A stretch of 64,000 bases of DNA from Escherichia coli (GTDB lineage Bacteria; Pseudomonadota; Gammaproteobacteria; Enterobacterales; Enterobacteriaceae), in NCBI RefSeq assembly GCF_048403405.1, contig NZ_CP183129.1, one strand, 5' to 3'. The notes under the pieces are model-generated. The model was not told where the DNA came from. It worked only from the letters and a program-made list of their open reading frames with translations, and did not search any database. Shown in pieces: positions 1 through 64,000 of this stretch. Made by a program: the position numbers and the translations under genes. How positions within the stretch are numbered: the stretch's first letter is position 1; each line of letters starts with the position of its first letter.

Positions 1-8
1 GGATTGAG

Positions 9-833
9 TTATCGCATTATGCCCATGAAGCCATGTACGCCCATATACACACCAACTAAGCCAATCAACAGACTGGAAAAATAGGGGGCGCGTTTAGCGA
101 GAGTGTTAAATCCGCTCCAGCGTTTTGCGACCTGCTGAACGCTGATTGCTGCGCCAACGCCTACGGTGACAAGCGTTAACGCCAGGCCAATGCTGAAACT
201 GACGACCAGTGTTGCGCCCAGTGTCAGGGCTTTCAACTGAATGCATATCAACAGCACGGTAATTGCTGCCGGGCAGGGGATAAGGCCACCGGTTAAGCCA
301 AATAGCAAAATTTGCCAGTTGGTGACCTCTCTACCATCAAAGCGTCGTTTAATGTCATTGGCATGGGCTCGTGCATGGGCATCCTGATACTCGCCATGTT
401 CGTGATGGTGATGATGTCCATGGTCGTGGTGATCTTCGTGATCGTGGTGATGATGCTCATGATCATGCTCGTGCATATTCTCCAGCCAGTTTCGTTCGCC
501 GCGCCAGGTACGCCAGAACATCCAGAACGCGGTGCCAATAATGATCACTGCGGAAATCAACTGGAGCCACGGTTCTGCTGATTGAGCAGTAAAGCGCTTG
601 CTGATCACCATCCCGCCAAAGGCAATCAACCAGACCACTGCGGTATGCGAAATGGTTGCTGCCAGTCCGAGCATCACCGCCTGTTTAATGGTGCCTTTGA
701 TGGCGATGATAAACGCCGCCATCATCGTTTTTGAGTGCCCTGGTTCCAGGCCATGAAGCGCACCAAGTAAGATGGCGCTGGGGATGAAGAACCAGGCGTT
801 TCCTTGCTGAAGAAGAGTTGTAAATTCGGTCAT
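9..833 (-). CDS. rcnA: Ni/Co efflux permease RcnA, 274 aa, with a His-rich cytoplasmic loop
   Basis: ORF track 9..833 (-); sequence recognised as E. coli RcnA including the HEHDHEHHHHDHEDHHDHGHHHHHEH tract; divergent from rcnR. Confidence 0.9.
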   Translation of the reverse strand: MTEFTTLLQQGNAWFFIPSAILLGALHGLEPGHSKTMMAAFIIAIKGTIKQAVMLGLAATISHTAVVWLIAFGGMVISKRFTAQSAEPWLQLISAVIIIGTAFWMFWRTWRGERNWLENMHEHDHEHHHHDHEDHHDHGHHHHHEHGEYQDAHARAHANDIKRRFDGREVTNWQILLFGLTGGLIPCPAAITVLLICIQLKALTLGATLVVSFSIGLALTLVTVGVGAAISVQQVAKRWSGFNTLAKRAPYFSSLLIGLVGVYMGVHGFMGIMR

Positions 834-870
834 GATAATAATTCTTAGTATTAATTCGGCAATCTGATTC

Positions 871-905
871 TACTCCCCCCCAGTACCTGATACTACCCCC
901 CAGTA
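871..905. promoter_or_regulatory. Two RcnR operator-like sites, TACT-C7-AGTA (871..885) and TACT-A-C6-AGTA (891..905), in the rcnA-rcnR divergent promoter region
   Basis: Motifs read directly in the intergenic sequence; RcnR is known to bind TACT-G6-N-AGTA type sites. Confidence 0.6.
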
Positions 906-953
906 GATTAATAGTGCTATGATTTTTCATATTCTTATTAACCAGGTGTTGCC

Positions 954-1226
954 ATGTCTCATACCATCCGTGATAAACAGAAACTGAAAGCGCGTGCCAG
1001 TAAGATTCAGGGCCAGGTCGTGGCGCTCAAGAAAATGCTCGACGAGCCGCACGAATGCGCTGCAGTTTTACAACAGATTGCTGCTATCCGTGGCGCGGTA
1101 AACGGTCTGATGCGGGAAGTGATTAAAGGTCATCTGACGGAACACATCGTTCACCAGGGGGATGAGCTAAAACGTGAAGAAGATCTGGATGTCGTTCTGA
1201 AGGTGCTGGATTCTTATATCAAATAA
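954..1226 (+). CDS. rcnR: Ni/Co-responsive transcriptional repressor RcnR, 90 aa
   Basis: ORF track 954..1226 (+); CsoR/RcnR-family sequence; divergent from rcnA. Confidence 0.9.
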
Positions 1227-1317
1227 TTTATTAACGCGATTGTAAAACTGCGGTTTTTACTCGTTTACAACGCGTGCGCTGGACATTACCATCCTCCTCT
1301 GCGATTTATCATCGCAA

Positions 1318-1448
1318 TCAAACGACTCGGGGTGCCCTTCTGCGTGAAGGCTGAGAAATACCCGTATCACCTGATCTGGATAATGCCAGCGTAGGGAAGT
1401 CACGGACCACCAGGTCATTGCTTCTTCACGTTATGGCAGGAGCAAACT
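1318..1448 (+). promoter_or_regulatory. TPP (thi-box) riboswitch in the thiM leader
   Basis: Sequence ...CGACUCGGGGUGCCCUUCUGCGUGAAGGCUGAGAAAUACCCGUAUCACCUGAUCUGGAUAAUGCCAGCGUAGGGAAGUC... matches the E. coli thiM TPP aptamer as recalled; it ends at the thiM SD and ATG (1449). Confidence 0.85.
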
Positions 1449-2237
1449 ATGCAAGTCGACCTGCTGAGTTCCGCGCAATCTGCGCACGCGTTACATCTTT
1501 TTCACCAACATTCCCCTCTTGTGCACTGCATGACCAACGATGTGGTGCAAACCTTTACTGCCAATACCTTGCTGGCGCTCGGTGCATCCCCAGCGATGGT
1601 TATCGAAACCGAAGAGGCCAGTCAGTTTGCGGCTATCGCCAGTGCGTTGCTGATTAACGTTGGCACGCTGACGCAGCCACGCGCACAGGCGATGCGTGCC
1701 GCCATTGAACAGGCAAAACGCTCTCAAACACCCTGGACGCTTGATCCAGTAGCGGTGGGTGCACTCGATTATCGCCGCCGTTTTTGTCTGGAACTTCTGT
1801 CTCATAAGCCAACCGCCATACGTGGTAATGCTTCGGAAATCATGGCATTAGCTGGCGTTGCTAATGGTGGACGGGGAGTGGATACCACTGACGCCGCAGC
1901 TAATGCGATACCCGCTGCACAAACACTGGCACGGGAAACTGGCGCAATCGTCGTGGTCACTGGCGAGATGGATTATGTTACCGATGGACATCGTATCATT
2001 GGTATTCACGGTGGCGATCCGTTAATGACCAAAGTGGTAGGAACTGGCTGTGCATTATCGGCGGTTGTCGCTGCCTGTTGTGCGCTACCAGGCGATACGC
2101 TGGAAAATATCGCATCTGCCTGTCACTGGATGAAACAAGCCGGAGAACGCGCAGTCGCCAGTAGCGAGGGGCCAGGCAGTTTTGTTCCACATTTCCTTGA
2201 TGCGCTCTGGCAATTGACGCCGGAGGTGCAGGCATGA
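1449..2237 (+). CDS. thiM: Hydroxyethylthiazole kinase, 262 aa
   Basis: ORF track; recognised ThiM sequence; stop overlaps thiD start (ATGA). Confidence 0.9.
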
Positions 2238-3034
2238 AACGAATTAACGCTCTGACGATTGCCGGTACTGATCCGAGTGGTGGTGCGGGGATTCAGGCCG
2301 ATCTTAAAACCTTCTCGGCACTTGGCGCTTATGGTTGCTCAGTGATTACTGCACTGGTGGCGCAAAATACCCGTGGCGTACAGTCGGTGTATCGCATTGA
2401 GCCTGATTTTGTCGCCGCCCAGCTCGATTCGGTGTTCAGCGATGTGCGAATCGACACCACTAAAATCGGTATGTTGGCGGAAACCGATATTGTTGAAGCG
2501 GTGGCAGAAAGGTTGCAACGTTATCAGATCAAAAACGTGGTACTTGATACCGTTATGCTGGCAAAAAGCGGCGACCCGCTGCTTTCACCTTCGGCGGTTG
2601 CTACGCTGCGCAGTCGATTATTGCCACAGGTTTCATTAATAACGCCAAACTTGCCCGAAGCTGCCGCCTTGCTCGACGCGCCACACGCGCGCACCGAACA
2701 GGAAATGCTGGAACAAGGGCGATCGCTGTTGGCGATGGGCTGTGGCGCAGTGCTAATGAAAGGTGGTCATCTGGATGATGAGCAAAGCCCGGACTGGCTG
2801 TTTACCCGCGAGGGTGAACAACGGTTTACCGCACCGCGCATTATGACCAAAAACACCCACGGCACTGGTTGTACACTCTCTGCGGCGTTGGCTGCACTAC
2901 GCCCGCGCCATACAAACTGGGCAGACACCGTCCAGGAGGCAAAAAGCTGGCTTTCATCGGCGTTAGCCCAGGCCGACACGCTGGAAGTTGGTCACGGTAT
3001 TGGTCCGGTTCACCACTTCCACGCGTGGTGGTGA
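2234..3034 (+). CDS. thiD: Hydroxymethylpyrimidine/phosphomethylpyrimidine kinase, 266 aa
   Basis: ORF track; recognised ThiD sequence; translationally coupled to thiM. Confidence 0.9.
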
Positions 3035-3098
3035 GCACCTTACTATAGCTGCTTTGGTTATTGTCAGTATTTGGCGCTGACATTCAGGGATGAAACCA

Positions 3099-3917
3099 AT
3101 GCAGCTGAGAATCATCAGTCGAAAAAAATTCACCGCTTTATTATGCGCTCTTGGGCTAATTTCCATCGTTGCAATTTATCCGCGTCAGACGGTGAATTTT
3201 TTCTACTCGACAGCAATTCAGATTAAAGACTACATCCACTTCTACGGTTATCGCCCGGTTAAATCTTTCGCTATTCGCATTCCTGCCAGTTACACCATTC
3301 ATGGTATTGATGTTTCACGCTGGCAGGAGCGAATCGACTGGCAGCGGGTGGCAAAAATGCGCGACAACGGTATTCTCTTGCAGTTTGCCTTTATCAAGGC
3401 GACGGAAGGCGAAAAGCTGGTGGACCCCTATTTTTCGCGTAACTGGCAACTAAGCCGCGAAAATGGCCTGCTGCGCGGGGCGTATCATTATTTCTCCCCG
3501 TCGGTATCCGCTTCAGTTCAGGCGCGATTATTTCTGCAAACGGTGGATTTTGCCCACGGCGATCTCCCTGCCGTGCTGGACGTAGAAGAACGGGGAAAAT
3601 TATCGGCAAAAGAATTACGCAAGCGGGTAAGTCAGTGGCTAAAAATGGTCGAAAAACGCACGGGAAAAAAGCCAATTATTTACTCAGGAGCCGTTTTTTA
3701 TCACACGAATCTGGCGGGCTATTTTAATGAATATCCGTGGTGGGTGGCTCACTATTATCAACGTCGCCCGGACAATGACGGCATGGCCTGGCGCTTCTGG
3801 CAGCATTCCGACCGTGGACAGGTAGATGGCATTAATGGTCCGGTGGATTTTAATGTGTTTAATGGCACGGTGGAGGAGTTGCAGGCATTCGTTGATGGGA
3901 TTAAAGAAACGCCTTAA
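3099..3917 (+). CDS. yegX: GH25-family lysozyme-like muramidase with N-terminal hydrophobic anchor
   Basis: ORF 3090..3917; matches E. coli YegX as recalled; start placed at the second Met (MQLRII) to give 272 aa, start uncertain. Confidence 0.75.
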   Translation: MQLRIISRKKFTALLCALGLISIVAIYPRQTVNFFYSTAIQIKDYIHFYGYRPVKSFAIRIPASYTIHGIDVSRWQERIDWQRVAKMRDNGILLQFAFIKATEGEKLVDPYFSRNWQLSRENGLLRGAYHYFSPSVSASVQARLFLQTVDFAHGDLPAVLDVEERGKLSAKELRKRVSQWLKMVEKRTGKKPIIYSGAVFYHTNLAGYFNEYPWWVAHYYQRRPDNDGMAWRFWQHSDRGQVDGINGPVDFNVFNGTVEELQAFVDGIKETP

Positions 3918-3968
3918 ATAAGAAGCAGTGATATACTCCCACCAGATTCCCCGGCAGGAAAAAGACAA

Positions 3969-4715
3969 ATGGAACAAGCGCATACCCAGCTGATTGCCCA
4001 ACTGAACGAACGTATTTTAGCGGCGGATAACACGCCGCTTTATATTAAGTTTGCCGAAACGGTAAAAAATGCCGTGCGCAGCGGGGTGCTGGAGCATGGC
4101 AATATTTTACCCGGTGAGCGTGATTTAAGTCAGTTAACCGGCGTTTCGCGCATTACGGTGCGCAAGGCGATGCAGGCGCTGGAAGAAGAGGGCGTGGTGA
4201 CGCGTTCGCGTGGTTACGGTACGCAGATCAACAACATCTTCGAATACTCGTTGAAAGAAGCGCGAGGTTTTTCTCAGCAGGTGGTATTGCGCGGGAAAAA
4301 GCCCGATACGCTATGGGTTAACAAGCGTGTCGTGAAATGTCCCGAAGAAGTCGCGCAGCAGCTGGCGGTCGAAGCAGGAAGTGATGTCTTTTTGCTTAAG
4401 CGTATTCGCTATGTCGATGAAGAAGCGGTATCGATTGAGGAATCGTGGGTTCCGGCGCATTTAATTCATGATGTTGATGCCATCGGAATTTCTCTTTATG
4501 ACTACTTCCGCAGCCAGCACATTTACCCACAACGTACGCGTTCCCGCGTTAGCGCCCGGATGCCGGATGCCGAGTTTCAGTCACATATTCAGTTAGATAG
4601 CAAAATACCGGTGCTGGTGATCAAGCAAGTGGCGCTTGACCAACAGCAACGGCCTATTGAGTACAGCATCAGCCACTGTCGCAGCGATCTATACGTTTTT
4701 GTGTGCGAGGAGTAG
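3969..4715 (+). CDS. yegW: GntR/HutC-family transcriptional regulator, 248 aa
   Basis: ORF track; N-terminal HTH and C-terminal UTRA-like region; matches YegW as recalled; 3' end overlaps convergent yegV. Confidence 0.8.
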   Translation: MEQAHTQLIAQLNERILAADNTPLYIKFAETVKNAVRSGVLEHGNILPGERDLSQLTGVSRITVRKAMQALEEEGVVTRSRGYGTQINNIFEYSLKEARGFSQQVVLRGKKPDTLWVNKRVVKCPEEVAQQLAVEAGSDVFLLKRIRYVDEEAVSIEESWVPAHLIHDVDAIGISLYDYFRSQHIYPQRTRSRVSARMPDAEFQSHIQLDSKIPVLVIKQVALDQQQRPIEYSISHCRSDLYVFVCEE

Positions 4716-5654
4716 TTCCTCGCGCGTTGGCGCACAATCACCGCCCCGATGCCCGACAACCCACGACGCCACTGCATTGCCCAGTAATACGGCATCCGCC
4801 AGTGGCAGACCAGAGGCCAGCCCGGCAAGTACGCCACCTGCATGACTGTCGCCCGCCCCAATGGTGTCTACAACTTGCGTTGGAAATGCCGGAATGCAGC
4901 CAGAAGCGTCGTTGCTGAAATACCATGCGCCCTCTTTATCGAGACGAATGATCAACGGCGCGGCAAATTTCTCCTGCCATTGCTTGCCAAGTGTTGTTAT
5001 CTCTGCGGATAAAGCAAAACGTTCGGCGGCAATCTCAGCCTCCTGACGATTGAGTGACACTAAAGGTCGACAGGCCATGATCCGCGCCAGTAATGCGTCC
5101 GGGATATCGCCAATACGTGGGCCAAAATCGATAAACGGCGTCACGTCTTGCAGCTTTTCCAGCCATTCCACTAACAATTCGCCGCAGGGCGAGGCCAGTT
5201 GATAACCGGAAAAATAGAGCAGGCTGCCAGGTGCAACGGTTAATCGCGCCAACCATTGGCGATTCCACTGATTTTCCACACCGCTGAACGACATAAACGT
5301 GCGTTCACCATCCGGCTCAACCAGCGCCAGACACCAGCCGTTATCGCCTTCGGCGTTATCGATCAGGCTGATTAAGCCCTCTTTTGCCATCCGGTTGCGA
5401 ATAATCTCCGCCCACACGCCCTGACCGAGCGGCAAGGCATTACCCGCTTCGATGCCGAGGCGCTTTAACGCCACGACAATATTCAGTGCGCAGCCGCCAA
5501 CGTTAACGCTCTGCTGTTTCAGTTCGATATCGCACCCACGCCAGGGGAGGGCATAAGCGTCGGCGATCACATCAATGACCGCCGCGCCGACGACCATCAC
5601 CGACTGACGCGTGGTTAATTCAGGCAGCAGCGTGTGTAATCGAGCGCCGCTCAT
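4689..5654 (-). CDS. yegV: PfkB-family carbohydrate/nucleoside kinase, 321 aa
   Basis: ORF track; ribokinase-like motifs (DTIGAGD near C-terminus); matches YegV as recalled. Confidence 0.8.
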   Translation of the reverse strand: MSGARLHTLLPELTTRQSVMVVGAAVIDVIADAYALPWRGCDIELKQQSVNVGGCALNIVVALKRLGIEAGNALPLGQGVWAEIIRNRMAKEGLISLIDNAEGDNGWCLALVEPDGERTFMSFSGVENQWNRQWLARLTVAPGSLLYFSGYQLASPCGELLVEWLEKLQDVTPFIDFGPRIGDIPDALLARIMACRPLVSLNRQEAEIAAERFALSAEITTLGKQWQEKFAAPLIIRLDKEGAWYFSNDASGCIPAFPTQVVDTIGAGDSHAGGVLAGLASGLPLADAVLLGNAVASWVVGHRGGDCAPTREELLLAHKNV

Positions 5655-6655
5655 ACCGCCTCCCGTTGTTGACGATATTTCGCCAGCGCTGTGGCATAGC
5701 GGTTGAAATCAAGCTGATTTACCGCATCCAGTTCCGCCTTTAACGCAGGATCGATAGCGTTAACGCCATGCAACGCGCCACAAATTGCTGTCGCCATAGC
5801 ACCGATGGTGTCTGTGTCGCCGCCAAGGTTAGCGCACAGGACGGCGCAACGGTTCGGGGCGGTTTGTGCCAGTTCAACCAGCGCAATGGCGCACGGAACG
5901 GACTCAATAGTGCTGGTACCTGCGCCAACGACCTGGTAAAGCTGTTCGCTGGCGGATTCGGTGCCGTCGGCATTGCGCACAATTTTCAGCGCAATCTCCA
6001 GACGTGCTGCCAGTGAGGCGCTGAAGGTAGTGATGCGTTTTTGTTGAGCATGTCGCGCAATTGAAGGCAGTGAATCAACAATTGCTGACCAGCTTTCTCC
6101 GTCAATGGCACGAGAAATCGCCCATGCGATGACTACCGCCCCCGCAACCGCCAGATCGGATTTATGTGTCGGGCTGGAGGCCAGCGCCACATCATCAATA
6201 AAGGAATCAACATCACGCGCCGGAAGCAAACAACCTAATGGCGAGACGCGCATCGCTGCGCCGTTGGTCACGCCGTTATTTTCCAGTTCAGCAACGGGTT
6301 TACCGTCGCGAATGGCGTTAAGCGCAATCTTCGAGGTCGGACCTAGTACGTTTTTGTTAAAGGCGTCGAAACGCAGCGCCCAGTCGAGAATATTACGCCC
6401 AATCAGATCCGGATCGATCTTGCCTTCACGTTCCAGTAACGCATCTGCCAGACACAGCGCCATCGAGGTATCGTCGGTGAATTCGGCGCGGTTAAAATAA
6501 CAGGCTGCGTTATTCTCCTTTGGTCCAGGCAGAAAACGATCAATCCAGCCAAAGTGTGCTTTAACGCGGCTGCGTGGCCAAAGCTCGGAGGGCATCCCCA
6601 TCGCATCCCCTAACGCCTGCCCATAAAGAGCACCGAGAATACGTTCTGTTTTCAT
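5651..6655 (-). CDS. yegU: ADP-ribosylglycohydrolase-family protein, 334 aa
   Basis: ORF track; matches YegU as recalled; stop/start overlaps with yegV and yegT. Confidence 0.8.
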   Translation of the reverse strand: MKTERILGALYGQALGDAMGMPSELWPRSRVKAHFGWIDRFLPGPKENNAACYFNRAEFTDDTSMALCLADALLEREGKIDPDLIGRNILDWALRFDAFNKNVLGPTSKIALNAIRDGKPVAELENNGVTNGAAMRVSPLGCLLPARDVDSFIDDVALASSPTHKSDLAVAGAVVIAWAISRAIDGESWSAIVDSLPSIARHAQQKRITTFSASLAARLEIALKIVRNADGTESASEQLYQVVGAGTSTIESVPCAIALVELAQTAPNRCAVLCANLGGDTDTIGAMATAICGALHGVNAIDPALKAELDAVNQLDFNRYATALAKYRQQREAV

Positions 6656-7929
6656 TTAACTTCCCCTTGTGTCAACGCAATATCGCGATCATCGACCTTG
6701 ATAGCCGTAATTTCGTTGTCGGATTCGCGGAAAAAAATCATGAACAGCACGGCGATAATGGCAATCATCACCGCGCCAAAAGTCCACATCCCGGACCAGT
6801 TGAAAGTCAGTCCGTTTACCGGTTCCTGATAAGCGAACATCTTTTCCATCATCACACCGCCAAGACGATAGCCGAGCAAACTGCCGAAGCCCTGGCAGCA
6901 GAGCGTGATCAGCCCCTGCGCAGCGGTACGCATATGCACGGGGGCTTTTTTATCGACATAGATGTAAGCGGTAACGTAGTAAAAATCGTAACTTACTCCA
7001 TGCAGCAAAATGCCGAGGAACAGTAACGCGTAGGTGAAATATTCATCCGCACTACCGTAAATAAAGAAGCCATAGCGGATCGCAGCGGTGACCAGACCAA
7101 GTAATAATACCTTTTTGATACCAAAGCGTTTGGTAAAAAACGGCAATGCCAGCATAAAGAAGATTTCAGAAAACTGGCCGAGCGTCATCCAGCCAGTGGC
7201 GTTTTTCATACCGACTTCGGTCAGATAACCGTTGGCAAAGATGTAATAGAACGCCAGTGGCATCGCAAACAGGAATGAACAGAAGAAAAAGACGAGGAAG
7301 TTTTTATCGCGCAGCAGGATCAGCGCATCCAGGCCGAGCATGACTTTAATGTCCATTTTGCCGGTGCTTTTTGGCGGCGTGTCGGGCAGGAAAAACGCAA
7401 ACACACCGAGCAGAGCAGAACTTCCGGCGGTAATCAGCAGCGGGATGTTAGTCGGAGAGATATCGGCATAACCCAGCATTTGCGGCAAAAATCCACATGC
7501 CAGACCGGAGGCAATCCAGCCGATAGTGCCCATCACACGAATGCGTGGGAAATCACGCTCCACATCCGGCACGTTGGCAAAAGCGATACTGTTAGTCAGC
7601 GCAATGGTCGGCATATAGGTTAGCGAGTAGGCCAGCAGTAACGGGAAGAACCCGGCAAAAGTGGTCTGTTGCGCAGCGAAATACATCAGCGCCGCACCAG
7701 CGAACATCAATACCGCCAGCACTTTCTGCGCCGAGAAAAAGCGGTCAGTGATGGAGCCAACCAGAATTGGCGACAGGATCGCCGCAATGGCGGTACAGGC
7801 ATACGACCAGCCAATTTCTCCGGCACTAAAACCGCTTTTACTTAACCACAACCACAATGGCACAAACCACGCGCCCCAGATAAACCATTCAACAAACATC
7901 ATGAACGACAGCTTTGCTGTTGTTTTCAT
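6652..7929 (-). CDS. yegT: MFS nucleoside:H+ symporter-family transporter, 425 aa
   Basis: ORF track; polytopic membrane protein; matches YegT as recalled. Confidence 0.8.
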   Translation of the reverse strand: MKTTAKLSFMMFVEWFIWGAWFVPLWLWLSKSGFSAGEIGWSYACTAIAAILSPILVGSITDRFFSAQKVLAVLMFAGAALMYFAAQQTTFAGFFPLLLAYSLTYMPTIALTNSIAFANVPDVERDFPRIRVMGTIGWIASGLACGFLPQMLGYADISPTNIPLLITAGSSALLGVFAFFLPDTPPKSTGKMDIKVMLGLDALILLRDKNFLVFFFCSFLFAMPLAFYYIFANGYLTEVGMKNATGWMTLGQFSEIFFMLALPFFTKRFGIKKVLLLGLVTAAIRYGFFIYGSADEYFTYALLFLGILLHGVSYDFYYVTAYIYVDKKAPVHMRTAAQGLITLCCQGFGSLLGYRLGGVMMEKMFAYQEPVNGLTFNWSGMWTFGAVMIAIIAVLFMIFFRESDNEITAIKVDDRDIALTQGEVK

Positions 7930-8185
7930 CTTTTAATTCCTTCATGACAGGTAATGTAAGGTACGCGATGACAATACCATTTAATGATACCTTTTAAATA
8001 CCTTTGCGGTGAAAACTTGACCGCGGTAACATTTTTTCTGATGAATCGAGCCAACAGAAAACGCTGAAAAAACATCCAAAAGATGGAAAAACTCGCCTGT
8101 AAAGACCAGGATTATGATTGCCCGCAAAAGGTGGGCCAGGACAATCCATAGCCGATATCCAATCGGAATTTACGGGAGCATAGTA

Positions 8186-9238
8186 ATGACAGATATTGCG
8201 CAGTTGCTTGGCAAAGACGCCGACAACCTTTTACAGCACCGTTGTATGACTATTCCTTCTGACCAGCTTTATCTCCCCGGACATGACTACGTAGACCGCG
8301 TGATGATTGACAATAATCGCCCGCCAGCGGTGTTACGTAATATGCAGACGTTATACAACACCGGGCGTCTGGCTGGCACAGGATATCTTTCTATTCTGCC
8401 GGTTGACCAGGGCGTTGAGCACTCTGCCGGAGCTTCATTTGCCGCTAACCCGCTCTACTTTGACCCGAAAAACATTGTTGAACTGGCGATCGAAGCGGGC
8501 TGTAACTGTGTGGCGTCAACTTACGGCGTGCTGGCGTCGGTATCGCGGCGTTACGCGCATCGCATTCCATTCCTCGTCAAACTTAATCACAACGAGACGC
8601 TAAGTTACCCGAATACCTACGATCAAACGCTGTATGCCAGCGTGGAGCAGGCCTTCAACATGGGCGCGGTGGCGGTTGGTGCGACTATCTATTTTGGTTC
8701 GGAAGAGTCACGTCGCCAGATTGAAGAAATTTCTGCGGCTTTTGAACGTGCGCACGAGCTGGGCATGGTGACTGTGCTGTGGGCCTATTTGCGTAACTCC
8801 GCCTTTAAGAAAGATGGCGTTGATTACCATGTTTCCGCCGACCTGACTGGTCAGGCGAACCATCTTGCGGCAACCATAGGTGCAGATATCGTCAAACAAA
8901 AAATGGCGGAAAATAACGGCGGCTATAAAGCAATTAATTACGGTTATACCGACGATCGCGTGTACAGCAAGTTAACCAGCGAAAACCCGATTGATCTGGT
9001 GCGTTATCAGTTAGCTAACTGCTATATGGGCCGGGCTGGGTTGATAAACTCCGGCGGTGCTGCAGGCGGTGAAACTGACCTCAGCGATGCAGTGCGTACT
9101 GCGGTTATCAACAAACGCGCTGGCGGAATGGGGCTGATTCTTGGACGTAAGGCGTTCAAGAAATCGATGGCTGACGGCGTGAAACTGATTAACGCCGTGC
9201 AGGACGTTTATCTCGATAGCAAAATTACTATCGCCTGA
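8186..9238 (+). CDS. fbaB: Class I fructose-bisphosphate aldolase, 350 aa
   Basis: ORF 8114..9238; start moved to [10 protein letters not shown] to match the FbaB N-terminus as recalled. Confidence 0.85.
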
Positions 9239-9276
9239 TACGCCTTATACGAACAGCACTACCCCGTATGACGGAA

Positions 9277-9302
9277 AAGGCGTTTACGTCGCATCCGGCA
9301 TA
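9277..9302. repeat. REP-like palindromic element
   Basis: aggcgtttacgtcgcatccggcat resembles the E. coli REP consensus. Confidence 0.5.
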
Positions 9303-9323
9303 AAAACACGCGCACTTTGCTAC

Positions 9324-9352
9324 GGCTTCCCTATCGGGAGGCCGTTTTTTTG
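9324..9352 (+). terminator. Rho-independent terminator downstream of fbaB
   Basis: Imperfect stem cggcttccc/gggaggccg with 4-nt loop followed by T7. Confidence 0.65.
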
Positions 9353-9411
9353 CCTGTCATTCTGATTAATTTTCGAATTGTCGTTTTTGTGATCATTATC
9401 TCGACATTTGA

Positions 9412-11611
<2,200 letters not shown>

Positions 11612-11620
11612 GGACGGTAT

Positions 11621-12073
11621 ATGACTAACCTGTTTGTTCGTAGCGGAATTTCTTTTGTCGATCGTAGCGAAGTTTTAACCCATATCGGTAATGAGATGCT
11701 CGCGAAAGGTGTGGTTCATGATACCTGGCCACAGGCATTAATTGCCAGAGAAGCAGAATTCCCTACCGGGATAATGCTTGAGCAGCACGCCATTGCAATA
11801 CCGCATTGTGAGGCGATTCATGCTAAGTCGTCAGCCATTTATCTGTTAAGGCCAACAAATAAAGTTCATTTTCAGCAAGCGGATGATGATAACGACGTGG
11901 CGGTATCGTTGGTTATTGCGTTAATTGTGGAAAATCCGCAGCAGCAATTGAAACTTTTACGCTGTTTATTTGGCAAGTTACAACAGCCCGATATCGTCGA
12001 GACACTAATCACTCTTCCTGAAACCCAGTTAAAGGAATACTTCACAAAGTATGTTTTAGATTCAGACGAATAA
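11621..12073 (+). CDS. gatA: Galactitol PTS EIIA component, 150 aa
   Basis: ORF track; position and size in the gat operon. Confidence 0.85.
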   Translation: MTNLFVRSGISFVDRSEVLTHIGNEMLAKGVVHDTWPQALIAREAEFPTGIMLEQHAIAIPHCEAIHAKSSAIYLLRPTNKVHFQQADDDNDVAVSLVIALIVENPQQQLKLLRCLFGKLQQPDIVETLITLPETQLKEYFTKYVLDSDE

Positions 12074-12103
12074 ATCCCTCTGTAACAATAAAAAGGACTA
12101 TTT

Positions 12104-12388
12104 ATGAAACGCAAGATTATTGTCGCTTGCGGAGGCGCGGTTGCGACCTCTACGATGGCGGCGGAAGAAATTAAAGAGTTGTGTCAGAGTCATAATATTC
12201 CTGTTGAATTAATCCAGTGTCGGGTTAATGAAATAGAAACCTATATGGATGGTGTGCATTTGATATGTACTACCGCCAAAGTTGACCGTAGTTTTGACGA
12301 TATTCCGTTAGTTCACGGCATGCCTTTTGTTTCTGGTGTCGGTATCGAAGCATTACAAAATAAAATTCTGACTATCTTACAGGGGTGA
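12104..12388 (+). CDS. gatB: Galactitol PTS EIIB component, 94 aa
   Basis: ORF track; conserved Cys near N-terminus ([10 protein letters not shown]); operon context. Confidence 0.85.
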
Positions 12389-12391
12389 CCT

Positions 12392-13747
12392 ATGTTTTCA
12401 GAAGTCATGCGTTATATTCTCGACCTCGGCCCTACAGTGATGCTGCCGGTTGTCATCATTATTTTTTCTAAAATATTAGGCATGAAGGCAGGCGATTGCT
12501 TTAAAGCGGGTCTGCATATCGGGATTGGCTTTGTTGGCATTGGCCTTGTGATTGGCTTAATGCTGGATTCCATTGGTCCGGCGGCGAAAGCGATGGCGGA
12601 AAATTTCGACCTGAATCTGCATGTGGTCGATGTCGGCTGGCCGGGCTCTTCACCAATGACCTGGGCGTCGCAAATTGCGCTGGTGGCGATTCCGATTGCG
12701 ATTCTGGTTAACGTGGCGATGTTACTGACCCGTATGACGCGGGTGGTAAATGTTGATATCTGGAATATCTGGCATATGACCTTCACCGGCGCGTTGCTGC
12801 ATCTGGCAACCGGTTCATGGATGATAGGGATGGCGGGTGTGGTAATTCACGCGGCGTTTGTTTATAAGCTCGGCGACTGGTTTGCCCGCGATACCCGAAA
12901 TTTCTTTGAGCTGGAAGGCATTGCTATTCCGCACGGTACGTCGGCGTATCTGGGGCCGATTGCGGTGCTGGTCGATGCTATCATTGAGAAAATCCCAGGC
13001 GTTAACCGAATTAAATTTAGTGCCGATGATATTCAGCGCAAGTTTGGCCCATTTGGCGAACCTGTCACCGTGGGTTTTGTGATGGGGCTGATTATCGGCA
13101 TCCTCGCGGGTTACGATGTCAAAGGTGTATTGCAGCTGGCGGTAAAAACGGCAGCAGTTATGCTGTTGATGCCACGGGTGATTAAACCCATCATGGATGG
13201 TTTAACGCCTATCGCTAAGCAGGCCCGTAGTCGTTTACAGGCGAAGTTCGGCGGTCAGGAGTTCCTGATTGGCCTTGATCCGGCGTTGCTGCTGGGGCAT
13301 ACGGCGGTGGTATCGGCAAGCCTGATTTTTATCCCGCTCACCATTTTAATTGCTGTTTGTGTTCCGGGTAATCAGGTACTGCCGTTTGGCGACCTTGCCA
13401 CCATCGGTTTCTTTGTGGCGATGGCGGTCGCCGTGCATCGTGGAAATCTGTTCCGCACCTTAATCTCGGGTGTCATCATTATGAGCATCACCCTGTGGAT
13501 CGCGACGCAAACTATTGGTTTGCACACCCAACTGGCGGCTAACGCTGGGGCGTTAAAAGCCGGAGGCATGGTGGCATCAATGGATCAGGGCGGTTCTCCC
13601 ATTACCTGGTTACTGATTCAGGTTTTCTCCCCGCAAAATATTCCCGGTTTCATTATTATCGGTGCCATTTATCTTACCGGTATTTTCATGACCTGGCGTA
13701 GAGCGCGTGGTTTTATTAAACAAGAGAAAGCCGTTCTCGCAGAATAA
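12392..13747 (+). CDS. gatC: Galactitol PTS EIIC permease, 451 aa
   Basis: ORF track; polytopic membrane protein; operon context. Confidence 0.85.
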   Translation: MFSEVMRYILDLGPTVMLPVVIIIFSKILGMKAGDCFKAGLHIGIGFVGIGLVIGLMLDSIGPAAKAMAENFDLNLHVVDVGWPGSSPMTWASQIALVAIPIAILVNVAMLLTRMTRVVNVDIWNIWHMTFTGALLHLATGSWMIGMAGVVIHAAFVYKLGDWFARDTRNFFELEGIAIPHGTSAYLGPIAVLVDAIIEKIPGVNRIKFSADDIQRKFGPFGEPVTVGFVMGLIIGILAGYDVKGVLQLAVKTAAVMLLMPRVIKPIMDGLTPIAKQARSRLQAKFGGQEFLIGLDPALLLGHTAVVSASLIFIPLTILIAVCVPGNQVLPFGDLATIGFFVAMAVAVHRGNLFRTLISGVIIMSITLWIATQTIGLHTQLAANAGALKAGGMVASMDQGGSPITWLLIQVFSPQNIPGFIIIGAIYLTGIFMTWRRARGFIKQEKAVLAE

Positions 13748-13794
13748 TTTTTACCTGAGGGGGAGTTTATCCCCCTTAACAATCAGGAGTTTTT

Positions 13795-14835
13795 ATGAAA
13801 TCAGTGGTGAATGATACTGATGGTATCGTGCGCGTTGCAGAAAGCGTCATTCCTGAAATTAAACATCAGGATGAGGTACGGGTAAAAATTGCCAGCTCGG
13901 GCTTATGTGGTTCCGATTTACCCAGGATATTTAAAAATGGTGCACATTATTATCCAATAACGTTAGGCCATGAATTTAGCGGCTATATTGATGCGGTGGG
14001 ATCCGGTGTTGATGATTTACACCCTGGCGATGCGGTTGCCTGTGTGCCGTTATTACCCTGTTTTACTTGTCCAGAGTGTTTGAAAGGGTTTTATTCCCAG
14101 TGCGCAAAATATGATTTTATTGGCTCACGGCGTGATGGTGGGTTTGCCGAATATATTGTCGTTAAGCGGAAAAATGTCTTTGCTCTACCTGCGGATATGC
14201 CTATTGAGGATGGGGCTTTTATTGAGCCGATTACCGTTGGCCTGCATGCTTTTCATTTAGCGCAAGGTTGTGAGAATAAAAACGTTATTATTATTGGTGC
14301 CGGAACCATTGGCCTGCTGGCTATTCAGTGCGCTGTCGCGCTGGGAGCAAAGAGTGTGACGGCTATCGACATTAGCTCAGAAAAACTGGCACTGGCAAAA
14401 TCTTTCGGTGCGATGCAAACATTTAACAGCCTTGAAATGAGCGCGCCGCAAATGCAGGGCGTTTTACGCGAGCTGCGCTTTAATCAGCTTATCCTCGAGA
14501 CGGCTGGCGTCCCGCAAACCGTCGAACTGGCGGTAGAGATTGCCGGGCCTCATGCCCAGCTGGCGCTGGTGGGCACGTTGCATCAGGATTTGCATTTAAC
14601 ATCGGCAACGTTTGGCAAAATATTACGTAAAGAGCTGACGGTTATCGGCAGTTGGATGAACTACTCCAGCCCTTGGCCGGGGCAGGAGTGGGAAACGGCG
14701 AGCCGGTTGCTGACAGAACGTAAGTTAAGCCTGGAGCCATTAATCGCTCACCGTGGAAGCTTTGAAAGCTTCGCCCAGGCGGTGCGTGACATCGCTCGTA
14801 ATGCTATGCCGGGCAAAGTGTTGCTCATTCCCTGA
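13795..14835 (+). CDS. gatD: Galactitol-1-phosphate 5-dehydrogenase (Zn-dependent MDR family), 346 aa
   Basis: ORF track; Zn-ADH motifs (GHEFSG, GAGTIGL). Confidence 0.85.
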   Translation: MKSVVNDTDGIVRVAESVIPEIKHQDEVRVKIASSGLCGSDLPRIFKNGAHYYPITLGHEFSGYIDAVGSGVDDLHPGDAVACVPLLPCFTCPECLKGFYSQCAKYDFIGSRRDGGFAEYIVVKRKNVFALPADMPIEDGAFIEPITVGLHAFHLAQGCENKNVIIIGAGTIGLLAIQCAVALGAKSVTAIDISSEKLALAKSFGAMQTFNSLEMSAPQMQGVLRELRFNQLILETAGVPQTVELAVEIAGPHAQLALVGTLHQDLHLTSATFGKILRKELTVIGSWMNYSSPWPGQEWETASRLLTERKLSLEPLIAHRGSFESFAQAVRDIARNAMPGKVLLIP

Positions 14836-14840
14836 AACCG

Positions 14841-14863
14841 CGGGCCAGCGTGATGCTGGCCCG
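14841..14863 (+). terminator. Perfect 9-bp stem-loop (cgggccagc-gtgat-gctggcccg) between gatD and gatR; possible attenuator or weak terminator
   Basis: Read from sequence; no strong T-run follows, so function is uncertain. Confidence 0.35.
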
Positions 14864-14934
14864 GTATTGTGCAAAACAGATCATTCACCAATGGTCCCCC
14901 TTCGTTTACACTAGCCACAATTGAATATGGGTAA

Positions 14935-15714
14935 ATGACGATGAATTCATTCGAGCGAAGGAATAAGATCATCCAATTAGTGAATGAACAGGGAACCGTG
15001 CTTGTTCAGGATCTGGCGGGAGTATTTGCTGCCTCGGAAGCGACAATCCGTGCCGATTTGCGCTTTCTCGAACAAAAAGGCGTAGTTACGCGCTTTCATG
15101 GCGGTGCGGCGAAAATAATGTCCGGTAATAGTGAAACCGAGACTCAGGAAGTTGGGTTTAAAGAGCGATTTCAGCTCGCCAGTGCGCCAAAAAACAGAAT
15201 AGCGCAGGCGGCAGTCAAAATGATCCACGAAGGGATGACCGTTATTCTCGACAGCGGAAGTACCACAATGCTTATCGCCGAAGGTTTAATGACCGCCAAA
15301 AATATCACGGTGATTACCAACAGTCTCCCGGCGGCGTTTGCCCTTTCCGAAAATAAAGACATTACTCTGGTCGTCTGTGGTGGGACCGTCCGCCATAAAA
15401 CACGCTCGATGCATGGTTCCATTGCCGAGCGTTCATTGCAGGATATTAATGCCGATTTAATGTTTGTCGGTGCTGATGGTATTGATGCGGTTAATGGTAT
15501 TACGACCTTTAATGAAGGTTATTCGATTAGCGGGGCAATGGTCACAGCCGCAAATAAAGTGATTGCCGTTCTCGATTCATCGAAATTTAATCGTCGCGGT
15601 TTTAATCAGGTACTGCCAATCGAAAAAATCGACATTATTATTACCGACGATGCTGTGTCAGAGGTGGATAAACTGGCATTGCAGAAGACACGGGTGAAAT
15701 TAATTACGGTGTAG
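14935..15714 (+). CDS. gatR: DeoR-family repressor of the gat operon; intact here
   Basis: ORF track 259 aa (start may be 14941); N-terminal HTH and C-terminal DeoR sugar-binding domain; no IS interruption. Confidence 0.8.
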   Translation: MTMNSFERRNKIIQLVNEQGTVLVQDLAGVFAASEATIRADLRFLEQKGVVTRFHGGAAKIMSGNSETETQEVGFKERFQLASAPKNRIAQAAVKMIHEGMTVILDSGSTTMLIAEGLMTAKNITVITNSLPAAFALSENKDITLVVCGGTVRHKTRSMHGSIAERSLQDINADLMFVGADGIDAVNGITTFNEGYSISGAMVTAANKVIAVLDSSKFNRRGFNQVLPIEKIDIIITDDAVSEVDKLALQKTRVKLITV

Positions 15715-15726
15715 TATTGTTCTGTA

Positions 15727-15758
15727 TGCCGGATAAGGTTTTTACACCGCATCCGGCA
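15727..15758. repeat. REP-like palindromic element between gatR and yegS
   Basis: tgccggataaggtttttacaccgcatccggca resembles the REP consensus. Confidence 0.5.
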
Positions 15759-15795
15759 TTACGGATTCTCCCTGGTTCAAGAGAGAATAGTTTGA

Positions 15796-16695
15796 TTAAC
15801 GCAATAATGGACAATCTGGTGGTAATCGACAACGCAACGCCGCCGGAAGTATTTCAATATGGAAGTTTTGCCCACTCAACGGTTCGCCATCAAGATTAAA
15901 AGTGATTTCGTGTGGGGCTTGTATATCAAACCACGACGAAGCGCCTTCGATAATATTCGGGTTATCTTCGTCAGATTTTAAGGTTGATACGAGAGCTGGA
16001 AGAATTTCATCGCCGGTAAAAATGCGCAGTTGCAGCAGGCCATCGTTAATTAACGCGTTCGGGCACAATTGCTGACCGCCACCGGCCTGACGCCCGTTAC
16101 CAATACCAATGACCAGGGCGTCACCTTGCCAGTGAAAGTTTTCACCGCGGATCTCACAACGGTCCGGTTGCAGAGTATCCATGCGCATTAAGCCATGAAT
16201 GATGTAAGAGACGCCACCCAGCGCGGCTTTTAATTTTTCCGGCGTTTCTGTGGTAATACGCGTCCCAAATCCGCCTGTCGCCATATTAATAAAACAGGTT
16301 TGTTTGTTGACCTGCGCCATATCTATCGCAATGGCGTCACCGGCAATTGCCAGTTTCAGCGCCTTATCCAGTGCCTCAGGAATCCTTACACTGGTGGCAA
16401 AATCATTGGCGGTTCCTAATGGCAAAATTCCTAGCGCGGGTATGTCATCCCCCTCACACTGAATCAACGCCGTAGAAACTTCATTAATGGTGCCATCGCC
16501 ACCACCGGCAATCACCGTTGCGACGCTCAACTTCCGGGCCTCCTCTACATATCGTGCGGCATCGCCTTTCTCCCAAGTGACCCGCACATGGATCGTCATT
16601 CCTTCCTCACGCAACAGCATAATTGCTTCGCGCAATGGTAAATTGTCAGTACTTTTGCCATTAAGAATCAGTAAGCTGGCGGGAAATTCTGCCAT
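15796..16695 (-). CDS. yegS: Lipid kinase (DAGK-catalytic-domain family), 299 aa
   Basis: ORF track; GGDGT motif; matches YegS as recalled. Confidence 0.85.
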
Positions 16696-17109
16696 GATCG
16701 TATGTGCCTTTATGATTGGTCTGTAGATAGTGTAGAGCAGAAAAGAAAAGGTGGAGTCAGAACAGGATGAAAGTCGGAGGATAAAAAATCAGTTCAAGTA
16801 TGGAGGATTCGGTGGTTACCACCAGGAGCTTGCAATGGGGACAGTGAATGTTAACGGTAGCCATAGGTAAATTTCAAAAAAGAGCATATACCTAATATTC
16901 AACTAAACAGTGGCATCTTCAATATACTATTAAAAATATATTAACCCCCCCATGGGGTTACCCGGAAGGGCCTCCGTGTATGTAATTCCTACTTATGTAG
17001 GAAATGTTGTACAGAACATTTATTATAATCCTATTCAATTATAATAATCATGCCATTATTATATTTAAACACCAGAGCGTGTCGTTGGTATTTAATGGGG
17101 GAAGGTGAG

Positions 17110-17427
17110 ATGAAAAAGATAGCTGCTATATCATTAATTAGTATTTTTCTTATGTCTGGTTGTGCTGTGCATAATGATGAAACAAGTATCGGTAAATTTG
17201 GTCTTGCATATAAAAGTAATATTCAGCGTAAACTCGATAACCAATACTACACCGAAGCCGAAGCTTCTTTAGCCAGGGGCAGAATTTCTGGTGCAGAAAA
17301 TATAGTAAAAAATGATGCAGCTCATTTCTGTGTTACTCAGGGCAAAAAAATGCAGATAGTTGACCTGAAGACAGAAGGTGCAGGATTACATGGCGTCGCT
17401 CGTCTGACATTCAAATGTGGAGAGTGA
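17110..17427 (+). CDS. yegR: Small putative lipoprotein, 105 aa
   Basis: ORF 17050..17427; start placed at MKKIAAISL with lipobox LMSGC; AT-rich gene. Confidence 0.7.
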   Translation: MKKIAAISLISIFLMSGCAVHNDETSIGKFGLAYKSNIQRKLDNQYYTEAEASLARGRISGAENIVKNDAAHFCVTQGKKMQIVDLKTEGAGLHGVARLTFKCGE

Positions 17428-17584
17428 GAATATTTTTTGGTAAGCGTCAAACATGCGCGTTCTGATTGTGCGTAGCCGGAACCTGTACGAGCACGATGCC
17501 GTTAAGTGAAAGGCATCGTGCTATGAAGGGGGATTCTATCGATGTGGTCAATGGAAGACGGTGACCAGGATACGGCTTATGCAT

Positions 17585-17611
17585 AAAAAATAAGCCCGTG
17601 TAAGGGAGATT
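17585..17611. other. Phage P2 attB core-like sequence (aaaaaataagcccgtgtaagggagatt) at the cyaR 3' end, unoccupied
   Basis: 27-mer read from sequence; matches the P2 attachment core as I recall it; no prophage genes flank it here. Confidence 0.5.
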
Positions 17612-17671
17612 ACACAGGCTAAGGAGGTGGTTCCTGGTACAGCTAGCATTTTATGGGTTATGTTTTTCAGC
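17585..17671 (-). ncRNA. cyaR: CyaR (RyeE) Hfq-dependent sRNA
   Basis: Reverse complement reads GCUGAAAAACAUAACCCAUAAAAUGCUAGCUGUACCAGGAACCACCUCCUUAGCCUGUGUAAUCUCCCUUACACGGGCUUAUUUUUU, matching E. coli CyaR as recalled. Confidence 0.85.
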
Positions 17672-17755
17672 GAAACGGATGATAACCTTAATAAATGCAG
17701 CTGTATGTGATCGGTTTCTAAGAATTTTCCATCCGGGAAAAATAATCGAAATTAA

Positions 17756-19117
17756 TCACTTACCGTGGGGGTTACGCGTGGTTTCCCCGGAGAAATTACG
17801 CATCAGGAGCGCGTAATTTAGCTCAAGATCCTGCGGCACCGGGATCCACACAGTATAACCATCGCCTGGTGCGACCGGCATAGCTTCACCTTTGGCGTTT
17901 TCCATATGCTCAAGGGTAAAGTTAATGTTGCCTTGCGGCGTCATCAGCTCAAGGCTGTCGCCAACGGAGAATTTATTTTTCACCGCTACCGCCGCGAGGT
18001 CGCCCTTGCGCTCACCGGTAAACTCACCAACAAACTGCTGGCGGTTAGAAACTGAATAACCGTATTCGTAGTTCTGATAATCGTCGTGAGTATGACGACG
18101 CAGGAAACCTTCGGTATAGCCACGATGCGCCAGACCTTCCAGAGTTTCCAGCAGGCTGGTATCGAATGGTTTGCCCGCAGCGGCATCATCGATAGCTTTA
18201 CGATAAACCTGTGCGGTGCGTGCGCAATAGTAGAAAGATTTGGTACGGCCTTCGATTTTCAGCGAATGCACGCCCATTTTGGTCAGGCGTTCTACATGGG
18301 CGATGGCGCGCAGATCTTTCGAGTTCATGATGTAAGTGCCGTGCTCATCTTCAAACGCGGTCATATACTCGCCCGGACGCTGGGCTTCTTCGATCATAAA
18401 CACTTTGTCAGTTGGTGCGCCGATACCCAGCGTCGGCTCAACATTTTGCACCGGAATCGGCTCGTACTTGTGTACGATGTTGCCAACGTCATCTTCTTTC
18501 CCTTCCTGGACGTTGTACTCCCAGCGGCAGGCGTTGGTGCAGGTGCCCTGGTTCGGGTCGCGCTTGTTGATATAGCCAGAGAGCAGGCAGCGACCGGAGT
18601 AGGCCATGCACAGCGCGCCGTGAACGAAGATCTCGATCTCCATATCCGGCACCTGATTACGAATCTCTTCAATCTCTTCCAGCGACAGCTCGCGAGAGAG
18701 GATCACGCGGGTCAGTCCCATTTGCTGCCAGAATTTCACCGTCGCCCAGTTCACGGCGTTAGCCTGTACCGAGAGATGGATCGGCATTTCAGGGAAGTGC
18801 TCGCGCACCAGCATAATCAGCCCTGGATCGGACATAATCAGCGCATCCGGCCCCATTTCCACCACCGGTTTCAGGTCACGGATAAAGGTTTTCAGCTTGG
18901 CGTTGTGCGGTGCAATGTTGACCACGACATAAAACTTTTTCCCCAGCGCATGGGCTTCATTAATGCCGAGCTGAAGATTTTCGTGGTTGAATTCGTTGTT
19001 GCGCACACGCAGGGAGTAACGTGGCTGGCCCGCATAAACAGCATCTGCGCCATAAGCGAAAGCGTAACGCATATTTTTCAGCGTTCCCGCCGGGGAAAGG
19101 AGTTCCGGTTTAAACAT
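17756..19117 (-). CDS. yegQ: Peptidase U32-family protein (tRNA uridine hydroxylase TrhP family), 453 aa
   Basis: ORF track; matches YegQ as recalled. Confidence 0.85.
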   Translation of the reverse strand: MFKPELLSPAGTLKNMRYAFAYGADAVYAGQPRYSLRVRNNEFNHENLQLGINEAHALGKKFYVVVNIAPHNAKLKTFIRDLKPVVEMGPDALIMSDPGLIMLVREHFPEMPIHLSVQANAVNWATVKFWQQMGLTRVILSRELSLEEIEEIRNQVPDMEIEIFVHGALCMAYSGRCLLSGYINKRDPNQGTCTNACRWEYNVQEGKEDDVGNIVHKYEPIPVQNVEPTLGIGAPTDKVFMIEEAQRPGEYMTAFEDEHGTYIMNSKDLRAIAHVERLTKMGVHSLKIEGRTKSFYYCARTAQVYRKAIDDAAAGKPFDTSLLETLEGLAHRGYTEGFLRRHTHDDYQNYEYGYSVSNRQQFVGEFTGERKGDLAAVAVKNKFSVGDSLELMTPQGNINFTLEHMENAKGEAMPVAPGDGYTVWIPVPQDLELNYALLMRNFSGETTRNPHGK

Positions 19118-19264
19118 AATTCTCTCGTTCTGATGACAGGTCAGATCCGCTTCACCTGATGAAGCGGCCAGGGGAGTGCCCCCACTTTAAGGGCGGGCAT
19201 TGTAGCGCTGTAGGGGGGAGCTGGTAAAGCGCCAGACGCCAACAACACGCGCCCGGCATCGTAA

Positions 19265-19597
19265 TTACGTATTGTCTTTCACCGTCTGGCTTGTGCCATT
19301 GGCTTTAACGGAGGCAATTCCGGTTTCACGAGATTGCGCGGTGGCGTACATCTGGCTGGAGCCGATAATTTGATGATTGGCGGCTTTCAGATTGAAATAG
19401 AATTTGCCGTTGCTTGCCGTTTTTTTCTCATAGCGTTCTTCTTGCGGGCTGTTGCTACGCACCGACGCGATACCCTTTTCCGCAGAGGCTTTTGAGGTAT
19501 ACAGCTCGCTGGTGAGGATAGTCTCACCATTGCCCGCTTTTAGCACAAACCGGAACTGATTATCACTGCTCTTACTGAGTTCAAACCAACCAGCCAT
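19265..19597 (-). CDS. yegP: UPF0339/DUF1508 tandem-repeat protein, 110 aa
   Basis: ORF 19265..19636; start placed at MAGWFELSK; internal duplication visible (…FVLKAGNGETI… / …FNLKAANHQII…). Confidence 0.75.
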   Translation of the reverse strand: MAGWFELSKSSDNQFRFVLKAGNGETILTSELYTSKASAEKGIASVRSNSPQEERYEKKTASNGKFYFNLKAANHQIIGSSQMYATAQSRETGIASVKANGTSQTVKDNT

Positions 19598-19776
19598 AAT
19601 GACTCCTTGATTGAAATTGCGTATCGAAAACAGCATCTAAAGGTACTGTTTGCCAATTAAAGTATGAGCGATTTTCTGGTGCCTGCCAGGGCGGAGAGAT
19701 CATGTCAGTTTGCTGACCATGCGTGGGATAATGTTGCCGGATCTGGTCTGAAGGCCATCTCCGGCAGGTAAAAATG

Positions 19777-20499
19777 TTAAACGATGCGGCAGGCGTCGGC
19801 TTCCCAGCGGTAACCGACGCCGTAAACGGCACGGATAAAGGACTGTTCGGCGTCGAGAGATTCCAGCTTGCGACGCAGGTTTTTAATGTGGCTGTCGATG
19901 GTGCGGTCGGTTACTACGCGGTAGTCGTCATAAAGATGATTGAGCAATTGCTCGCGGGAGAACACTTTTCCTGGTTCATGAGAGAGCGTTTTCAGCAGAC
20001 GAAATTCCGCAGGCGTCAGGTCAAGCATTTTTCCGCGCCATGAAGCCTGAAAACGACCTTCGTCGATAATCAACGGGCTTTCAGCATCCTGTTGCTGCAA
20101 CTCACGCTGCGGTTTGCAACGGCGCAAAATGGTTTTGACGCGCGCTACCACTTCCCGTGGGCTGTACGGCTTGCAGATATAATCATCTGCGCCAATTTCC
20201 AGCCCCAGCAGGCGGTCGATCTCTTCGATTTTTGCTGTCACCATCACGATCGGAATGTCAGAAAAACGACGAATTTCCCGACACAGCGTCAGGCCATCGG
20301 TGCCAGGGAGCATCAGATCCAGCAGGATCAGATCCGGTGGTGTCTGGCGCACATACGGCAGTACCTGATCGCCGTGGCTAATCAACGTTGGCGCATAGCT
20401 CGCAGCACGCAGATAATCAATGAGTAACTGCCCCAGCTTCGGTTCATCTTCCACGATCAAAATACGCGGTGTGTTTTCGTCGATTGGTAACTCGGTCAT
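19777..20499 (-). CDS. baeR: OmpR-family response regulator BaeR, 240 aa
   Basis: ORF track; receiver domain plus winged-helix; operon context. Confidence 0.9.
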
Positions 20500-21899
20500 A
20501 CTTCTCTCTGTAAATCCCGTTCCAGCGGTAACTCTACTGTAATGCTTACCCCGCCAAAAGGCGAATGGGCAGCAATAATGCGGCCATTATGTGCTTCAAC
20601 AATGTTCAGGCAAATCGCCAGCCCCAGCCCGGAACCGCCGCTGGCACGGTTGCGGGAGCCTTCGGTGCGATAAAAACGTTCAAACAATTTTTGTAGTTGA
20701 TCGTCACTGACACCCGGCGCACTGTCGGCAAAGGTCAGGCGCACCGTTTTGTCGTGCTGCCCGGCAGAGATTTTCAGGCTGCCGCCGCTGTCAGTGTAGC
20801 GCAGGCTGTTTTCAAGTAAGTTATTGAATAACTGCATTAAACGGTCGCGATCGCCAAATACAGTAATACTGTCTGGCAGGGAAAATTGCAGTTTCAGGCC
20901 ACGGCTGGCGAATCGTTCGCGAAATGCGCCGCCCGCCACTTCCAGCAGTGGGATCAAATCTACCGGTGCTTTTTGATAGGCGAGAGCGCCTTCATCAGAC
21001 ATCGACAACTGATGAAGATCGTCAACCAGTTTGGTCAGTGTACCGACCTCCGCCTGTAAAGACGCCACCGTCTCCGGCGTGAATTTACGCACGCCATCCT
21101 GAATGGCTTCCAGTTCACCGCGCAGCACCGCTAATGGCGTACGCAGTTCGTGAGAAATATCGGCCATAAAATCGCGCCGCATTTGCTGGTTTTTCTCCAG
21201 CGTGCTGGCAAGCTGGTTGAAGTCTTGCGCCAGTTTGCCCAGTTCATCTTCACTGGTGGGCGTTACGCGGGTAGTGAAATCGCCCGCCGCCAGTTTGTGC
21301 GTGCCGTCCACCAGCCGTTTTACCGGTGCCAGCAAACCACGCGCCAGCAGAAAGGTAGCGAGTGCCGCGAGTAACGTTGCCAGAGCGACAATCAGCCAGC
21401 TGGTTTGCCGCTGTTGTTTATCGAAATTGATATCAGTATTGCGGGTCAGTCGCTCAACAGGGGAGGCAATCACCGCGCCCACTTCCGCACCGTTGACCAG
21501 AATGGGTCGCCGTGTACCGTCAGGTGGAATCGGCGCTCGCGGACCAACCAGCACTTTGTTGTTTTGATCAACCACCCAGAACTGGGTACGCCAGCCGTGC
21601 GGTGGCATACCCGGGCCGGGTTTATCTTCCGAATTATCGTGTTCAAATGAACGCAGGATCTGAAAGACAAAGCGATCATTGTTGCGCAGGAAGCGCCAGT
21701 TGCCATGCTGCGCATACTGCTCGCCAAGCGCATCACTTAACAGTTGTAATCGCTGTTCATTACCATGCTTGATGTAATCAATAAAGCCACGCTCAAAACT
21801 GATACGCACCGCCCAGTGCATACTGATCAGCAAGACAATGCAGGTGGCGAAAATCGCCAGAAACAGTTTGCCGGTAATACCGGGTCGCCAGAACTTCAT
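20496..21899 (-). CDS. baeS: Envelope-stress sensor histidine kinase BaeS, 467 aa
   Basis: ORF track; HAMP/HisKA/HATPase motifs (HELRTPL); overlaps baeR start. Confidence 0.9.
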
Positions 21900-23311
21900 T
21901 GCGCGCTCCTTTTTCGCCGCGAAATAGCTACATTTTGATGCGTATCGTTCGGCACTCTGGCAAAGATGAACGCCGGAAGGGCAATGATAAACGCCATGCT
22001 AAGCCAGGTGTACATAAAGACGGTTTGTGTGGTGCCGCTGTCGACGCTGACATGCTGCGAACCAAAAAGTCCCAGCAACAGCCCGGCGATGGTGACGCCG
22101 ATACTCATCGACAATTGCATAATCATCGACAGCAGGCTGTTTCCGCTGCTCGCCAGATTGTCCGGGAGATCTTTCAGCGTCAGGGTGTTCATGGAGGAGA
22201 AACGCGTCGAGTTGACCATCCCTTGTAAAAACAGGACGAACGGCAAAACGTAGTACCAGCCCAGCAGGGCGGTAGTCATAAACAACAGGGTGACCAGCGA
22301 CAGACCCAGCGTGGTCGCCACCAGTACCCGACGATAACCAAAGCGATTCACCACCTGTACCACAATTCGCTTCATCCCCATGCTGCCGAGCACCATCGGG
22401 ATCATCATCAGTCCGGCATGAAACGGTGAGAAGCCAAGGCCAATTTGCAGGAAAACCGGCGTCATAAAGGGCAACATGCCGCTACCGATACGTCCGGCAA
22501 AACTCCCCGCCAGGCCCAGCGAAAAGGTACGAGTACGGAACAGTTTCAGACTGAAAAGAGCGCGGTTGTTATTTCTGGCGTGCAGCAGATAAAGCACCAG
22601 TGCTACCACGCCAACTGCGACCAGGCCAGCAATCGCCAGCGGCGATAAACCTGTACCTTTACTGCCGTCCAGCGCCAGGGTTAATACCGCCATGCCAACC
22701 GCCAGCAATAAAAAGCCGAAGAGATCAAAGCGCCGCGTCTGCATGGTGTAGTTCGGCATTAACATCAGTGTGGCGATCGCACCGATAATCCCCACCGGAA
22801 TGTTGATCAAAAAGATCCAGTGCCAGGAGGCGTACTCCACCAGCAGGCCGCCGAGCGCCGGACCGAGCAGCGGCCCGACCTGACCGGGTAACGTGACAAA
22901 GGTCATCGCCGCCATATATTGCTCGCGCGGTACGATTTTCATCACCGTCAACCTGCCGACCGGCACCATCATCGCACCGCCAACGCCCTGTAACGCGCGT
23001 GCCAGCAACAGTTCGTTCAGCGTGCCGGAAAGCGCGCAAAACAGTGAACCGAGAGTAAACAGCACGATGGCGGTAAAGAAAATATTGCGCACGCCGACTT
23101 TGTCCGCCAGCCAGCCGCTGGCAGGCAACATCACCGCCACGGTCAGCACATAAGAGACAATGACCATGTGCATATGCAACGGACTTTCCCCGAGGCTTTG
23201 CGCCATTGAGGGAAGGGCGGTGTTAACGATGGTGGTGTCCAGCGACTGCATAAAGAAGCCGAAAGCCACAATCCACAATTGCCAGCGGGTGCTGTCGGGA
23301 AGATCTGTCAT
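21896..23311 (-). CDS. mdtD: MFS efflux transporter MdtD, 471 aa
   Basis: ORF track; polytopic MFS protein; operon context. Confidence 0.85.
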
Positions 23312-26300
23312 TTACTCGGTTACCGTTTGTTTAGGTTTACGCGAAAAACGCAGCCGCAGACGGTCGAAAAAGAGATACACCACCGGCGTGGTATACAGCG
23401 TCAGGAGCTGACTCATTACCAGACCGCCGACAATGGTGATCCCCAGGGGTTGCCGCAGCTCCGAGCCGTCACCGCCCGACAATACCAGCGGCAGCGCGCC
23501 AAACAGTGCTGCCAGGGTGGTCATCATAATCGGGCGAAAACGCAGCAGACAGGCCTGGAAAATAGCTTCCTGCGGCGTCAGGTTACCGTGCCGTTGGGCT
23601 TCAAGCGCAAAATCGACCATCATAATGGCGTTTTTCTTCACGATGCCGATTAATAGCATGATCCCTATCAGGGCGATTAGGCTGAACGGGGCATTGAACA
23701 GCTCCAGCGCCAGCAGCGCTCCAACGCCCGCCGAGGGCAGGGTGGAGAGAATCGTCAGCGGATGTACGTAACTCTCGTAAAGGATACCCAGCACGATATA
23801 CACCGTGGCGATGGCGGCGATAATCAGGATCACCTGCGAGTTCATCGTCTCCTGGAATACCTGCGCCGTGCCGGCAAAACTGCCGCGCACCGTCGAAGGC
23901 ACGCCAAGTTGCGTCATTGCGCGATCGATCGCCGCACTGGCGTCCGAGAGCGATTTCCCGGTCGGCAGGTTGAACGAGATGGTCGAGGCTGCCGATAATC
24001 CCTGATGATTCACCGATAGTGGGGCATTCGCCGGTTGCCATTTAGCGAAATACGACAGCGGGATCGCTTTTCCTTCGTTATTGATAACGAACATTTTTTC
24101 CAGCGCGCTGATGTCCTGGGTATAGCGCGGATCCACTTCCATCACCACTTTATACTGGTTCATCGGCTGGTAAATGGTCGAGATTTGCCGCTGACCGAAG
24201 GCGTTATTTAAAAGGCTGTTGGCGGCCTGTACATCGATTCCCAGCCGTGCCATGGTGTCGCGGTCGTAAACCAGATTCATCTCCGCGCCGTTATCCTGCT
24301 GATCGGAGTTCACGTCCGCCAGTTCCGGCAACGTCGCCAGTTTTTTGCGGATTTTCGGCTCCCATTCGCGCAGTGCCGCCAGGTCGTCGGATAACAACGT
24401 GTACTGGTAGCTGGCGTTCGACTGACGCCCACCAACGCGAATATCCTGTACCGCCATCAGGAACAGATTCGCCCCCGGTTCTTTCGCCAGTTTTACGCGC
24501 AGACGGTCGATAATTTGCTGCGCCGTTTCGCTGCGTTCGTCGCGTGGCTTGAGGGTGATAAACATCATCCCACTGTTCACCCGCGAACCGCCGGTAAAGC
24601 CGGTGACATTATCCACCGCCGGATCGTCACGGATAATTTTCATAAAATCCTGCAACTTACCGCGCATCGCCTGAAACGAAATACTCTGATCCGCCTGTAT
24701 CCCGCCCATCAACACGCCGGTGTCCTGCTCCGGGAAGAAGGTTTTCGGGATCGAGATATACAGCCAGATATTCAGCGCAATGGTGCCAAGCAGCACCACG
24801 CCCACCAGACGGGTATGATTGAGCACCCATTTCAGCGACTTGCCATAGCCTTGTTGCAGGGCTACCAACATGCGACCAAAACCACGCAGTCGCTTTTGCT
24901 CGCGCGGCTTGCTGGCTTTCAGCATCCAGCCACACATCATCGGCGTTAGCGTCAGGGAAACCAGCAACGAAATACCAATGGCGACAGAAAGCGTCACGGC
25001 AAACTCGCGTAACAGTCGGCCCGGCAATCCGCCCATCAACAGCAGCGGTAGGAACACCGCCACCAGTGACAGACTCATCGACAGCACCGTAAAACCGACT
25101 TCGCGAGTACCTTGTAGCGCGGCCTGTAGCGGTTTCATCCCCGCTTCCAGATGACGGGCAATGTTTTCCAGCACCACGATGGCGTCATCCACCACAAAGC
25201 CAGTGGCGATGGTGAGCGCCATTAACGAAAGGTTATTGAGACTGAATCCGCACAGGTACATCGCCGCAAACGTACCAATCAGCGAAACCGGCACCGCAAC
25301 GGCGGGAATAATAGTGGCGCGACCCGAGCGCAGGAATAAAAAGACCACCAGAATCACCAGCGCCACCGAGATAATCAGCGTTTGCTCGACTTCTTCCAGC
25401 GAGGCGCGAATGGTGGGGGAGCGATCCTGGGCAATTTGCAGATCAATTGCCGCCGGAATGGTTTCCTGCAACTCCGGTAATTTTGCCCGGATGCTGTCAA
25501 CCGTCTGGATAATATTGGCTTCCGGCAGCTTGCGGATCATCAGCAAAATAGCCGGTTTGGCGTTGGTCATCCCGGCGTTGCGCACATCCTGCACCGAGTC
25601 GGTCACCGTCGCCACATCGCCCAGACGAACCGCGCCGCCGTTGTTGTAATGAATAATCAGCGGCTGATATTCAGCGGCGGTTTTTAGCTCATCGTTGGTC
25701 TGGATCTGCCAGCGGTGAGTGCTATCTTCCAGCGCCCCCTGCGGTTTACGCACGTTGGCATTGCTGATGGCGCTGCGCACATCGTCCAGCGACACGCCCT
25801 GATTAAACAGCGCCTGCGGATTCAGCCCGACGCGTACGGCGGGCAGCGAGCTGCCGCCAACATCGACATCACCGACACCGTCGATTTGCGAAATCGTCGG
25901 AGCCAGCTGCGTCGAGGCGAAATCGTACAGTTCACCCTGCGAATAAGTATCGGACGTTAGCGTGAGGATCATAATTGGCGCATCCGACGGGTTCGCTTTG
26001 CGATAGGTCGGGCGGCTGGGCATCCCGCTGGGCAGCAAACTTTGTGCAGCGTTGATCGCCGCCTGCACATCGCGCGCTGCGCCGTTGATATCCCGGTCAA
26101 AATCAAACTGCAAAATAATGCGCGTGCTGCCGAGCGAACTACTGGAGGTCATTTCACTAACCCCGGCAATGCGCCCAAGTGAGCGCTCCAGCGGCGTGGC
26201 AACGGAAGACGCCATTGTTTCTGGTGACGCACCGGGCAGCGAGGCGCTGACCATAATCACCGGAAAATCGACCTGCGGCAGCGGGGCGACCGGCAGCATA

Positions 26301-26389
26301 CGGAAGCCCAGTATGCCGCACAGGGTAATGGCGACCGACAGTAAAATCGTCGCCACCGGGCGGTAAATGAAGAGGGCAAAAAACTTCAC
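23312..26389 (-). CDS. mdtC: RND multidrug efflux pump subunit MdtC, 1025 aa
   Basis: ORF track; AcrB-like sequence; abuts mdtD and mdtB. Confidence 0.9.
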
Positions 26390-29300
26390 TTACGCCTCCT
26401 CTTCATGACGGGCAAAGCGGCTTTTGGTCCACAATGCCAGGCGGTCGAATAGCAGATAAATCACTGGCGTGGTAAACAGAGTCAGCACCTGGCTGACAAT
26501 CAGACCGCCGACCATGCCGATACCTAACGGACGACGCAGTTCCGCGCCGACCCCGGTACTCAACATCAGCGGCAGCGCGCCAAGCAGTGCCGCCAGAGTG
26601 GTCATCAGGATCGGACGAAAACGCAACAGACAAGCCTGGTAAATAGCTTCGCGCGGCGACATGCCTTGCTCGCGCTCAGCAGCCAGCGCGAAGTCGATCA
26701 TCATGATGGCGTTCTTCTTCACGATACCGATTAGCAAAATAATGCCGATAATTGCAATCACATCCAGTTCGCTACCGGCAATCATTAACGCCAGCAGTGC
26801 GCCGACCCCTGCGGTGGGTAGCGTCGAGAGAATGGTGATCGGGTGAATAAAGCTCTCGTACAGAATGCCGAGCACGATATACATCGCCACCACCGCCGCG
26901 ACAATCAGCCAGACAGTGCTGCCCAGCGCCGACTGGAAGGCGAGGGTGCTGCCCTGGAACTGCGTGGTGATATCCACTGGCAGATTCAGCGTCTTTTCGG
27001 TGTCCATAATCGCCTGCACCGCATCGCCCAGCGAATAGTTATCCGGTACGTTAAAGGAGATGGTCGTTACCGGGAACTGATCCAGATGGTTGATGGAAAG
27101 CGGCGCAAAACGCTGCTCAATTTTGGCAATTGAGCTTAACGGCACCACGCCACCGTCGCTGCTGGTCAGGCGAATGGTATCCAGCGCCGCAAGCCCTGGG
27201 GTATTTTCGGTATTGTGCTCCAGCACCACGCGATACTGGTTGGCCTGAGTATAAATGGTGGAAATCAGCCGCTGACCAAACGCGTTGTACAGGGCGTTAT
27301 CGACATCCGCCATACTGATCCCCAGACGGCTGGCGCTGTCCCTGTCGACATTGACATACGCCACCAGCCCTTTGTCCTGCCAGTCGCTGGAGACATCAGA
27401 AAGCTGTGGCAGCTGCTGGAGTTTTTCCATCAACTGTGGCACCCAGGTACTGAGCGCATCCAGTGACGTGGCCTGCAAGGTAAACTGGTACTGGGTGCGG
27501 CTGACCTGAGTATCGATGGTCAGGTCCTGCGTTGGTTGCAGGAAGAGATCGACGCCCGGCACTTTATCCACCGCCGTTTGCAGACGGGCGATGACTTTTT
27601 GCACCCGGTCATCTCGTTCATCCAGTGGTTTGAGGTTGATCTGCAAACGCGCACTGTTCAGCGACGGGTTAGTGCCATCAACGCCAACAAATGAGGTCAG
27701 GCTTTGCACTGCCGGATCCTGCAAAATCACATCCGCGACCTGGCGTTGCCGCTGGGCCATATTGGCAAAGGAGCTGGATTGCGGTGCCTGCAAAGTGCCC
27801 TGAATAATGCCGTTGTCCTGTACCGGGAAGAAACCTTTCGGAATGAATACCCACAAGAGAACACTAAGCAGCAGCGTGCTGAGTGCCACGCTTAAGGTCA
27901 GCCACGGATGATTCAGCACTTTCGCCAGTCCACGACCATAGGCGGCGATTATCCTGTCGAACATTTTCTCCGAGGCTCGGGAGAAGCGATTCTGTTTACG
28001 CAGCGACTCCTGGCTGAGCATCCGCGCGCACATCATCGGCGTCAGAGTCAGCGACACCACGGCTGAGATCAAAATCGCGACTGCCAGAGTAATAGCAAAT
28101 TCGCGGAACAGTCGCCCGACGATATCGCCCATAAATAGCAGTGGGATCAACACTGCAATCAGTGAGAAGGTCAGCGAGATAATGGTAAAGCCGATTTCAC
28201 CCGCGCCTTTGAGCGCCGCCGCCAACGGTTTTTCGCCTTTTTCGATATAGCGGGAAATGTTTTCGATCACCACGATGGCGTCATCGACCACAAATCCGGT
28301 GGCGATAGTTAACGCCATCAGCGTCAGGTTATTGATTGAAAAATCGAGAAACACCATGACCGCGAAGGTGCCGATTAACGACAGCGGCACTGCGACGCCG
28401 GGAATGATAGTCGCCGGAATATTACGCAAAAACAGGTAGATAATCATGACTACCAGCGCGATAGCCATCATCAATTCAAACTGAGTATCATCGACGGATG
28501 CGCGAATATTGGTGGTACGGTCAGAAAGTACCGTCACTTTTACCGATTTCGGCAAACTCTCGGTGAGTTGTGGCAGCATCTGCCGGATGCTGTCGGCGGT
28601 GGAGATAATGTTAGCACCGGGCTGGCGCTGAACATTCATCACGATGGCCTGTTCTTTGTTCGCCCACGCGCCGAGCCAGCTGTTTTCTGCGCCTTGTTCT
28701 ACGGTTGCGACATCGCCAAGACGAATCGGCGCGCCGTTCTGGTAGGCGATGATCAGCTGGCGATACTCTTCGGCGGATTGCATCTGGTCGTTCGCGGAAA
28801 GCGTGACCGCACGGGAAGGGCCGTCGAGGCTACCTTTTGCCGAGTTAACGTTAGCGCCGGTAATAGCGGTGCGCACGGTTTCGCTGGTCAGGCCGAGGGC
28901 GGCAATCGCCTGAGCGTTAAGTTTGACACGAACAGCCGGACGCTGGCCGCCGGAAAGCGTCACCAGGCCGACACCGGAAATCTGCGAGATTTTCTGCGCG
29001 ACGCGGGTTTCCACCATATCTTCCACTTGCGTCATTGGCATGGCGGTTGAGGTGACGGCGAGCGTCATGATTGGTGGATCTGCCGGGTTCACTTTGCTGT
29101 AAACCGGCGGGTTAGGCAGATCGCTCGGCAACAAGTTGGTCGCAGCGTTAATCGCGGCCTGCACTTCCTGCTCGGCGACATCCAGCGGTAATGTTAGCTG
29201 GAACTGTAAGGTGATAACTGACGCACCGCCGGAACTTTGCGACGACATCTGTTTCAGGCCAGACATCTGCCCAAACTGGCGTTCAAGCGGCGCGGTAACG

Positions 29301-29512
29301 GCAGAGGTCATGACATCCGGGCTCGCACCTGGGTAGAGCGTGACTACCTGAATGGTCGGATAGTCCACTTCCGGCAGCGCCGAAACGGGCAGGGCTCTAT
29401 AACCGATAATCCCAGCGAGTAAGATCGCCACCATCAGCAGCGTGGTGGCGACAGGACGCATAATAAACAGGCGCGACGGGCCGCCTGTGCTGCTCGGGGG
29501 TAACACCTGCAT
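26390..29512 (-). CDS. mdtB: RND multidrug efflux pump subunit MdtB, 1040 aa
   Basis: ORF track; AcrB-like paralogue of mdtC. Confidence 0.9.
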
Positions 29513-30759
29513 CAGGAGCGTGCTCCTTTTTTCGCGTATTCGCGGCTGGTGGCTTTCTCTTCCGGAGTGGTGGCGCTCTGGGCTTCCACTACTTCCACTT
29601 TCGCCCCTTCGGTCAGGCGATCAATGCCGTCTGTCACTACGCGGTCGCCCGCAGAAATACCTGCGCGGATCACCACTTTCTGACTGTCCTGAATGCCCGG
29701 CGTCACCAGATGTTTGCTGACCTTGTTTTCGCTATTCAGCACCCAGACAAAATGGCCTTCGTTGCCCATTTGCAGAGCGGCGGTGGGGATCACCACGGCG
29801 TTTTGTTCGGTGTCGACTAACATACGCGCGTTAACAAACTGATTGGGAAACAGCGCATCATCCTGATTATTAAAGCGTGCTTTCACTTTAATCGTACCGG
29901 TAGTGGCATCGATTTGGTTATCGAGGCTTAACAGCGTGCCTTCACTTAATTTCTTCGAGTTGGTGCGATCCCAGGCTTCTACCACCAGCGGTTTTCCGGT
30001 TTTTTGCGCCTGTACTACGGTAGCGATATCGCTTTCCGGCAGGGTAAAGAGCAAATCGATAGGATGCGTCTGGGTGATCACCACAATCCCGGTGGTATCA
30101 CCACTGGAGATTTGGTTACCAACATCAACCTGCTTGAGACCAACGCGACCATCGATTGGTGCGGTGATGCGGCTCCAGTCGAGCTGCAGCTGCGCGCTGG
30201 CGACGCTTGCTTCATCAGCCTTAATGGTGCCTTCGGTTTCACTGACCAGCGCCTGTTGGGCATCCAGCTCCTGGCGGGAGACAAGATTGGTTTTTGCCAG
30301 TTGTTGATAACGCGCCAGGTCACGGCGGGCGTTGGCAAGCGTGGCTTTATCTTTTGCCAGTTGGCCCTGGGCTTGTGCTAATGCAACTTTGAACTGGCTT
30401 GGGTCAATTTCTGCCAGTAAATCGCCTGCTTTGACCTGCTGGCCTTCCTGGAAATGTAACGCCATCAGTTGACCGTCCACGCGGCTGCGCACCGTAACGG
30501 TATTAGCGGCGGTAATGGTGCCAAGCCCGGTGAGATAACGTGGCACAGCTTGTTCTACGGCAGTCGCCGCCTGAACCGGGGCTAATGGGCCGGCACGCAT
30601 ACCACGGCGACCACCCGCTGGCGATTGCTGCGCTTGTTTCGTCGCCCCTGGGGCTGCACTCTGGGAGTCATTGCGGCCTTGCCAGAACCAGAATGCGGCG
30701 ATGGCGGCGATAACCAACACGATTACGATTACCCAACGGGATTTATAACTGCCTTTCAT
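29512..30759 (-). CDS. mdtA: Membrane fusion (periplasmic adaptor) protein MdtA, 415 aa
   Basis: ORF 29512..30906; start moved to MKGSYKSRW to match MdtA length as recalled. Confidence 0.85.
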
Positions 30760-30812
30760 CGTTAAGAGTTTCTCTTCCTGAAACGTTTCACGGAATGATA
30801 CTAGTGTAGCCA

Positions 30813-30830
30813 GCCAATAAGGGAGAAAAA
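30813..30830 (-). promoter_or_regulatory. BaeR box upstream of mdtA (TTTTTCTCCCTTATTGGC on the minus strand)
   Basis: 17/18 match to the BaeR consensus TTTTTCTCCATDATTGGC as recalled; about 55 bp upstream of the mdtA start. Confidence 0.6.
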
Positions 30831-30989
30831 TGGAGGAATTATGAAACACTGTCGGGAATCGTCTGAATGACGGGCACATTTGCGAGCACGCATCCAGTAA
30901 TAACACATGAAACTATTTTATCTGCAAGTTAGCGATAGACTGCTTGCATGGCGAAAGGAGGTAAGCCGCCGTTTTCAGCGGGACGCTGA

Positions 30990-31128
30990 AACGGGAAAGC
31001 CCCTCCCGAGGAAGGGGCCTTAAATAAGGAAAGGGTCATGATGAAGCTACTCATCATCGTGGTGCTCTTAGTGATTAGCTACCCAGCATACTAAGACTAC
31101 CAGGGCGGGGGAAACCCCGCTCTACCCT
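30990..31128 (-). ncRNA. Sib-family antisense sRNA (type I antitoxin), copy 1; ends approximate
   Basis: Minus-strand promoter-like TTGACA-17-TACTTT near 31135..31165 and hairpin gcccct/aggggc plus U-rich tail near 30995..31018; fully overlaps ibs copy 1. Confidence 0.5.
31038..31094 (+). CDS. Ibs-family type I toxin peptide, copy 1 (MMKLLIIVVLLVISYPAY)
   Basis: 18-codon ORF with SD aaggaaagggtc upstream; Ibs-like hydrophobic peptide. Confidence 0.75.
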   Translation: MMKLLIIVVLLVISYPAY

Positions 31129-31317
31129 CACTCCTGAAAGTATGCCTTCACGATAAGATTGTCAATCTGCAGGCTTTGCAGTCTGCGATCCTGCCAGCAA
31201 ATATTCTTTGCGAGACGTTACGCAATAATCACACTGGAAACTATTTTATCCGCAAGTCAGCGATAGACTGCATACAGGGCGAAAGGAGGTAAGCCGACGA
31301 TTTCAGCGGGACGCTGA

Positions 31318-31456
31318 AACGGGAAAGCCCCTCCCGAGGAAGGGGCCTTAAATAAGGAAAGGGTCATGATGAAGATACTCATCATCGTGGTGCTCTTAGT
31401 GATTAGCTACCCAGCATACTAAGACTACCAGGGCGGGGGAAACCCCGCTCTACCCT
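31318..31456 (-). ncRNA. Sib-family antisense sRNA, copy 2; ends approximate
   Basis: Same elements at equivalent positions in repeat unit 2. Confidence 0.5.
31366..31422 (+). CDS. Ibs-family type I toxin peptide, copy 2 (MMKILIIVVLLVISYPAY)
   Basis: Same position within repeat unit 2. Confidence 0.75.
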   Translation: MMKILIIVVLLVISYPAY

Positions 31457-31646
31457 CACTCCTGAAAGTATGCCTTCACGATAAGATTGTCAATCCGCAG
31501 GCTTTGCAGTCTGCGATCCTGCCAGCAAATATTCTTTGCGAGTCGTTACGCAATAATCACAGAGGAAACTATTTTGGTCACGCGTTAGCGATAGACTGCA
31601 TTCAGGGCGAAAGGAGGTAAGCCGACGATTTCAGCGGGACGCTGAA

Positions 31647-31790
31647 ACGGGAAACCCTCTCCCGGAGAAGAGGGCTTTTAATAAGGAAAGGGTTATGATG
31701 AAGCACGTCATCATACTGGAGATACTCTTAGTGATTAGCTTCCAGGCTTACTAAGAACACCAGGGGGAGGGAGAAACCTCTCCCTAACCC
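31647..31790 (-). ncRNA. Sib-family antisense sRNA, copy 3; ends approximate
   Basis: Equivalent position in unit 3; minus-strand TTGACA-17-TAATTT promoter-like element near 31800..31830. Confidence 0.45.
31695..31754 (+). CDS. Ibs-family type I toxin peptide, copy 3 (MMKHVIILEILLVISFQAY), IbsA-like but with an internal Glu
   Basis: 19-codon ORF in repeat unit 3; GAG codon read directly from sequence. Confidence 0.7.
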   Translation: MMKHVIILEILLVISFQAY

Positions 31791-31974
31791 TCACTCCTGA
31801 AATTATGTCACTCCGCCCTTAGTGTCAATCGACGGCTCTCCGTTCTTGCGAGGCGAATAGCAAAATTTTCTGCGCCGCCGGGCCTAATTCTGAAAGTTTC
31901 TTCGTTTGCTCTTATTTCATTATTGCAATCGGTATGATACCGGGCCTCAATAATTCTCTAAGAAAGGATTTCTT

Positions 31975-32634
31975 ATGAGCGAACAAATCACGTTTGCCAC
32001 CAGCGATTTTGCCAGTAACCCGGAACCACGTTGCCCCTGCATTTTGCTGCTGGATGTTTCTGGTTCTATGAACGGTAGACCTATTAATGAACTTAACGCC
32101 GGATTGGTTACCTTTCGCGATGAGCTGCTTGCCGATTCGCTGGCCTTAAAAAGAGTGGAACTCGGCATTGTGACGTTCGGCCCGGTGCATGTGGAACAAC
32201 CCTTTACCAGCGCCGCTAATTTTTTCCCGCCCATCCTGTTTGCCCAGGGCGATACACCAATGGGCGCTGCCATTACCAAAGCCCTGGATATGGTAGAGGA
32301 GCGGAAACGTGAGTATCGTGCAAATGGTATTTCGTATTATCGCCCGTGGATTTTCCTGATCACCGATGGCGCTCCAACCGATGAGTGGCAGGCTGCCGCC
32401 AACAAAGTGTTTCAGGGGGAAGAAGATAAGAAGTTTGCCTTCTTTTCCATCGGTGTTCAGGGGGCGGATATGAAGACTTTGGCACAAATCAGCGTTCGTC
32501 AGCCTTTGCCACTGCAGGGATTACAATTCCGTGAACTGTTTAGCTGGTTATCCAGTTCGCTGCGTTCGGTTTCCCGCTCCACGCCGGGAACGGAAGTTGT
32601 GCTGGAAGCGCCAAAAGGCTGGACGTCAGTGTGA
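31975..32634 (+). CDS. yegL: von Willebrand factor A (TerY-like) domain protein with MIDAS motif, 219 aa
   Basis: ORF track; DVSGS MIDAS motif at nt 32053..32067; matches YegL as recalled. Confidence 0.8.
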
Positions 32635-33392
32635 GCTGGCGTCTGGTCTATGCATCAACCGTTGGAACGTCGCACATCAGCGCGGACTTGCCTTGCCAGG
32701 ATGCCTGCCAGATGCAGGTTGCCTGGTTAAATGACCAGCAGCCATTATTGTCGGTATTTGTCGCCGATGGCGCAGGTAGCGTCTCGCAGGGTGGCGAAGG
32801 TGCGGAGCTTGCCGTTAATGAAGCGATGGCTTATATGATGCAAAAATTGCAGGGCGGGGAATTGGGGCTTAATGATGTCCTCGCAACGGATATTGTGCTG
32901 ACCGTTCGTCAGCGACTTTTTGCCGAGGCGGAAGCCAAAGAATTAGCTGTTCGCGATTTTGCCTGCACGTTTATGGGATTGATTTCATCAGCTAATGGCA
33001 CCCTGATTATGCAGATTGGCGATGGCGGCGTGGTGGTAGATTTGGGGCACGGTCTGCAACTGCCGCTCACGCCGATGGTAGGTGAATATGCCAATATGAC
33101 ACACTTCATTACTGATGAAGATGCCGTTTCCAGACTGGAAACTTTCACCAGCACTGAGCGTGCGCATAAAGTTGCAGCATTTACGGATGGTATCCAGCGG
33201 CTGGCGTTAAATATGCTGGATAATTCTCCCCATGTGCCTTTCTTTACCCCGTTTTTCAATGGGCTGGCGTCAGCAACGCAGGAACAACTCGATTTATTAC
33301 CTGAATTGTTAAAGCAGTTTTTGTCCAGCCCGGCGGTAAACGAGCGTACGGATGATGATAAAACGTTGGCACTGGCGCTGTGGTTACCATGA
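32631..33392 (+). CDS. yegK: PP2C-family Ser/Thr protein phosphatase, 253 aa, GTG start
   Basis: ORF track; GTGA overlap with the yegL stop; PP2C-like Asp-rich motifs (VADGAGS, GDGG); YegK (PphC) as recalled. Confidence 0.8.
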
Positions 33393-35329
33393 AACCCACT
33401 TTATATACTGCTACTGGTGAGTGCGTTACGCCAGGCTGTGAACTGGGCAAAGGTGGCGAAGGCGCGGTTTATGATATCGAGGAGTTTGTCGATAGCGTCG
33501 CCAAGATTTATCACACGCCGCCACCCGCCTTAAAACAGGACAAACTTGCCTTTATGGCTGCGACAGCTGACGCACAGTTGCTGAATTATGTCGCCTGGCC
33601 GCAGGCAACGCTTCACGGTGGACGAGGCGGAAAAGTTATCGGTTTTATGATGCCAAAAGTTTCTGGTAAAGAACCGATTCATATGATCTATAGCCCGGCA
33701 CATCGTCGCCAGAGTTACCCTCATTGTGCGTGGGATTTTCTACTCTATGTTGCGCGTAATATTGCTTCATCTTTTGCTACGGTTCACGAGCACGGGCATG
33801 TCGTGGGTGACGTAAACCAGAACAGCTTTATGGTAGGCCGTGACAGCAAAGTGGTGTTGATTGATAGCGACTCCTTTCAGATTAACGCCAACGGCACACT
33901 GCATTTATGCGAAGTCGGCGTGTCGCATTTTACGCCGCCAGAGCTGCAAACCTTGCCATCATTTGTCGGCTTTGAACGCACCGCGAATCACGATAATTTT
34001 GGCCTTGCGTTGCTGATTTTTCACGTCTTGTTTGGTGGTCGGCATCCTTATTCCGGTGTACCGCTTATCTCTGATGCGGGTAATGCGCTGGAGACGGATA
34101 TTGCCCATTTCCGTTATGCCTACGCGTCAGATAATCAGCGACGTGGTTTAAAACCGCCGCCACGATCTATTCCGCTGTCGATGTTACCGGGCGATGTTGA
34201 AGCCATGTTTCAGCAGGCATTCACGGAAAGTGGCGTGGCAACCGCGCGTCCGACGGCAAAAGCGTGGGTAGCGGCACTTGATTTACTACGCCAACAGTTA
34301 AAGAAATGTACCGTTTCGGCAATGCATGTTTACCCCGGTCATTTGACTGACTGCCCGTGGTGTGCGCTGGATAATCAAGGCGTTATCTATTTTATTGATC
34401 TCGGCGAAGAGGTCATTACCACCGGCGGTGATTTTGTGCTGGCGAAAGTCTGGGCAATGGTGATGGCGTCAGTAGCACCACCAGCATTGCAACTGCCATT
34501 ACCCGATCATTTCCAACCGACTGGCAGGCCGCTTCCTTTAGGCCTGTTACGGCGTGAATACATCATTCTGATTGAGATCGCACTGTCAGCGTTATCGCTG
34601 CTGCTTTGCGGCCTTCAGGTAGAACCGCGTTATATCATTTTGGTTCCCGTGCTGGCGGCTATCTGGATTATTGGCAGCCTGACAAGCAAAGCGTACAAAG
34701 CAGAAATCCAGCAACGTCGTGAGGCGTTTAATCGCGCGAAAATGGACTATGACCATTTAGTAAGCCAGATCCAACGGCTGGGCGGGCTGGAAGGTTTTAT
34801 CGCCAAACGGGCGATGATCGAAAAAATGAAGGACGAAATTCTCGGGTTACCGGAAGAGGAGAAACGCGCTCTGGCAGCACTTCATGACACTGCAAGGGAA
34901 CGGCAGAAGCAGAAGTTTCTGGAGGGATTTTTTATTGATGTTGCCTCTATTCCCGGCGTTGGCCCTGCGCGTAAAGCGGCGTTACGGTCTTTTGGTATTG
35001 AAACAGCCGCAGATGTTACCCGTCGTGGCGTTAAGCAAGTGAAAGGGTTTGGCGACCATCTGACCCAGGCGGTTATCGACTGGAAAGCGAGTTGTGAACG
35101 CCGTTTTGTGTTCAGGCCGAACGAAGCGGTAACGCCTGCAGACAGACAAGCGGTACTGACTAAAATGGCCGCCAAACGACATCGGCTGGAATCGACGTTG
35201 ACTGTCGGCGCGACAGAGTTGCAGCGATTCCGCCTTCAAGCTCCAGCACGGACCATGCCGTTGATGGAACCGTTACGTCAGGCGGCAGAAAAACTGGCTC
35301 AGGCGCAGGCTGAATTAAGCCGTTGCTGA
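33380..35329 (+). CDS. yegI: Atypical membrane Ser/Thr protein kinase with C-terminal helix-hairpin-helix region, about 646-649 aa
   Basis: ORF track; start may be 33380, 33383 or 33389, all overlapping the yegK stop; Gly-rich loop GKGGEGAVY, VAKIY Lys, HGHVVGDVNQN catalytic-loop-like, DSDSF; two predicted TM helices; HhH-like IPGVGPARKAALRSFGI. Confidence 0.8.
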   Translation: MVTMKPTLYTATGECVTPGCELGKGGEGAVYDIEEFVDSVAKIYHTPPPALKQDKLAFMAATADAQLLNYVAWPQATLHGGRGGKVIGFMMPKVSGKEPIHMIYSPAHRRQSYPHCAWDFLLYVARNIASSFATVHEHGHVVGDVNQNSFMVGRDSKVVLIDSDSFQINANGTLHLCEVGVSHFTPPELQTLPSFVGFERTANHDNFGLALLIFHVLFGGRHPYSGVPLISDAGNALETDIAHFRYAYASDNQRRGLKPPPRSIPLSMLPGDVEAMFQQAFTESGVATARPTAKAWVAALDLLRQQLKKCTVSAMHVYPGHLTDCPWCALDNQGVIYFIDLGEEVITTGGDFVLAKVWAMVMASVAPPALQLPLPDHFQPTGRPLPLGLLRREYIILIEIALSALSLLLCGLQVEPRYIILVPVLAAIWIIGSLTSKAYKAEIQQRREAFNRAKMDYDHLVSQIQRLGGLEGFIAKRAMIEKMKDEILGLPEEEKRALAALHDTARERQKQKFLEGFFIDVASIPGVGPARKAALRSFGIETAADVTRRGVKQVKGFGDHLTQAVIDWKASCERRFVFRPNEAVTPADRQAVLTKMAAKRHRLESTLTVGATELQRFRLQAPARTMPLMEPLRQAAEKLAQAQAELSRC

Positions 35330-35341
35330 GCCAGTTTTCAA

Positions 35342-36694
35342 TTAACGAAACACCACTTCCGCCCAGCGTGCCAGCCCGGCGGTGACGGAGCCAAAGTCAT
35401 CGCCGCCTGCAATCGGAATGCCCGGCAACTGTTCTGCCAGCGCCTTTTTAATCAGCGGTGAACGGGCGCTACCGCCGGTCAGGTAGATAACGTCCGGTTT
35501 TTCCTGGGCGTTATCCAGGGCCAGTTGCACCTGTTCCAGAATCCGCGCCAGTGGCTGGCTGAGGGCGCTTTCCAGCCCTTGCTGGCTAATCAGCGTAGCC
35601 AGTTCATCGCTGATAAACGGCAGTGAGGCGCGGGTTTCCGCTACGCTTGAAAGCGCAATTTTGCTCTCTTCTGCGCTACGTACCAGGCGATAGCTTAAAC
35701 GCTGACGCCAGACTTTCTGTAACAGGGCCACTTTTTCCGGTTCGCGGGCATCGCGTACCAGATCGTTAAGCAGACGACCGTTGGCACTACTGTAGAAATC
35801 ACTTTGCGCAGGGACGTCGTTGATGGCAACCGCATTCCACCACGGCAGAATCGGCAGGGCGATGCCTTTTTCGGTTTCGCCCCCCATGCCCAGTAACGGC
35901 ATCAGGTTTTTAAACGCCAGTGCGATATCCAGATCGTTACCGCCAATACGGCAACCACTGTGACCCAGCAGGCTGGCTTCACGATCGAGACGCGAACGCC
36001 ACTGCGGCCCCATCAGCAGCAATGAACAGTCAGTCGTACCACCGCCGATATCCACCACCAGCACCCGTTTTTCTTCCTGCAAGGTGGCTTCGTAATCCAG
36101 CCCAGCCGCGACCGGCTCGTACTGGAATACCACATCCTTAAACCCGGCACGCTTCGCCGCGCGTTCCAGAATCCCCTGCGCCTGGGTGTTTGCTTCATCG
36201 CCGCCAAGCCCCTGGAAGTTGATAGGGCGACCAATTACCGCCTGAGTAATCGCATCCGGCAGCTGTGCCTGCGCCTGCTGGCGAATGTGCAACATCATTG
36301 CGCAGACCAGATCCTCAAACAGCGCTACCTGCTGCGGTTTTAAGCCGCTGGCACCGAGGAACGATTTTGGTGATTTCACAAACCACACTTCTTCTGGATC
36401 ATCAATGTACTGTGCCAGTGAGGAAAGACCGAACTGCACGCTTTTCGCCGTAACATCGATATCTTCTTCGCGGTTATAACGAATCGCCCGACGCAACAGC
36501 GCCTGCGTTTCATCGTCGTCTGCCGGAACATCATGATGGCGGTACAGCCATTCGCTTACCGCTTCACGCGTTGGCGCGCAAAGCATTGAAGGCAGCAGCG
36601 TGCTGTCGTTTTCCATTTTCAGTAATTGCGGCTTACCGTCGCGCATGACCGCCACTGAACAGTTTGCTGTACCGTAATCAAAACCAATAAACAC
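35342..36694 (-). CDS. yegD: Hsp70/actin-fold ATPase-domain protein, 450 aa, GTG start
   Basis: ORF 35342..36757; start moved to GTG (VFIGFDYGTANC) to match YegD length as recalled; convergent with yegI with a 12-bp gap. Confidence 0.8.
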   Translation of the reverse strand: MFIGFDYGTANCSVAVMRDGKPQLLKMENDSTLLPSMLCAPTREAVSEWLYRHHDVPADDDETQALLRRAIRYNREEDIDVTAKSVQFGLSSLAQYIDDPEEVWFVKSPKSFLGASGLKPQQVALFEDLVCAMMLHIRQQAQAQLPDAITQAVIGRPINFQGLGGDEANTQAQGILERAAKRAGFKDVVFQYEPVAAGLDYEATLQEEKRVLVVDIGGGTTDCSLLLMGPQWRSRLDREASLLGHSGCRIGGNDLDIALAFKNLMPLLGMGGETEKGIALPILPWWNAVAINDVPAQSDFYSSANGRLLNDLVRDAREPEKVALLQKVWRQRLSYRLVRSAEESKIALSSVAETRASLPFISDELATLISQQGLESALSQPLARILEQVQLALDNAQEKPDVIYLTGGSARSPLIKKALAEQLPGIPIAGGDDFGSVTAGLARWAEVVFR

Positions 36695-36766
36695 GAAATA
36701 ATCCCCATGCCGGTGAAGAAGGGGCGTGACTTTAGCGAAATGTTGCCGTCGCGACAACCGGAATAT

Positions 36767-36779
36767 GAAAGCAAAGCGT
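36767..36779 (+). promoter_or_regulatory. Ada-box-like motif (aaagcaaagcgta) upstream of alkA
   Basis: Read from sequence about 50 bp upstream of the alkA ATG; alkA is Ada-regulated in E. coli; exact consensus match not verified. Confidence 0.35.
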
Positions 36780-36827
36780 AGCGTCTGAATAACGTTTATG
36801 CTGAAAGCGGATTAACAAGGAGATGCG

Positions 36828-37685
36828 ATGTATACCCTGAACTGGCAGCCGCCGTATGACTGGTCGTGGATGTTGGGATTTCTCGCCGCCCGTGCGGTGA
36901 ACGGTGTGGAAACGGTCGCTGACGATTATTATGCCCGTAGTCTGGCGGTGGGCGAATATCGCGGCGTGGTGACTGCTATTCCGGATATAGCCCGCCATAC
37001 TCTGCACATAAATTTAAGTGCAGGTTTAGAACCTGTTGCCGCAGAGTGTCTGGCGAAAATGAGCCGCCTGTTTGATCTGCAATGTAACCCGCAGATTGTT
37101 AACGGTGCGTTGGGCAAGTTAGGCGCGGCGCGGCCCGGATTGCGTTTACCCGGCAGTGTTGATGCTTTTGAGCAGGGCGTGCGGGCGATTTTAGGCCAAC
37201 TGGTGAGCGTGGCGATGGCGGCAAAATTGACCGCCAGAGTGGCACAGCTTTATGGCGAACGGCTGGATGATTTTCCGGATTATGTCTGCTTCCCCACGCC
37301 TCAGCGGCTGGCAGCAGCCGACCCGCAGGCATTAAAAGCGTTAGGTATGCCGTTGAAACGGGCAGAGGCGCTGATTAATCTGGCAAATGCGGCGCTGGAG
37401 GGCACCTTACCAATGACAATTCCGGGCGACGTAGAGCAAGCGATGAAAACGCTGCAAACTTTTCCGGGTATCGGGCGCTGGACGGCGAATTATTTCGCCT
37501 TACGTGGCTGGCAGGCGAAAGATGTTTTCCTGCCGGATGATTATCTGATTAAACAGCGATTTCCGGGAATGACACCGGCACAAATCCGCCGTTATGCCGA
37601 ACGCTGGAAGCCCTGGCGTTCTTATGCGCTGTTGCATATCTGGTATACGGAAGGCTGGCAACCAGACGGAACGGACGAATTGTAG
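36828..37685 (+). CDS. alkA: 3-methyladenine DNA glycosylase II, 285 aa
   Basis: ORF track; recognised AlkA sequence; C-terminus (…WQPDGTDEL) differs slightly from the K-12 protein as recalled. Confidence 0.9.
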   Translation: MYTLNWQPPYDWSWMLGFLAARAVNGVETVADDYYARSLAVGEYRGVVTAIPDIARHTLHINLSAGLEPVAAECLAKMSRLFDLQCNPQIVNGALGKLGAARPGLRLPGSVDAFEQGVRAILGQLVSVAMAAKLTARVAQLYGERLDDFPDYVCFPTPQRLAAADPQALKALGMPLKRAEALINLANAALEGTLPMTIPGDVEQAMKTLQTFPGIGRWTANYFALRGWQAKDVFLPDDYLIKQRFPGMTPAQIRRYAERWKPWRSYALLHIWYTEGWQPDGTDEL

Positions 37686-37708
37686 GCCTGATACGCCGCA
37701 TCAGGCGA
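37681..37708. repeat. REP-like hairpin (gcctgat-acgccgc-atcaggc) between convergent alkA and dgcE
   Basis: Perfect 7-bp inverted repeat read from sequence; REP-like. Confidence 0.5.
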
Positions 37709-37722
37709 TGGGGAAGCACGCC

Positions 37723-40700
37723 TCAGTTAATCGCGAAATAACTGCTATTCACCAGCAAATCCAGCGGTTGGGCATCGGCAATCACATCGCCATAAATCAG
37801 ATCGACGCCGATGCCAGAAAGCGTATCCATCACCAGGGGTAAAACTACTGGCCCGGCGATGGTCTTCATCCCGAGCCGCTGAGCGTGCCCCTGAATGATC
37901 GTAATCAGCATCTCATCCATCAAATTTCCCTGCACGTTGGCGCATAACTCACCATCAAGTAGCAGGTAATCTGCCATATTCGCTTTCAGCGAGTTGAAGA
38001 TTTGCAGATCGCGGCCCACCTGACTGAATACGATCCGACATCCCGCCAGCCGCAGTTTTTGCACGTTTTCTGCGTGATCTAAAATCGCGTCTGCCGGAAT
38101 AATCAGATGTAATAACCGTGGTGGTAGAGGGCTATTTTCCAGCTGCTCAATTAGTTCATTCACCAGCGTGGCGCTACTCAAACCGGCAACGGAAAGCGGG
38201 AGGGCGATGCTTATACCTTTACTGGCAACCGCTTTGGCGGCCTGCTGGAAAAAATCGTGGAATACCCGTCGGTCAAGAGCATGGCTAAGTGCCGGATCGC
38301 TGAAGCTACGACGAAATGTTTGTTCATCAATAATCTCGCCTTCGCAACTCCAGAGCTTAAGTGAAATCAGCCACAAATTACGCGCTTGCGGGATCCGCGG
38401 CGAAGCGACACCGTGGGCGATCATCATCAACTGATTCTCTTTAATCATCCGCCACTGTTCATCAAGCGACATCACCGCCCGTTCGCTATTTGTGGCAGCT
38501 TGCTGCGGTTCGTAAACCGTCACCCGGCCCCGTCCACCATTTTTGGAGGCATAACAGGCGATATCGGCCTGCGACATCACTTCAGCCGCCTGATGATTGT
38601 TGTCATCAATCAAGGTAATCCCGGCACTGGCACCTACCCGATGTACTCGTCCTTCCCAGATAAAGTGATAGTCATTCACGGCGCTGATAATGCGTGTAGC
38701 GATAAAACGCGCACTTTCGACATTACAATCTGGCAGCAGCAGACCAAATTCATCGCCACCGAGTCGCGCCAGCACGTCGCTGGAGCGCAGCATACTCAGC
38801 ATCAATGACGCCAGTTCGCGCAGTAAAGCGTCGCCAGCGGCGTGCCCGGCGCTGTCATTCACCGCTTTAAAGCGATCAAGATCGATAAACACCAGTGCAT
38901 GTCGCTGATGTGTACTGTTTACCGTTTGCAGCAGGATGCGTAGTTGCTTCTCAAAACTGGCGCGATTGGCGAGATGCGTCAGTGCATCATGGGAGGCGCT
39001 GTAGCTCAGCTGGCGCAGCATTTTGCGCGATTCGGTGACGTCCTGAATCACCAGAACCGAACCAATATTGCTGCCGTCCAGAGTACTTAACGGCGTAATA
39101 CTGTAATGCACGTCGTAGCTGCCGCCGCTTCGGCAGTGCAACACCACATCTTGTTCAATCGCGGAACGTGAGGTGTCGGCACTGTAAATGTTCTCCATTA
39201 ATGGTCCGTTGTCGCCAAAAGTAATATGCAACACCGTCAGGAGCGGAACACCTAACGCTTCTTCCTGCGTCCAGCCGCTCATCTTCTCCGCCACCGGATT
39301 CATAAAGGTAATTTTCATCGCCATATCAATACAGACCACGGCTTCACCGATGGAATCAAGCGTAATGTGCAGGCGCTCTTTTTCCTGAAACAATGCCTCG
39401 TTAAGCTGTTTAACCTCGGTCATATCCATATTAATGCCGAGCAGACGTTCGACTTCGCCTTCTTTATTCAGTACCCGGTTGGCGAGGGCGCGGATATGGC
39501 GGATGCCATCTTTCACGGCAATGCGAAATTCCAGCTTAAAGGGCGAGCGTGATTGCAATGAATCGCGAATCACTTTTTCGGCGTGCTGGCGATCTTCCGG
39601 CAGCACGCACTCGTACCACACCTGCCAGTTCGGTTTGATATGCGGAGGAATTTCATACAGCTCGAACATCCGCTTATCCCAGCTAAAAATATTCGGCTTT
39701 AGCTCCCACTCCCAGATGCCAATCCCGCCCGCTTCGTTAGCCAGCGTGATGCGCTCCATCAGTTGCTGATTCACCTGTTCGGTGCGTTTTAGCTCGTTAA
39801 TGTCTTCAATCTGAGCGATAAAATAGAGCGGCGTACCATCGGTGTGGCGCACCAGTGAGACGGCAAGCAACGCCCAGACAACATCGCCATTGCGGTTGTA
39901 GTAGCGTTTTTCCATTGAATAGGTGTTTATTTCACCGCTGATCAGCTTTTCAACCTGTTGCAGATCTTTATTGAGATCCTCCGGCCAGGTCAGTTGCTGA
40001 AAGGTGAGTCCGCGCAGCTCTTCCTGACTGTAACCGAGAAACTGGCAGAGTGCTTTGTTGGATTGCAGCCATTGCCCCTCGGTGCCCACTAATGCCATGC
40101 CGATGGCGGAATATTCCATGGCGTTACGAAAACGGGTTTCGCTTTCGGAAATGTGTTTGCGTTCCGCACGAAAGGCATACATCACCATGGTCATGATGTT
40201 GGCGGGCAGCAGGATCAGCAAAAACGGTAGCCACGGCATATGGCTCATCAGGTATGTACGCGGCGTAGCAAGCAGGGAGGGATCCGCGGCCATCATCAGT
40301 GACACCATCATCACCGTGGTAAGGAAGATCAAAAAGGCTTCCATTCGTGGCAGGCGCACGGCGCTCCACATCAACAGCACAATAATGAAAGTAAAAGGCC
40401 ACGGCAGATACAGCATCGAAAGCCAGCTTAACGTCAGTGTGATGGCTAACGTGAGCAGCGACTCAAAAAGCAACCGTGGGTTGCGATGGCGCAGCAGATA
40501 GTGTGGTTTAAATAACAATCCCAGCGGCACCAGTGCCAGTGCGCCGATGGATTCTGACAGTACCCATATCAAAAATGCCCTGAGAGGATCGTCTCCGGGC
40601 GTCAGCAGGATAACCAGAACACCCCCTAACAGAGGTGGAACAATGGCGCTGCCGAGTGCCAGACGCAGCCAGTCAGCCAGATTTTGCAATGGGTTATACC

Positions 40701-41040
40701 ACGGCAGCAATTTACGCAGTAGCACTGCCCCGACCACGGCTTCAACAATATTGATGGTCGTCCAGGTCATGTTCAGCGAGCTGGTGGAAAAAAGCAGGAT
40801 GGATGCGGCGATATTTCCCAGCGAGCAGCTCAGCGCAATCCCCGGCCACATGCGCCCGGCATGGCGATAAAACGCCACCATCATGATGGACGTCGGGAAC
40901 CACAGTGGGGCGAGTTGGGTGCCAAACTGCGAAAGCTCAAGCGAGAAAAGGGTAAAGATAAACGAGACTAAACCTAAACTGACCAGGTGAAGCAGCGGGT
41001 GGGGCAGGGCAATTAATACATGCTGTGATTGTTTGCTCAT
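37723..41040 (-). CDS. dgcE: Multidomain c-di-GMP protein (membrane sensor, PAS, GGDEF, EAL), 1105 aa
   Basis: ORF track; GGDEF motif (RLGGDEFGLLL) present; matches YegE/DgcE as recalled. Confidence 0.9.
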   Translation of the reverse strand: MSKQSQHVLIALPHPLLHLVSLGLVSFIFTLFSLELSQFGTQLAPLWFPTSIMMVAFYRHAGRMWPGIALSCSLGNIAASILLFSTSSLNMTWTTINIVEAVVGAVLLRKLLPWYNPLQNLADWLRLALGSAIVPPLLGGVLVILLTPGDDPLRAFLIWVLSESIGALALVPLGLLFKPHYLLRHRNPRLLFESLLTLAITLTLSWLSMLYLPWPFTFIIVLLMWSAVRLPRMEAFLIFLTTVMMVSLMMAADPSLLATPRTYLMSHMPWLPFLLILLPANIMTMVMYAFRAERKHISESETRFRNAMEYSAIGMALVGTEGQWLQSNKALCQFLGYSQEELRGLTFQQLTWPEDLNKDLQQVEKLISGEINTYSMEKRYYNRNGDVVWALLAVSLVRHTDGTPLYFIAQIEDINELKRTEQVNQQLMERITLANEAGGIGIWEWELKPNIFSWDKRMFELYEIPPHIKPNWQVWYECVLPEDRQHAEKVIRDSLQSRSPFKLEFRIAVKDGIRHIRALANRVLNKEGEVERLLGINMDMTEVKQLNEALFQEKERLHITLDSIGEAVVCIDMAMKITFMNPVAEKMSGWTQEEALGVPLLTVLHITFGDNGPLMENIYSADTSRSAIEQDVVLHCRSGGSYDVHYSITPLSTLDGSNIGSVLVIQDVTESRKMLRQLSYSASHDALTHLANRASFEKQLRILLQTVNSTHQRHALVFIDLDRFKAVNDSAGHAAGDALLRELASLMLSMLRSSDVLARLGGDEFGLLLPDCNVESARFIATRIISAVNDYHFIWEGRVHRVGASAGITLIDDNNHQAAEVMSQADIACYASKNGGRGRVTVYEPQQAATNSERAVMSLDEQWRMIKENQLMMIAHGVASPRIPQARNLWLISLKLWSCEGEIIDEQTFRRSFSDPALSHALDRRVFHDFFQQAAKAVASKGISIALPLSVAGLSSATLVNELIEQLENSPLPPRLLHLIIPADAILDHAENVQKLRLAGCRIVFSQVGRDLQIFNSLKANMADYLLLDGELCANVQGNLMDEMLITIIQGHAQRLGMKTIAGPVVLPLVMDTLSGIGVDLIYGDVIADAQPLDLLVNSSYFAIN

Positions 41041-41357
41041 TACCGCTTTATCCGCAAGACCAGGTCGCCAGTATTCGTTTCTGTGTTTATGCTAGTACAA
41101 AAGTTTTACATTTTATATGCGAATTGCTCATAAAGTGACGTAAAGGCGGATAATTTGCGCAACTGCGTATAACAATTTTTACCTTGTATAAAACTGATCA
41201 ACGTAATTTGCCACCGGGAATTCTTCGTCAACAATTAACTCTGAGCGCGCGGCAACGCTATTCGACTGGTATCAGGCGGATGAAATCCCTATAATTGCCG
41301 CGTTTGGCGCTTCGTCGCCCCCTTCCTAACATCCAGGTTAATCAGGTCGCTAAATAT

Positions 41358-41999
41358 ATGACTGATCAGTCTCATCAGTGCGTCATTATCGGTATCGCTG
41401 GCGCATCGGCTTCCGGCAAGAGTCTTATTGCCAGTACCCTTTATCGTGAATTACGTGAGCAAGTCGGTGATGAACACATCGGCGTAATTCCCGAAGACTG
41501 CTATTACAAAGATCAAAGCCATCTGTCGATGGAAGAACGCGTTAAGACCAACTACGACCATCCCAGCGCGATGGATCACAGCCTGCTGCTTGAGCATTTA
41601 CAAGCGTTGAAACGCGGCTCGGCAATTGACCTGCCGGTTTACAGCTATGTTGAACATACGCGTATGAAAGAAACGGTGACGGTTGAGCCGAAGAAGGTCA
41701 TCATTCTCGAAGGCATTTTGCTGCTGACGGATGCGCGTTTGCGTGACGAACTTAACTTCTCAATTTTCGTTGATACCCCGCTGGATATCTGCCTGATGCG
41801 CCGCATTAAGCGTGACGTTAACGAGCGTGGGCGTTCAATGGATTCAGTGATGGCGCAATATCAAAAAACCGTGCGTCCGATGTTCCTGCAATTCATTGAG
41901 CCTTCTAAACAATATGCGGACATTATCGTGCCGCGCGGCGGGAAAAACCGCATCGCCATCGATATATTGAAAGCGAAAATAAGTCAGTTCTTTGAATAA
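41358..41999 (+). CDS. udk: Uridine/cytidine kinase, 213 aa
   Basis: ORF 41295..41999; start moved to MTDQSHQC; P-loop [11 protein letters not shown]. Confidence 0.9.
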
Positions 42000-42090
42000 G
42001 CTTGATAAATTGTGTACCGTTCAGTGATAACCTGGTATGCCCTTGACGTAATTGGCGTTAAGGGAGTGATGCGCGAAAGGAGAAAATGCC

Positions 42091-42672
42091 ATGCGTCTGT
42101 GTGACCGAGATATTGAAGCCTGGCTTGATGAAGGCCGTTTGTCGATCAACCCACGTCCGCCAGTGGAGCGTATTAACGGCGCGACGGTGGATGTGCGCCT
42201 GGGCAATAAATTTCGTACCTTCCGTGGTCACACGGCAGCGTTTATCGATCTGAGCGGTCCCAAAGATGAAGTGAGCGCCGCGCTTGACCGCGTGATGAGC
42301 GATGAGATCGTTCTCGATGAAAGCGAGGCGTTCTATCTTCACCCAGGAGAGCTGGCGCTGGCGGTGACGCTGGAGTCGGTGACGCTGCCAGCCGATCTGG
42401 TGGGCTGGCTGGACGGGCGTTCTTCACTGGCGCGTCTGGGGCTGATGGTGCACGTCACCGCGCACCGTATCGATCCGGGCTGGTCTGGCTGCATTGTGCT
42501 GGAGTTCTACAACTCCGGTAAGCTGCCGCTGGCGCTGCGTCCGGGCATGTTAATTGGTGCGCTGAGCTTTGAGCCGCTTTCCGGCCCGGCGGCGCGACCT
42601 TACAACCGCCGTGAAGATGCGAAATATCGCAACCAGCAGGGCGCGGTAGCCAGCCGAATCGATAAAGACTAA
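42091..42672 (+). CDS. dcd: dCTP deaminase, 193 aa
   Basis: ORF track; recognised Dcd sequence. Confidence 0.9.
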
Positions 42673-42693
42673 TTCAGGCCCATTGAGGATACC

Positions 42694-44547
42694 ATGAGAC
42701 GATTTCTGACGACGCTGATGATACTCCTGGTCGTGCTGGTGGCCGGGTTATCTGCGTTAGTGTTGCTGGTGAATCCGAATGATTTCCGCGACTATATGGT
42801 CAAGCAAGTTGCTGCACGTAGCGGTTATCAATTGCAGCTCGACGGGCCACTGCGTTGGCACGTCTGGCCGCAGCTTAGTATCCTCTCCGGGCGAATGTCT
42901 CTCACCGCCCAGGGCGCGAGCCAGCCACTGGTTCGCGCCGACAACATGCGTCTGGACGTGGCGCTTTTACCACTACTGAGTCATCAACTGAGCGTTAAGC
43001 AGGTGATGCTAAAAGGGGCAGTGATCCAACTGACGCCGCAGACGGAAGCGGTGCGCAGTGAAGACGCTCCGGTTGCACCGCGCGACAATACCTTGCCGGA
43101 TCTGTCAGACGATCGCGGATGGTCGTTTGATATATCCAGTCTTAAGATGGCGGACAGCGTGCTGGTGTTCCAGCATGAAGATGACGAGCAGGTGACAATC
43201 CGCAATATCCGCCTGCAAATGGAACAAGATCCCCAACATCGTGGCTCATTTGAGTTCTCCGGGCGGGTTAATCGCGATCAGCGCGACCTCACGATATCCC
43301 TTAACGGTACGGTAGATGCTTCTGATTATCCGCATGATTTAACGGCGGCTATTGAACAAATTAACTGGCAGTTGCAGGGTGCAGATTTACCAAAACAAGG
43401 TATTCAGGGGCAGGGGAGTTTCCAGGCCCAGTGGCAGGAGTCACATAAACGCCTTTCATTTAACCAAATTAGTTTGACCGCCAATGACAGTACGCTGAGC
43501 GGGCAAGCACAGGTCACGCTGACAGAGAAACCGGAATGGCAGCTGAGACTGCAATTCCCGCAACTGAATCTTGACAACCTCATCCCGCTTAAAGAAACAG
43601 CGAACGGTGAAAACGGTGCCGCGCAGCAAGGGCAGAGCCAATCCACGTTGCCGCGCCCGGTCATTTCTTCGCGTATTGATGAACCGGCCTATCAGGGATT
43701 GCAAGGCTTTACGGCTGATATTTTGTTGCAGGCCAGTAACGTGCGCTGGCGCGGAATGAATTTTACAGATGTTTCCACGCAAATGACCAACAAGTCGGGT
43801 TTGCTGGAAATTACTCAACTGCAGGGCAAGCTTAACGGTGGACAGGTTTCGCTGCCGGGCACGCTGGACGCGACATCAATAAATCCGCGGATAAACTTCC
43901 AGCCACGGCTGGAAAACGTTGAGATTGGCACCATTCTGAAGGCGTTTAACTATCCGATTTCGTTGACTGGAAAGATGTCACTGGCTGGTGATTTCTCCGG
44001 TGCTGACATAGATGCCGACGCATTCCGCCACAACTGGCAAGGACAGGCACATGTCGAAATGACCGACACACGCATGGAAGGGATGAACTTCCAGCAGATG
44101 ATTCAGCAAGCGGTAGAACGTAATGGTGGTGATGTGAAGGCCGCTGAAAACTTCGATAACGTAACGCGTCTTGACCGCTTTACCACCGATTTGACGTTGA
44201 AGGATGGCGTCGTGACGTTAAACGACATGCAAGGTCAATCGCCAGTGCTGGCGCTGACAGGGGAAGGCATGTTGAATCTGGCAGATCAAACCTGCGACAC
44301 CCAGTTTGACATTCGTGTGATTGGTGGCTGGAACGGAGAAAGCAAACTGATTGATTTCCTCAAAGAAACGCCAGTACCGCTGCGGGTTTATGGCAACTGG
44401 CAGCAACTCAATTACAGCCTGCAAGTGGATCAGTTACTGCGCAAACATCTACAGGACGAAGCGAAACGTCGCCTGAATGACTGGGCCGAGCGGAATAAAG
44501 ATTCCCGCAATGGCAAAGATGTGAAGAAGTTGCTGGAGAAGATGTAA
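42694..44547 (+). CDS. asmA: Outer-membrane assembly protein AsmA, 617 aa
   Basis: ORF track; N-terminal TM anchor; matches AsmA as recalled. Confidence 0.85.
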   Translation: MRRFLTTLMILLVVLVAGLSALVLLVNPNDFRDYMVKQVAARSGYQLQLDGPLRWHVWPQLSILSGRMSLTAQGASQPLVRADNMRLDVALLPLLSHQLSVKQVMLKGAVIQLTPQTEAVRSEDAPVAPRDNTLPDLSDDRGWSFDISSLKMADSVLVFQHEDDEQVTIRNIRLQMEQDPQHRGSFEFSGRVNRDQRDLTISLNGTVDASDYPHDLTAAIEQINWQLQGADLPKQGIQGQGSFQAQWQESHKRLSFNQISLTANDSTLSGQAQVTLTEKPEWQLRLQFPQLNLDNLIPLKETANGENGAAQQGQSQSTLPRPVISSRIDEPAYQGLQGFTADILLQASNVRWRGMNFTDVSTQMTNKSGLLEITQLQGKLNGGQVSLPGTLDATSINPRINFQPRLENVEIGTILKAFNYPISLTGKMSLAGDFSGADIDADAFRHNWQGQAHVEMTDTRMEGMNFQQMIQQAVERNGGDVKAAENFDNVTRLDRFTTDLTLKDGVVTLNDMQGQSPVLALTGEGMLNLADQTCDTQFDIRVIGGWNGESKLIDFLKETPVPLRVYGNWQQLNYSLQVDQLLRKHLQDEAKRRLNDWAERNKDSRNGKDVKKLLEKM

Positions 44548-44558
44548 GACAAGTTATG

Positions 44559-44588
44559 CAGATGGCGGCGTCAATTTGTCGCCATCTG
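44559..44588. terminator. Stem-loop (cagatggcg-12 nt-cgccatctg) followed by tatttat; candidate terminator between convergent asmA and the antitoxin gene
   Basis: Perfect 9-bp inverted repeat read from sequence. Confidence 0.45.
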
Positions 44589-44599
44589 TATTTATAGCA

Positions 44600-44890
44600 C
44601 TAAGCAGCATGTGGATATTGAATTTCAATACGTTGAATATGCAATCCTGCATGAGCCATCATGGTGATCAATTTATCGATACTAAAGATCTGGATCTTAC
44701 CTCTGGCAAGTTCAGATATGCGAGGTTGAGTGACCCCTAAAGCAGACGCTGCCTGGGCCTGGCTAAACCCTTGTTGTTCAATCCAGTTATTAATGATCGT
44801 TACAAGTTCGGCACGGATCCGCATATTTTCCGCTTGTTCAGGGGTGTCACTCACCGCATCCCACACACTATCAAAGGTTTCAATTTTCAT
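44600..44890 (-). CDS. HTH (XRE/Cro-C1) antitoxin, HigA-like, 96 aa
   Basis: ORF 44600..44908; ATG at 44890 (MKIETFDS) preferred over the upstream TTG; HTH segment QAQAASALGVTQPRISELARGK; overlaps toxin stop by 11 nt. Confidence 0.75.
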   Translation of the reverse strand: MKIETFDSVWDAVSDTPEQAENMRIRAELVTIINNWIEQQGFSQAQAASALGVTQPRISELARGKIQIFSIDKLITMMAHAGLHIQRIEIQYPHAA

Positions 44891-45218
44891 TTTTCCGCTC
44901 CTGAACAAGTTCTTTATAGCGTCGTTTGGCTAAATCAACATCCGATTGACTGGTAGTCTGTGTTTTCTTTTGAAAACAATGCAATACGTAAACCGCTTCT
45001 TCAAATTTTGCGATATACATGACGCGATAGATCCCATCAGCATCGCGAGTACGAATCTCTCGCACACCAGGGCCGATAGTTGAAAAAGGTTTCCAGTCGT
45101 ATGGGTTTAACCCTTGTTGGATCCTGTCGAGTTGATAGCCAATTTCCTGTCGAGACGATTCTGGAAATGCGCGTAAATCGTCAAGACTGGTATCAAGAAA
45201 AGCCAGCTTTTTTCTCAT
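44880..45218 (-). CDS. RelE/ParE-superfamily toxin (HigB/Gp49-like), 112 aa
   Basis: ORF track; small basic protein upstream of and overlapping an HTH antitoxin (toxin-first order typical of HigBA); SD aaggatggag upstream. Confidence 0.7.
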   Translation of the reverse strand: MRKKLAFLDTSLDDLRAFPESSRQEIGYQLDRIQQGLNPYDWKPFSTIGPGVREIRTRDADGIYRVMYIAKFEEAVYVLHCFQKKTQTTSQSDVDLAKRRYKELVQERKNEN

Positions 45219-45255
45219 TACTCCATCCTTAGATTATACTAAATTTTGTATAAAT

Positions 45256-45284
45256 CAAATGCGCAGTTTGAACCTGCGCATTTG
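45256..45284. promoter_or_regulatory. Perfect 11-bp inverted repeat (caaatgcgcag-7 nt-ctgcgcatttg) beside the toxin promoter (-10 TATAAT at 45233..45238, minus strand); candidate autoregulatory operator and/or yegH terminator
   Basis: Read directly from sequence; lies between the yegH stop (45293) and the toxin start (45218). Confidence 0.5.
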
Positions 45285-45292
45285 ATGTTTTA

Positions 45293-46876
45293 TCACACTT
45301 CGTACTCCATCTCGCCATCCTTACGTAGCGGAATAATTTGCACCTTCTGCACGCGATGGCTTTCCACCTGCAACGTTTTAAGCAAATAATCCCCCACCTG
45401 AACTTCTTCGCCAGGTTTTGGAATACGCTGCAAATATTCCATCAATAGCCCGGCAATGGTGTGATATTCACGTTTTTCATCCAGCGGCAGCGGCACATAT
45501 TGCACCAGATCTTCCAGCGGCATATGACCATTCGCCGTCCAGGAACCGTCGGCATTCTTCTGAATATCATGGCGGGCGTCGATCTCTTCCACTTCATTCG
45601 GTAAGTTACCGGCAATGGTTTCTGTGACGTCACTTAATGTCACAATCCCTTCCACCGAGCCAAACTCATCCACTACAAAAGCAAAGTGTGTGCGGGCATT
45701 ACGGAACTGCTCCAGGGCAGGTAACAACGGCAAGGTTTCCGGGAACACCAGCGGCTGGCGAATCAACACCCGCAGGTTGAGCGGTTCGCCGCGCAGTGAC
45801 TGTTGTAGCAGGTCGATAACGTGAACAACACCGAGCAAATCTTCCGCGTCATCGCCATCAGTAACCACCAGTCGCGTGTGCTGATTTCGCTCCAGCAACT
45901 GGCGGATCTCGTCTTCCGGCGCGTTGAGATCGATATGCTCAATATCGTGGCGCGACGTCATAATGCTGCTGACGGTACGCTGGTTAAGATTAAGTACCCG
46001 CTCAATCATCCGCCGTTCCTGCGGATTAAAGATTTGCTGGTTACCATGATCCACCAGCATAGACGCGGTTTCGGCGTCCAGTTCCGCATCTTCTTTTTGC
46101 CCGCTAAGCAGGCGCATTACCGCTTCGGTAGTCCGCTGGCGCAGCGTCTGGTTAGCGGAAAGAAAACGTCGCCGGTTAAAGATAGCCAACTGATTGAGCG
46201 CCTCGATCATCACCGAGAAACCAATAGCAGCGTACAGGTAGCCTTTCGGAATGACGAAGCCGAAACCTTCTGCCACCAGGCTAAAGCCAATCATCAACAG
46301 GAAGCTTAAGCAGAGAATAACGATCGTCGGGTGACTGTTAACAAATTGCGTTAACGGCTTGCTGGCCATCAACATCAGGCTGATAGCGATAACGACGGCG
46401 GCCATCATGACCAGTAAATGGTCGACCATCCCGACGGCGGTAATCACCGAGTCGAGTGAGAAGATGGCGTCCAGTACCACAATTTGTGTCACCACCCCCC
46501 AGAACTTCGCACCTTTGCGTTGTGTGGGGTTATTGCTGTCTTTCCCCTCCAGCCGTTCGTTCAGCTCCATCGTGGCTTTGAACAGCAGGAAGAAACCACC
46601 AAACAGCATGATTAAATCGCGGGCGCTAAAGGTAAACGAGCGGAAGCTGAACAGCGGTTGAGTCAGGGTGACCAGCCAGGAGATTGACGCCAGCAGTAAC
46701 AGGCGCATTAACATCGCCAGCAGCAGCCCGGTAACCCGTGCGCGGTCGCGCTGCTTCGGCGGTAGTTTTTCGGCGAGGATGGCAATAAAGACCAGGTTAT
46801 CAATGCCGAGGACCAGTTCGATCACAATCAGCGTGATTAACCCGGCCCAGATAGACGGATCGGCAATCCATTCCAT
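45293..46876 (-). CDS. yegH: TerC-family integral membrane protein with CBS/CorC C-terminal domains, 527 aa
   Basis: ORF 45293..46942; start moved to MEWIADPS; matches YegH as recalled. Confidence 0.8.
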
Positions 46877-47344
46877 AGTAAGTACAAAACCTATTCGTTG
46901 TATGACAAATGTCACAATTCGATCATGGATAAATCGGGGCAAAAATGCAATGTTGCAGCACTATTTATCTCATATTATTTGAGGGTAATAACCTCACATT
47001 ACCCCTGAATTAAAAGTGGTAATAATAAAACATTATTTAAGAAATATCGCATGTGGAGACACTATATTAAATATTGTCAACCTAAAGAAACTCCTAAAAA
47101 CCATATTGAATGACACTTAATATAATTCTTAAAAATAGCCAATTGCCGAATTGTTACCTTGCCTGCTATTCCGTTAGCTGTAACACTTCCTCCTGCATTA
47201 TTGGAGAGCCAATATTCAATTACCATAATGTCACCTTATATTCGGAAGTTAATTTCCGCAATAACCCTTTCTCATCAACGACTGTATGTTGAGAGGGTTT
47301 TAAAAATTAAGCTAAATCAGTGTATTGGTAGCTAAAAAGCCAGG

Positions 47345-47356
47345 GGCGGTAGCGTG
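47345..47356 (+). promoter_or_regulatory. ops element (GGCGGTAGCGTG) within a JUMPStart-like leader upstream of wza
   Basis: Exact ops 12-mer read from sequence about 180 bp upstream of the wza ATG; RfaH-dependent antitermination site in polysaccharide operons. Confidence 0.7.
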
Positions 47357-47534
47357 TCTGGATGCCTGAAAGACCAGTCTGAATTATTCTGTCAATAGCC
47401 TGCGGATGAAATCAATTTTTTTAGGACTGATGCCAGTTAAATTTTTATTCAATTAACTGCAAGGTAAATGTGCATGGCGACATTGCTATTAATAGTGCAC
47501 AGGATAATTACTCTGCCAAAGTGATAAATAAACA

Positions 47535-48674
47535 ATGATGAAATCCAAAATGAAATTGATGCCATTATTGGTGTCAGTAACCTTGATAAGCGGTTGCACA
47601 GTACTTCCGGGCAGCAATATGTCGACGATGGGGAAAGACGTCATCAAACAGCAGGACGCTGATTTCGATCTCGACAAAATGGTGAATGTTTATCCGCTGA
47701 CCCCGCGCCTGATTGATCAATTACGCCCACGCCCCAACGTAGCGCGCCCCAATATGACGCTGGAAAGCGAGATCGCGAATTACCAGTATCGCGTCGGGCC
47801 GGGGGACGTTCTTAATGTCACCGTCTGGGATCACCCGGAACTCACCACGCCAGCCGGTCAGTACCGCAGCTCCAGCGACACCGGCAACTGGGTACAGCCT
47901 GACGGCACCATGTTCTACCCGTATATCGGCAAGGTTCACGTCGTGGGGAAAACGCTCGCTGAAATCCGCAGTGATATTACCGGGCGCTTAGCGACGTACA
48001 TCGCTGACCCGCAGGTGGACGTTAATATCGCCGCCTTCCGCTCGCAAAAAGCCTATATCTCCGGTCAGGTGAATAAATCCGGTCAACAGGCGATTACCAA
48101 CGTGCCACTGACCATTCTCGATGCCATCAACGCCGCAGGTGGCCTGACCGACACCGCTGACTGGCGCAACGTGGTGCTAACACACAATGGTCGTGAAGAG
48201 CGCATTTCTTTGCAGGCGCTGATGCAAAACGGCGACCTCAATCAGAACCGACTGCTTTACCCCGGCGATATTCTTTACGTGCCACGTAATGATGATCTGA
48301 AAGTGTTTGTGATGGGTGAAGTGAAGAAACAGAGCACCCTGAAAATGGACTTTAGCGGTATGACCCTGACTGAAGCCCTGGGTAATGCTGAAGGCATCGA
48401 CATGACCACCTCCAACGCCAGCGGCATCTTTGTCATTCGTCCGCTGAAAGGCGAGGGCGGGCGTAATGGCAAGATTGCCAATATCTACCAGCTGGATATG
48501 TCCGATGCCACGTCGCTGGTGATGGCGACAGAATTCCGCCTGCAACCTTATGACGTGGTGTATGTCACCACCGCCCCGGTTTCCCGCTGGAACCGTCTGA
48601 TCAATCAGTTGCTGCCAACTATTAGCGGTGTCCGTTACATGACGGATACAGCCAGCGACATTCATAACTGGTAA
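47535..48674 (+). CDS. wza: Outer-membrane polysaccharide export lipoprotein Wza, 379 aa
   Basis: ORF track; lipobox LISGC; recognised Wza sequence. Confidence 0.9.
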
Positions 48675-48679
48675 TCGTC

Positions 48680-49123
48680 ATGTTTAACAACATCTTAGTT
48701 GTCTGTGTCGGCAATATTTGCCGTTCTCCGACGGCGGAACGCTTACTGCAACGTTATCACCCGGAGCTAAAAGTGGAGTCCGCTGGACTCGGCGCGCTGG
48801 TCGGTAAGGGCGCTGATCCTACCGCTATCAGCGTCGCCGCAGAACATCAACTGTCTCTGGAAGGTCACTGTGCACGGCAAATCAGCCGCCGCCTGTGTCG
48901 CAACTACGACCTGATTTTGACCATGGAAAAGCGCCATATCGAACGCTTATGCGAGATGGCACCCGAGATGCGCGGCAAAGTGATGCTGTTTGGTCACTGG
49001 GATAACGAATGTGAAATCCCCGATCCGTATCGCAAAAGCCGGGATACGTTTGCAGCGGTGTACACATTACTTGAACGGTCTGCCCGCCAGTGGGCGCAGG
49101 CATTGAACGCAGAGCAGGTATAA
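48680..49123 (+). CDS. wzb: Low-molecular-weight protein-tyrosine phosphatase Wzb, 147 aa
   Basis: ORF track; CVGNICRS P-loop. Confidence 0.9.
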   Translation: MFNNILVVCVGNICRSPTAERLLQRYHPELKVESAGLGALVGKGADPTAISVAAEHQLSLEGHCARQISRRLCRNYDLILTMEKRHIERLCEMAPEMRGKVMLFGHWDNECEIPDPYRKSRDTFAAVYTLLERSARQWAQALNAEQV

Positions 49124-49125
49124 GA

Positions 49126-51288
49126 ATGACAGAAAAAGTAAAACAACATGCCGCTCCGGGAACGGGCAGTGATGAAATCGATATTGGTCGCCTGGTCGGC
49201 ACCGTCATTGAAGCGCGCTGGTGGGTAATTGGCATCACCGCCGTATTTGCCCTCTGTGCCGTGGTTTACACCTTCTTCGCCACGCCGATTTATAGTGCCG
49301 ACGCACTGGTACAAATCGAGCAAAACAGCGGCAATTCGTTAGTGCAGGACATTGGTTCGGCATTAGCCAACAAACCGCCAGCATCGGACGCCGAGATCCA
49401 GTTGATTCGTTCGCGTCTGGTGCTTGGTAAAACGGTGGACGATCTCGACCTCGATATTGCAGTGAGCAAAAACACGTTCCCGATTTTCGGTGCGGGCTGG
49501 GATCGCCTGATGGGACGCCAGAACGAGACGGTAAAAGTGACCATCTTTAACCGCCCGAAAGAGATGGCGGATCAGGTGTTTACGCTTAATGTGCTGGACG
49601 ATAAAAACTACACTCTGAGCAGCGATGGCGGCTTTAGCGCCCGTGGGCAAGCGGGCCAGATGCTGAAAAAAGAAGGCGTCACGCTGATGGTTGAAGCTAT
49701 TCACGCCCGCCCGGGCAGTGAGTTTACCGTCACCAAATACTCCACGCTGGGGATGATCAATCAACTGCAAAACAGCCTGACGGTAACGGAGAACGGCAAA
49801 GACGCAGGCGTACTGAGCCTGACTTATACCGGTGAAGATCGCGAACAGATCCGCGACATTCTTAACAGCATCGCCCGTAACTATCAGGAACAAAATATTG
49901 AGCGCAAATCGGCGGAAGCGTCGAAAAGCCTCGCTTTCCTCGCGCAACAGTTACCGGAAGTACGTAGCCGCCTTGATGTTGCCGAAAACAAACTGAATGC
50001 CTTCCGTCAGGATAAAGATTCTGTTGATCTGCCGCTGGAAGCGAAAGCGGTGCTCGATTCGATGGTGAACATCGACGCGCAGTTGAACGAACTGACCTTT
50101 AAAGAGGCGGAAATCTCCAAGCTGTACACCAAAGTTCACCCGGCGTACCGCACGCTGCTGGAGAAACGGCAGGCGCTGGAAGACGAAAAAGCCAAACTTA
50201 ATGGTCGCGTAACGGCGATGCCGAAAACCCAGCAGGAAATTGTCCGTCTGACCCGCGATGTCGAGTCTGGTCAGCAGGTCTATATGCAACTGCTGAATAA
50301 AGAGCAGGAGCTGAAAATCACCGAAGCCAGCACCGTCGGCGATGTGCGCATTGTTGACCCGGCAATCACCCAGCCTGGTGTGCTAAAACCGAAGAAAGGG
50401 CTGATTATCCTTGGGGCGATTATCCTCGGCCTGATGCTCTCTATCGTGGGTGTGCTGCTGCGCTCGTTGTTTAATCGCGGCATTGAAAGCCCGCAAGTGC
50501 TGGAAGAACACGGCATTAGCGTTTATGCCAGCATCCCGCTGTCGGAGTGGCAGAAAGCGCGCGATAGCGTCAAAACCATCAAAGGGATTAAACGCTATAA
50601 ACAGAGCCAGCTACTGGCGGTGGGGAATCCAACCGATCTGGCGATTGAAGCCATCCGTAGTCTGCGTACCAGTCTGCACTTTGCGATGATGCAGGCACAG
50701 AACAATGTGTTGATGATGACCGGGGTTAGCCCGTCAATCGGTAAAACCTTTGTCTGCGCCAACCTGGCGGCGGTGATTAGCCAGACCAATAAACGGGTGT
50801 TGTTGATCGACTGCGATATGCGCAAAGGCTACACCCACGAGCTGTTGGGCACTAATAACGTTAATGGCCTGTCGGAAATTCTGATTGGACAGGGCGATAT
50901 TACTACCGCTGCTAAACCGACCTCTATTGCCAAATTTGACCTGATCCCGCGCGGTCAGGTGCCGCCAAATCCTTCTGAACTGTTAATGAGCGAACGCTTT
51001 GCCGAACTGGTGAAGTGGGCGAGTAAAAACTACGACCTGGTGTTGATTGATACGCCGCCGATTCTGGCAGTGACCGATGCGGCAATTGTTGGTCGTCATG
51101 TCGGAACCACGTTGATGGTGGCGCGTTATGCGGTCAACACATTGAAAGAAGTGGAAACCAGTCTGAGCCGCTTTGAGCAAAACGGTATTCCGGTGAAAGG
51201 GGTGATTCTGAACTCCATCTTCCGCCGCGCCAGCGCGTATCAGGATTATGGCTATTACGAATACGAATATAAGTCGGATGCGAAATAA
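49126..51288 (+). CDS. wzc: Tyrosine autokinase / polysaccharide co-polymerase Wzc, 720 aa
   Basis: ORF 49090..51288; start moved to MTEKVKQH; Walker A GVSPSIGKT; C-terminal Tyr cluster YQDYGYYEYEYKSD. Confidence 0.9.
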   Translation: MTEKVKQHAAPGTGSDEIDIGRLVGTVIEARWWVIGITAVFALCAVVYTFFATPIYSADALVQIEQNSGNSLVQDIGSALANKPPASDAEIQLIRSRLVLGKTVDDLDLDIAVSKNTFPIFGAGWDRLMGRQNETVKVTIFNRPKEMADQVFTLNVLDDKNYTLSSDGGFSARGQAGQMLKKEGVTLMVEAIHARPGSEFTVTKYSTLGMINQLQNSLTVTENGKDAGVLSLTYTGEDREQIRDILNSIARNYQEQNIERKSAEASKSLAFLAQQLPEVRSRLDVAENKLNAFRQDKDSVDLPLEAKAVLDSMVNIDAQLNELTFKEAEISKLYTKVHPAYRTLLEKRQALEDEKAKLNGRVTAMPKTQQEIVRLTRDVESGQQVYMQLLNKEQELKITEASTVGDVRIVDPAITQPGVLKPKKGLIILGAIILGLMLSIVGVLLRSLFNRGIESPQVLEEHGISVYASIPLSEWQKARDSVKTIKGIKRYKQSQLLAVGNPTDLAIEAIRSLRTSLHFAMMQAQNNVLMMTGVSPSIGKTFVCANLAAVISQTNKRVLLIDCDMRKGYTHELLGTNNVNGLSEILIGQGDITTAAKPTSIAKFDLIPRGQVPPNPSELLMSERFAELVKWASKNYDLVLIDTPPILAVTDAAIVGRHVGTTLMVARYAVNTLKEVETSLSRFEQNGIPVKGVILNSIFRRASAYQDYGYYEYEYKSDAK

Positions 51289-51317
51289 CGACGCCTGCAT
51301 TCGCACCGCCCCGTAGG

Positions 51318-51350
51318 CCGGATAAGGCGTTCACGCCGCATCCGGCAAGC
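51318..51350. repeat. REP-like element between wzc and wcaA
   Basis: aggccggataaggcgttcacgccgcatccggca resembles the REP consensus. Confidence 0.5.
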
Positions 51351-51380
51351 AAACCAGCTCATAAGCCGGGAGAACAACCT

Positions 51381-52220
51381 ATGAAAGACAATCCGCTGAT
51401 TTCAATCTATATGCCGACCTGGAACCGTCAACAACTGGCGATTCGGGCGATAAAATCGGTCCTGCGCCAGGACTACAGTAACTGGGAGATGATCATCGTG
51501 GATGATTGCTCCACCTCCTGGGAACAACTACAACAGTACGTCACCTCCCTCAACGATCCGCGTATCACTTACATTCACAACGACATTAACAGCGGGGCGT
51601 GCGCGGTACGTAACCAGGCGATTATGCTGGCGCAAGGGGAATACATCACCGGGATCGATGATGATGATGAATGGACACCCAACCGCCTGAGCGTCTTCCT
51701 CGCCCATAAACAGCAACTGGTCACTCACGCCTTTTTGTACGCTAACGACTACGTTTGCCAGGGCGAAGTCTATTCCCAACCGGCAAGCTTGCCGCTGTAT
51801 CCCAAATCGCCGTATTCACGCCGCCTGTTCTACAAACGCAATATCATTGGCAATCAGGTCTTTACCTGGGCGTGGCGTTTCAAAGAGTGCTTGTTCGATA
51901 CCAAACTGAAAGCGGCACAGGATTACGACATCTTCCTGCGGATGGTGGTGGAGTACGGCGAACCGTGGAAAGTGGAAGAGGCGACGCAGATCCTGCATAT
52001 CAATCATGGTGAAATGCAGATCACCTCGTCACCGAAAAAATTCTCCGGATACTTCCACTTTTACCGCAAGCACAAAGACAAATTCGACCGCGCCAGCAAA
52101 AAATATCAGCTGTTTACCCTCTACCAGATCCGCAATAAACGCATGACCTGGCGCACTTTGCTGACGCTGCTGTCGGTGCGTAACGGCAAACGTCTGGCTG
52201 ATGGTATTCGGGGGCGCTAA
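51381..52220 (+). CDS. wcaA: Colanic acid glycosyltransferase (GT2), 279 aa
   Basis: ORF track; recognised WcaA sequence. Confidence 0.85.
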   Translation: MKDNPLISIYMPTWNRQQLAIRAIKSVLRQDYSNWEMIIVDDCSTSWEQLQQYVTSLNDPRITYIHNDINSGACAVRNQAIMLAQGEYITGIDDDDEWTPNRLSVFLAHKQQLVTHAFLYANDYVCQGEVYSQPASLPLYPKSPYSRRLFYKRNIIGNQVFTWAWRFKECLFDTKLKAAQDYDIFLRMVVEYGEPWKVEEATQILHINHGEMQITSSPKKFSGYFHFYRKHKDKFDRASKKYQLFTLYQIRNKRMTWRTLLTLLSVRNGKRLADGIRGR

Positions 52221-52222
52221 AG

Positions 52223-52711
52223 ATGCTGGAAGATCTGCGCGCCAACAGCTGGAGTTTACGTCCGTGCTGCATGGTTCTTGCCTATCGCGTCGCTCATTTT
52301 TGTTCGGTGTGGCGCAAAAAGAACGTCCTCAACAATCTGTGGGCGGCCCCGCTGCTGGTGCTGTATCGCATTATCACCGAATGCTTTTTCGGTTATGAAA
52401 TCCAGGCCGCCGCGACCATAGGCCGACGCTTTACTATCCATCACGGTTACGCCGTGGTGATCAATAAAAACGTGGTCGCGGGGGATGATTTCACCATTCG
52501 TCACGGCGTCACTATCGGCAATCGTGGTGCCGATAACATGGCATGTCCACACATTGGCAACGGCGTCGAACTCGGTGCCAACGTCATTATTCTTGGTGAT
52601 ATCACGCTTGGTAACAACGTCACCGTGGGCGCGGGCAGCGTGGTGCTCGACTCTGTCCCGGACAACGCGCTGGTGGTGGGAGAAAAAGCGCGAGTGAAGG
52701 TAATTAAATGA
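52223..52711 (+). CDS. wcaB: Colanic acid acetyltransferase (hexapeptide repeat), 162 aa
   Basis: ORF track; left-handed beta-helix repeats. Confidence 0.85.
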   Translation: MLEDLRANSWSLRPCCMVLAYRVAHFCSVWRKKNVLNNLWAAPLLVLYRIITECFFGYEIQAAATIGRRFTIHHGYAVVINKNVVAGDDFTIRHGVTIGNRGADNMACPHIGNGVELGANVIILGDITLGNNVTVGAGSVVLDSVPDNALVVGEKARVKVIK

Positions 52712-53925
52712 ATATTCTGCAATTCAATGTGCGACTGGCGGAAGGCGGGGCAGCAGGTGTGGCGTTAGATCTCCACCAGCGTGCGCTGCAACAGGGGCTG
52801 GCATCACATTTTGTCTACGGCTACGGCAAAGGCGGCAAAGAGAGCGTCAGCCATCAGAACTATCCGCAGGTCATCAAACATACGCCGCGGATGACCGCGA
52901 TGGCGAACATTGCGTTGTTTCGTCTGCTTAATCGCGATCTGTTCGGCAATTTCAATGAGTTATATCGTACCATTACTCGCACACCGGGCCCGGTGGTTCT
53001 GCATTTTCATGTGCTGCACAGCTACTGGTTGAATCTTAACAGCGTGGTGCGCTTTTGCGAAAAAGTGAAAAACCATAAACCGGATGTCACTCTGGTCTGG
53101 ACACTGCACGACCACTGGAGCGTTACCGGACGCTGCGCCTTTACCGACGGTTGCGAAGGCTGGAAAACGGGCTGCCAGAAATGCCCGACCTTAAATAATT
53201 ATCCGCCGGTGAAGATTGATCGCGCACACCAACTGGTGGCGGGTAAACGCCAGTTATTCCGCGAGATGCTGGCACTGGGCTGTCAGTTTATTTCCCCCAG
53301 CCAGCATGTGGCTGATGCTTTCAATAGTCTGTACGGTCCAGGGCGTTGCCGGATTATCAATAACGGTATTGATATGGCAACCGAAGCGATTCTGGCGGAC
53401 TTGCCTCCGGTACGCGAAACCCAGGGCAAGCCGAAAATCGCGGTGGTGGCGCATGACCTGCGTTACGACGGCAAAACTAACCAGCAACTGGTACGCGAGA
53501 TGATGGCGCTGGGCGACAAAATCGAACTGCATACTTTCGGTAAGTTCTCGCCGTTCACCGCTGGTAACGTTGTTAATCACGGCTTTGAAACTGACAAACG
53601 TAAACTGATGAGCGCGCTCAACCAGATGGATGCGCTGGTGTTCAGTTCTCGCGTCGATAACTACCCGCTGATTTTGTGTGAGGCGCTATCAATTGGTGTG
53701 CCGGTGATTGCCACCCATAGCGATGCGGCGCGTGAAGTGCTGCAAAAATCCGGCGGTAAAACCGTCAGCGAAGAAGAGGTGCTGCAACTGGTGCAGTTAA
53801 GCAAACCGGAAATTGCGCAGGCGATATTTGGTACCACGCTGGCTGGGTTTAGCCAACGCAGCCGCGCCGCCTACAGTGGACAACAGATGCTGGAGGAGTA
53901 TGTCAACTTCTATCAGAATCTGTAG
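52708..53925 (+). CDS. wcaC: Colanic acid glycosyltransferase (GT4), 405 aa
   Basis: ORF track; overlaps wcaB stop. Confidence 0.85.
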   Translation: MNILQFNVRLAEGGAAGVALDLHQRALQQGLASHFVYGYGKGGKESVSHQNYPQVIKHTPRMTAMANIALFRLLNRDLFGNFNELYRTITRTPGPVVLHFHVLHSYWLNLNSVVRFCEKVKNHKPDVTLVWTLHDHWSVTGRCAFTDGCEGWKTGCQKCPTLNNYPPVKIDRAHQLVAGKRQLFREMLALGCQFISPSQHVADAFNSLYGPGRCRIINNGIDMATEAILADLPPVRETQGKPKIAVVAHDLRYDGKTNQQLVREMMALGDKIELHTFGKFSPFTAGNVVNHGFETDKRKLMSALNQMDALVFSSRVDNYPLILCEALSIGVPVIATHSDAAREVLQKSGGKTVSEEEVLQLVQLSKPEIAQAIFGTTLAGFSQRSRAAYSGQQMLEEYVNFYQNL

Positions 53926-55117
53926 CTACCTACTGCTGCCGCTGATTTACCTGCTGGTTAACGTCAAAATAGCCCAGCTTGGCGAAAGTTTCCCCATTAC
54001 CATCGTCACTTTTTTACCCGTCTTGTTACTGCTGTTTTTAGAGCGCATCAACGTTAAAAAATTGATGATTGCCTTAGGGGTTGGTGCGGGACTCACGGCG
54101 TTTAACTACCTGTTTGGTCAGTCGTTGGATGCCAGTAAATACGTCACTTCAACCATGCTGTTTGTCTATATTGTGATCATTATTGGCATGGTGTGGAGTA
54201 TTCGTTTTAAAACAATTTCGCCACACAACCATCGCAAGATATTACGTTTCTTTTATCTGGTGGTCGGGCTGGTGGTGGCGCTGGCGGCGGTGGAGATGGC
54301 GCAAATTATCCTCACCGGCGGTAGCAGTATTATGGAGTCGATTTCGAAATATCTGATTTACAGCAACAGCTATGTGCTGAATTTCATTAAATTCGGCGGC
54401 AAGCGCACGACAGCACTTTATTTCGAACCGGCATTTTTCGCTCTGGCATTAATCTCAATTTGGCTCAGCATCAAACAGTTTGGTATCAAAACGCCTAAAA
54501 CCGATGCTATGATTCTCGCAGGGATAATATTATCCGGATCGTTTTCAGGGGTTATGACCTTTATCCTTTTTTATTTGCTGGAGTGGGCATTTCAATATCT
54601 GAATAAAGAGGCGATTAAGAAAAAGTTACCGTTAGCATTGGTTTCTCTGGCTGTATTCCTGGTTGGTGTGGTAATCGCGTTTCCTTATATTTCCACCCGT
54701 CTGGGTGATTTAGGCACGGAAGGTTCGTCATCGTATTATCGTATTGTCGGTCCGCTGGTGATGGTCGGTTATTCTTTGACCCATATTGACGGTGTAGTCA
54801 GATTTGGCTCACTTTATGAATATGTCGCATCATTCGGAATATTTAACGGTGCGGATGTCGGAAAAACCATAGACAATGGTTTGTATCTGCTGATTATTTA
54901 TTTTTCCTGGTTCGCAGTGTTTTTATCGCTGTGGTACATGGGGAAAGTGATAAAAATGATGATCAACGCTTTTGGTGATAACCGCAATTTTCGCGTGCAA
55001 TTATATTTTTTTACTCCGGTATCGCTGTTTTTTACCGGTTCGATATTTAGCCCGGAATATGCATTTTTAATCGTCTGTCCGTTTATTTTGCGAAAAGCGT
55101 TAAATATTACGAGGTAA
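53900..55117 (+). CDS. wcaD: Colanic acid polymerase (Wzy-like), 405 aa
   Basis: ORF 53813..55117; start moved to [10 protein letters not shown]; polytopic membrane protein. Confidence 0.8.
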
Positions 55118-55127
55118 GAATAAGAAC

Positions 55128-55874
55128 ATGTTGCTTAGCATAATCACTGTCGCGTTTCGTAACCTCGAAGGGATAGTCAAAACACATGCCTCGCTGGCGC
55201 ATCTAGCGCAGGTGGACGATATCAGCTTCGAATGGATTGTTGTCGATGGCGGTTCCAACGACGGTACCCGTGAGTATCTGGAAAATCTCAAGGGTATCTA
55301 TAACCTACGCTTTGTCAGCGAGCCAGATAACGGTATCTACGACGCCATGAACAAGGGCATTGCGATGGCACAAGGCAAGTTCGCGTTGTTTCTCAACTCG
55401 GGCGATATTTTTCATCAGGATGCCGCAAATTTTGTCCGTAAGTTAAAAGTGCAAAAAGATAACGTGATGATCACCGGCGATGCGCTGCTGGATTTTGGCG
55501 ACGGGCATAAAATTAAACGTAGCGCCAAACCGGGCTGGTATATTTACCACAGCCTGCCCGCCAGTCATCAGGCGATATTTTTCCCGGTGTCCGGCTTGAA
55601 GAAATGGCGTTATGACCTGGAATATAAAGTTTCTTCCGACTACGCGCTGGCGGCCAAAATGTATAAAGCCGGTTATGCATTTAAAAAACTCAATGGCCTG
55701 GTGTCTGAATTTTCCATGGGTGGGGTATCTACCACCAATAATATGGAATTGTGTGCTGATGCCAAAAAAGTCCAACGGCAAATATTACATGTGCCTGGCT
55801 TCTGGGCAGAATTATCCTGGCATTTACGCCAGCGTACTACCTCAAAGACGAAAGCCTTATATAACAAAAGCTGA
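55128..55874 (+). CDS. wcaE: Colanic acid glycosyltransferase (GT2), 248 aa
   Basis: ORF track. Confidence 0.85.
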
Positions 55875-55889
55875 ATATAAGGGAAAACG

Positions 55890-56438
55890 ATGCAGGATTT
55901 AAGTGGGTTCTCGGTGCCGAAAGGGTTCCGGGGCAGCAATGCTATTAAAGTGCAATTATGGTGGGCGGTACAGGCAACAATATTTGCCTGGTCGCCACAA
56001 GTATTGTATCGCTGGCGGGCATTTTTATTACGTTTATTCGGCGCAAAAATAGGAAAAAACGTAGTTATTCGTCCGTCAGTAAAAATTACCTATCCGTGGA
56101 AATTAACCTTAGGTGATTACGCGTGGGTCGGCGATGAGGTCAATTTATATACCCTCGGTGAAATAACCATTGGCGCACATTCGGTGATATCGCAAAAAAG
56201 TTATTTATGCACCGGGAGCCACGACCATGCAAGTCAACATTTCACCATTAACGCCACGCCTATTGTGATTGGCGAGAAATGCTGGCTGGCGACAGATGTT
56301 TTTGTTGCCCCTGGCGTCACGATCGGCAACGGCACCGTCGTGGGTGCGCGAAGCAGTGTTTTTAAATCGCTTCCGGCAAATGTGGTTTGCCGGGGGAACC
56401 CCGCAGTGGTGATACGCAAACGCGTTGAAACTGAATAA
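55890..56438 (+). CDS. wcaF: Colanic acid acetyltransferase (hexapeptide repeat), 182 aa
   Basis: ORF track. Confidence 0.85.
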   Translation: MQDLSGFSVPKGFRGSNAIKVQLWWAVQATIFAWSPQVLYRWRAFLLRLFGAKIGKNVVIRPSVKITYPWKLTLGDYAWVGDEVNLYTLGEITIGAHSVISQKSYLCTGSHDHASQHFTINATPIVIGEKCWLATDVFVAPGVTIGNGTVVGARSSVFKSLPANVVCRGNPAVVIRKRVETE

Positions 56439-56464
56439 ATTCAAAAAATACAGAGGAATAAGAC

Positions 56465-57586
56465 ATGTCAAAAGTCGCTCTCATCACCGGCGTAACCGGA
56501 CAAGACGGTTCTTACCTGGCAGAGTTTCTGCTGGAAAAAGGTTACGAGGTGCATGGTATTAAGCGTCGCGCATCGTCATTCAACACCGAGCGCGTGGATC
56601 ACATTTATCAGGATCCGCACACCTGCAACCCGAAATTCCATCTGCATTATGGCGACCTGAGTGATACCTCCAACCTGACGCGCATTTTGCGTGAAGTGCA
56701 GCCGGATGAAGTGTACAACCTGGGCGCAATGAGCCACGTTGCGGTTTCTTTTGAGTCACCGGAATATACCGCTGACGTCGACGCGATGGGTACGCTGCGT
56801 CTGCTGGAGGCGATCCGCTTCCTCGGTCTGGAAAAGAAAACCCGTTTCTATCAGGCTTCCACCTCTGAACTGTATGGTCTGGTGCAGGAAATTCCGCAGA
56901 AAGAAACCACGCCGTTCTATCCACGCTCTCCGTATGCGGTCGCCAAACTGTACGCCTACTGGATCACCGTTAACTACCGCGAATCCTACGGCATGTACGC
57001 CTGTAACGGTATTCTCTTCAACCATGAATCCCCGCGCCGCGGCGAAACCTTCGTTACCCGCAAAATCACCCGCGCAATCGCCAACATCGCCCAGGGGCTG
57101 GAATCGTGCCTGTACCTCGGCAATATGGATTCCCTGCGTGACTGGGGCCATGCCAAAGACTACGTAAAAATGCAGTGGATGATGCTGCAACAGGAACAAC
57201 CGGAAGATTTCGTTATTGCCACCGGCGTTCAGTACTCCGTGCGTCAGTTCGTGGAAATGGCGGCAGCACAACTGGGCATCAAACTGCGCTTTGAAGGTAC
57301 GGGCGTTGAAGAGAAGGGCATTGTGGTTTCCGTCACCGGGCATGACGCGCCGGGCGTTAAACCGGGTGATGTGATTATCGCCGTTGATCCGCGTTACTTC
57401 CGTCCGGCTGAAGTTGAAACGCTGCTCGGCGACCCGACCAAAGCGCACGAAAAACTGGGCTGGAAACCGGAAATCACCCTCAGAGAGATGGTGTCTGAAA
57501 TGGTGGCTAATGACCTTGAAGCGGCGAAAAAACACTCTCTGCTGAAATCTCACGGCTACGACGTGGCGATCGCGCTGGAGTCATAA
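56465..57586 (+). CDS. gmd: GDP-mannose 4,6-dehydratase, 373 aa
   Basis: ORF track; SDR motifs GVTGQDGSY. Confidence 0.9.
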
Positions 57587-57588
57587 GC

Positions 57589-58554
57589 ATGAGTAAACAA
57601 CGCATTTTTATCGCTGGCCATCGCGGGATGGTCGGTTCCGCCATCAGGCGGCAGCTCGAACAGCGCGGTGATGTGGAACTGGTATTACGCACCCGCGACG
57701 AGCTGAACCTGCTGGACAGCCGCGCGGTGCATGATTTCTTTGCCAGCGAACGTATTGACCAGGTCTATCTGGCGGCGGCGAAAGTGGGCGGCATTGTTGC
57801 CAACAACACCTATCCGGCAGATTTCATCTACCAGAACATGATGATTGAGAGCAACATCATTCACGCCGCGCATCAGAACGACGTGAACAAACTGCTGTTT
57901 CTCGGATCGTCCTGTATCTACCCGAAACTGGCAAAACAGCCGATGGCAGAAAGCGAGTTATTGCAGGGTACGCTGGAGCCGACTAACGAGCCTTATGCTA
58001 TTGCCAAAATCGCCGGGATCAAACTGTGCGAATCTTACAACCGCCAGTATGGACGCGATTATCGCTCGGTCATGCCGACCAACCTGTATGGCCCGCATGA
58101 CAACTTCCACCCGAGTAATTCGCATGTGATCCCTGCATTGCTGCGTCGCTTCCACGAGGCGACGGCACAGAATGCACCGGACGTGGTGGTGTGGGGCAGC
58201 GGTACACCGATGCGCGAATTTCTGCACGTCGATGATATGGCGGCGGCGAGCATTCATGTGATGGAGCTGGCGCACGAAGTCTGGCTGGAGAACACCCAAC
58301 CGATGCTGTCGCACATTAACGTCGGCACGGGCGTTGACTGCACTATCCGCGAGCTGGCGCAAACCATCGCCAAAGTGGTGGGTTACAAAGGTCGGGTGGT
58401 TTTTGATGCCAGTAAACCGGATGGTACACCGCGCAAACTGCTGGATGTGACACGCCTGCATCAGCTTGGCTGGTATCACGAAATCTCACTGGAAGCGGGG
58501 CTCGCCAGCACTTACCAGTGGTTCCTTGAGAATCAAGACCGCTTTCGGGGGTAA
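57589..58554 (+). CDS. fcl: GDP-L-fucose synthase, 321 aa
   Basis: ORF track; NAD(P)-binding GHRGMVGSA. Confidence 0.9.
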
Positions 58555-58556
58555 TG

Positions 58557-59036
58557 ATGTTTTTACGTCAGGAAGACTTTGCCACGGTAGTGCGCTCTAC
58601 TCCGCTTGTCTCTCTCGACTTTATTGTCGAGAACAGTCGCGGCGAGTTTCTGCTTGGCAAAAGAACCAACCGCCCGGCGCAGGGTTACTGGTTTGTGCCG
58701 GGAGGGCGCGTGCAGAAAGACGAAACGCTGGAAGCCGCATTTGAGCGGCTGACGATGGAGGAACTGGGGCTGCGTCTGCCGATAACAGTAGGCCAGTTTT
58801 ACGGTGTCTGGCAGCACTTTTATGACGATAACTTCTCCGACACGGATTTCACCACTCACTATGTGGTGCTCGGTTTTCGCTTCAGAGTCGCTGAAGAAGA
58901 TCTGTTACTGCCGGATGAGCAGCATGACGATTACCGCTGGCTGACGCCGGACGCGTTGCTCGCCAGTGACAATGTTCACGCTAACAGCCGCGCCTATTTT
59001 CTCGCTGAGAAGCGTGCCGGAGTTCCCGGATTATGA
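58557..59036 (+). CDS. gmm: GDP-mannose mannosyl hydrolase (Nudix), 159 aa
   Basis: ORF 58554..59036; second Met chosen as start. Confidence 0.85.
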
Positions 59037-60256
59037 AAATACTGGTCTACGGCATTAACTACTCGCCGGAGTTAACCGGCATCGGCAAGTACACCGGCGA
59101 GATGGTGGAATGGCTGGCGGCACAAGGTCATGAGGTGCGGGTTATTACCGCACCGCCTTACTACCCGCAATGGCAGGTGGGCGAGAACTATTCCGCCTGG
59201 CGGTACAAACGAGAAGAGGGGGCCGCCACGGTGTGGCGCTGCCCGCTGTACGTGCCAAAACAGCCGAGCACCCTGAAACGCCTGTTGCATCTCGGCAGTT
59301 TTGCCGCCAGCAGTTTCTTTCCGCTGATGGCGCAACGTCGCTGGAAGCCGGATCGCATTATCGGCGTGGTGCCAACGCTGTTTTGCACGCCGGGAATGCG
59401 CCTGCTGGCGAAACTGTCTGGTGCGCGCACGGTGCTGCATATTCAGGATTACGAAGTGGACGCCATGCTGGGGCTGGGCCTTGCCGGAAAAGGCAAAGGC
59501 GGCAAAGTGGCACAGCTGGCGACGGCGTTCGAACGTAGCGGACTGCATAACGTCGATAACGTCTCCACGATTTCGCGTTCGATGATGAATAAAGCCATCG
59601 AAAAAGGCGTGGCGGCAGAAAACGTCATCTTCTTCCCCAACTGGTCGGAAATCGCCCGTTTTCAACATGTTGCAGACGCCGATGTTGACGACCTTCGTAA
59701 CCAGCTTGCCCTGCCGGATAACAAAAAAATCATTCTTTACTCCGGCAATATTGGTGAAAAGCAGGGGCTGGAAAACGTTATTGAAGCTGCCGATCGCCTG
59801 CGCGATGAACCGCTTATTTTTGCCATTGTCGGGCAGGGCGGCGGCAAAGCGCGGCTGGAAAAAATGGCGCAGCAGCGTGGACTGCGCAACATGCAATTTT
59901 TTCCGCTGCAATCATATGACGCTTTACCCGCACTGCTGAAGATGGGCGATTGCCATCTGGTGGTGCAAAAACGCGGCGCGGCAGATGCCGTATTGCCGTC
60001 GAAACTGACCAATATTCTGGCGGTAGGCGGTAACGCGGTGATTACTGCTGAAGCCCACACAGAACTGGGACAGCTTTGCGAAACCTTTCCGGGCATTGCG
60101 GTTTGCGTGGAACCGGAATCGGTCGAGGCGCTGGTGGCGGGGATTCGTCAGGCGCTCCTGCTGCCCAAACACAACACGGTGGCACGTGAATATGCCGAAC
60201 GCACGCTCGATAAAGAGAACGTGTTACGTCAATTTATAAATGATATTCGGGGATAA
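59033..60256 (+). CDS. wcaI: Colanic acid glycosyltransferase (GT4), 407 aa
   Basis: ORF track; overlaps gmm stop. Confidence 0.85.
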
Positions 60257-60258
60257 TT

Positions 60259-61695
60259 ATGGCGCAGTCGAAACTCTATCCAGTTGTGATGGCAGGTGGC
60301 TCCGGTAGCCGCTTATGGCCGCTTTCCCGCGTACTTTACCCCAAGCAGTTTTTATGCCTGAAAGGCGATCTCACCATGCTGCAAACCACCATCTGCCGCC
60401 TGAACGGCGTGGAGTGCGAAAGCCCGGTGGTGATTTGCAATGAGCAGCACCGCTTTATTGTCGCGGAACAGCTGCGTCAACTGAATAAACTCACCGAGAA
60501 CATTATTCTCGAACCGGCAGGGCGTAACACTGCACCTGCCATTGCGCTGGCGGCGCTGGCGGCAAAACGTCATAGCCCGGAGAGCGACCCGTTAATGCTG
60601 GTCTTGGCGGCGGATCATGTGATTGCCGACGAAGACGCGTTCCGTGCCGCCGTGCGTAATGCCATGCCGTATGCCGAAGCGGGTAAGCTGGTCACCTTCG
60701 GCATTGTGCCGGATCTACCTGAAACCGGATATGGCTATATTCGTCGCGGTGAAGTGTCGGCGGGCGAGCAGGATACGGTGGCCTTTGAAGTGGCGCAGTT
60801 TGTCGAAAAACCGAATCTGGAAACCGCTCAGGCCTATGTGGCAAGCGGCGAATATTACTGGAACAGCGGTATGTTCCTGTTCCGTGCCGGACGCTATCTC
60901 GAAGAACTGAAAAAATATCGCCCGGATATTCTCGATGCCTGCGAAAAAGCGATGAGCGCCGTCGATCCGGATCTCGATTTTATTCGTGTGGATGAAGAAG
61001 CGTTTCTGGCCTGCCCGGAAGAGTCGGTGGATTACGCGGTCATGGAACGCACGGCAGATGCCGTTGTGGTGCCGATGGATGCAGGCTGGAGCGATGTCGG
61101 CTCCTGGTCCTCTTTATGGGAGATCAGCGCCCACACCGCCGAGGGCAACGTTTGCCATGGCGATGTGATTAATCACAAAACTGAAAACAGCTATGTGTAT
61201 GCCGAATCTGGCCTGGTCACCACCGTCGGGGTGAAAGATTTGGTGGTAGTGCAGACCAAAGATGCGGTGCTGATTGCCGACCGTAATGCGGTGCAGGATG
61301 TGAAAAAAGTGGTCGAGCAGATCAAAGCTGATGGTCGCCATGAGCATCGGGTGCATCGCGAAGTGTATCGTCCGTGGGGCAAATATGACTCTATCGACGC
61401 GGGCGACCGCTATCAGGTGAAACGCATCACCGTGAAACCGGGCGAAGGCTTGTCAGTACAGATGCACCATCACCGCGCGGAACACTGGGTAGTGGTCGCG
61501 GGAACGGCAAAAGTCACTATTGACGGTGATATCAAACTGCTTGGTGAAAACGAGTCCATTTATATTCCGCTGGGGGCGACGCACTGCCTGGAAAACCCGG
61601 GGAAAATTCCGCTCGATTTAATTGAAGTGCGCTCCGGCTCTTATCTCGAAGAGGATGATGTGGTGCGCTTCGCGGATCGCTACGGACGGGTGTAG
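60259..61695 (+). CDS. cpsB: Mannose-1-phosphate guanylyltransferase, 478 aa
   Basis: ORF track; recognised ManC/CpsB sequence. Confidence 0.9.
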
Positions 61696-61795
61696 CCGTT
61701 GAATAATCAACCGGATTAATTCTCCGGTAAATAACGAAAAAACAAAATTGGCCGTTTCGGTCAGGGCCAACTATTGCCTGAAAAAGGGTAACGAC

Positions 61796-63166
61796 ATGAA
61801 AAAATTAACCTGCTTTAAAGCCTATGATATTCGCGGGAAATTAGGCGAAGAACTGAATGAAGATATCGCCTGGCGCATTGGTCGCGCCTATGGCGAATTT
61901 CTCAAACCGAAAACCATTGTGTTAGGCTGTGATGTCCGCCTCACCAGCGAAACCTTAAAACTGGCGCTGGCGAAAGGTTTACAGGATGCGGGCGTCGATG
62001 TGCTGGATATTGGCATGTCCGGCACCGAAGAGATCTATTTCGCCACGTTCCATCTCGGCGTGGATGGTGGCATTGAAGTTACCGCCAGCCATAACCCGAT
62101 GGATTACAACGGCATGAAGCTGGTGCGCGAGGGGGCCCGCCCGATCAGCGGTGATACCGGACTGCGCGATGTCCAGCGTCTGGCAGAAGCCAACGACTTC
62201 CCTCCCGTTGATGAAACCAAACGCGGTCGCTATCAGCAAATCAATCTGCGTGACGCTTACGTTGATCACCTGTTCGGTTATATCAACGTCAAAAACCTCA
62301 CGCCGCTCAAGCTGGTGATCAACTCCGGGAACGGCGCAGCGGGTCCGGTGGTGGACGCCATCGAAGCCCGCTTTAACGCCCTCGGCGCACCTGTGGAATT
62401 GATCAAAGTGCACAACACGCCGGACGGCAATTTCCCCAACGGTATTCCTAACCCGCTGCTGCCAGAATGTCGCGACGACACTCGCAATGCGGTCATTAAA
62501 CACGGCGCGGATATGGGCATTGCCTTTGATGGCGATTTTGACCGCTGTTTCCTGTTTGACGAAAAAGGGCAGTTTATCGAGGGTTACTACATTGTCGGTT
62601 TGCTGGCAGAAGCGTTCCTCGAAAAAAATCCCGGCGCGAAGATCATCCACGATCCGCGTCTCTCCTGGAACACCGTTGATGTGGTGACTGCCGCAGGCGG
62701 TACGCCGGTAATGTCGAAAACCGGACACGCCTTTATTAAAGAACGTATGCGCAAGGAAGACGCCATCTACGGTGGCGAAATGAGCGCCCACCATTACTTC
62801 CGTGATTTCGCTTACTGCGACAGCGGCATGATCCCGTGGCTGCTGGTCGCCGAACTGGTGTGCCTGAAAGGAAAAACGCTGGGCGAACTGGTGCGCGACC
62901 GGATGGCGGCGTTTCCGGCAAGCGGTGAGATCAACAGCAAACTGGCACAACCTGTTGAGGCGATTAACCGCGTGGAACAGCACTTTAGCCGCGAGGCGCT
63001 GGCGGTGGATCGTACCGATGGCATCAGCATGACCTTTGCCGACTGGCGCTTTAATCTGCGCTCCTCCAACACCGAACCGGTGGTGCGGTTGAATGTGGAA
63101 TCACGCGGTGATGTGCCGCTGATGGAAGCGCGAACGCGAACTCTGCTGACGTTGCTGAACGAGTAA
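61796..63166 (+). CDS. cpsG: Phosphomannomutase, 456 aa
   Basis: ORF 61748..63166; start moved to [10 protein letters not shown]; active-site TASHNP. Confidence 0.9.
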
Positions 63167-63220
63167 TGTCGGATCTTCCCTTACTCCACTGCGGGTAAGG
63201 GGTTAAAAACAGGAACAACG

Positions 63221-64000
63221 ATGACAAATCTAAAAAAGCGCGAGCGAGCGAAAACCAATGCATCGTTAATCTCTATGGTGCAACGCTTTTCAGATATCAC
63301 CATCATGTTTGCCGGACTATGGCTGGTTTGCGAAGTGAGCGGACTGTCATTCCTCTACATGCACCTGTTGGTGGCGCTGATTACGCTGGTGGTGTTCCAG
63401 ATGCTGGGCGGCATCACCGATTTTTATCGCTCATGGCGCGGTGTTCGGGCATCGACAGAATTTGCTCTGTTGCTACAAAACTGGACGTTAAGCGTGATTT
63501 TCAGCGCCGGACTGGTGGCGTTTAACAATGATTTCGACACGCAACTGAAAATCTGGCTGGCGTGGTATGGACTGACCAGCATCGGACTGGTGGTTTGCCG
63601 TTCGTGTATTCGCATTGGGGCGGGCTGGCTGCGTAATCATGGCTATAACAAACGCATGGTCGCCGTAGCGGGGGATTTAGCCGCCGGACAAATGCTGATG
63701 GAAAGCTTCCGTAATCAGCCGTGGTTAGGGTTTGAAGTGGTGGGCGTTTACCACGACCCGAAACCGGGCGGCGTTTCTAACGACTGGGCGGGCAATCTGC
63801 AACAACTGGTCGAGGATGCGAAAGCGGGCAAGATTCATAACGTCTATATCGCGATGCAGATGTGCGACGGCGCGCGAGTGAAAAAACTGGTCCATCAACT
63901 GGCGGACACCACCTGTTCGGTGCTGCTGATCCCCGATGTCTTTACCTTCAACATTCTCCATTCCCGTCTCGAAGAGATGAACGGCGTACCGGTGGTGCCG
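63221..64000 (+). CDS. wcaJ: Undecaprenyl-phosphate glucose phosphotransferase WcaJ, 5' portion only (runs off the window)
   Basis: Open frame from ATG 63221 to the window end (MTNLKKRERAKTNASL…); absent from the ORF track because no stop is reached. Confidence 0.8.
   Translation, partial: MTNLKKRERAKTNASLISMVQRFSDITIMFAGLWLVCEVSGLSFLYMHLLVALITLVVFQMLGGITDFYRSWRGVRASTEFALLLQNWTLSVIFSAGLVAFNNDFDTQLKIWLAWYGLTSIGLVVCRSCIRIGAGWLRNHGYNKRMVAVAGDLAAGQMLMESFRNQPWLGFEVVGVYHDPKPGGVSNDWAGNLQQLVEDAKAGKIHNVYIAMQMCDGARVKKLVHQLADTTCSVLLIPDVFTFNILHSRLEEMNGVPVVP

Follow-up and report, generated by a model that had tools for sequence, protein, structure and literature searches.

The 64-kb stretch of Escherichia coli DNA analyzed here (the window) carries, on its minus strand beyond asmA, a two-gene toxin-antitoxin operon and then yegH. 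The operon and yegH are co-directional, and nothing else lies between them besides a perfect inverted repeat and the region of the toxin-antitoxin promoter. Such a position raises the question of whether the repeat serves the gene that ends on one side of it, the operon that begins on the other side, or both. An earlier note on this DNA had favored the last possibility and proposed that a single element may act as the autoregulatory operator of the toxin-antitoxin genes and, at the same time, as a transcription barrier against read-through from yegH.

A Perfect Inverted Repeat Follows yegH

The repeat, here called IR13, consists of two arms of 13 perfect base pairs that enclose a 7-nt loop (Table 1). 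Its core is GC-rich (UGCGCAG/CUGCGCA) and is flanked by AUCAAA and UUUGAU. The 11-bp inverted repeat that had been reported after the yegH stop codon is present, and its arms sit inside those of IR13. Also, its placement between yegH and the toxin-antitoxin genes is confirmed, as IR13 begins 6 nt past the yegH stop codon and its far end precedes the minus-strand TATAAT by 15 nt. IR13 is the sole perfect inverted repeat of at least 11 bp with a loop of 3–10 nt in the whole window. In forty dinucleotide-preserving shuffles of the window sequence, repeats of 11 bp or more number 0.15 on average, and none reaches 13 bp. Even when 3 mismatches are allowed, IR13 accounts for the only match in the window. 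The inverted repeat is real and statistically unusual.

Table 1. Features of the asmA-yegH region, in coordinates of the window.
Feature	Position	Strand	Remarks
dcd	42091-42672	+	
asmA	42694-44547	+	
Second hairpin, ATGCAGATGGCG-N12-CGCCATCTGTAT	44556-44591		Between asmA and antitoxin stop codons
Antitoxin gene (predicted)	44600-44890	-	96 aa; HTH_37/PF13744, XRE-type helix-turn-helix
Toxin gene (predicted)	44880-45218	-	112 aa; Gp49/PF05973, RelE/ParE superfamily; ATG 45218-45216; RefSeq annotation
-10 hexamer TATAAT	45233-45238	-	Perfect; inside right half of the palindrome
Near-palindrome of 20 bp, TTATACAAAATTTAGTATAA	45234-45253	-	18-bp core 45235-45252; overlaps the -10; proposed antitoxin operator
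U-rich tract UUUGAUUUAU	45250-45259	-	3' of the GC core in yegH sense; first 6 nt form the base of the 13-bp stem
IR13, ATCAAATGCGCAG-N7-CTGCGCATTTGAT	45254-45286	-	Proposed intrinsic terminator/3'-end hairpin of yegH; same shape on + strand
IR13 arm ATCAAATGCGCAG	45254-45266		+ strand letters
IR13 loop TTTGAAC	45267-45273		+ strand letters
IR13 arm CTGCGCATTTGAT	45274-45286		+ strand letters
Tail GTTTTATCAC past the hairpin	45287-45296	+	Terminator-like call on + strand
yegH stop codon TGA	45295-45293	-	Sequence and RefSeq annotation

The Neighboring Genes Form a Predicted Toxin-Antitoxin Module

The gene for the toxin precedes that for the antitoxin, and the two share 11 nt. Domain matches are strong for both products (PF05973 with E 1.3e-29 for the toxin, PF13744 with E 4.4e-22 for the antitoxin), and the two genes have the features of a type II module of the Gp49/HTH_37 (HigBA-like) kind, encoding a predicted toxin and a predicted antitoxin. 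When the PDB was searched, only uncharacterized XRE proteins (2a6c, 2o38) matched the antitoxin, whose similarity to HigA chains was insignificant (E 0.24–0.38) and which left HigA2 from Vibrio cholerae unmatched, and the toxin profile gave a weak match to HigB from Streptococcus pneumoniae (E 0.016). The Salmonella diarizonae contig that harbors the closest non-E. coli homologue possesses, about 1.5 kb away, a second and different Gp49/HTH pair (L090/L091, 4135-5004), which adjoins a TraX-like gene in a plasmid-like context.

A Conserved Palindrome Over the -10 Is the Likely Operator

Homologous toxin-antitoxin loci were collected from plasmids of Pantoea and Serratia, from 80 species-representative genomes spanning α-, β-, γ-, and δ-proteobacteria, Acidobacteria, and actinobacteria, and from the closest relatives outside E. 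coli, i.e., Salmonella plasmid copies with 79–80% protein identity and an enterobacterial copy with 73%. An 18-bp palindrome with the consensus TATACAAAATTTTGTATA is present, with at most 4 mismatches, in 84 of the 95 homologous loci, and control regions of the same loci deviate from it at 7 positions or more. The loci that contain it are labeled L006 to L102 in our collection and come from proteobacteria, Acidobacteria, and actinobacteria. Mostly, the palindrome is located 10–20 nt upstream of the toxin start codon, and very short leaders are therefore implied. Its positions 2–4 and 15–17 are almost invariant and positions 6 and 13 co-change symmetrically, as expected of a site that would be read by a dimer. 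A search of the literature for the consensus string gave no hit.

In contrast to the palindrome, IR13 occurs in none of these 95 loci from many phyla and does not show the conservation within the family that an operator would be expected to have. The nearest relatives make this difference especially clear. Two Salmonella copies possess the 20-bp palindrome identical base for base and an unrelated sequence where IR13 sits in E. coli, and other enterobacterial copies keep the palindrome identical or nearly so. The claim that IR13 is the autoregulatory operator is therefore not supported, since even Salmonella modules with about 80% protein identity lack it while the other palindrome, over the -10, is intact.

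It might still be argued that IR13 is bound by the antitoxin or the toxin-antitoxin complex as sole or auxiliary operator, whether or not it also terminates transcription. It is a perfect palindrome that adjoins the promoter, with a proximal arm spanning the -35 region (IR13 extends from about -28 to -60 relative to the predicted transcription start), and type II antitoxins do bind promoter palindromes (PMC11006873, PMC5906591, PMC10098735). However, the half-site ATCAAATGCGCAG of IR13 is unlike the conserved half-site TATACAAAA, and arms of 13 bp with centers 20 bp apart differ from the single palindromes of 18–19 bp known from this family and from V. cholerae HigA2. Furthermore, the same stem recurs in unrelated terminator-like contexts. 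Together with its absence from all homologous loci outside E. coli, these differences make a role of IR13 as operator very unlikely. Two other kinds of protein-binding site were rejected as well. TTGAT and ATCAA are present in IR13, but their order and spacing are wrong for an FNR-type site, and a LexA box was discarded on reading the IR13 sequence.

The antitoxin operator is very probably the palindrome at 45234-45253, because the palindrome is conserved throughout the family, is identical in Salmonella, and occupies the position that the operator of V. cholerae HigA2 has, and because antitoxins of studied relatives repress or bind their own promoters. IR13 probably lies outside the conserved regulatory apparatus and is probably not an antitoxin binding site.

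IR13 Occupies the Place of a -35 Region

The TATAAT assigned to the toxin gene as its -10 is indeed a perfect hexamer, but it lacks an acceptable -35 at 16–18 nt upstream, and no minus-strand promoter was called by the consensus scan. There is no TTGACA-like hexamer at this spacing in the window, and a TTGATT is only 14 nt away from the -10. Most relatives possess a TTGNNN -35 at a distance of 17 nt from the -10; the TTGATT of the E. coli copy is contained in the arm of IR13 (45254-45261). The proximal arm covers the expected -35 position and is clear of the -10. The toxin-antitoxin promoter may be weak in the E. coli chromosomal allele. As the proximal arm takes the place of the -35 of the relatives and the window offers no normal -35, IR13 could affect the strength of this promoter.

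One might go further and regard IR13 as a coupled terminator-promoter element. Its arm would then provide the only -35-like bases (TTGAT) of a promoter that has lost the normal -35 of the family, and a hairpin or cruciform, or else the traffic and termination of polymerases arriving from yegH, would tune how often the promoter fires. We regard such a coupling as highly improbable; if it were true, it would tie expression of a membrane protein gene to the toxin-antitoxin switch.

IR13 Has the Shape and Position of an Intrinsic Terminator

The other role contained in the earlier proposal fares much better. A terminator or read-through barrier fits the anatomy of IR13, with its GC-core hairpin, A/U-rich flanks, and U-rich tails on both strands, and it fits a position just past a stop codon and between co-directional units; only the operator half of the proposed dual element is unsupported. 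As RNA, IR13 is predicted to fold with a ΔG of -20.6 kcal/mol (z -7.3) when read from the minus strand, i.e., in yegH sense, and with -19.6 kcal/mol (z -6.3) when read from the plus strand, both differing widely from shuffled sequence. A terminator stem-loop was taken to need 5 or more base pairs, several of them G-C, and a loop of 3–8 nt; IR13 provides 13 pairs, 6 of them G-C, and a loop of 7 nt. It is placed where a transcription unit would be expected to end, directly after the yegH TGA, and the gene that follows is equipped with a -10 of its own.

The tails deserve a closer look. A terminator was called on the plus strand only, with the tail GTTTTATCAC. On the minus strand, the tail past the full stem, UUAUACAA, is U-poor (3 U in 8) and gave no terminator call. 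Under a relaxed criterion, with the count starting right after the GC core, the tail reads UUUGAUUU, and its 6 U in 8 suffice for the same threshold. We consider IR13 to be probably an intrinsic (Rho-independent) terminator and the 3'-end hairpin of the yegH transcript, a function that we infer from its shape and position. Most likely, it is an ordinary terminator or insulator hairpin and as such a further instance of a well-known kind of element.

Its mode of action might be the following. A polymerase leaving yegH would transcribe the GC core, UGCGCAG-loop-CUGCGCA, and then the U-rich UUUGAUUUAU. A hairpin would form, the weak rU:dA hybrid would come apart, and the upstream AUCAAAU would pair with the U-tract, giving the full 13-bp stem. 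The yegH message would end about 45 nt beyond the stop codon, and read-through from yegH would not enter the toxin-antitoxin operon, whose transcription would then depend on its autoregulated promoter alone. Antisense transcripts heading toward yegH might be stopped at IR13 as well, since IR13 is symmetric and is followed by a T-rich tail also on the plus strand.

Variation among E. coli genomes is in agreement with a hairpin in the yegH message. The IR13 region was found in 792 E. coli genomes, at one place per genome (median 1), and is nearly invariant across them although they belong to several lineages. The only frequent variant, present in 53 of the 792, converts a C-G pair of the yegH-sense RNA to U·G and creates an A·C mismatch in the plus-strand RNA. 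Rare variants consist of one genome with a terminal A-U pair broken and another with a changed loop base. Double compensatory changes occur in none of the 792 genomes, so that with one wobble change the variation is too small for an analysis of covariation. Small as it is, the variation fits an RNA hairpin that is read in the direction of yegH.

This wobble change also bears on the possibility that IR13 acts mainly on the plus strand, where it would end antisense transcripts that otherwise enter yegH, originating from asmA read-through or from starts at plus-strand -10-like hexamers of the palindrome, and where its position after yegH would be secondary. In support of such an orientation, it is the plus strand on which a terminator was called, the hairpin is equally stable there, and TTCTCA-17-TATACT (45212-45240) points at it. 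On the other hand, the common variant preserves pairing in the minus-strand RNA and disrupts it in the plus-strand RNA, asmA has a hairpin of its own (44556-44591), and plus-strand promoter-like sequences are no more numerous than in shuffled sequence. A main function on the plus strand thus seems improbable to us, and we continue to favor termination in the sense of yegH. With regard to the plus strand itself, the palindrome generates -10-like hexamers there too, such as TATAAA at 45247-45252, and a transcript starting from the promoter-like TTCTCA-17-TATACT, which is aimed at IR13, would be stopped by the plus-strand side of IR13 after about 40–50 nt.

A scan of metagenomes for the IR13 stem matched 35 contigs, 2 of which represent this E. 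coli locus. The other matches are unrelated hairpins with differing loops and contexts, mostly placed between A-runs and T-runs, and the stem of IR13 may therefore be viewed as a generic terminator shape. None of the 35 matches provides a donor context for IR13. Terminator-like hairpins that are not homologous to IR13 are also encountered just upstream of the promoter in a few of the homologous loci, such as L013, L030, and L047. Searches with Rfam covariance models (44300-45600, both strands) gave no match at E values up to 1, and literature searches for yegH together with antitoxin, for Term-seq of EHEC, and for the palindrome sequence returned nothing on the asmA-yegH locus and no published transcript ends.

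IR13 Belongs to One of Several asmA-yegH Alleles

The arrangement with the toxin-antitoxin genes is present in 844 of 5426 complete E. coli genomes (about 15%), among them O157:H7, O55:H7, ATCC 11775, and UM146. Between asmA and yegH, other E. coli genomes contain a REP element alone or a REP element plus 200–450 bp of unrelated DNA. At least five alleles of this polymorphic intergenic region exist (compared as L001 to L005), with lengths of about 67, 273, 292, and 450 bp, and of 745 bp in the toxin-antitoxin allele. Similarity between alleles ends exactly at the stop codon of asmA and at the stop codon of yegH, and hence the whole segment 44548-45292, IR13 included, is part of the toxin-antitoxin allele, which is specific to E. 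coli. IR13 is missing from genomes that lack the toxin-antitoxin pair and have a REP element or other sequence after yegH, from which it follows that IR13 is the only 3'-end structure of yegH in the toxin-antitoxin allele.

In about 50 genomes the long query finds a match and the IR13 region does not. Among these are recombinant alleles whose promoter and IR13, together with the 5' portion of the toxin gene, have given way to K-12-type sequence. In one such allele, L005 (NZ_CP098880.1; locus coordinates 500-1340), an intact antitoxin gene accompanies a 5'-truncated toxin gene, leaving an orphan antitoxin. Matches to E. coli "plasmids" were rejected as separate contexts, as they are chromosome fragments with dcd and asmA. 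A genome labeled "DH5alpha" (L143, NZ_CP026085.1) has the toxin-antitoxin allele and the K-12 strain DH1 is of the REP type, so this label may be unreliable.

The opposite end of the segment carries a second hairpin (Table 1), which is likely the terminator of both asmA and the toxin-antitoxin operon. A related cassette beside asmA in another organism (L095, 84% toxin identity) has a counterpart at 655-690, GCGGATGGCGC-N8-GCGCCATCCGC, with a compensatory change from A-T to G-C that suggests a conserved, shared terminator. In L095 the contig breaks off within the palindrome, and another contig, identified via the antitoxin, extends no further, so that neither covers the position of IR13.

The location of IR13 right at the border of the allele-specific segment, with hairpins at both segment ends, might suggest that it has no regulatory role and is a scar of the junction or a structure at the DNA level that dates from the placement of the cassette, e.g., a recombination or transposition end or a site prone to cruciforms. 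The stretch containing IR13 and operator is flanked by a direct repeat of 9 nt, TACTCCATC, which could be taken in the same sense. However, the hairpins at the two ends do not resemble each other in sequence, and neither a transposase nor an integrase is encoded nearby. Neither the cassette nor the IR13 stem matches anything in the collections of phage and viral sequences searched. IR13 is found once per genome and is therefore not a repeated mobile-element end, and it is almost invariant in 792 genomes of several lineages, with a main change that keeps the pairing. As for the 9-nt repeat, its occurrence within 120 nt is near chance expectation. Altogether, an origin of IR13 as a scar devoid of function is unlikely, and a terminator remains the reading that we prefer.

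Two specific mobile structures were considered for IR13 and rejected. For an integron attC site, IR13 is too short and lacks the RYYYAAC/GTTRRRY cores, and a pair of IS200/IS605-like end hairpins is contradicted by the unrelated sequences of the two hairpins and by the absence of a transposase. The direct repeat TACTCCATC is exact over its 9 nt (45219-45227 and 45303-45311) and extends to 13 matches in 16 nt (45216-45231 versus 45308-45323). One copy lies in the ribosome-binding region of the toxin gene and the other in the last codons of yegH, so that they bracket operator and IR13; they could reflect microhomology used in a joining event or could be due to chance.

Implications for Studies of the Module

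The identification of IR13 gives a name to the probable 3' end of yegH in those roughly 15% of E. coli genomes that have the toxin-antitoxin allele, which is a matter of routine annotation. The conserved palindrome is the more notable element. For studies of autoregulation, the target should be the 20-bp palindrome at 45234-45253 and not the eye-catching 13-bp repeat, and the occurrence of its 18-bp core over the -10 across several phyla offers a ready-made operator prediction for this toxin-antitoxin family. Because IR13 probably insulates the promoter from yegH read-through, promoter fusions should include or omit it deliberately.

Comparison With Known Systems

With PF05973 and PF13744 domains, the toxin gene in first place, and overlapping genes, the pair in the window resembles Gp49/HTH_37 modules, and the "HigBA-like" members of this group include passenger pairs of Tn3-family elements (PMC7157771). 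In Gp49-type operons with reverse gene order, the antitoxins of HigBA2 from Acinetobacter baumannii (PMC5906591) and of ToxP/AntitoxP from Coxiella burnetii (PMC10098735) repress or bind their own promoters. The text consulted of PMC7157771, PMC5906591, and PMC10098735 does not mention a hairpin upstream that would belong to the module.

The best-defined operator for comparison is that of HigA2 from V. cholerae, which has been footprinted and is a single palindrome, TGTACGC-N5-GCGTACA, that begins downstream of the -35 and reaches across the -10 (PMC11006873). The palindrome at 45234-45253 belongs to the same size class (18–20 bp) and has the same position over the -10. Also the context is shared, namely a reverse-order operon under autorepression by an XRE-type antitoxin (PMC11006873), although for the window such repression is a prediction. 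Unlike the HigA2 operator, IR13 is larger (33 bp), is located upstream of the -10, and is not conserved in the family.

IR13 is more similar to the symmetric, "bidirectional" intrinsic terminators, with which it shares a GC core, a 7-nt loop, and A-rich 5' and U-rich 3' flanks that pair and thereby extend the stem. In contrast to typical members of this class, the U-tract UUUGAUUUAU of IR13 is interrupted and mostly absorbed into the stem, and whereas bidirectional terminators are situated between convergent units, IR13 separates tandem units. Finally, in K-12-type E. coli the same slot between asmA and yegH is filled by REP/BIME elements. These are multi-copy and follow a family consensus, whereas IR13 is found at a single place per genome and is unrelated to them in sequence; nevertheless, both plausibly serve the same purpose, as hairpins at the 3' ends of adjacent or converging genes.

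Follow-up and report, generated by a model that had tools for sequence, protein, structure and literature searches.

The promoter and leader of the colanic-acid (cps, wza-wcaM) operon of Escherichia coli K-12 were reportedly described in 1996, by Stout and by Stevenson and co-workers, and Wehland and Bernhard are said to have demonstrated in 2000 that RcsA with RcsB binds a wza box and that induction is lost when this box is mutated. The activator of cps is RcsB, which binds the RcsAB box with RcsA, and the genes beyond wzc need RfaH. The rcsA promoter has two RcsAB boxes approximately 170 bp upstream of its start, in AT-rich, curved DNA that is bound by H-NS. Among RfaH-controlled operons, wza-wcaM is one of eight loci with an ops element in the leader that recruits RfaH, and RfaH ChIP is also positive at the waaQ, wzx, hlyCABD and kps leaders (PMC9765446). 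The distance from ops to the first gene is 190 nt for wza, 71 nt for wzx and 634 nt for hlyC (PMC9765446). Hustmyer et al. refer to wza as a 'cryptic' RfaH locus; in strain CFT073, H-NS occupies the DNA around the wza promoter, and only the hns stpA double mutant shows a sigma-70 peak and RfaH signal (PMC9765446).

Here, we analysed the region upstream of wza in a 64-kb window of an E. coli chromosome ("the window" being the whole stretch of DNA under study). According to the gene annotation, the interval 46877-47534 (658 bp) is exactly the yegH-wza intergenic region, lying between these two genes:

45293-46876, minus strand: yegH, a TerC-family gene divergent from wza (PGAP annotation).
47535-48674, plus strand: wza, with wzb and wzc next (NCBIfam equivalogs, PGAP annotation).

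Downstream of wza-wzb-wzc, the open reading frames are all co-directional up to the end of the window, and the colanic-acid (cps/wca) operon begins in this segment. A 1-kb query around the interval is 100% identical to strain O1:H42 CLSC36, and 4818 of 5426 complete E. coli genomes contain this region at a coverage of at least 80%. Between K-12 and the window, the alignment of the intergenic region has no gaps and 10 SNPs in 660 bp, none of which falls in the three box-like sites described below (E1, E2 and E3), either promoter hexamer, JUMPstart/ops or the late leader. In this comparison with K-12, which a preliminary description of the sequence had proposed as a check, every element is therefore identical. 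In K-12 coordinates, E1 corresponds to 2137740-2137727, E2 to 2137695-2137682 and E3 to 2137660-2137647. The K-12 RefSeq record has no regulatory features annotated in the yegH-wza region. PGAP does predict a 'hypothetical protein' on the minus strand (47077-47226), overlying the operator and promoter, but just 2 of the 76 aligned sequences have this ORF intact, and we regard it as spurious.

The intergenic region has a GC content of 34.7%, and both flanking genes are at 53%. The preliminary description called 47000-47330 (32.3% GC) very AT-rich, which holds for approximately 46950-47150, whereas 47150-47330 is only moderately so. It also treated the full 650 bp as a leader. This DNA does lie upstream of the colanic-acid operon, but judging by the predicted start (see below) only about 341 nt of it would be leader; the 317 bp upstream of this start are the operator and the divergent yegH promoter region.

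Taken as a whole, this is a genuine and functional feature that is already familiar, namely the textbook control region combining Rcs and RfaH, and it has been described before (Stout, 1996; Wehland and Bernhard, 2000; Hustmyer, 2022). We are confident that the interval is a two-stage regulatory region of the colanic-acid (cps/wca) operon, in which an Rcs-activated promoter is followed by an ops/RfaH leader. What we add is a coordinate map of operator, promoter and leader across approximately 20 genera, with two or three RcsAB-like boxes instead of one.

The RcsAB consensus, as quoted from Wehland and Bernhard (2000), is TaAGaa-tatTCctA, in which the right half belongs to RcsB and faces the promoter, and the pattern for RcsB homodimers is TN(G/A)GAN4TC(T/C)NA. 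A plain consensus scan with TAAGAATATTCCTA returned three candidates but is uninformative alone, as matches of at least 10/14 are expected 1.5 times per region in shuffled sequence. The best match of any box is 10/14, a level expected by chance in such AT-rich DNA. The motif scan suggested in the preliminary description thus supplies candidates but could not have placed the box by itself, which demonstrates that RcsAB boxes in AT-rich DNA cannot be located by consensus alone. A combined scan for the RcsB and RcsAB patterns gave 11 strand-hits, against 3.7 +/- 2.5 in shuffles.

Since consensus matching was not significant by itself, we turned to phylogenetic footprinting. A scan anchored on Wza, with one genome per species, gave 80 loci from approximately 20 enterobacterial genera, including Citrobacter, Salmonella, Enterobacter, Lelliottia, Kosakonia, Phytobacter, Atlantibacter, Trabulsiella, Cedecea, Buttiauxella, Franconibacter and Siccibacter, among others. 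We aligned 76 orthologous upstream regions and measured conservation as the mean majority-base frequency, for which the median over all 14-mers upstream of JUMPstart (0.57) serves as the baseline. The alignment consists of sharp conserved blocks with saturated DNA in between. Up to the predicted start, the features are as follows (box centres are given relative to that start):

46911-46960, minus strand: conserved block beside the yegH start; majority-base frequency 0.70, against about 0.50 in the adjacent DNA.
46950-47150, no strand: the most AT-rich stretch (28.4% GC), spanning the operator.
47038-47051, plus strand: E1, TAAGAAATATCGCA, a distal site resembling an RcsAB or RcsB box, centred at about -149.5; conservation 0.76.
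47075-47099, plus strand: E2 block, comprising an invariant TGTCAA, the RcsAB-like box TAAAGAAACTCCTA (47083-47096) and AAA; conservation 0.89.
47116-47135, plus strand: E3 block, comprising the pseudo-palindrome TAATATAATTCTTA (47118-47131) and then AAAA; conservation 0.92.
47157-47192, plus strand: predicted core sigma-70 promoter; conservation 0.86.
Various positions: spacers between the blocks; conservation 0.47-0.52.

The block beside yegH probably serves that gene as its divergent promoter or 5' UTR, a function we infer, and would lie outside the wza switch. The AT-rich stretch is likely to be the region where H-NS and StpA nucleate and silence the promoter.

Among the hits of the combined pattern scan, those that are conserved are exactly E1, E2, E3 and a single leader site. 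We placed the boxes by their conservation and spacing, and not by consensus score. The E2 box matches TaAGaatatTCctA at 10/14 positions (5/6 of the capitals) and is centred at about -104.5. Its promoter-proximal half-site TCCTA (47092-96) is near-invariant, its left half is one base out of register, and the block as a whole stands out from flanks at 0.47-0.52. E3, which reads TAAGAATTATATTA on the minus strand, matches the consensus at 10/14 on either strand (5/6 capitals), has one mismatch to the RcsB pattern and is centred at about -69.5, with TCTTA (47127-31) as its promoter-proximal half-site. The strong (RcsB) half thus faces the promoter in both boxes, and the two have a promoter-proximal motif in common, AATC(C/T)TAAAA, in the same orientation. 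Their spacing is also conserved: E2 and E3 lie 34-35 nt apart in 71/76 sequences, and 31-32 nt separate E3 and the -35 hexamer in every sequence (76/76).

The most distal site, E1, matches only 9/14 consensus positions but all six capitals, and has one mismatch to TNRGAN4TCYNA. Its majority form in other genera is TAGGAAATATCGCA, and it lies 45 nt from E2 in 52/76 sequences. It is present in Escherichia, Citrobacter, Salmonella, Enterobacter, Lelliottia and Kosakonia, and has been lost in Cedecea, Buttiauxella and Franconibacter. From this sequence evidence, the best candidate for the RcsAB operator is the E2/E3 pair (47083-47131), with E1 as a putative auxiliary site restricted to certain lineages. 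The preliminary description expected an RcsAB box in the AT-rich segment without placing one, and the conserved RcsAB-like boxes at 47083-47096, 47118-47131 and 47038-47051 bear out this expectation. A full-text search of the accessible literature with the three candidate box sequences returned no match; E2 may be the wza RcsAB box of earlier publications.

In the predicted core promoter, the -35 hexamer TTGCCT (47159-47164) is separated by a 17-bp spacer from the extended -10 element TG-t-AACACT (47179-47187), the -10 hexamer being AACAAT in most genera. The conserved block reads CTTGCCTG...TTAGCTG(T/C)AACA(C/A)T. Its hexamers have 7/12 matches, under the 9-of-12 rule of a simple scanner, which did not call them. 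Conservation collapses directly after 47193, and because it stops there we predict a start at approximately 47194-47195 (K-12 position 2137584), from which the leader would be about 341 nt long. For comparison, Hustmyer et al. list the wza start as 'NA' (PMC9765446). We also looked by eye for other promoters. The GATAAT at 47503-08 in the late leader has no partner hexamer at 16-18 bp and its -35 region is not conserved, and the two invariant TGTCAA motifs, which read TTGACA on the minus strand and could belong to antisense promoters, likewise lack a partner hexamer at 16-18 bp. We rejected both.

Two other readings of the DNA upstream of the leader need to be weighed. It is a real possibility, though not the one we favour, that only one of E1, E2 and E3 is an RcsAB box, while the others bind IHF, Fis or another activator, act as an UP element, or shape DNA curvature. 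The literature speaks of one RcsAB box at wza, E2 and E3 have only one good half-site each, and E3 with its A-tract at around -70 could act as a UP-like or bending element. Such a division of labour sits poorly with the motif that E2 and E3 have in common, repeated in the same orientation at a fixed distance, and all three sites are among the few RcsB-pattern hits of the region. Moreover, an operator with two boxes is documented for rcsA. It is far less probable that the functional promoter is instead the scanner's sole hit, TGGAGA-16-CATAAT at 47202-47229, which would start transcription at about 47236 and turn 47157-47192 into an activator site. This is the only site in the region to pass the 9-of-12 rule, and it would put E3 at about -110 and E2 at about -146, within the range known for RcsAB boxes (about -170 at rcsA). 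However, this one hit compares with 3.1 expected by chance, it falls where the region is least conserved (0.48), and its -35 hexamer carries a difference in K-12, at 47206. The hexamers at 47159-47187, on the other hand, keep their 17-bp distance in 76/76 sequences, and conservation ends where their start is expected. We therefore rejected the scanner's hit and retain the 47157-47192 promoter, with the E2/E3 pair as its candidate operator.

Downstream of the predicted start, the leader contains the following features:

47195-47317, plus strand: early leader, variable in sequence and length; conservation 0.48.
47318-47356, plus strand: JUMPstart (Rfam RF01707), a 39-bp match; conservation 0.91.
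47345-47356, plus strand: ops 12-mer GGCGGTAGCGTG, exact, in the same sense as wza and occurring once in the window.
47383-47400, plus strand: late-leader block ATTATTCTGTCAATAGCC, at a fixed 37-39 nt from ops; conservation 0.88.
47419-47445, plus strand: late-leader block containing the RcsB-box-like TAGGACTGATGCCA (47422-47435); conservation 0.89-0.92.
47487-47534, plus strand: wza translation-initiation region (...CAGGATAATTACTCTGCCAAAGTGATAAATAAACA-ATG), at a fixed 35-37 nt from the ATG; conservation 0.93.

The early leader differs between genera to the extent that the distance from promoter to JUMPstart ranges from 118 to 156 nt. JUMPstart itself would begin at +124 relative to the predicted start. 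In a cmscan search it scored 57.3 bits (gathering score 35, E-value 1.5e-11) across model positions 1-38 of 38; all five pairs of the stem in the Rfam model are standard, with none flagged as non-standard, and it is the sole JUMPstart in the 64-kb window. The exact ops 12-mer in a JUMPstart-like context, as reported in the preliminary description, is thus confirmed as a single copy within a full match to the family. The ops core GGCGGTAG (12-mer family GGCGGTAGnnTG) is on the non-template strand, in the sense of the operon. Of the 80 loci, from approximately 20 genera, 76 have an ops element no more than 400 nt ahead of wza, and 188-199 nt separate it from the ATG (mode 190 nt, the distance also found in the window). 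It is exact in 62 of the 76 aligned orthologues, and GGCGGTAG is kept in 75; across these 76 sequences, nearly all variation falls at position 10 (G/A/C), a position known to be degenerate. Between the aligned JUMPstart and box-like sites that are conserved in around 20 genera, neither half of the control region anticipated in the preliminary description is absent from this interval.

We take ops, which would occupy +151 to +162 relative to the predicted start, to be the site where the polymerase pauses and RfaH loads. The RfaH ChIP data to which the preliminary description looked for a check have been published, and are positive at the same ops in CFT073 lacking hns and stpA, with the signal gone in an rfaH deletion (PMC9765446). 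Dataset S2 of Hustmyer et al. gives the CFT073 wza ops as GGCGGTAGCGTG, 190 nt before the first gene, so that it equals the ops of the window in both sequence and distance (PMC9765446).

The leader, too, can be read in other ways. If ops were vestigial or a chance element, it would play no part in colanic-acid expression. Wild-type cells grown in rich medium keep the operon silent and show no RfaH signal there (PMC9765446), one clade has the promoter and wza without JUMPstart, and an IS1 insertion between JUMPstart and wza raised the capsule phenotype and did not abolish it. Against this, an exact ops is expected by chance only 0.008-0.010 times per 64-kb window (a shuffle expectation of 0.22 also includes matches with one mismatch), and it is part of a 39-nt JUMPstart match at 57 bits. 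The pattern of variation among the orthologues, limited to the one position known to be degenerate, and an RfaH ChIP signal that depends on rfaH also speak against it, and for practical purposes we consider this reading already refuted. The clade in question, that of Pseudescherichia vulneris, lacks JUMPstart but retains the promoter and late leader, indicating that ops is not indispensable everywhere. An explanation that we find unlikely, though not to the same degree, is that the late leader (47383-47534) is an RNA thermometer, a riboswitch or a CsrA-binding RNA, and is the main control after initiation in place of ops. It has three blocks at 88-93% conservation and fixed spacing, with two invariant GGA motifs; colanic acid is thermoregulated, and deletion of csrA raises cps mRNAs up to 50-fold. 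However, RNAalifold on the leader from ops to the ATG found 0 compensatory pairs (covariation term -0.29), the leader of the window folds no more stably than its shuffles (z = +0.40), and Rfam has nothing besides JUMPstart in this region of the window at E <= 1. With no covariation, excess stability or Rfam family, we rejected a structured cis-regulatory RNA in the late leader. Binding of CsrA to the GGA motifs is disfavoured by a published EMSA, which was negative with the wza 5' UTR. The ops/RfaH leader hence remains our reading of the control that follows initiation.

This leaves the conservation of the late leader itself, for which no role is described in the literature that could be searched. 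TAGGACTGATGCCA (47422-47435) is a fourth pseudo-palindrome resembling an RcsB box, with one mismatch to TNRGAN4TCYNA and the same TCCTA/TAGGA half-site as in E2, and the 47419-47445 block around it is kept even in the lineage without ops (the Pseudescherichia vulneris clade). We found no recognisable Shine-Dalgarno sequence before the wza ATG. RfaH has been proposed to couple ribosomes to mRNAs that lack a Shine-Dalgarno sequence, and the wza start fits this description. Tentatively, the three blocks (47383-47400, 47419-47445 and 47487-47534) may form an undescribed layer of colanic-acid control, although we consider this rather unlikely. In one version, 47422-47435 could be an intragenic RcsB-type operator that acts on elongating or paused polymerase, or loops to the upstream boxes. 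In another, the conserved sequence before the ATG may be a sequence-specific, RfaH-linked translation-initiation region for a wza gene without a Shine-Dalgarno sequence. Both are leads and not findings. Together with the natural ops-less lineage, the conserved late leader could nevertheless be used to separate the loading of RfaH from the leader sequence in capsule expression.

Combining the elements, conservation and spacing found here with the Rcs dependence, H-NS silencing and RfaH occupancy known from the literature, the region would work in two stages. In the first, H-NS and StpA would silence the AT-rich operator DNA until envelope stress leads phosphorylated RcsB and RcsA to occupy RcsAB boxes that precede a weak sigma-70 promoter. 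For these boxes, the E2/E3 pair is the best candidate, perhaps assisted by E1, and transcription would start near 47194. In the second, at around 150 nt into the 341-nt leader, the polymerase would meet ops within JUMPstart and pause with the non-template strand exposed, allowing RfaH to replace NusG. The RfaH-loaded complex would then resist Rho, H-NS blocks to elongation and a REP hairpin after wzc, such that transcription reaches the end of an operon exceeding 16 kb. A further role of RfaH may be to bring ribosomes to the Shine-Dalgarno-less wza start. The hairpin is the following element:

51317-51347, plus strand: REP-type palindrome GCCGGATAAGGCGTTCACGCCGCATCCGGC in the wzc-wcaA spacer; -30.5 kcal/mol, z = -1.76.

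No canonical intrinsic terminator was found on the plus strand after wzc. The REP palindrome is a plausible candidate for an attenuation point that RfaH-modified polymerase reads through, although we infer this link.

Compared with known systems, the window has its closest counterpart in the K-12 cps (wza-wcaM) promoter and leader, which is the same locus and from which it differs in nothing functional. The leaders of waaQ (rfa), the O-antigen cluster (listed as wzx), hlyCABD and kps resemble the predicted one of wza: each is untranslated, has a member of the GGCGGTAGnnTG family on its non-template strand and precedes a long operon for envelope or secretion functions. Unlike these, initiation at wza is silenced by H-NS and needs activation by Rcs, which makes the loading of RfaH conditional. 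The operator is also reminiscent of rcsA, where multiple RcsAB-type boxes likewise lie at a distance from a weak promoter in AT-rich, H-NS-bound DNA; the putative boxes of wza are at about -150, -105 and -70, although the Salmonella rcsA box (TAAGGTTTATCCGA) is unlike the wza sites. Finally, the group 1 capsule clusters (K30 and Klebsiella cps) also have an RcsAB box and JUMPstart/ops before wza-wzb-wzc, as well as a stem-loop attenuator after wzc. There, however, the RcsAB box (TAAGATTATTCTCA, at galF P1) and JUMPstart are on two promoters, and wzi precedes wza, whereas in the window the RcsAB-like boxes and JUMPstart are both in one 658-bp region directly upstream of wza.

The window holds several annotated or predicted elements, some in the colanic-acid operon and its control region and others elsewhere:

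1318-1414, + strand, TPP riboswitch (Rfam, 71.8 bits)
17588-17673, - strand, CyaR/RyeE sRNA (Rfam, 100.7 bits)
31023-31828, - strand, SIB RNA (RF00113), three tandem copies (141-146 bits)
47077-47226, - strand, 49-aa 'hypothetical protein' WP_162829205.1 (PGAP; called in many E. coli genomes)
47422-47435, fourth RcsB-box-like pseudo-palindrome, TAGGACTGATGCCA
51317-51347, REP-type palindrome, GCCGGATAAGGCGTTCACGCCGCATCCGGC
61742-61791, + strand, algC RNA motif (RF02929; Rfam, 78.2 bits)

The WP_162829205.1 reading frame shares its DNA with the conserved RcsAB-like boxes E2 and E3 and with the core promoter. Since it is intact in only 2/76 aligned orthologous regions, the sequence comparison indicates that this is almost certainly a spurious call rather than a real gene. 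At the yegH end of the intergenic region, shortly before the start of that divergent gene, a conserved block (46911-46960; conservation 0.70) probably represents its promoter or 5' UTR. Although yegH belongs to the TerC family, no riboswitch was called here.

Further elements lie within the operon and elsewhere in the window. The REP-type palindrome lies in the 92-nt wzc-wcaA spacer, where it may act as an attenuator inside the operon. The RF02929 match sits at the start of an ORF late in the operon (61748-63166), probably the phosphomannomutase gene. In type I toxin-antitoxin loci of the Ibs/Sib kind, SIB RNAs serve as the antitoxin.

Within the predicted transcribed leader, 66 nt after ops (the RfaH loading site), the fourth RcsB-box-like site shows 92% conservation across genera. 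The 8-mer TGTCAATA (majority form) recurs at two other places: the 47390 leader block and a position close to the left edge of E2.

A colanic-acid control region that naturally lacks ops occurs in Pseudescherichia vulneris, 'Escherichia sp. ESNIH1' and the MAG UBA7338 (L035, L036 and L039 in the Wza-anchored scan). In the region upstream of wza in these loci (about 300 nt), JUMPstart/ops is absent and the leader is ~75 nt shorter; the conserved late leader is retained, as is the core promoter (CTTGCCTG / GCTGYAACA).

Citrobacter amalonaticus S646 carries an insertion of ~119 bp between ops and wza, placing ops 335 nt upstream of the start of the tblastn match and roughly 308 nt ahead of the wza ATG. 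Its JUMPstart is intact (59.1 bits). In a lab-evolved E. coli, IS1 has been found in the same ops-wza interval, with enhanced capsule phenotypes (PMC8117528 supplement).

Follow-up and report, generated by a model that had tools for sequence, protein, structure and literature searches.

The locus described here raises a simple question: why is wcaD, in the middle of the colanic acid cluster of Escherichia coli, so much richer in A and T than the genes that surround it, and does this composition betray a mosaic origin of the gene? The question was followed in a stretch of 64,000 nucleotides (the window), in which the gene occupies the following position:

53900..55117, + strand: wcaD coding sequence, colanic acid (Wzy-type) polymerase, 405 aa, GC 42.3%, T 34.5%

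The name of the gene is secure, since the protein matches the NCBIfam WcaD equivalog TIGR04010 over its full length (residues 1-404 of 404) with 870.5 bits, far over the cut-off of 589.65, and its homologues bear the precomputed Pfam family PF27321. WcaD is a polytopic membrane protein with a WaaL/SEDS-type (Wzy/WaaL-type) fold that, according to an annotation made by inference, putatively polymerises undecaprenyl-diphosphate-linked repeat units. The description "Wzy-like", used in the initial annotation, is supported by distant members of the family, 13 of 61 of which match Pfam Wzy_C (PF04932; best 2.1e-6) in the alignment; WcaD itself has no match in Pfam, Wzy_C included, even at E <= 1, and the PDB, searched by sequence with the protein as well as the family profile, returned no match. 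The gene sits between wcaC and wcaE in the wza-wzb-wzc-wcaA...wcaM cluster, in an order taken from the RefSeq annotation of the identical record with every gene mapped onto the window, and the genes around it match their own NCBIfam equivalogs. Of the Wzx/Wzy partners, wza, wzb and wzc precede wcaD in the window, wcaJ starts at 63221 and wzxC follows just downstream of wcaJ in the identical record. Two further features define the operon context:

47318..47356, + strand: JUMPstart/ops element upstream of wza (Rfam RF01707, 57.3 bits), containing GGCGGTAGCGTG
53900..53925, + strand: overlap of 26 nt between the 3' end of wcaC and the 5' end of wcaD, from coordinates and sequence

In this operon context the first points to RfaH-dependent read-through of the long wza-wcaM operon, and the second, together with the Shine-Dalgarno sequence GGAGGAG at 53890-53896, just 5' of the wcaD start, suggests translational coupling of wcaC and wcaD. 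The strongest synonymous-constraint window of a scan of 12 genes, 53881-53913, falls at this overlap (observed/expected 0.15).

The G+C content of each gene of the colanic acid cluster was reportedly tabulated by Stevenson et al. in 1996. In the window, the markedly AT- and T-rich character that the initial annotation had seen by eye is borne out by calculation: the GC content of wcaD, the lowest among the wca genes, lies outside the range of its neighbours (42.3 vs 47-56%), and T reaches 34.5% vs 21-26%. The 12 other wca genes in the window, when pooled, have 54.4% GC (GC1 60.5, GC2 39.2, GC3 63.4) and 21.7% T, against values of 42.4, 34.7 and 49.8 at the three codon positions of wcaD; taken singly they span 51.5-55.9% GC, save for the low wcaE and wcaF. 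Of all windows of 1218 bp in the 64 kb, just 0.72% have a GC content as low as that of wcaD, and no other stretch of that length on the + strand is as T-rich. The codon adaptation index (CAI), calculated with the E. coli weights of Sharp & Li (1987) and to be read by its ranks, not its absolute values, is 0.242 for wcaD, sixth lowest among the 68 non-O-antigen genes in the window; of the other wca genes, wcaF alone falls below it (0.214), and the remaining ones extend from 0.286 (wcaM) up to 0.527 (gmd). Over the whole window the GC3 of wcaD (0.50) is not extreme, and in overall rare codon content (4.7%) it does not stand out from wzb, gmm, wcaM and wcaF; three rare codons (AGA, CTA, ATA) fall among its first 25. 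The placing of the low GC in wcaD thus holds for the gene itself but not as a limit, as the profile stays low on to about 56.4 kb.

How much of this deficit is owed to the protein can be calculated. With its own amino acids, and codons used as in the other wca genes, wcaD is predicted to have 48.3% GC, while 42.4% is observed, and GC3 is 49.8% instead of 63.7%, 14 points short of expectation (z = -6.2). Across 78 species the deficit divides into -6.3 points from amino acids and -6.0 points from synonymous choice, the synonymous part being negative in 78/78. About half of the GC deficit of wcaD is therefore protein composition, spread over the whole gene, and the other half is synonymous. As for the first half, WcaD, a polytopic membrane protein, contains an unusual abundance of Ile, Phe, Tyr, Lys, Asn and Leu, a bias that lowers GC at codon position 1, brings T to position 2 and explains some 6 of the roughly 12 missing GC points; the other 6 or so come from a regional synonymous shift to A/T-ending, mainly T-ending, codons and to TTR codons for Leu. 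That transmembrane helices with their U-rich codons account for the whole of the AT- and T-richness is a reading to which the 44.8% T at second codon positions, the GRAVY of 0.86, the FYMINK fraction of 0.36 (0.21-0.31 in the other wca genes in the window, wcaM 0.34) and an amino-acid part of -6 points all lend themselves, yet it reaches only half of the deficit and leaves GC3 14 points under expectation. Moreover, WzxC (GRAVY 0.88, 54.4% GC, 71% GC3) and MdtD (GRAVY 0.80, 55.8% GC) are hydrophobic but GC-rich, so hydrophobicity alone is insufficient; GatC and YegT belong to the same group of equally hydrophobic proteins encoded at 50-56% GC, and the synonymous shift is also found in the soluble WcaE and WcaF. 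As a complete explanation, membrane-protein composition is refuted by the synonymous half and by these GC-rich genes, and we regard it as extremely improbable.

The synonymous half does not follow the limits of wcaD. Change-point fitting delineates a regional trough that takes in two further genes:

about 54325..56617, no strand assigned: regional synonymous (GC3) trough, 2.3 kb, 44.8% GC
55128..55874, + strand: wcaE (GT2 glycosyltransferase), GC 47.0%, with the same synonymous AT shift
55890..56438, + strand: wcaF (hexapeptide acetyltransferase), GC 48.3%, GC3 48.6%

The trough runs from about codon 142 of wcaD to its stop, covers wcaE and wcaF entirely and takes in the first 50 or so codons of gmd. 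Before, within and after it, GC3 is 0.675, 0.504 and 0.698 over 63 taxa and 0.633, 0.489 and 0.662 in E. coli, whose own change points are 54415 and 56581, and runs of at least five A/T bases number 37 per kb in the trough vs 14-19 per kb in the flanks. In 63/63 taxa GC3 is higher in codons 1-130 of wcaD than in codons 141-405. The synonymous part of wcaE, -2.8 points in E. coli, has a negative sign in 73/73 species; the deficit of wcaF is all synonymous (-6.8 points vs an amino-acid part of +1.1) and negative in 74/74. The trough is found in every enterobacterial genus examined. CAI is nearly equal in the N-terminal, GC3-normal part of wcaD (0.248) and in the part within the trough (0.239), which weakens a simple view of the trough as a run of non-optimal codons.

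The suggestion that this composition is a mark of mosaic origin finds no support in any test that was run, whether of the GC offset (constant), distances (congruent), synteny (conserved) or substitutions (balanced). wcaD does show a base composition atypical with respect to its flanks, as is expected of a horizontal segment. In 75 of 78 species, drawn from about 30 genera, no wca gene has a lower GC content than wcaD, and the offset stays constant at -12.3 +/- 1.7 points (the 78 being those, of the 80 species recovered, with enough flanking genes). The gene is present in 80/80 species and in 4791/5426 E. coli genomes; in 4780/5426 at least 80% of the wcaC-gmd block is covered by one syntenic place. 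Among the records listed, the divergent E. coli NZ_CP169023.1 aligns from wcaC to gmd in a single 4.3-kb alignment of about 79% identity, so that its divergence, in an identity band holding 76 records, runs through wcaC-gmd and is not that of wcaD alone. Neither patchy presence nor divergent alleles limited to wcaD were found among the E. coli genomes and the 80 species. WcaD, with 81-94% identity between genera, dN/dS 0.059 and dN 0.068, is among the better conserved proteins of the colanic acid cluster, and its distance matrix correlates with those of wcaC, wcaA and wcaI at rho 0.86, 0.80 and 0.80, the highest values in the table; on distance matrices, by which congruence was judged, no phylogenetic incongruence with these three genes was found. 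At the edges of the block only short repeats at chance level occur, with no flanking repeats or IS elements, and no Rfam family, tRNA families included, exceeded the threshold near the low-GC block.

Synonymous sites of wcaD are saturated (dS about 1.27). Polarised synonymous changes in the trough number 2336 from AT to GC and 2298 from GC to AT, a ratio of 1.02, where simulations on the same tree give about 0.9 if composition is stationary and 1.7-2.1 under amelioration; the test is parsimony-based and approximate at saturated sites. This balance indicates a composition at equilibrium and not a fading import, and together with the presence of the trough in every genus examined it argues for a maintained equilibrium in place of the fading signature of a foreign insertion. 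The AT-richness of wcaD is old, stable and common to some 30 enterobacterial genera, with no sign of recent mosaic origin.

The mosaic reading of the initial annotation could also refer to an older event, in which the assembly of the cluster brought in wcaD, or a wcaD-E-F module, from a low-GC donor whose composition it has kept. Horizontal transfer is the standard inference from atypical GC (PMC3715488), the low-GC block corresponds to a module of WcaD, GT2 and hexapeptide acetyltransferase that recurs beside distant WcaD homologues (loci L084, L087 and L088), a colanic-acid-like cluster of 34% GC contains the closest non-orthologous relative (45% identity), and the slowly evolving amino-acid part (dN 0.068) could in principle be a frozen relic. 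The flanks, however, are congruent on distance matrices, the gene occurs in all 80 species with its constant offset in 78, conservation extends to the wcaC/wcaD overlap, the trough has its 5' boundary inside wcaD, and repeats, IS elements and tRNA genes are lacking at the block edges. At the saturated synonymous sites the ratio is 1.02 or 0.79 vs the 1.7-2.1 expected, and in a relative with 58% GC only the WcaD gene is GC-poor, not its GT2 and acetyltransferase partners. On balance we consider such an ancient import very unlikely.

A further property of the trough concerns regulation. In Warman et al. 2020 (PMC7229825), wcaD served as an example of an H-NS-repressed, AT-rich gene with an intragenic promoter, and both primers of that study match the window exactly, at 54471-54493 and 54534-54551. 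Around them, the following features can be placed:

54471..54551, + strand (sense): fragment with the published H-NS-repressed, AT-tract-dependent intragenic sigma70 promoter (primers from PMC7229825)
54505..54513, + strand: extended -10 element TGCTATGAT of the wcaD promoter, over the Asp-Ala-Met-Ile codons 202-205
54440..54520, + strand: synonymous-constraint block A, wcaD codons 181-207, observed/expected 0.44
54812..54901, + strand: synonymous-constraint block B/C, wcaD codons 305-334, observed/expected 0.49

The position of the -10 element was deduced from the primer design in PMC7229825 and its sequence confirmed in the window. Within it, TGNTATGAT is kept in 60/63 taxa despite changes of residue 203 between Ala, Gly and Val; one taxon naturally has the synonymous form GAC GCG ATG ATC in place of GAT GCT ATG ATT. 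Block A takes in the -35 region and the -10 element together with the sequence 5' of the promoter, with the spacer codons 198-201 varying freely, and only 0.16% of same-size windows in the 12 genes are as low. Block B/C, likewise in the lowest 0.16%, contains invariant rare codons (GGA 63/63, TCA 63/63, ATA 53/53) and an 11-codon core whose ratio of 0.22 is the second of 3854 windows; it also holds a promoter-like site, with TAGACA at 54870-54875 (kept in 59/63 taxa), a 16-nt spacer and GATTAT at 54892-54897. The 45%-identical homologue at locus L084 is without block A and the -10 element. Warman et al. read promoters of this kind as chance products of AT-richness (PMC7229825), but the synonymous conservation of the extended -10 element and of block B/C over 63 taxa means that these sites may not be "spurious"; this by-product of the analysis is possibly new. 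The list that PMC7582179 gives of the top derepressed genes in a delta-hns strain grown at 25 C includes the genes from wcaD to wcaI but not wza-wcaC, which is suggestive only.

Other sources of the constraint were considered. Overlapping small ORFs, antisense and sense, were rejected: the antisense ORFs 54418-54489 and 54814-54876 remain open, yet their third codon positions coincide with those of wcaD and cannot account for third-position invariance; the sense ORF 54804-54872 has 52 distinct translations and is not conserved. The inverted repeat 54834-54848 / 55098-55112 was also set aside as a source of RNA pairing close to the start of wcaE, as its second arm is not conserved. Ascertainment bias through the peptide patterns with which the loci were retrieved was rejected too, since constraint is lacking at the remaining five pattern sites. 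Folding of both blocks on both strands gave no structure signal (z -0.52 to +0.84), and an Rfam search of the whole window gave no match inside wcaD-wcaF. A consensus scan of 51.3-58.6 kb found 9 promoters and 9 terminators vs 8.7 and 8.6 by chance, hence no enrichment. The published wcaD promoter, which is non-canonical, is missed by that scan.

What maintains the trough is a separate issue. About 11 of the 68 non-O-antigen genes in the window have a synonymous AT shift equal to or stronger than that of wcaD, so weak codon selection with no adaptive role also fits. Codon selection might be relaxed on three low-abundance proteins, leaving the trough nearer an AT-biased mutational equilibrium, its AT-richness functionless and H-NS binding and promoters by-products; the GC3 of wcaD within the normal spread of window genes, the low CAI of wcaD and wcaF, a stationarity that would be equally expected and the view of Warman et al. 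on chance promoters (PMC7229825) agree with this. Per-protein relaxation, however, predicts neither boundary of a trough that ignores gene limits, with the first ~140 codons of wcaD flank-like in GC3 in 63/63 taxa and the first ~50 codons of gmd inside it, and very strong synonymous constraint acts on blocks within the trough. We hold this neutral account to be unlikely. Probably, wcaD has been vertically inherited in the wza-wcaM operon and owes its AT- and T-richness to two ancient and stable causes, protein composition and the regional synonymous shift. The synonymous equilibrium would then be held by selection at the DNA or mRNA level, in part to keep the translation of low-copy enzymes low or slow, a proposal made for wzy genes at large, and in part for the upkeep of an AT-rich, H-NS-targeted mid-operon segment with its published H-NS-repressed promoter. 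A more specific proposal, which is possible but which we make with some doubt, is that the 2.3-kb segment from wcaD codon ~142 to gmd codon ~50 has been kept at its own GC3 equilibrium (~0.50 vs ~0.68) during the whole evolution of the enterobacteria as a conserved H-NS-targeted regulatory domain. In it the wcaD promoter, a textbook case of the "spurious" promoter in "horizontally acquired" DNA, would be selected and, with the block 54812-54901, could supply wcaE-wcaF-gmd-fcl-gmm-wcaI with an expression route under the control of H-NS and temperature and separate from the Rcs-dependent wza promoter.

By itself the observation is of little weight: the low GC of wzy genes is textbook knowledge, the AT-richness of wcaD as such is already known, and the property is a familiar one of Wzy-type genes in a very well-studied E. 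coli operon. Its value is rather that of a cautionary case: half of the wcaD signal is amino-acid composition and half a stable, lineage-wide equilibrium, and atypical GC alone is no evidence of mosaic or foreign origin. If the by-product result is true, the view of intragenic promoters as accidents of AT-rich, H-NS-bound genes would need qualification, and colanic acid expression would gain an unrecognised internal control point.

That AT-richness is typical of Wzy-type polymerases agrees with a 2025 review (PMC12004945), in which wzy genes have low GC and 5' rare codons tied to low expression, a combination used as a heuristic for spotting them; wcaD, 12 GC points under the pooled wca genes and with rare codons near its 5' end, fits this heuristic, and in 4/4 distant contexts the WcaD-family gene has a GC content under that of its neighbours. 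Like O-antigen wzy, wcaD encodes a polytopic Wzy-type polymerase in a Wzx/Wzy-dependent cluster, lies under its neighbours in GC and has a T-rich coding strand, A/T-ending codons, 5' rare codons and low codon adaptation (PMC12004945). The bias is milder than in the O-antigen wzy of a near-identical strain (42% GC and GC3 0.50 vs 31% and 0.32), and while O-antigen wzy is hypervariable and swapped between strains, WcaD keeps 81-94% identity over about 30 genera, is congruent with the flanking genes and shows strong purifying selection; wcaD is further set apart by a recognisable Shine-Dalgarno sequence and the overlap with wcaC. The closest fold relatives are the O-antigen ligase WaaL and the SEDS polymerases FtsW and RodA (structures 7tpj, 8bh1, 8tj3, 6pl5). 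The low-GC middle flanked by higher-GC sugar-nucleotide and export genes recalls the centres of O-antigen and group 1 capsule clusters (PMC3715488), but those central regions vary by strain and mark real replacement, whereas the wcaD block is universal and syntenic. True replacement is revealed by the same method in Citrobacter youngae (locus L080), where fcl-gmm-wcaI-cpsB has 44-46% GC. Finally, wcaD is one of the six model genes among the H-NS-silenced AT-rich genes (Singh et al. 2014; Warman et al. 2020). It differs from the "horizontally acquired" genes silenced by H-NS in that no acquisition is detectable within Enterobacteriaceae, and from happenstance promoters in that its extended -10 element and upstream region are synonymously conserved in about 60/63 taxa, a degree of conservation unexpected by chance.

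The coding sequence of wcaD (53900-55117, +) has a computed GC content of 42.3% (42.4, 34.7 and 49.8% at first, second and third codon positions) and a T content of 34.5%, versus 54.4% GC (60.5, 39.2 and 63.4%) and 21.7% T for the 12 other wca genes of the window pooled. The initial annotation had described the gene by eye as markedly AT- and T-rich compared with its neighbours, and the calculation bears this out, with the GC content falling outside the range of the flanking genes. Across the 64 kb, only 0.72% of 1218-bp windows are as GC-poor, and wcaD has the highest T content of any 1218-bp stretch on the + strand; the AT-richness is real and highly significant. GC content is also low in wcaE (47.0%) and wcaF (48.3%), so the dip extends to about 56.4 kb. 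The codon adaptation index (weights of Sharp and Li) is 0.242 for wcaD, lower only in wcaF (0.214), and ranges from 0.286 (wcaM) to 0.527 in the remaining wca genes. Few stretches of the window besides wcaD reach so low a GC content; one is the very AT-rich yegH-wza intergenic region (46880-47535, 35-37% GC), in which the JUMPstart/ops element lies (47318-47356). Downstream of the window, in NZ_CP098201.1 (L002; L-numbers denote loci retrieved from other genomes), the distal cluster genes wcaM (47.3% GC) and a gne-like gene (45.3%) also lie under the wca average; the adjoining O-antigen cluster has 31-35% GC and includes an IS1 copy as well as a truncated flippase gene.

The gene call is correct: the protein scores 870 bits against the NCBIfam WcaD equivalog (cut-off 590), and its neighbours each match their own equivalogs. 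Searches of Pfam and of PDB sequences with WcaD itself returned no match. The family is small, with 225 cluster representatives among 1.84 billion proteins, and 13 of 61 aligned members match Pfam Wzy_C; the Wzy-like status of WcaD is supported by its fold and by transitive homology, and its enzymatic activity is inferred. A 602-aa protein from a JGI metagenome (P0113) combines PF27321 (WcaD) with PF00535 (GT2), being either an apparent WcaD-WcaE fusion or the product of a missed stop codon. Distant homologues (29-30% identity; L087 465-3085, L088 2853-6014) are flanked by GT2, hexapeptide acetyltransferase or overlapping GT4 genes, so WcaC/D/E/F-like genes form a recurrent module well outside Enterobacteriaceae.

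Re-encoding the WcaD amino acid sequence according to codon usage in the remaining wca genes gives an expected GC content of 48.3%, versus 42.4% observed, and an expected GC3 of 63.7%, versus 49.8% (z = -6.2). About 6 points of the deficit therefore come from amino acid composition; the FYMINK fraction is 0.36 (Ile 10.9%, Phe 8.9%, Tyr 5.7%), and of the non-O-antigen genes in the comparison, all window genes included, none has a lower GC1. A further 6 points or so are synonymous: T3 is 0.31 (other wca genes 0.18-0.26), the C share of NNY codons, C/(C+T), is 0.31 (others 0.41-0.64), and TTA and ATA serve 14 of 56 Leu and 8 of 44 Ile codons. The synonymous deficit is common to the soluble WcaE and WcaF, and in the latter it is the entire deficit. 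Hydrophobicity as the sole cause is rejected, the genes for WzxC (GRAVY 0.88) and MdtD (GRAVY 0.80) having 54.4% GC (GC3 0.71) and 55.8% GC, respectively.

The synonymous component follows a region rather than the gene. The first 140 or so codons of wcaD have a flank-like GC3 and the fall begins beyond them, a two-break fit putting the trough boundaries at wcaD codon 142 (54325) and gmd codon 51 (56617). GC3 before, in and after it is 0.675, 0.504 and 0.698 in 63 taxa, and 0.633, 0.489 and 0.662 in E. coli; the trough has 44.8% GC and twice the A/T-tract density of its flanks. In all 63 taxa GC3 is higher in the N-terminal than in the C-terminal part of wcaD, and GC1+2 is alike in both (0.388 and 0.383). 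Since GC3 breaks inside the gene and GC1+2 is flat, the amino acid effect belongs to wcaD alone and extends over the whole gene, and the synonymous effect is a regional property of the DNA that crosses gene borders. We prefer an explanation in which the shift would be kept by selection for low expression or for H-NS targeting; its main rival is that weak selection explains the shift.

Low GC is by standard inference read as horizontal transfer (PMC3715488); an import that is still ameliorating would show an excess of AT-to-GC changes. Relative to E. coli, synonymous sites are saturated (median dS by NG86 1.27 for wcaD, 0.9-2.3 for the other eleven genes). The direction of third-position synonymous changes was assigned with Fitch parsimony, using a neighbour-joining tree built from the genes other than wcaD, wcaE and wcaF. 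AT-to-GC and GC-to-AT changes in wcaD number 1165:1222 (ratio 0.79 at 4-fold sites), with ratios of 0.95 in wcaE, 0.86 in wcaF and 0.5-0.7 in the GC-rich neighbours. In simulations that used this tree and matched the observed divergence, the ratio was about 0.9 at a stationary GC of 0.56, about 0.6-0.7 at 0.76, and 1.7-2.1 for a low-GC insert ameliorating toward 0.76. The substitution data of the trough fit stationarity and reject amelioration (pooled binomial P ~1e-67).

A single scan of species-representative genomes gave 80 loci, spread over about 30 enterobacterial genera, 78 of them usable. In 75 of the 78, wcaD has the lowest GC content of the wca genes, its offset being -12.3 +/- 1.7 GC points and -14.9 +/- 3.8 GC3 points; the split into amino acid and synonymous parts (-6.3 and -6.0) is repeated everywhere, the latter being negative in 78/78. 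Identity to E. coli WcaD is 81-94% (mean 88.6%); the protein is better conserved than WcaC, WcaE, Wzc and WcaI, and its dN/dS is 0.059. When all protein distance matrices were compared with one another, wcaD was the gene that agreed best with wcaC (0.86), wcaA (0.80) and wcaI (0.80). Of 5426 E. coli genomes, 4780 have at least 80% of the wcaC-gmd block at one syntenic place, nearly always with 95-99% identity, and 76 E. coli records have it at just 60-80%; the one of these listed, NZ_CP169023.1, is ~79% identical over one 4.3-kb piece and not in wcaD alone. The block borders are free of repeats, IS elements and RNA genes. The reading as a mark of mosaic origin, raised in the initial annotation, fails every test run, with congruent distances, constant offset, synteny, clean borders and no amelioration. 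In the colanic acid operon of enterobacteria the low GC of wcaD is old and stable; one half of it is due to the protein and the other to a regional synonymous shift that is maintained.

The E. coli genomes H22, H57, H71 and the ST131 records show two departures in the wcaC-gmd block: IS5-family insertions within it in some E. coli, and in ST131-type strains an alignment as two pieces with ~70 additional bases. wcaE (55128-55874) is the fastest evolving gene in the 62 loci with all 12 genes (mean protein p-distance 0.236, dS 2.28) and its distance matrix correlates weakly with every other (0.27-0.50), which hints at a history of its own or relaxed constraint. Real compositional mosaicism occurs in other parts of the cluster, in Citrobacter youngae CCUG 30791 (L080; fcl, gmm, wcaI and cpsB at 44-46% GC), Atlantibacter (L076, L081; fcl, gmm and cpsB at 51-55%) and Buttiauxella warmboldiae (L053; wcaA and wcaB at 45-47%), the usual values of these genes being ~55-60%. 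CACSKA010000001.1 (L027), labelled Chryseobacterium sp. 18061, carries a complete enterobacterial-type wca block with Citrobacter-like GC and a WcaD 90% identical to that of E. coli; the assembly is probably mislabelled or contaminated. GCA_022258985.1 and GCA_047337175.1 (L084/L085, 1-17203) hold a rearranged colanic-acid-like cluster of 34% GC, in the order wza-wzb-wzc-wzx-GT4-pyruvyltransferase-unknown-WcaD (45% identity)-GT2-hexapeptide acetyltransferase-gmd-fcl-nudix-GT-wcaJ, with wcaM on the opposite strand. Within the window, a RelE/ParE toxin and HTH antitoxin pair between asmA and yegH (44600-45218, -; GC 42-44%, GC3 0.36-0.39) is by composition a better candidate for a true insertion than wcaD.

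Selection on silent sites was also sought in 12 wca genes of 63 taxa, with 11-codon windows in which synonymous changes are fewer than amino acids predict. The wcaC/wcaD overlap, a positive control, ranks first (ratio 0.15), and three of the next lie within wcaD: codons 307-317 (0.22), 186-196 (0.29) and 200-210 (0.47). Synonymously invariant codons make up 9.4% of wcaD, the highest of the 12 genes (others 0.4-5.8%). Warman et al. (2020) counted wcaD among six H-NS-silenced "horizontally acquired" genes with an intragenic promoter, such promoters depending on an AT-tract and sigma70 residue R451 (PMC7229825); both of their primers are identical to the window sequence and bound 54471-54551. The elements in wcaD are:

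54440-54520, block A, constrained stretch (observed/expected 0.44) with the upstream region, -35 region and -10 element of the published promoter
54505-54513, extended -10 element TGCTATGAT of the intragenic promoter
54812-54901, block B/C, constrained stretch (ratio 0.49) with invariant rare codons GGA (63/63), TCA (63/63) and ATA (53/53)

In block A the spacer codons amid the promoter parts vary freely, and TGNTATGAT is retained in 60/63 taxa despite residue 203 being Ala, Gly or Val. Block B/C holds a promoter-like site, TAGACA-N16-GATTAT, whose TAGACA is retained in 59/63 taxa. Both blocks are absent in a 45%-identical homologue whose colanic-acid-like cluster has 34% GC. The constraint is not explained by RNA structure, by overlapping ORFs, by ascertainment bias of the search patterns or by a proposed pairing with the wcaE leader, each of which was examined. 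This pattern of conservation suggests that the "spurious" wcaD promoter may be under selection.

The third strongest window of the scan, wcaI codons 381-391 (60173-60205, observed/expected 0.26), lies ~55-85 nt upstream of the cpsB start and may be another internal regulatory element. Farther on, the cpsB-cpsG spacer matches the Rfam 'algC RNA' motif RF02929 (61742-61791, +, 78 bits) directly before cpsG, which encodes phosphomannomutase. Other RNA features are those expected of this part of the chromosome: three SIB antitoxin RNAs in tandem, which pair with ibs toxins (31023-31828, -), the CyaR sRNA (17588-17673, -) and a TPP riboswitch upstream of thiM (1318-1414, +).

The view that AT-richness is typical of Wzy-type polymerases agrees with a 2025 review, in which low GC and 5' rare codons are characteristic of wzy genes and thought to hold expression down (PMC12004945); the first 25 codons of wcaD include the rare AGA, CTA and ATA. 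The most derepressed genes listed for an enteroaggregative E. coli delta-hns strain at 25 C include wcaD, wcaE, wcaF, gmd, fcl, gmm and wcaI (288-582-fold; PMC7582179). Given the published work on wzy genes and H-NS, the AT-richness of wcaD is already known in substance, together with some of its consequences.
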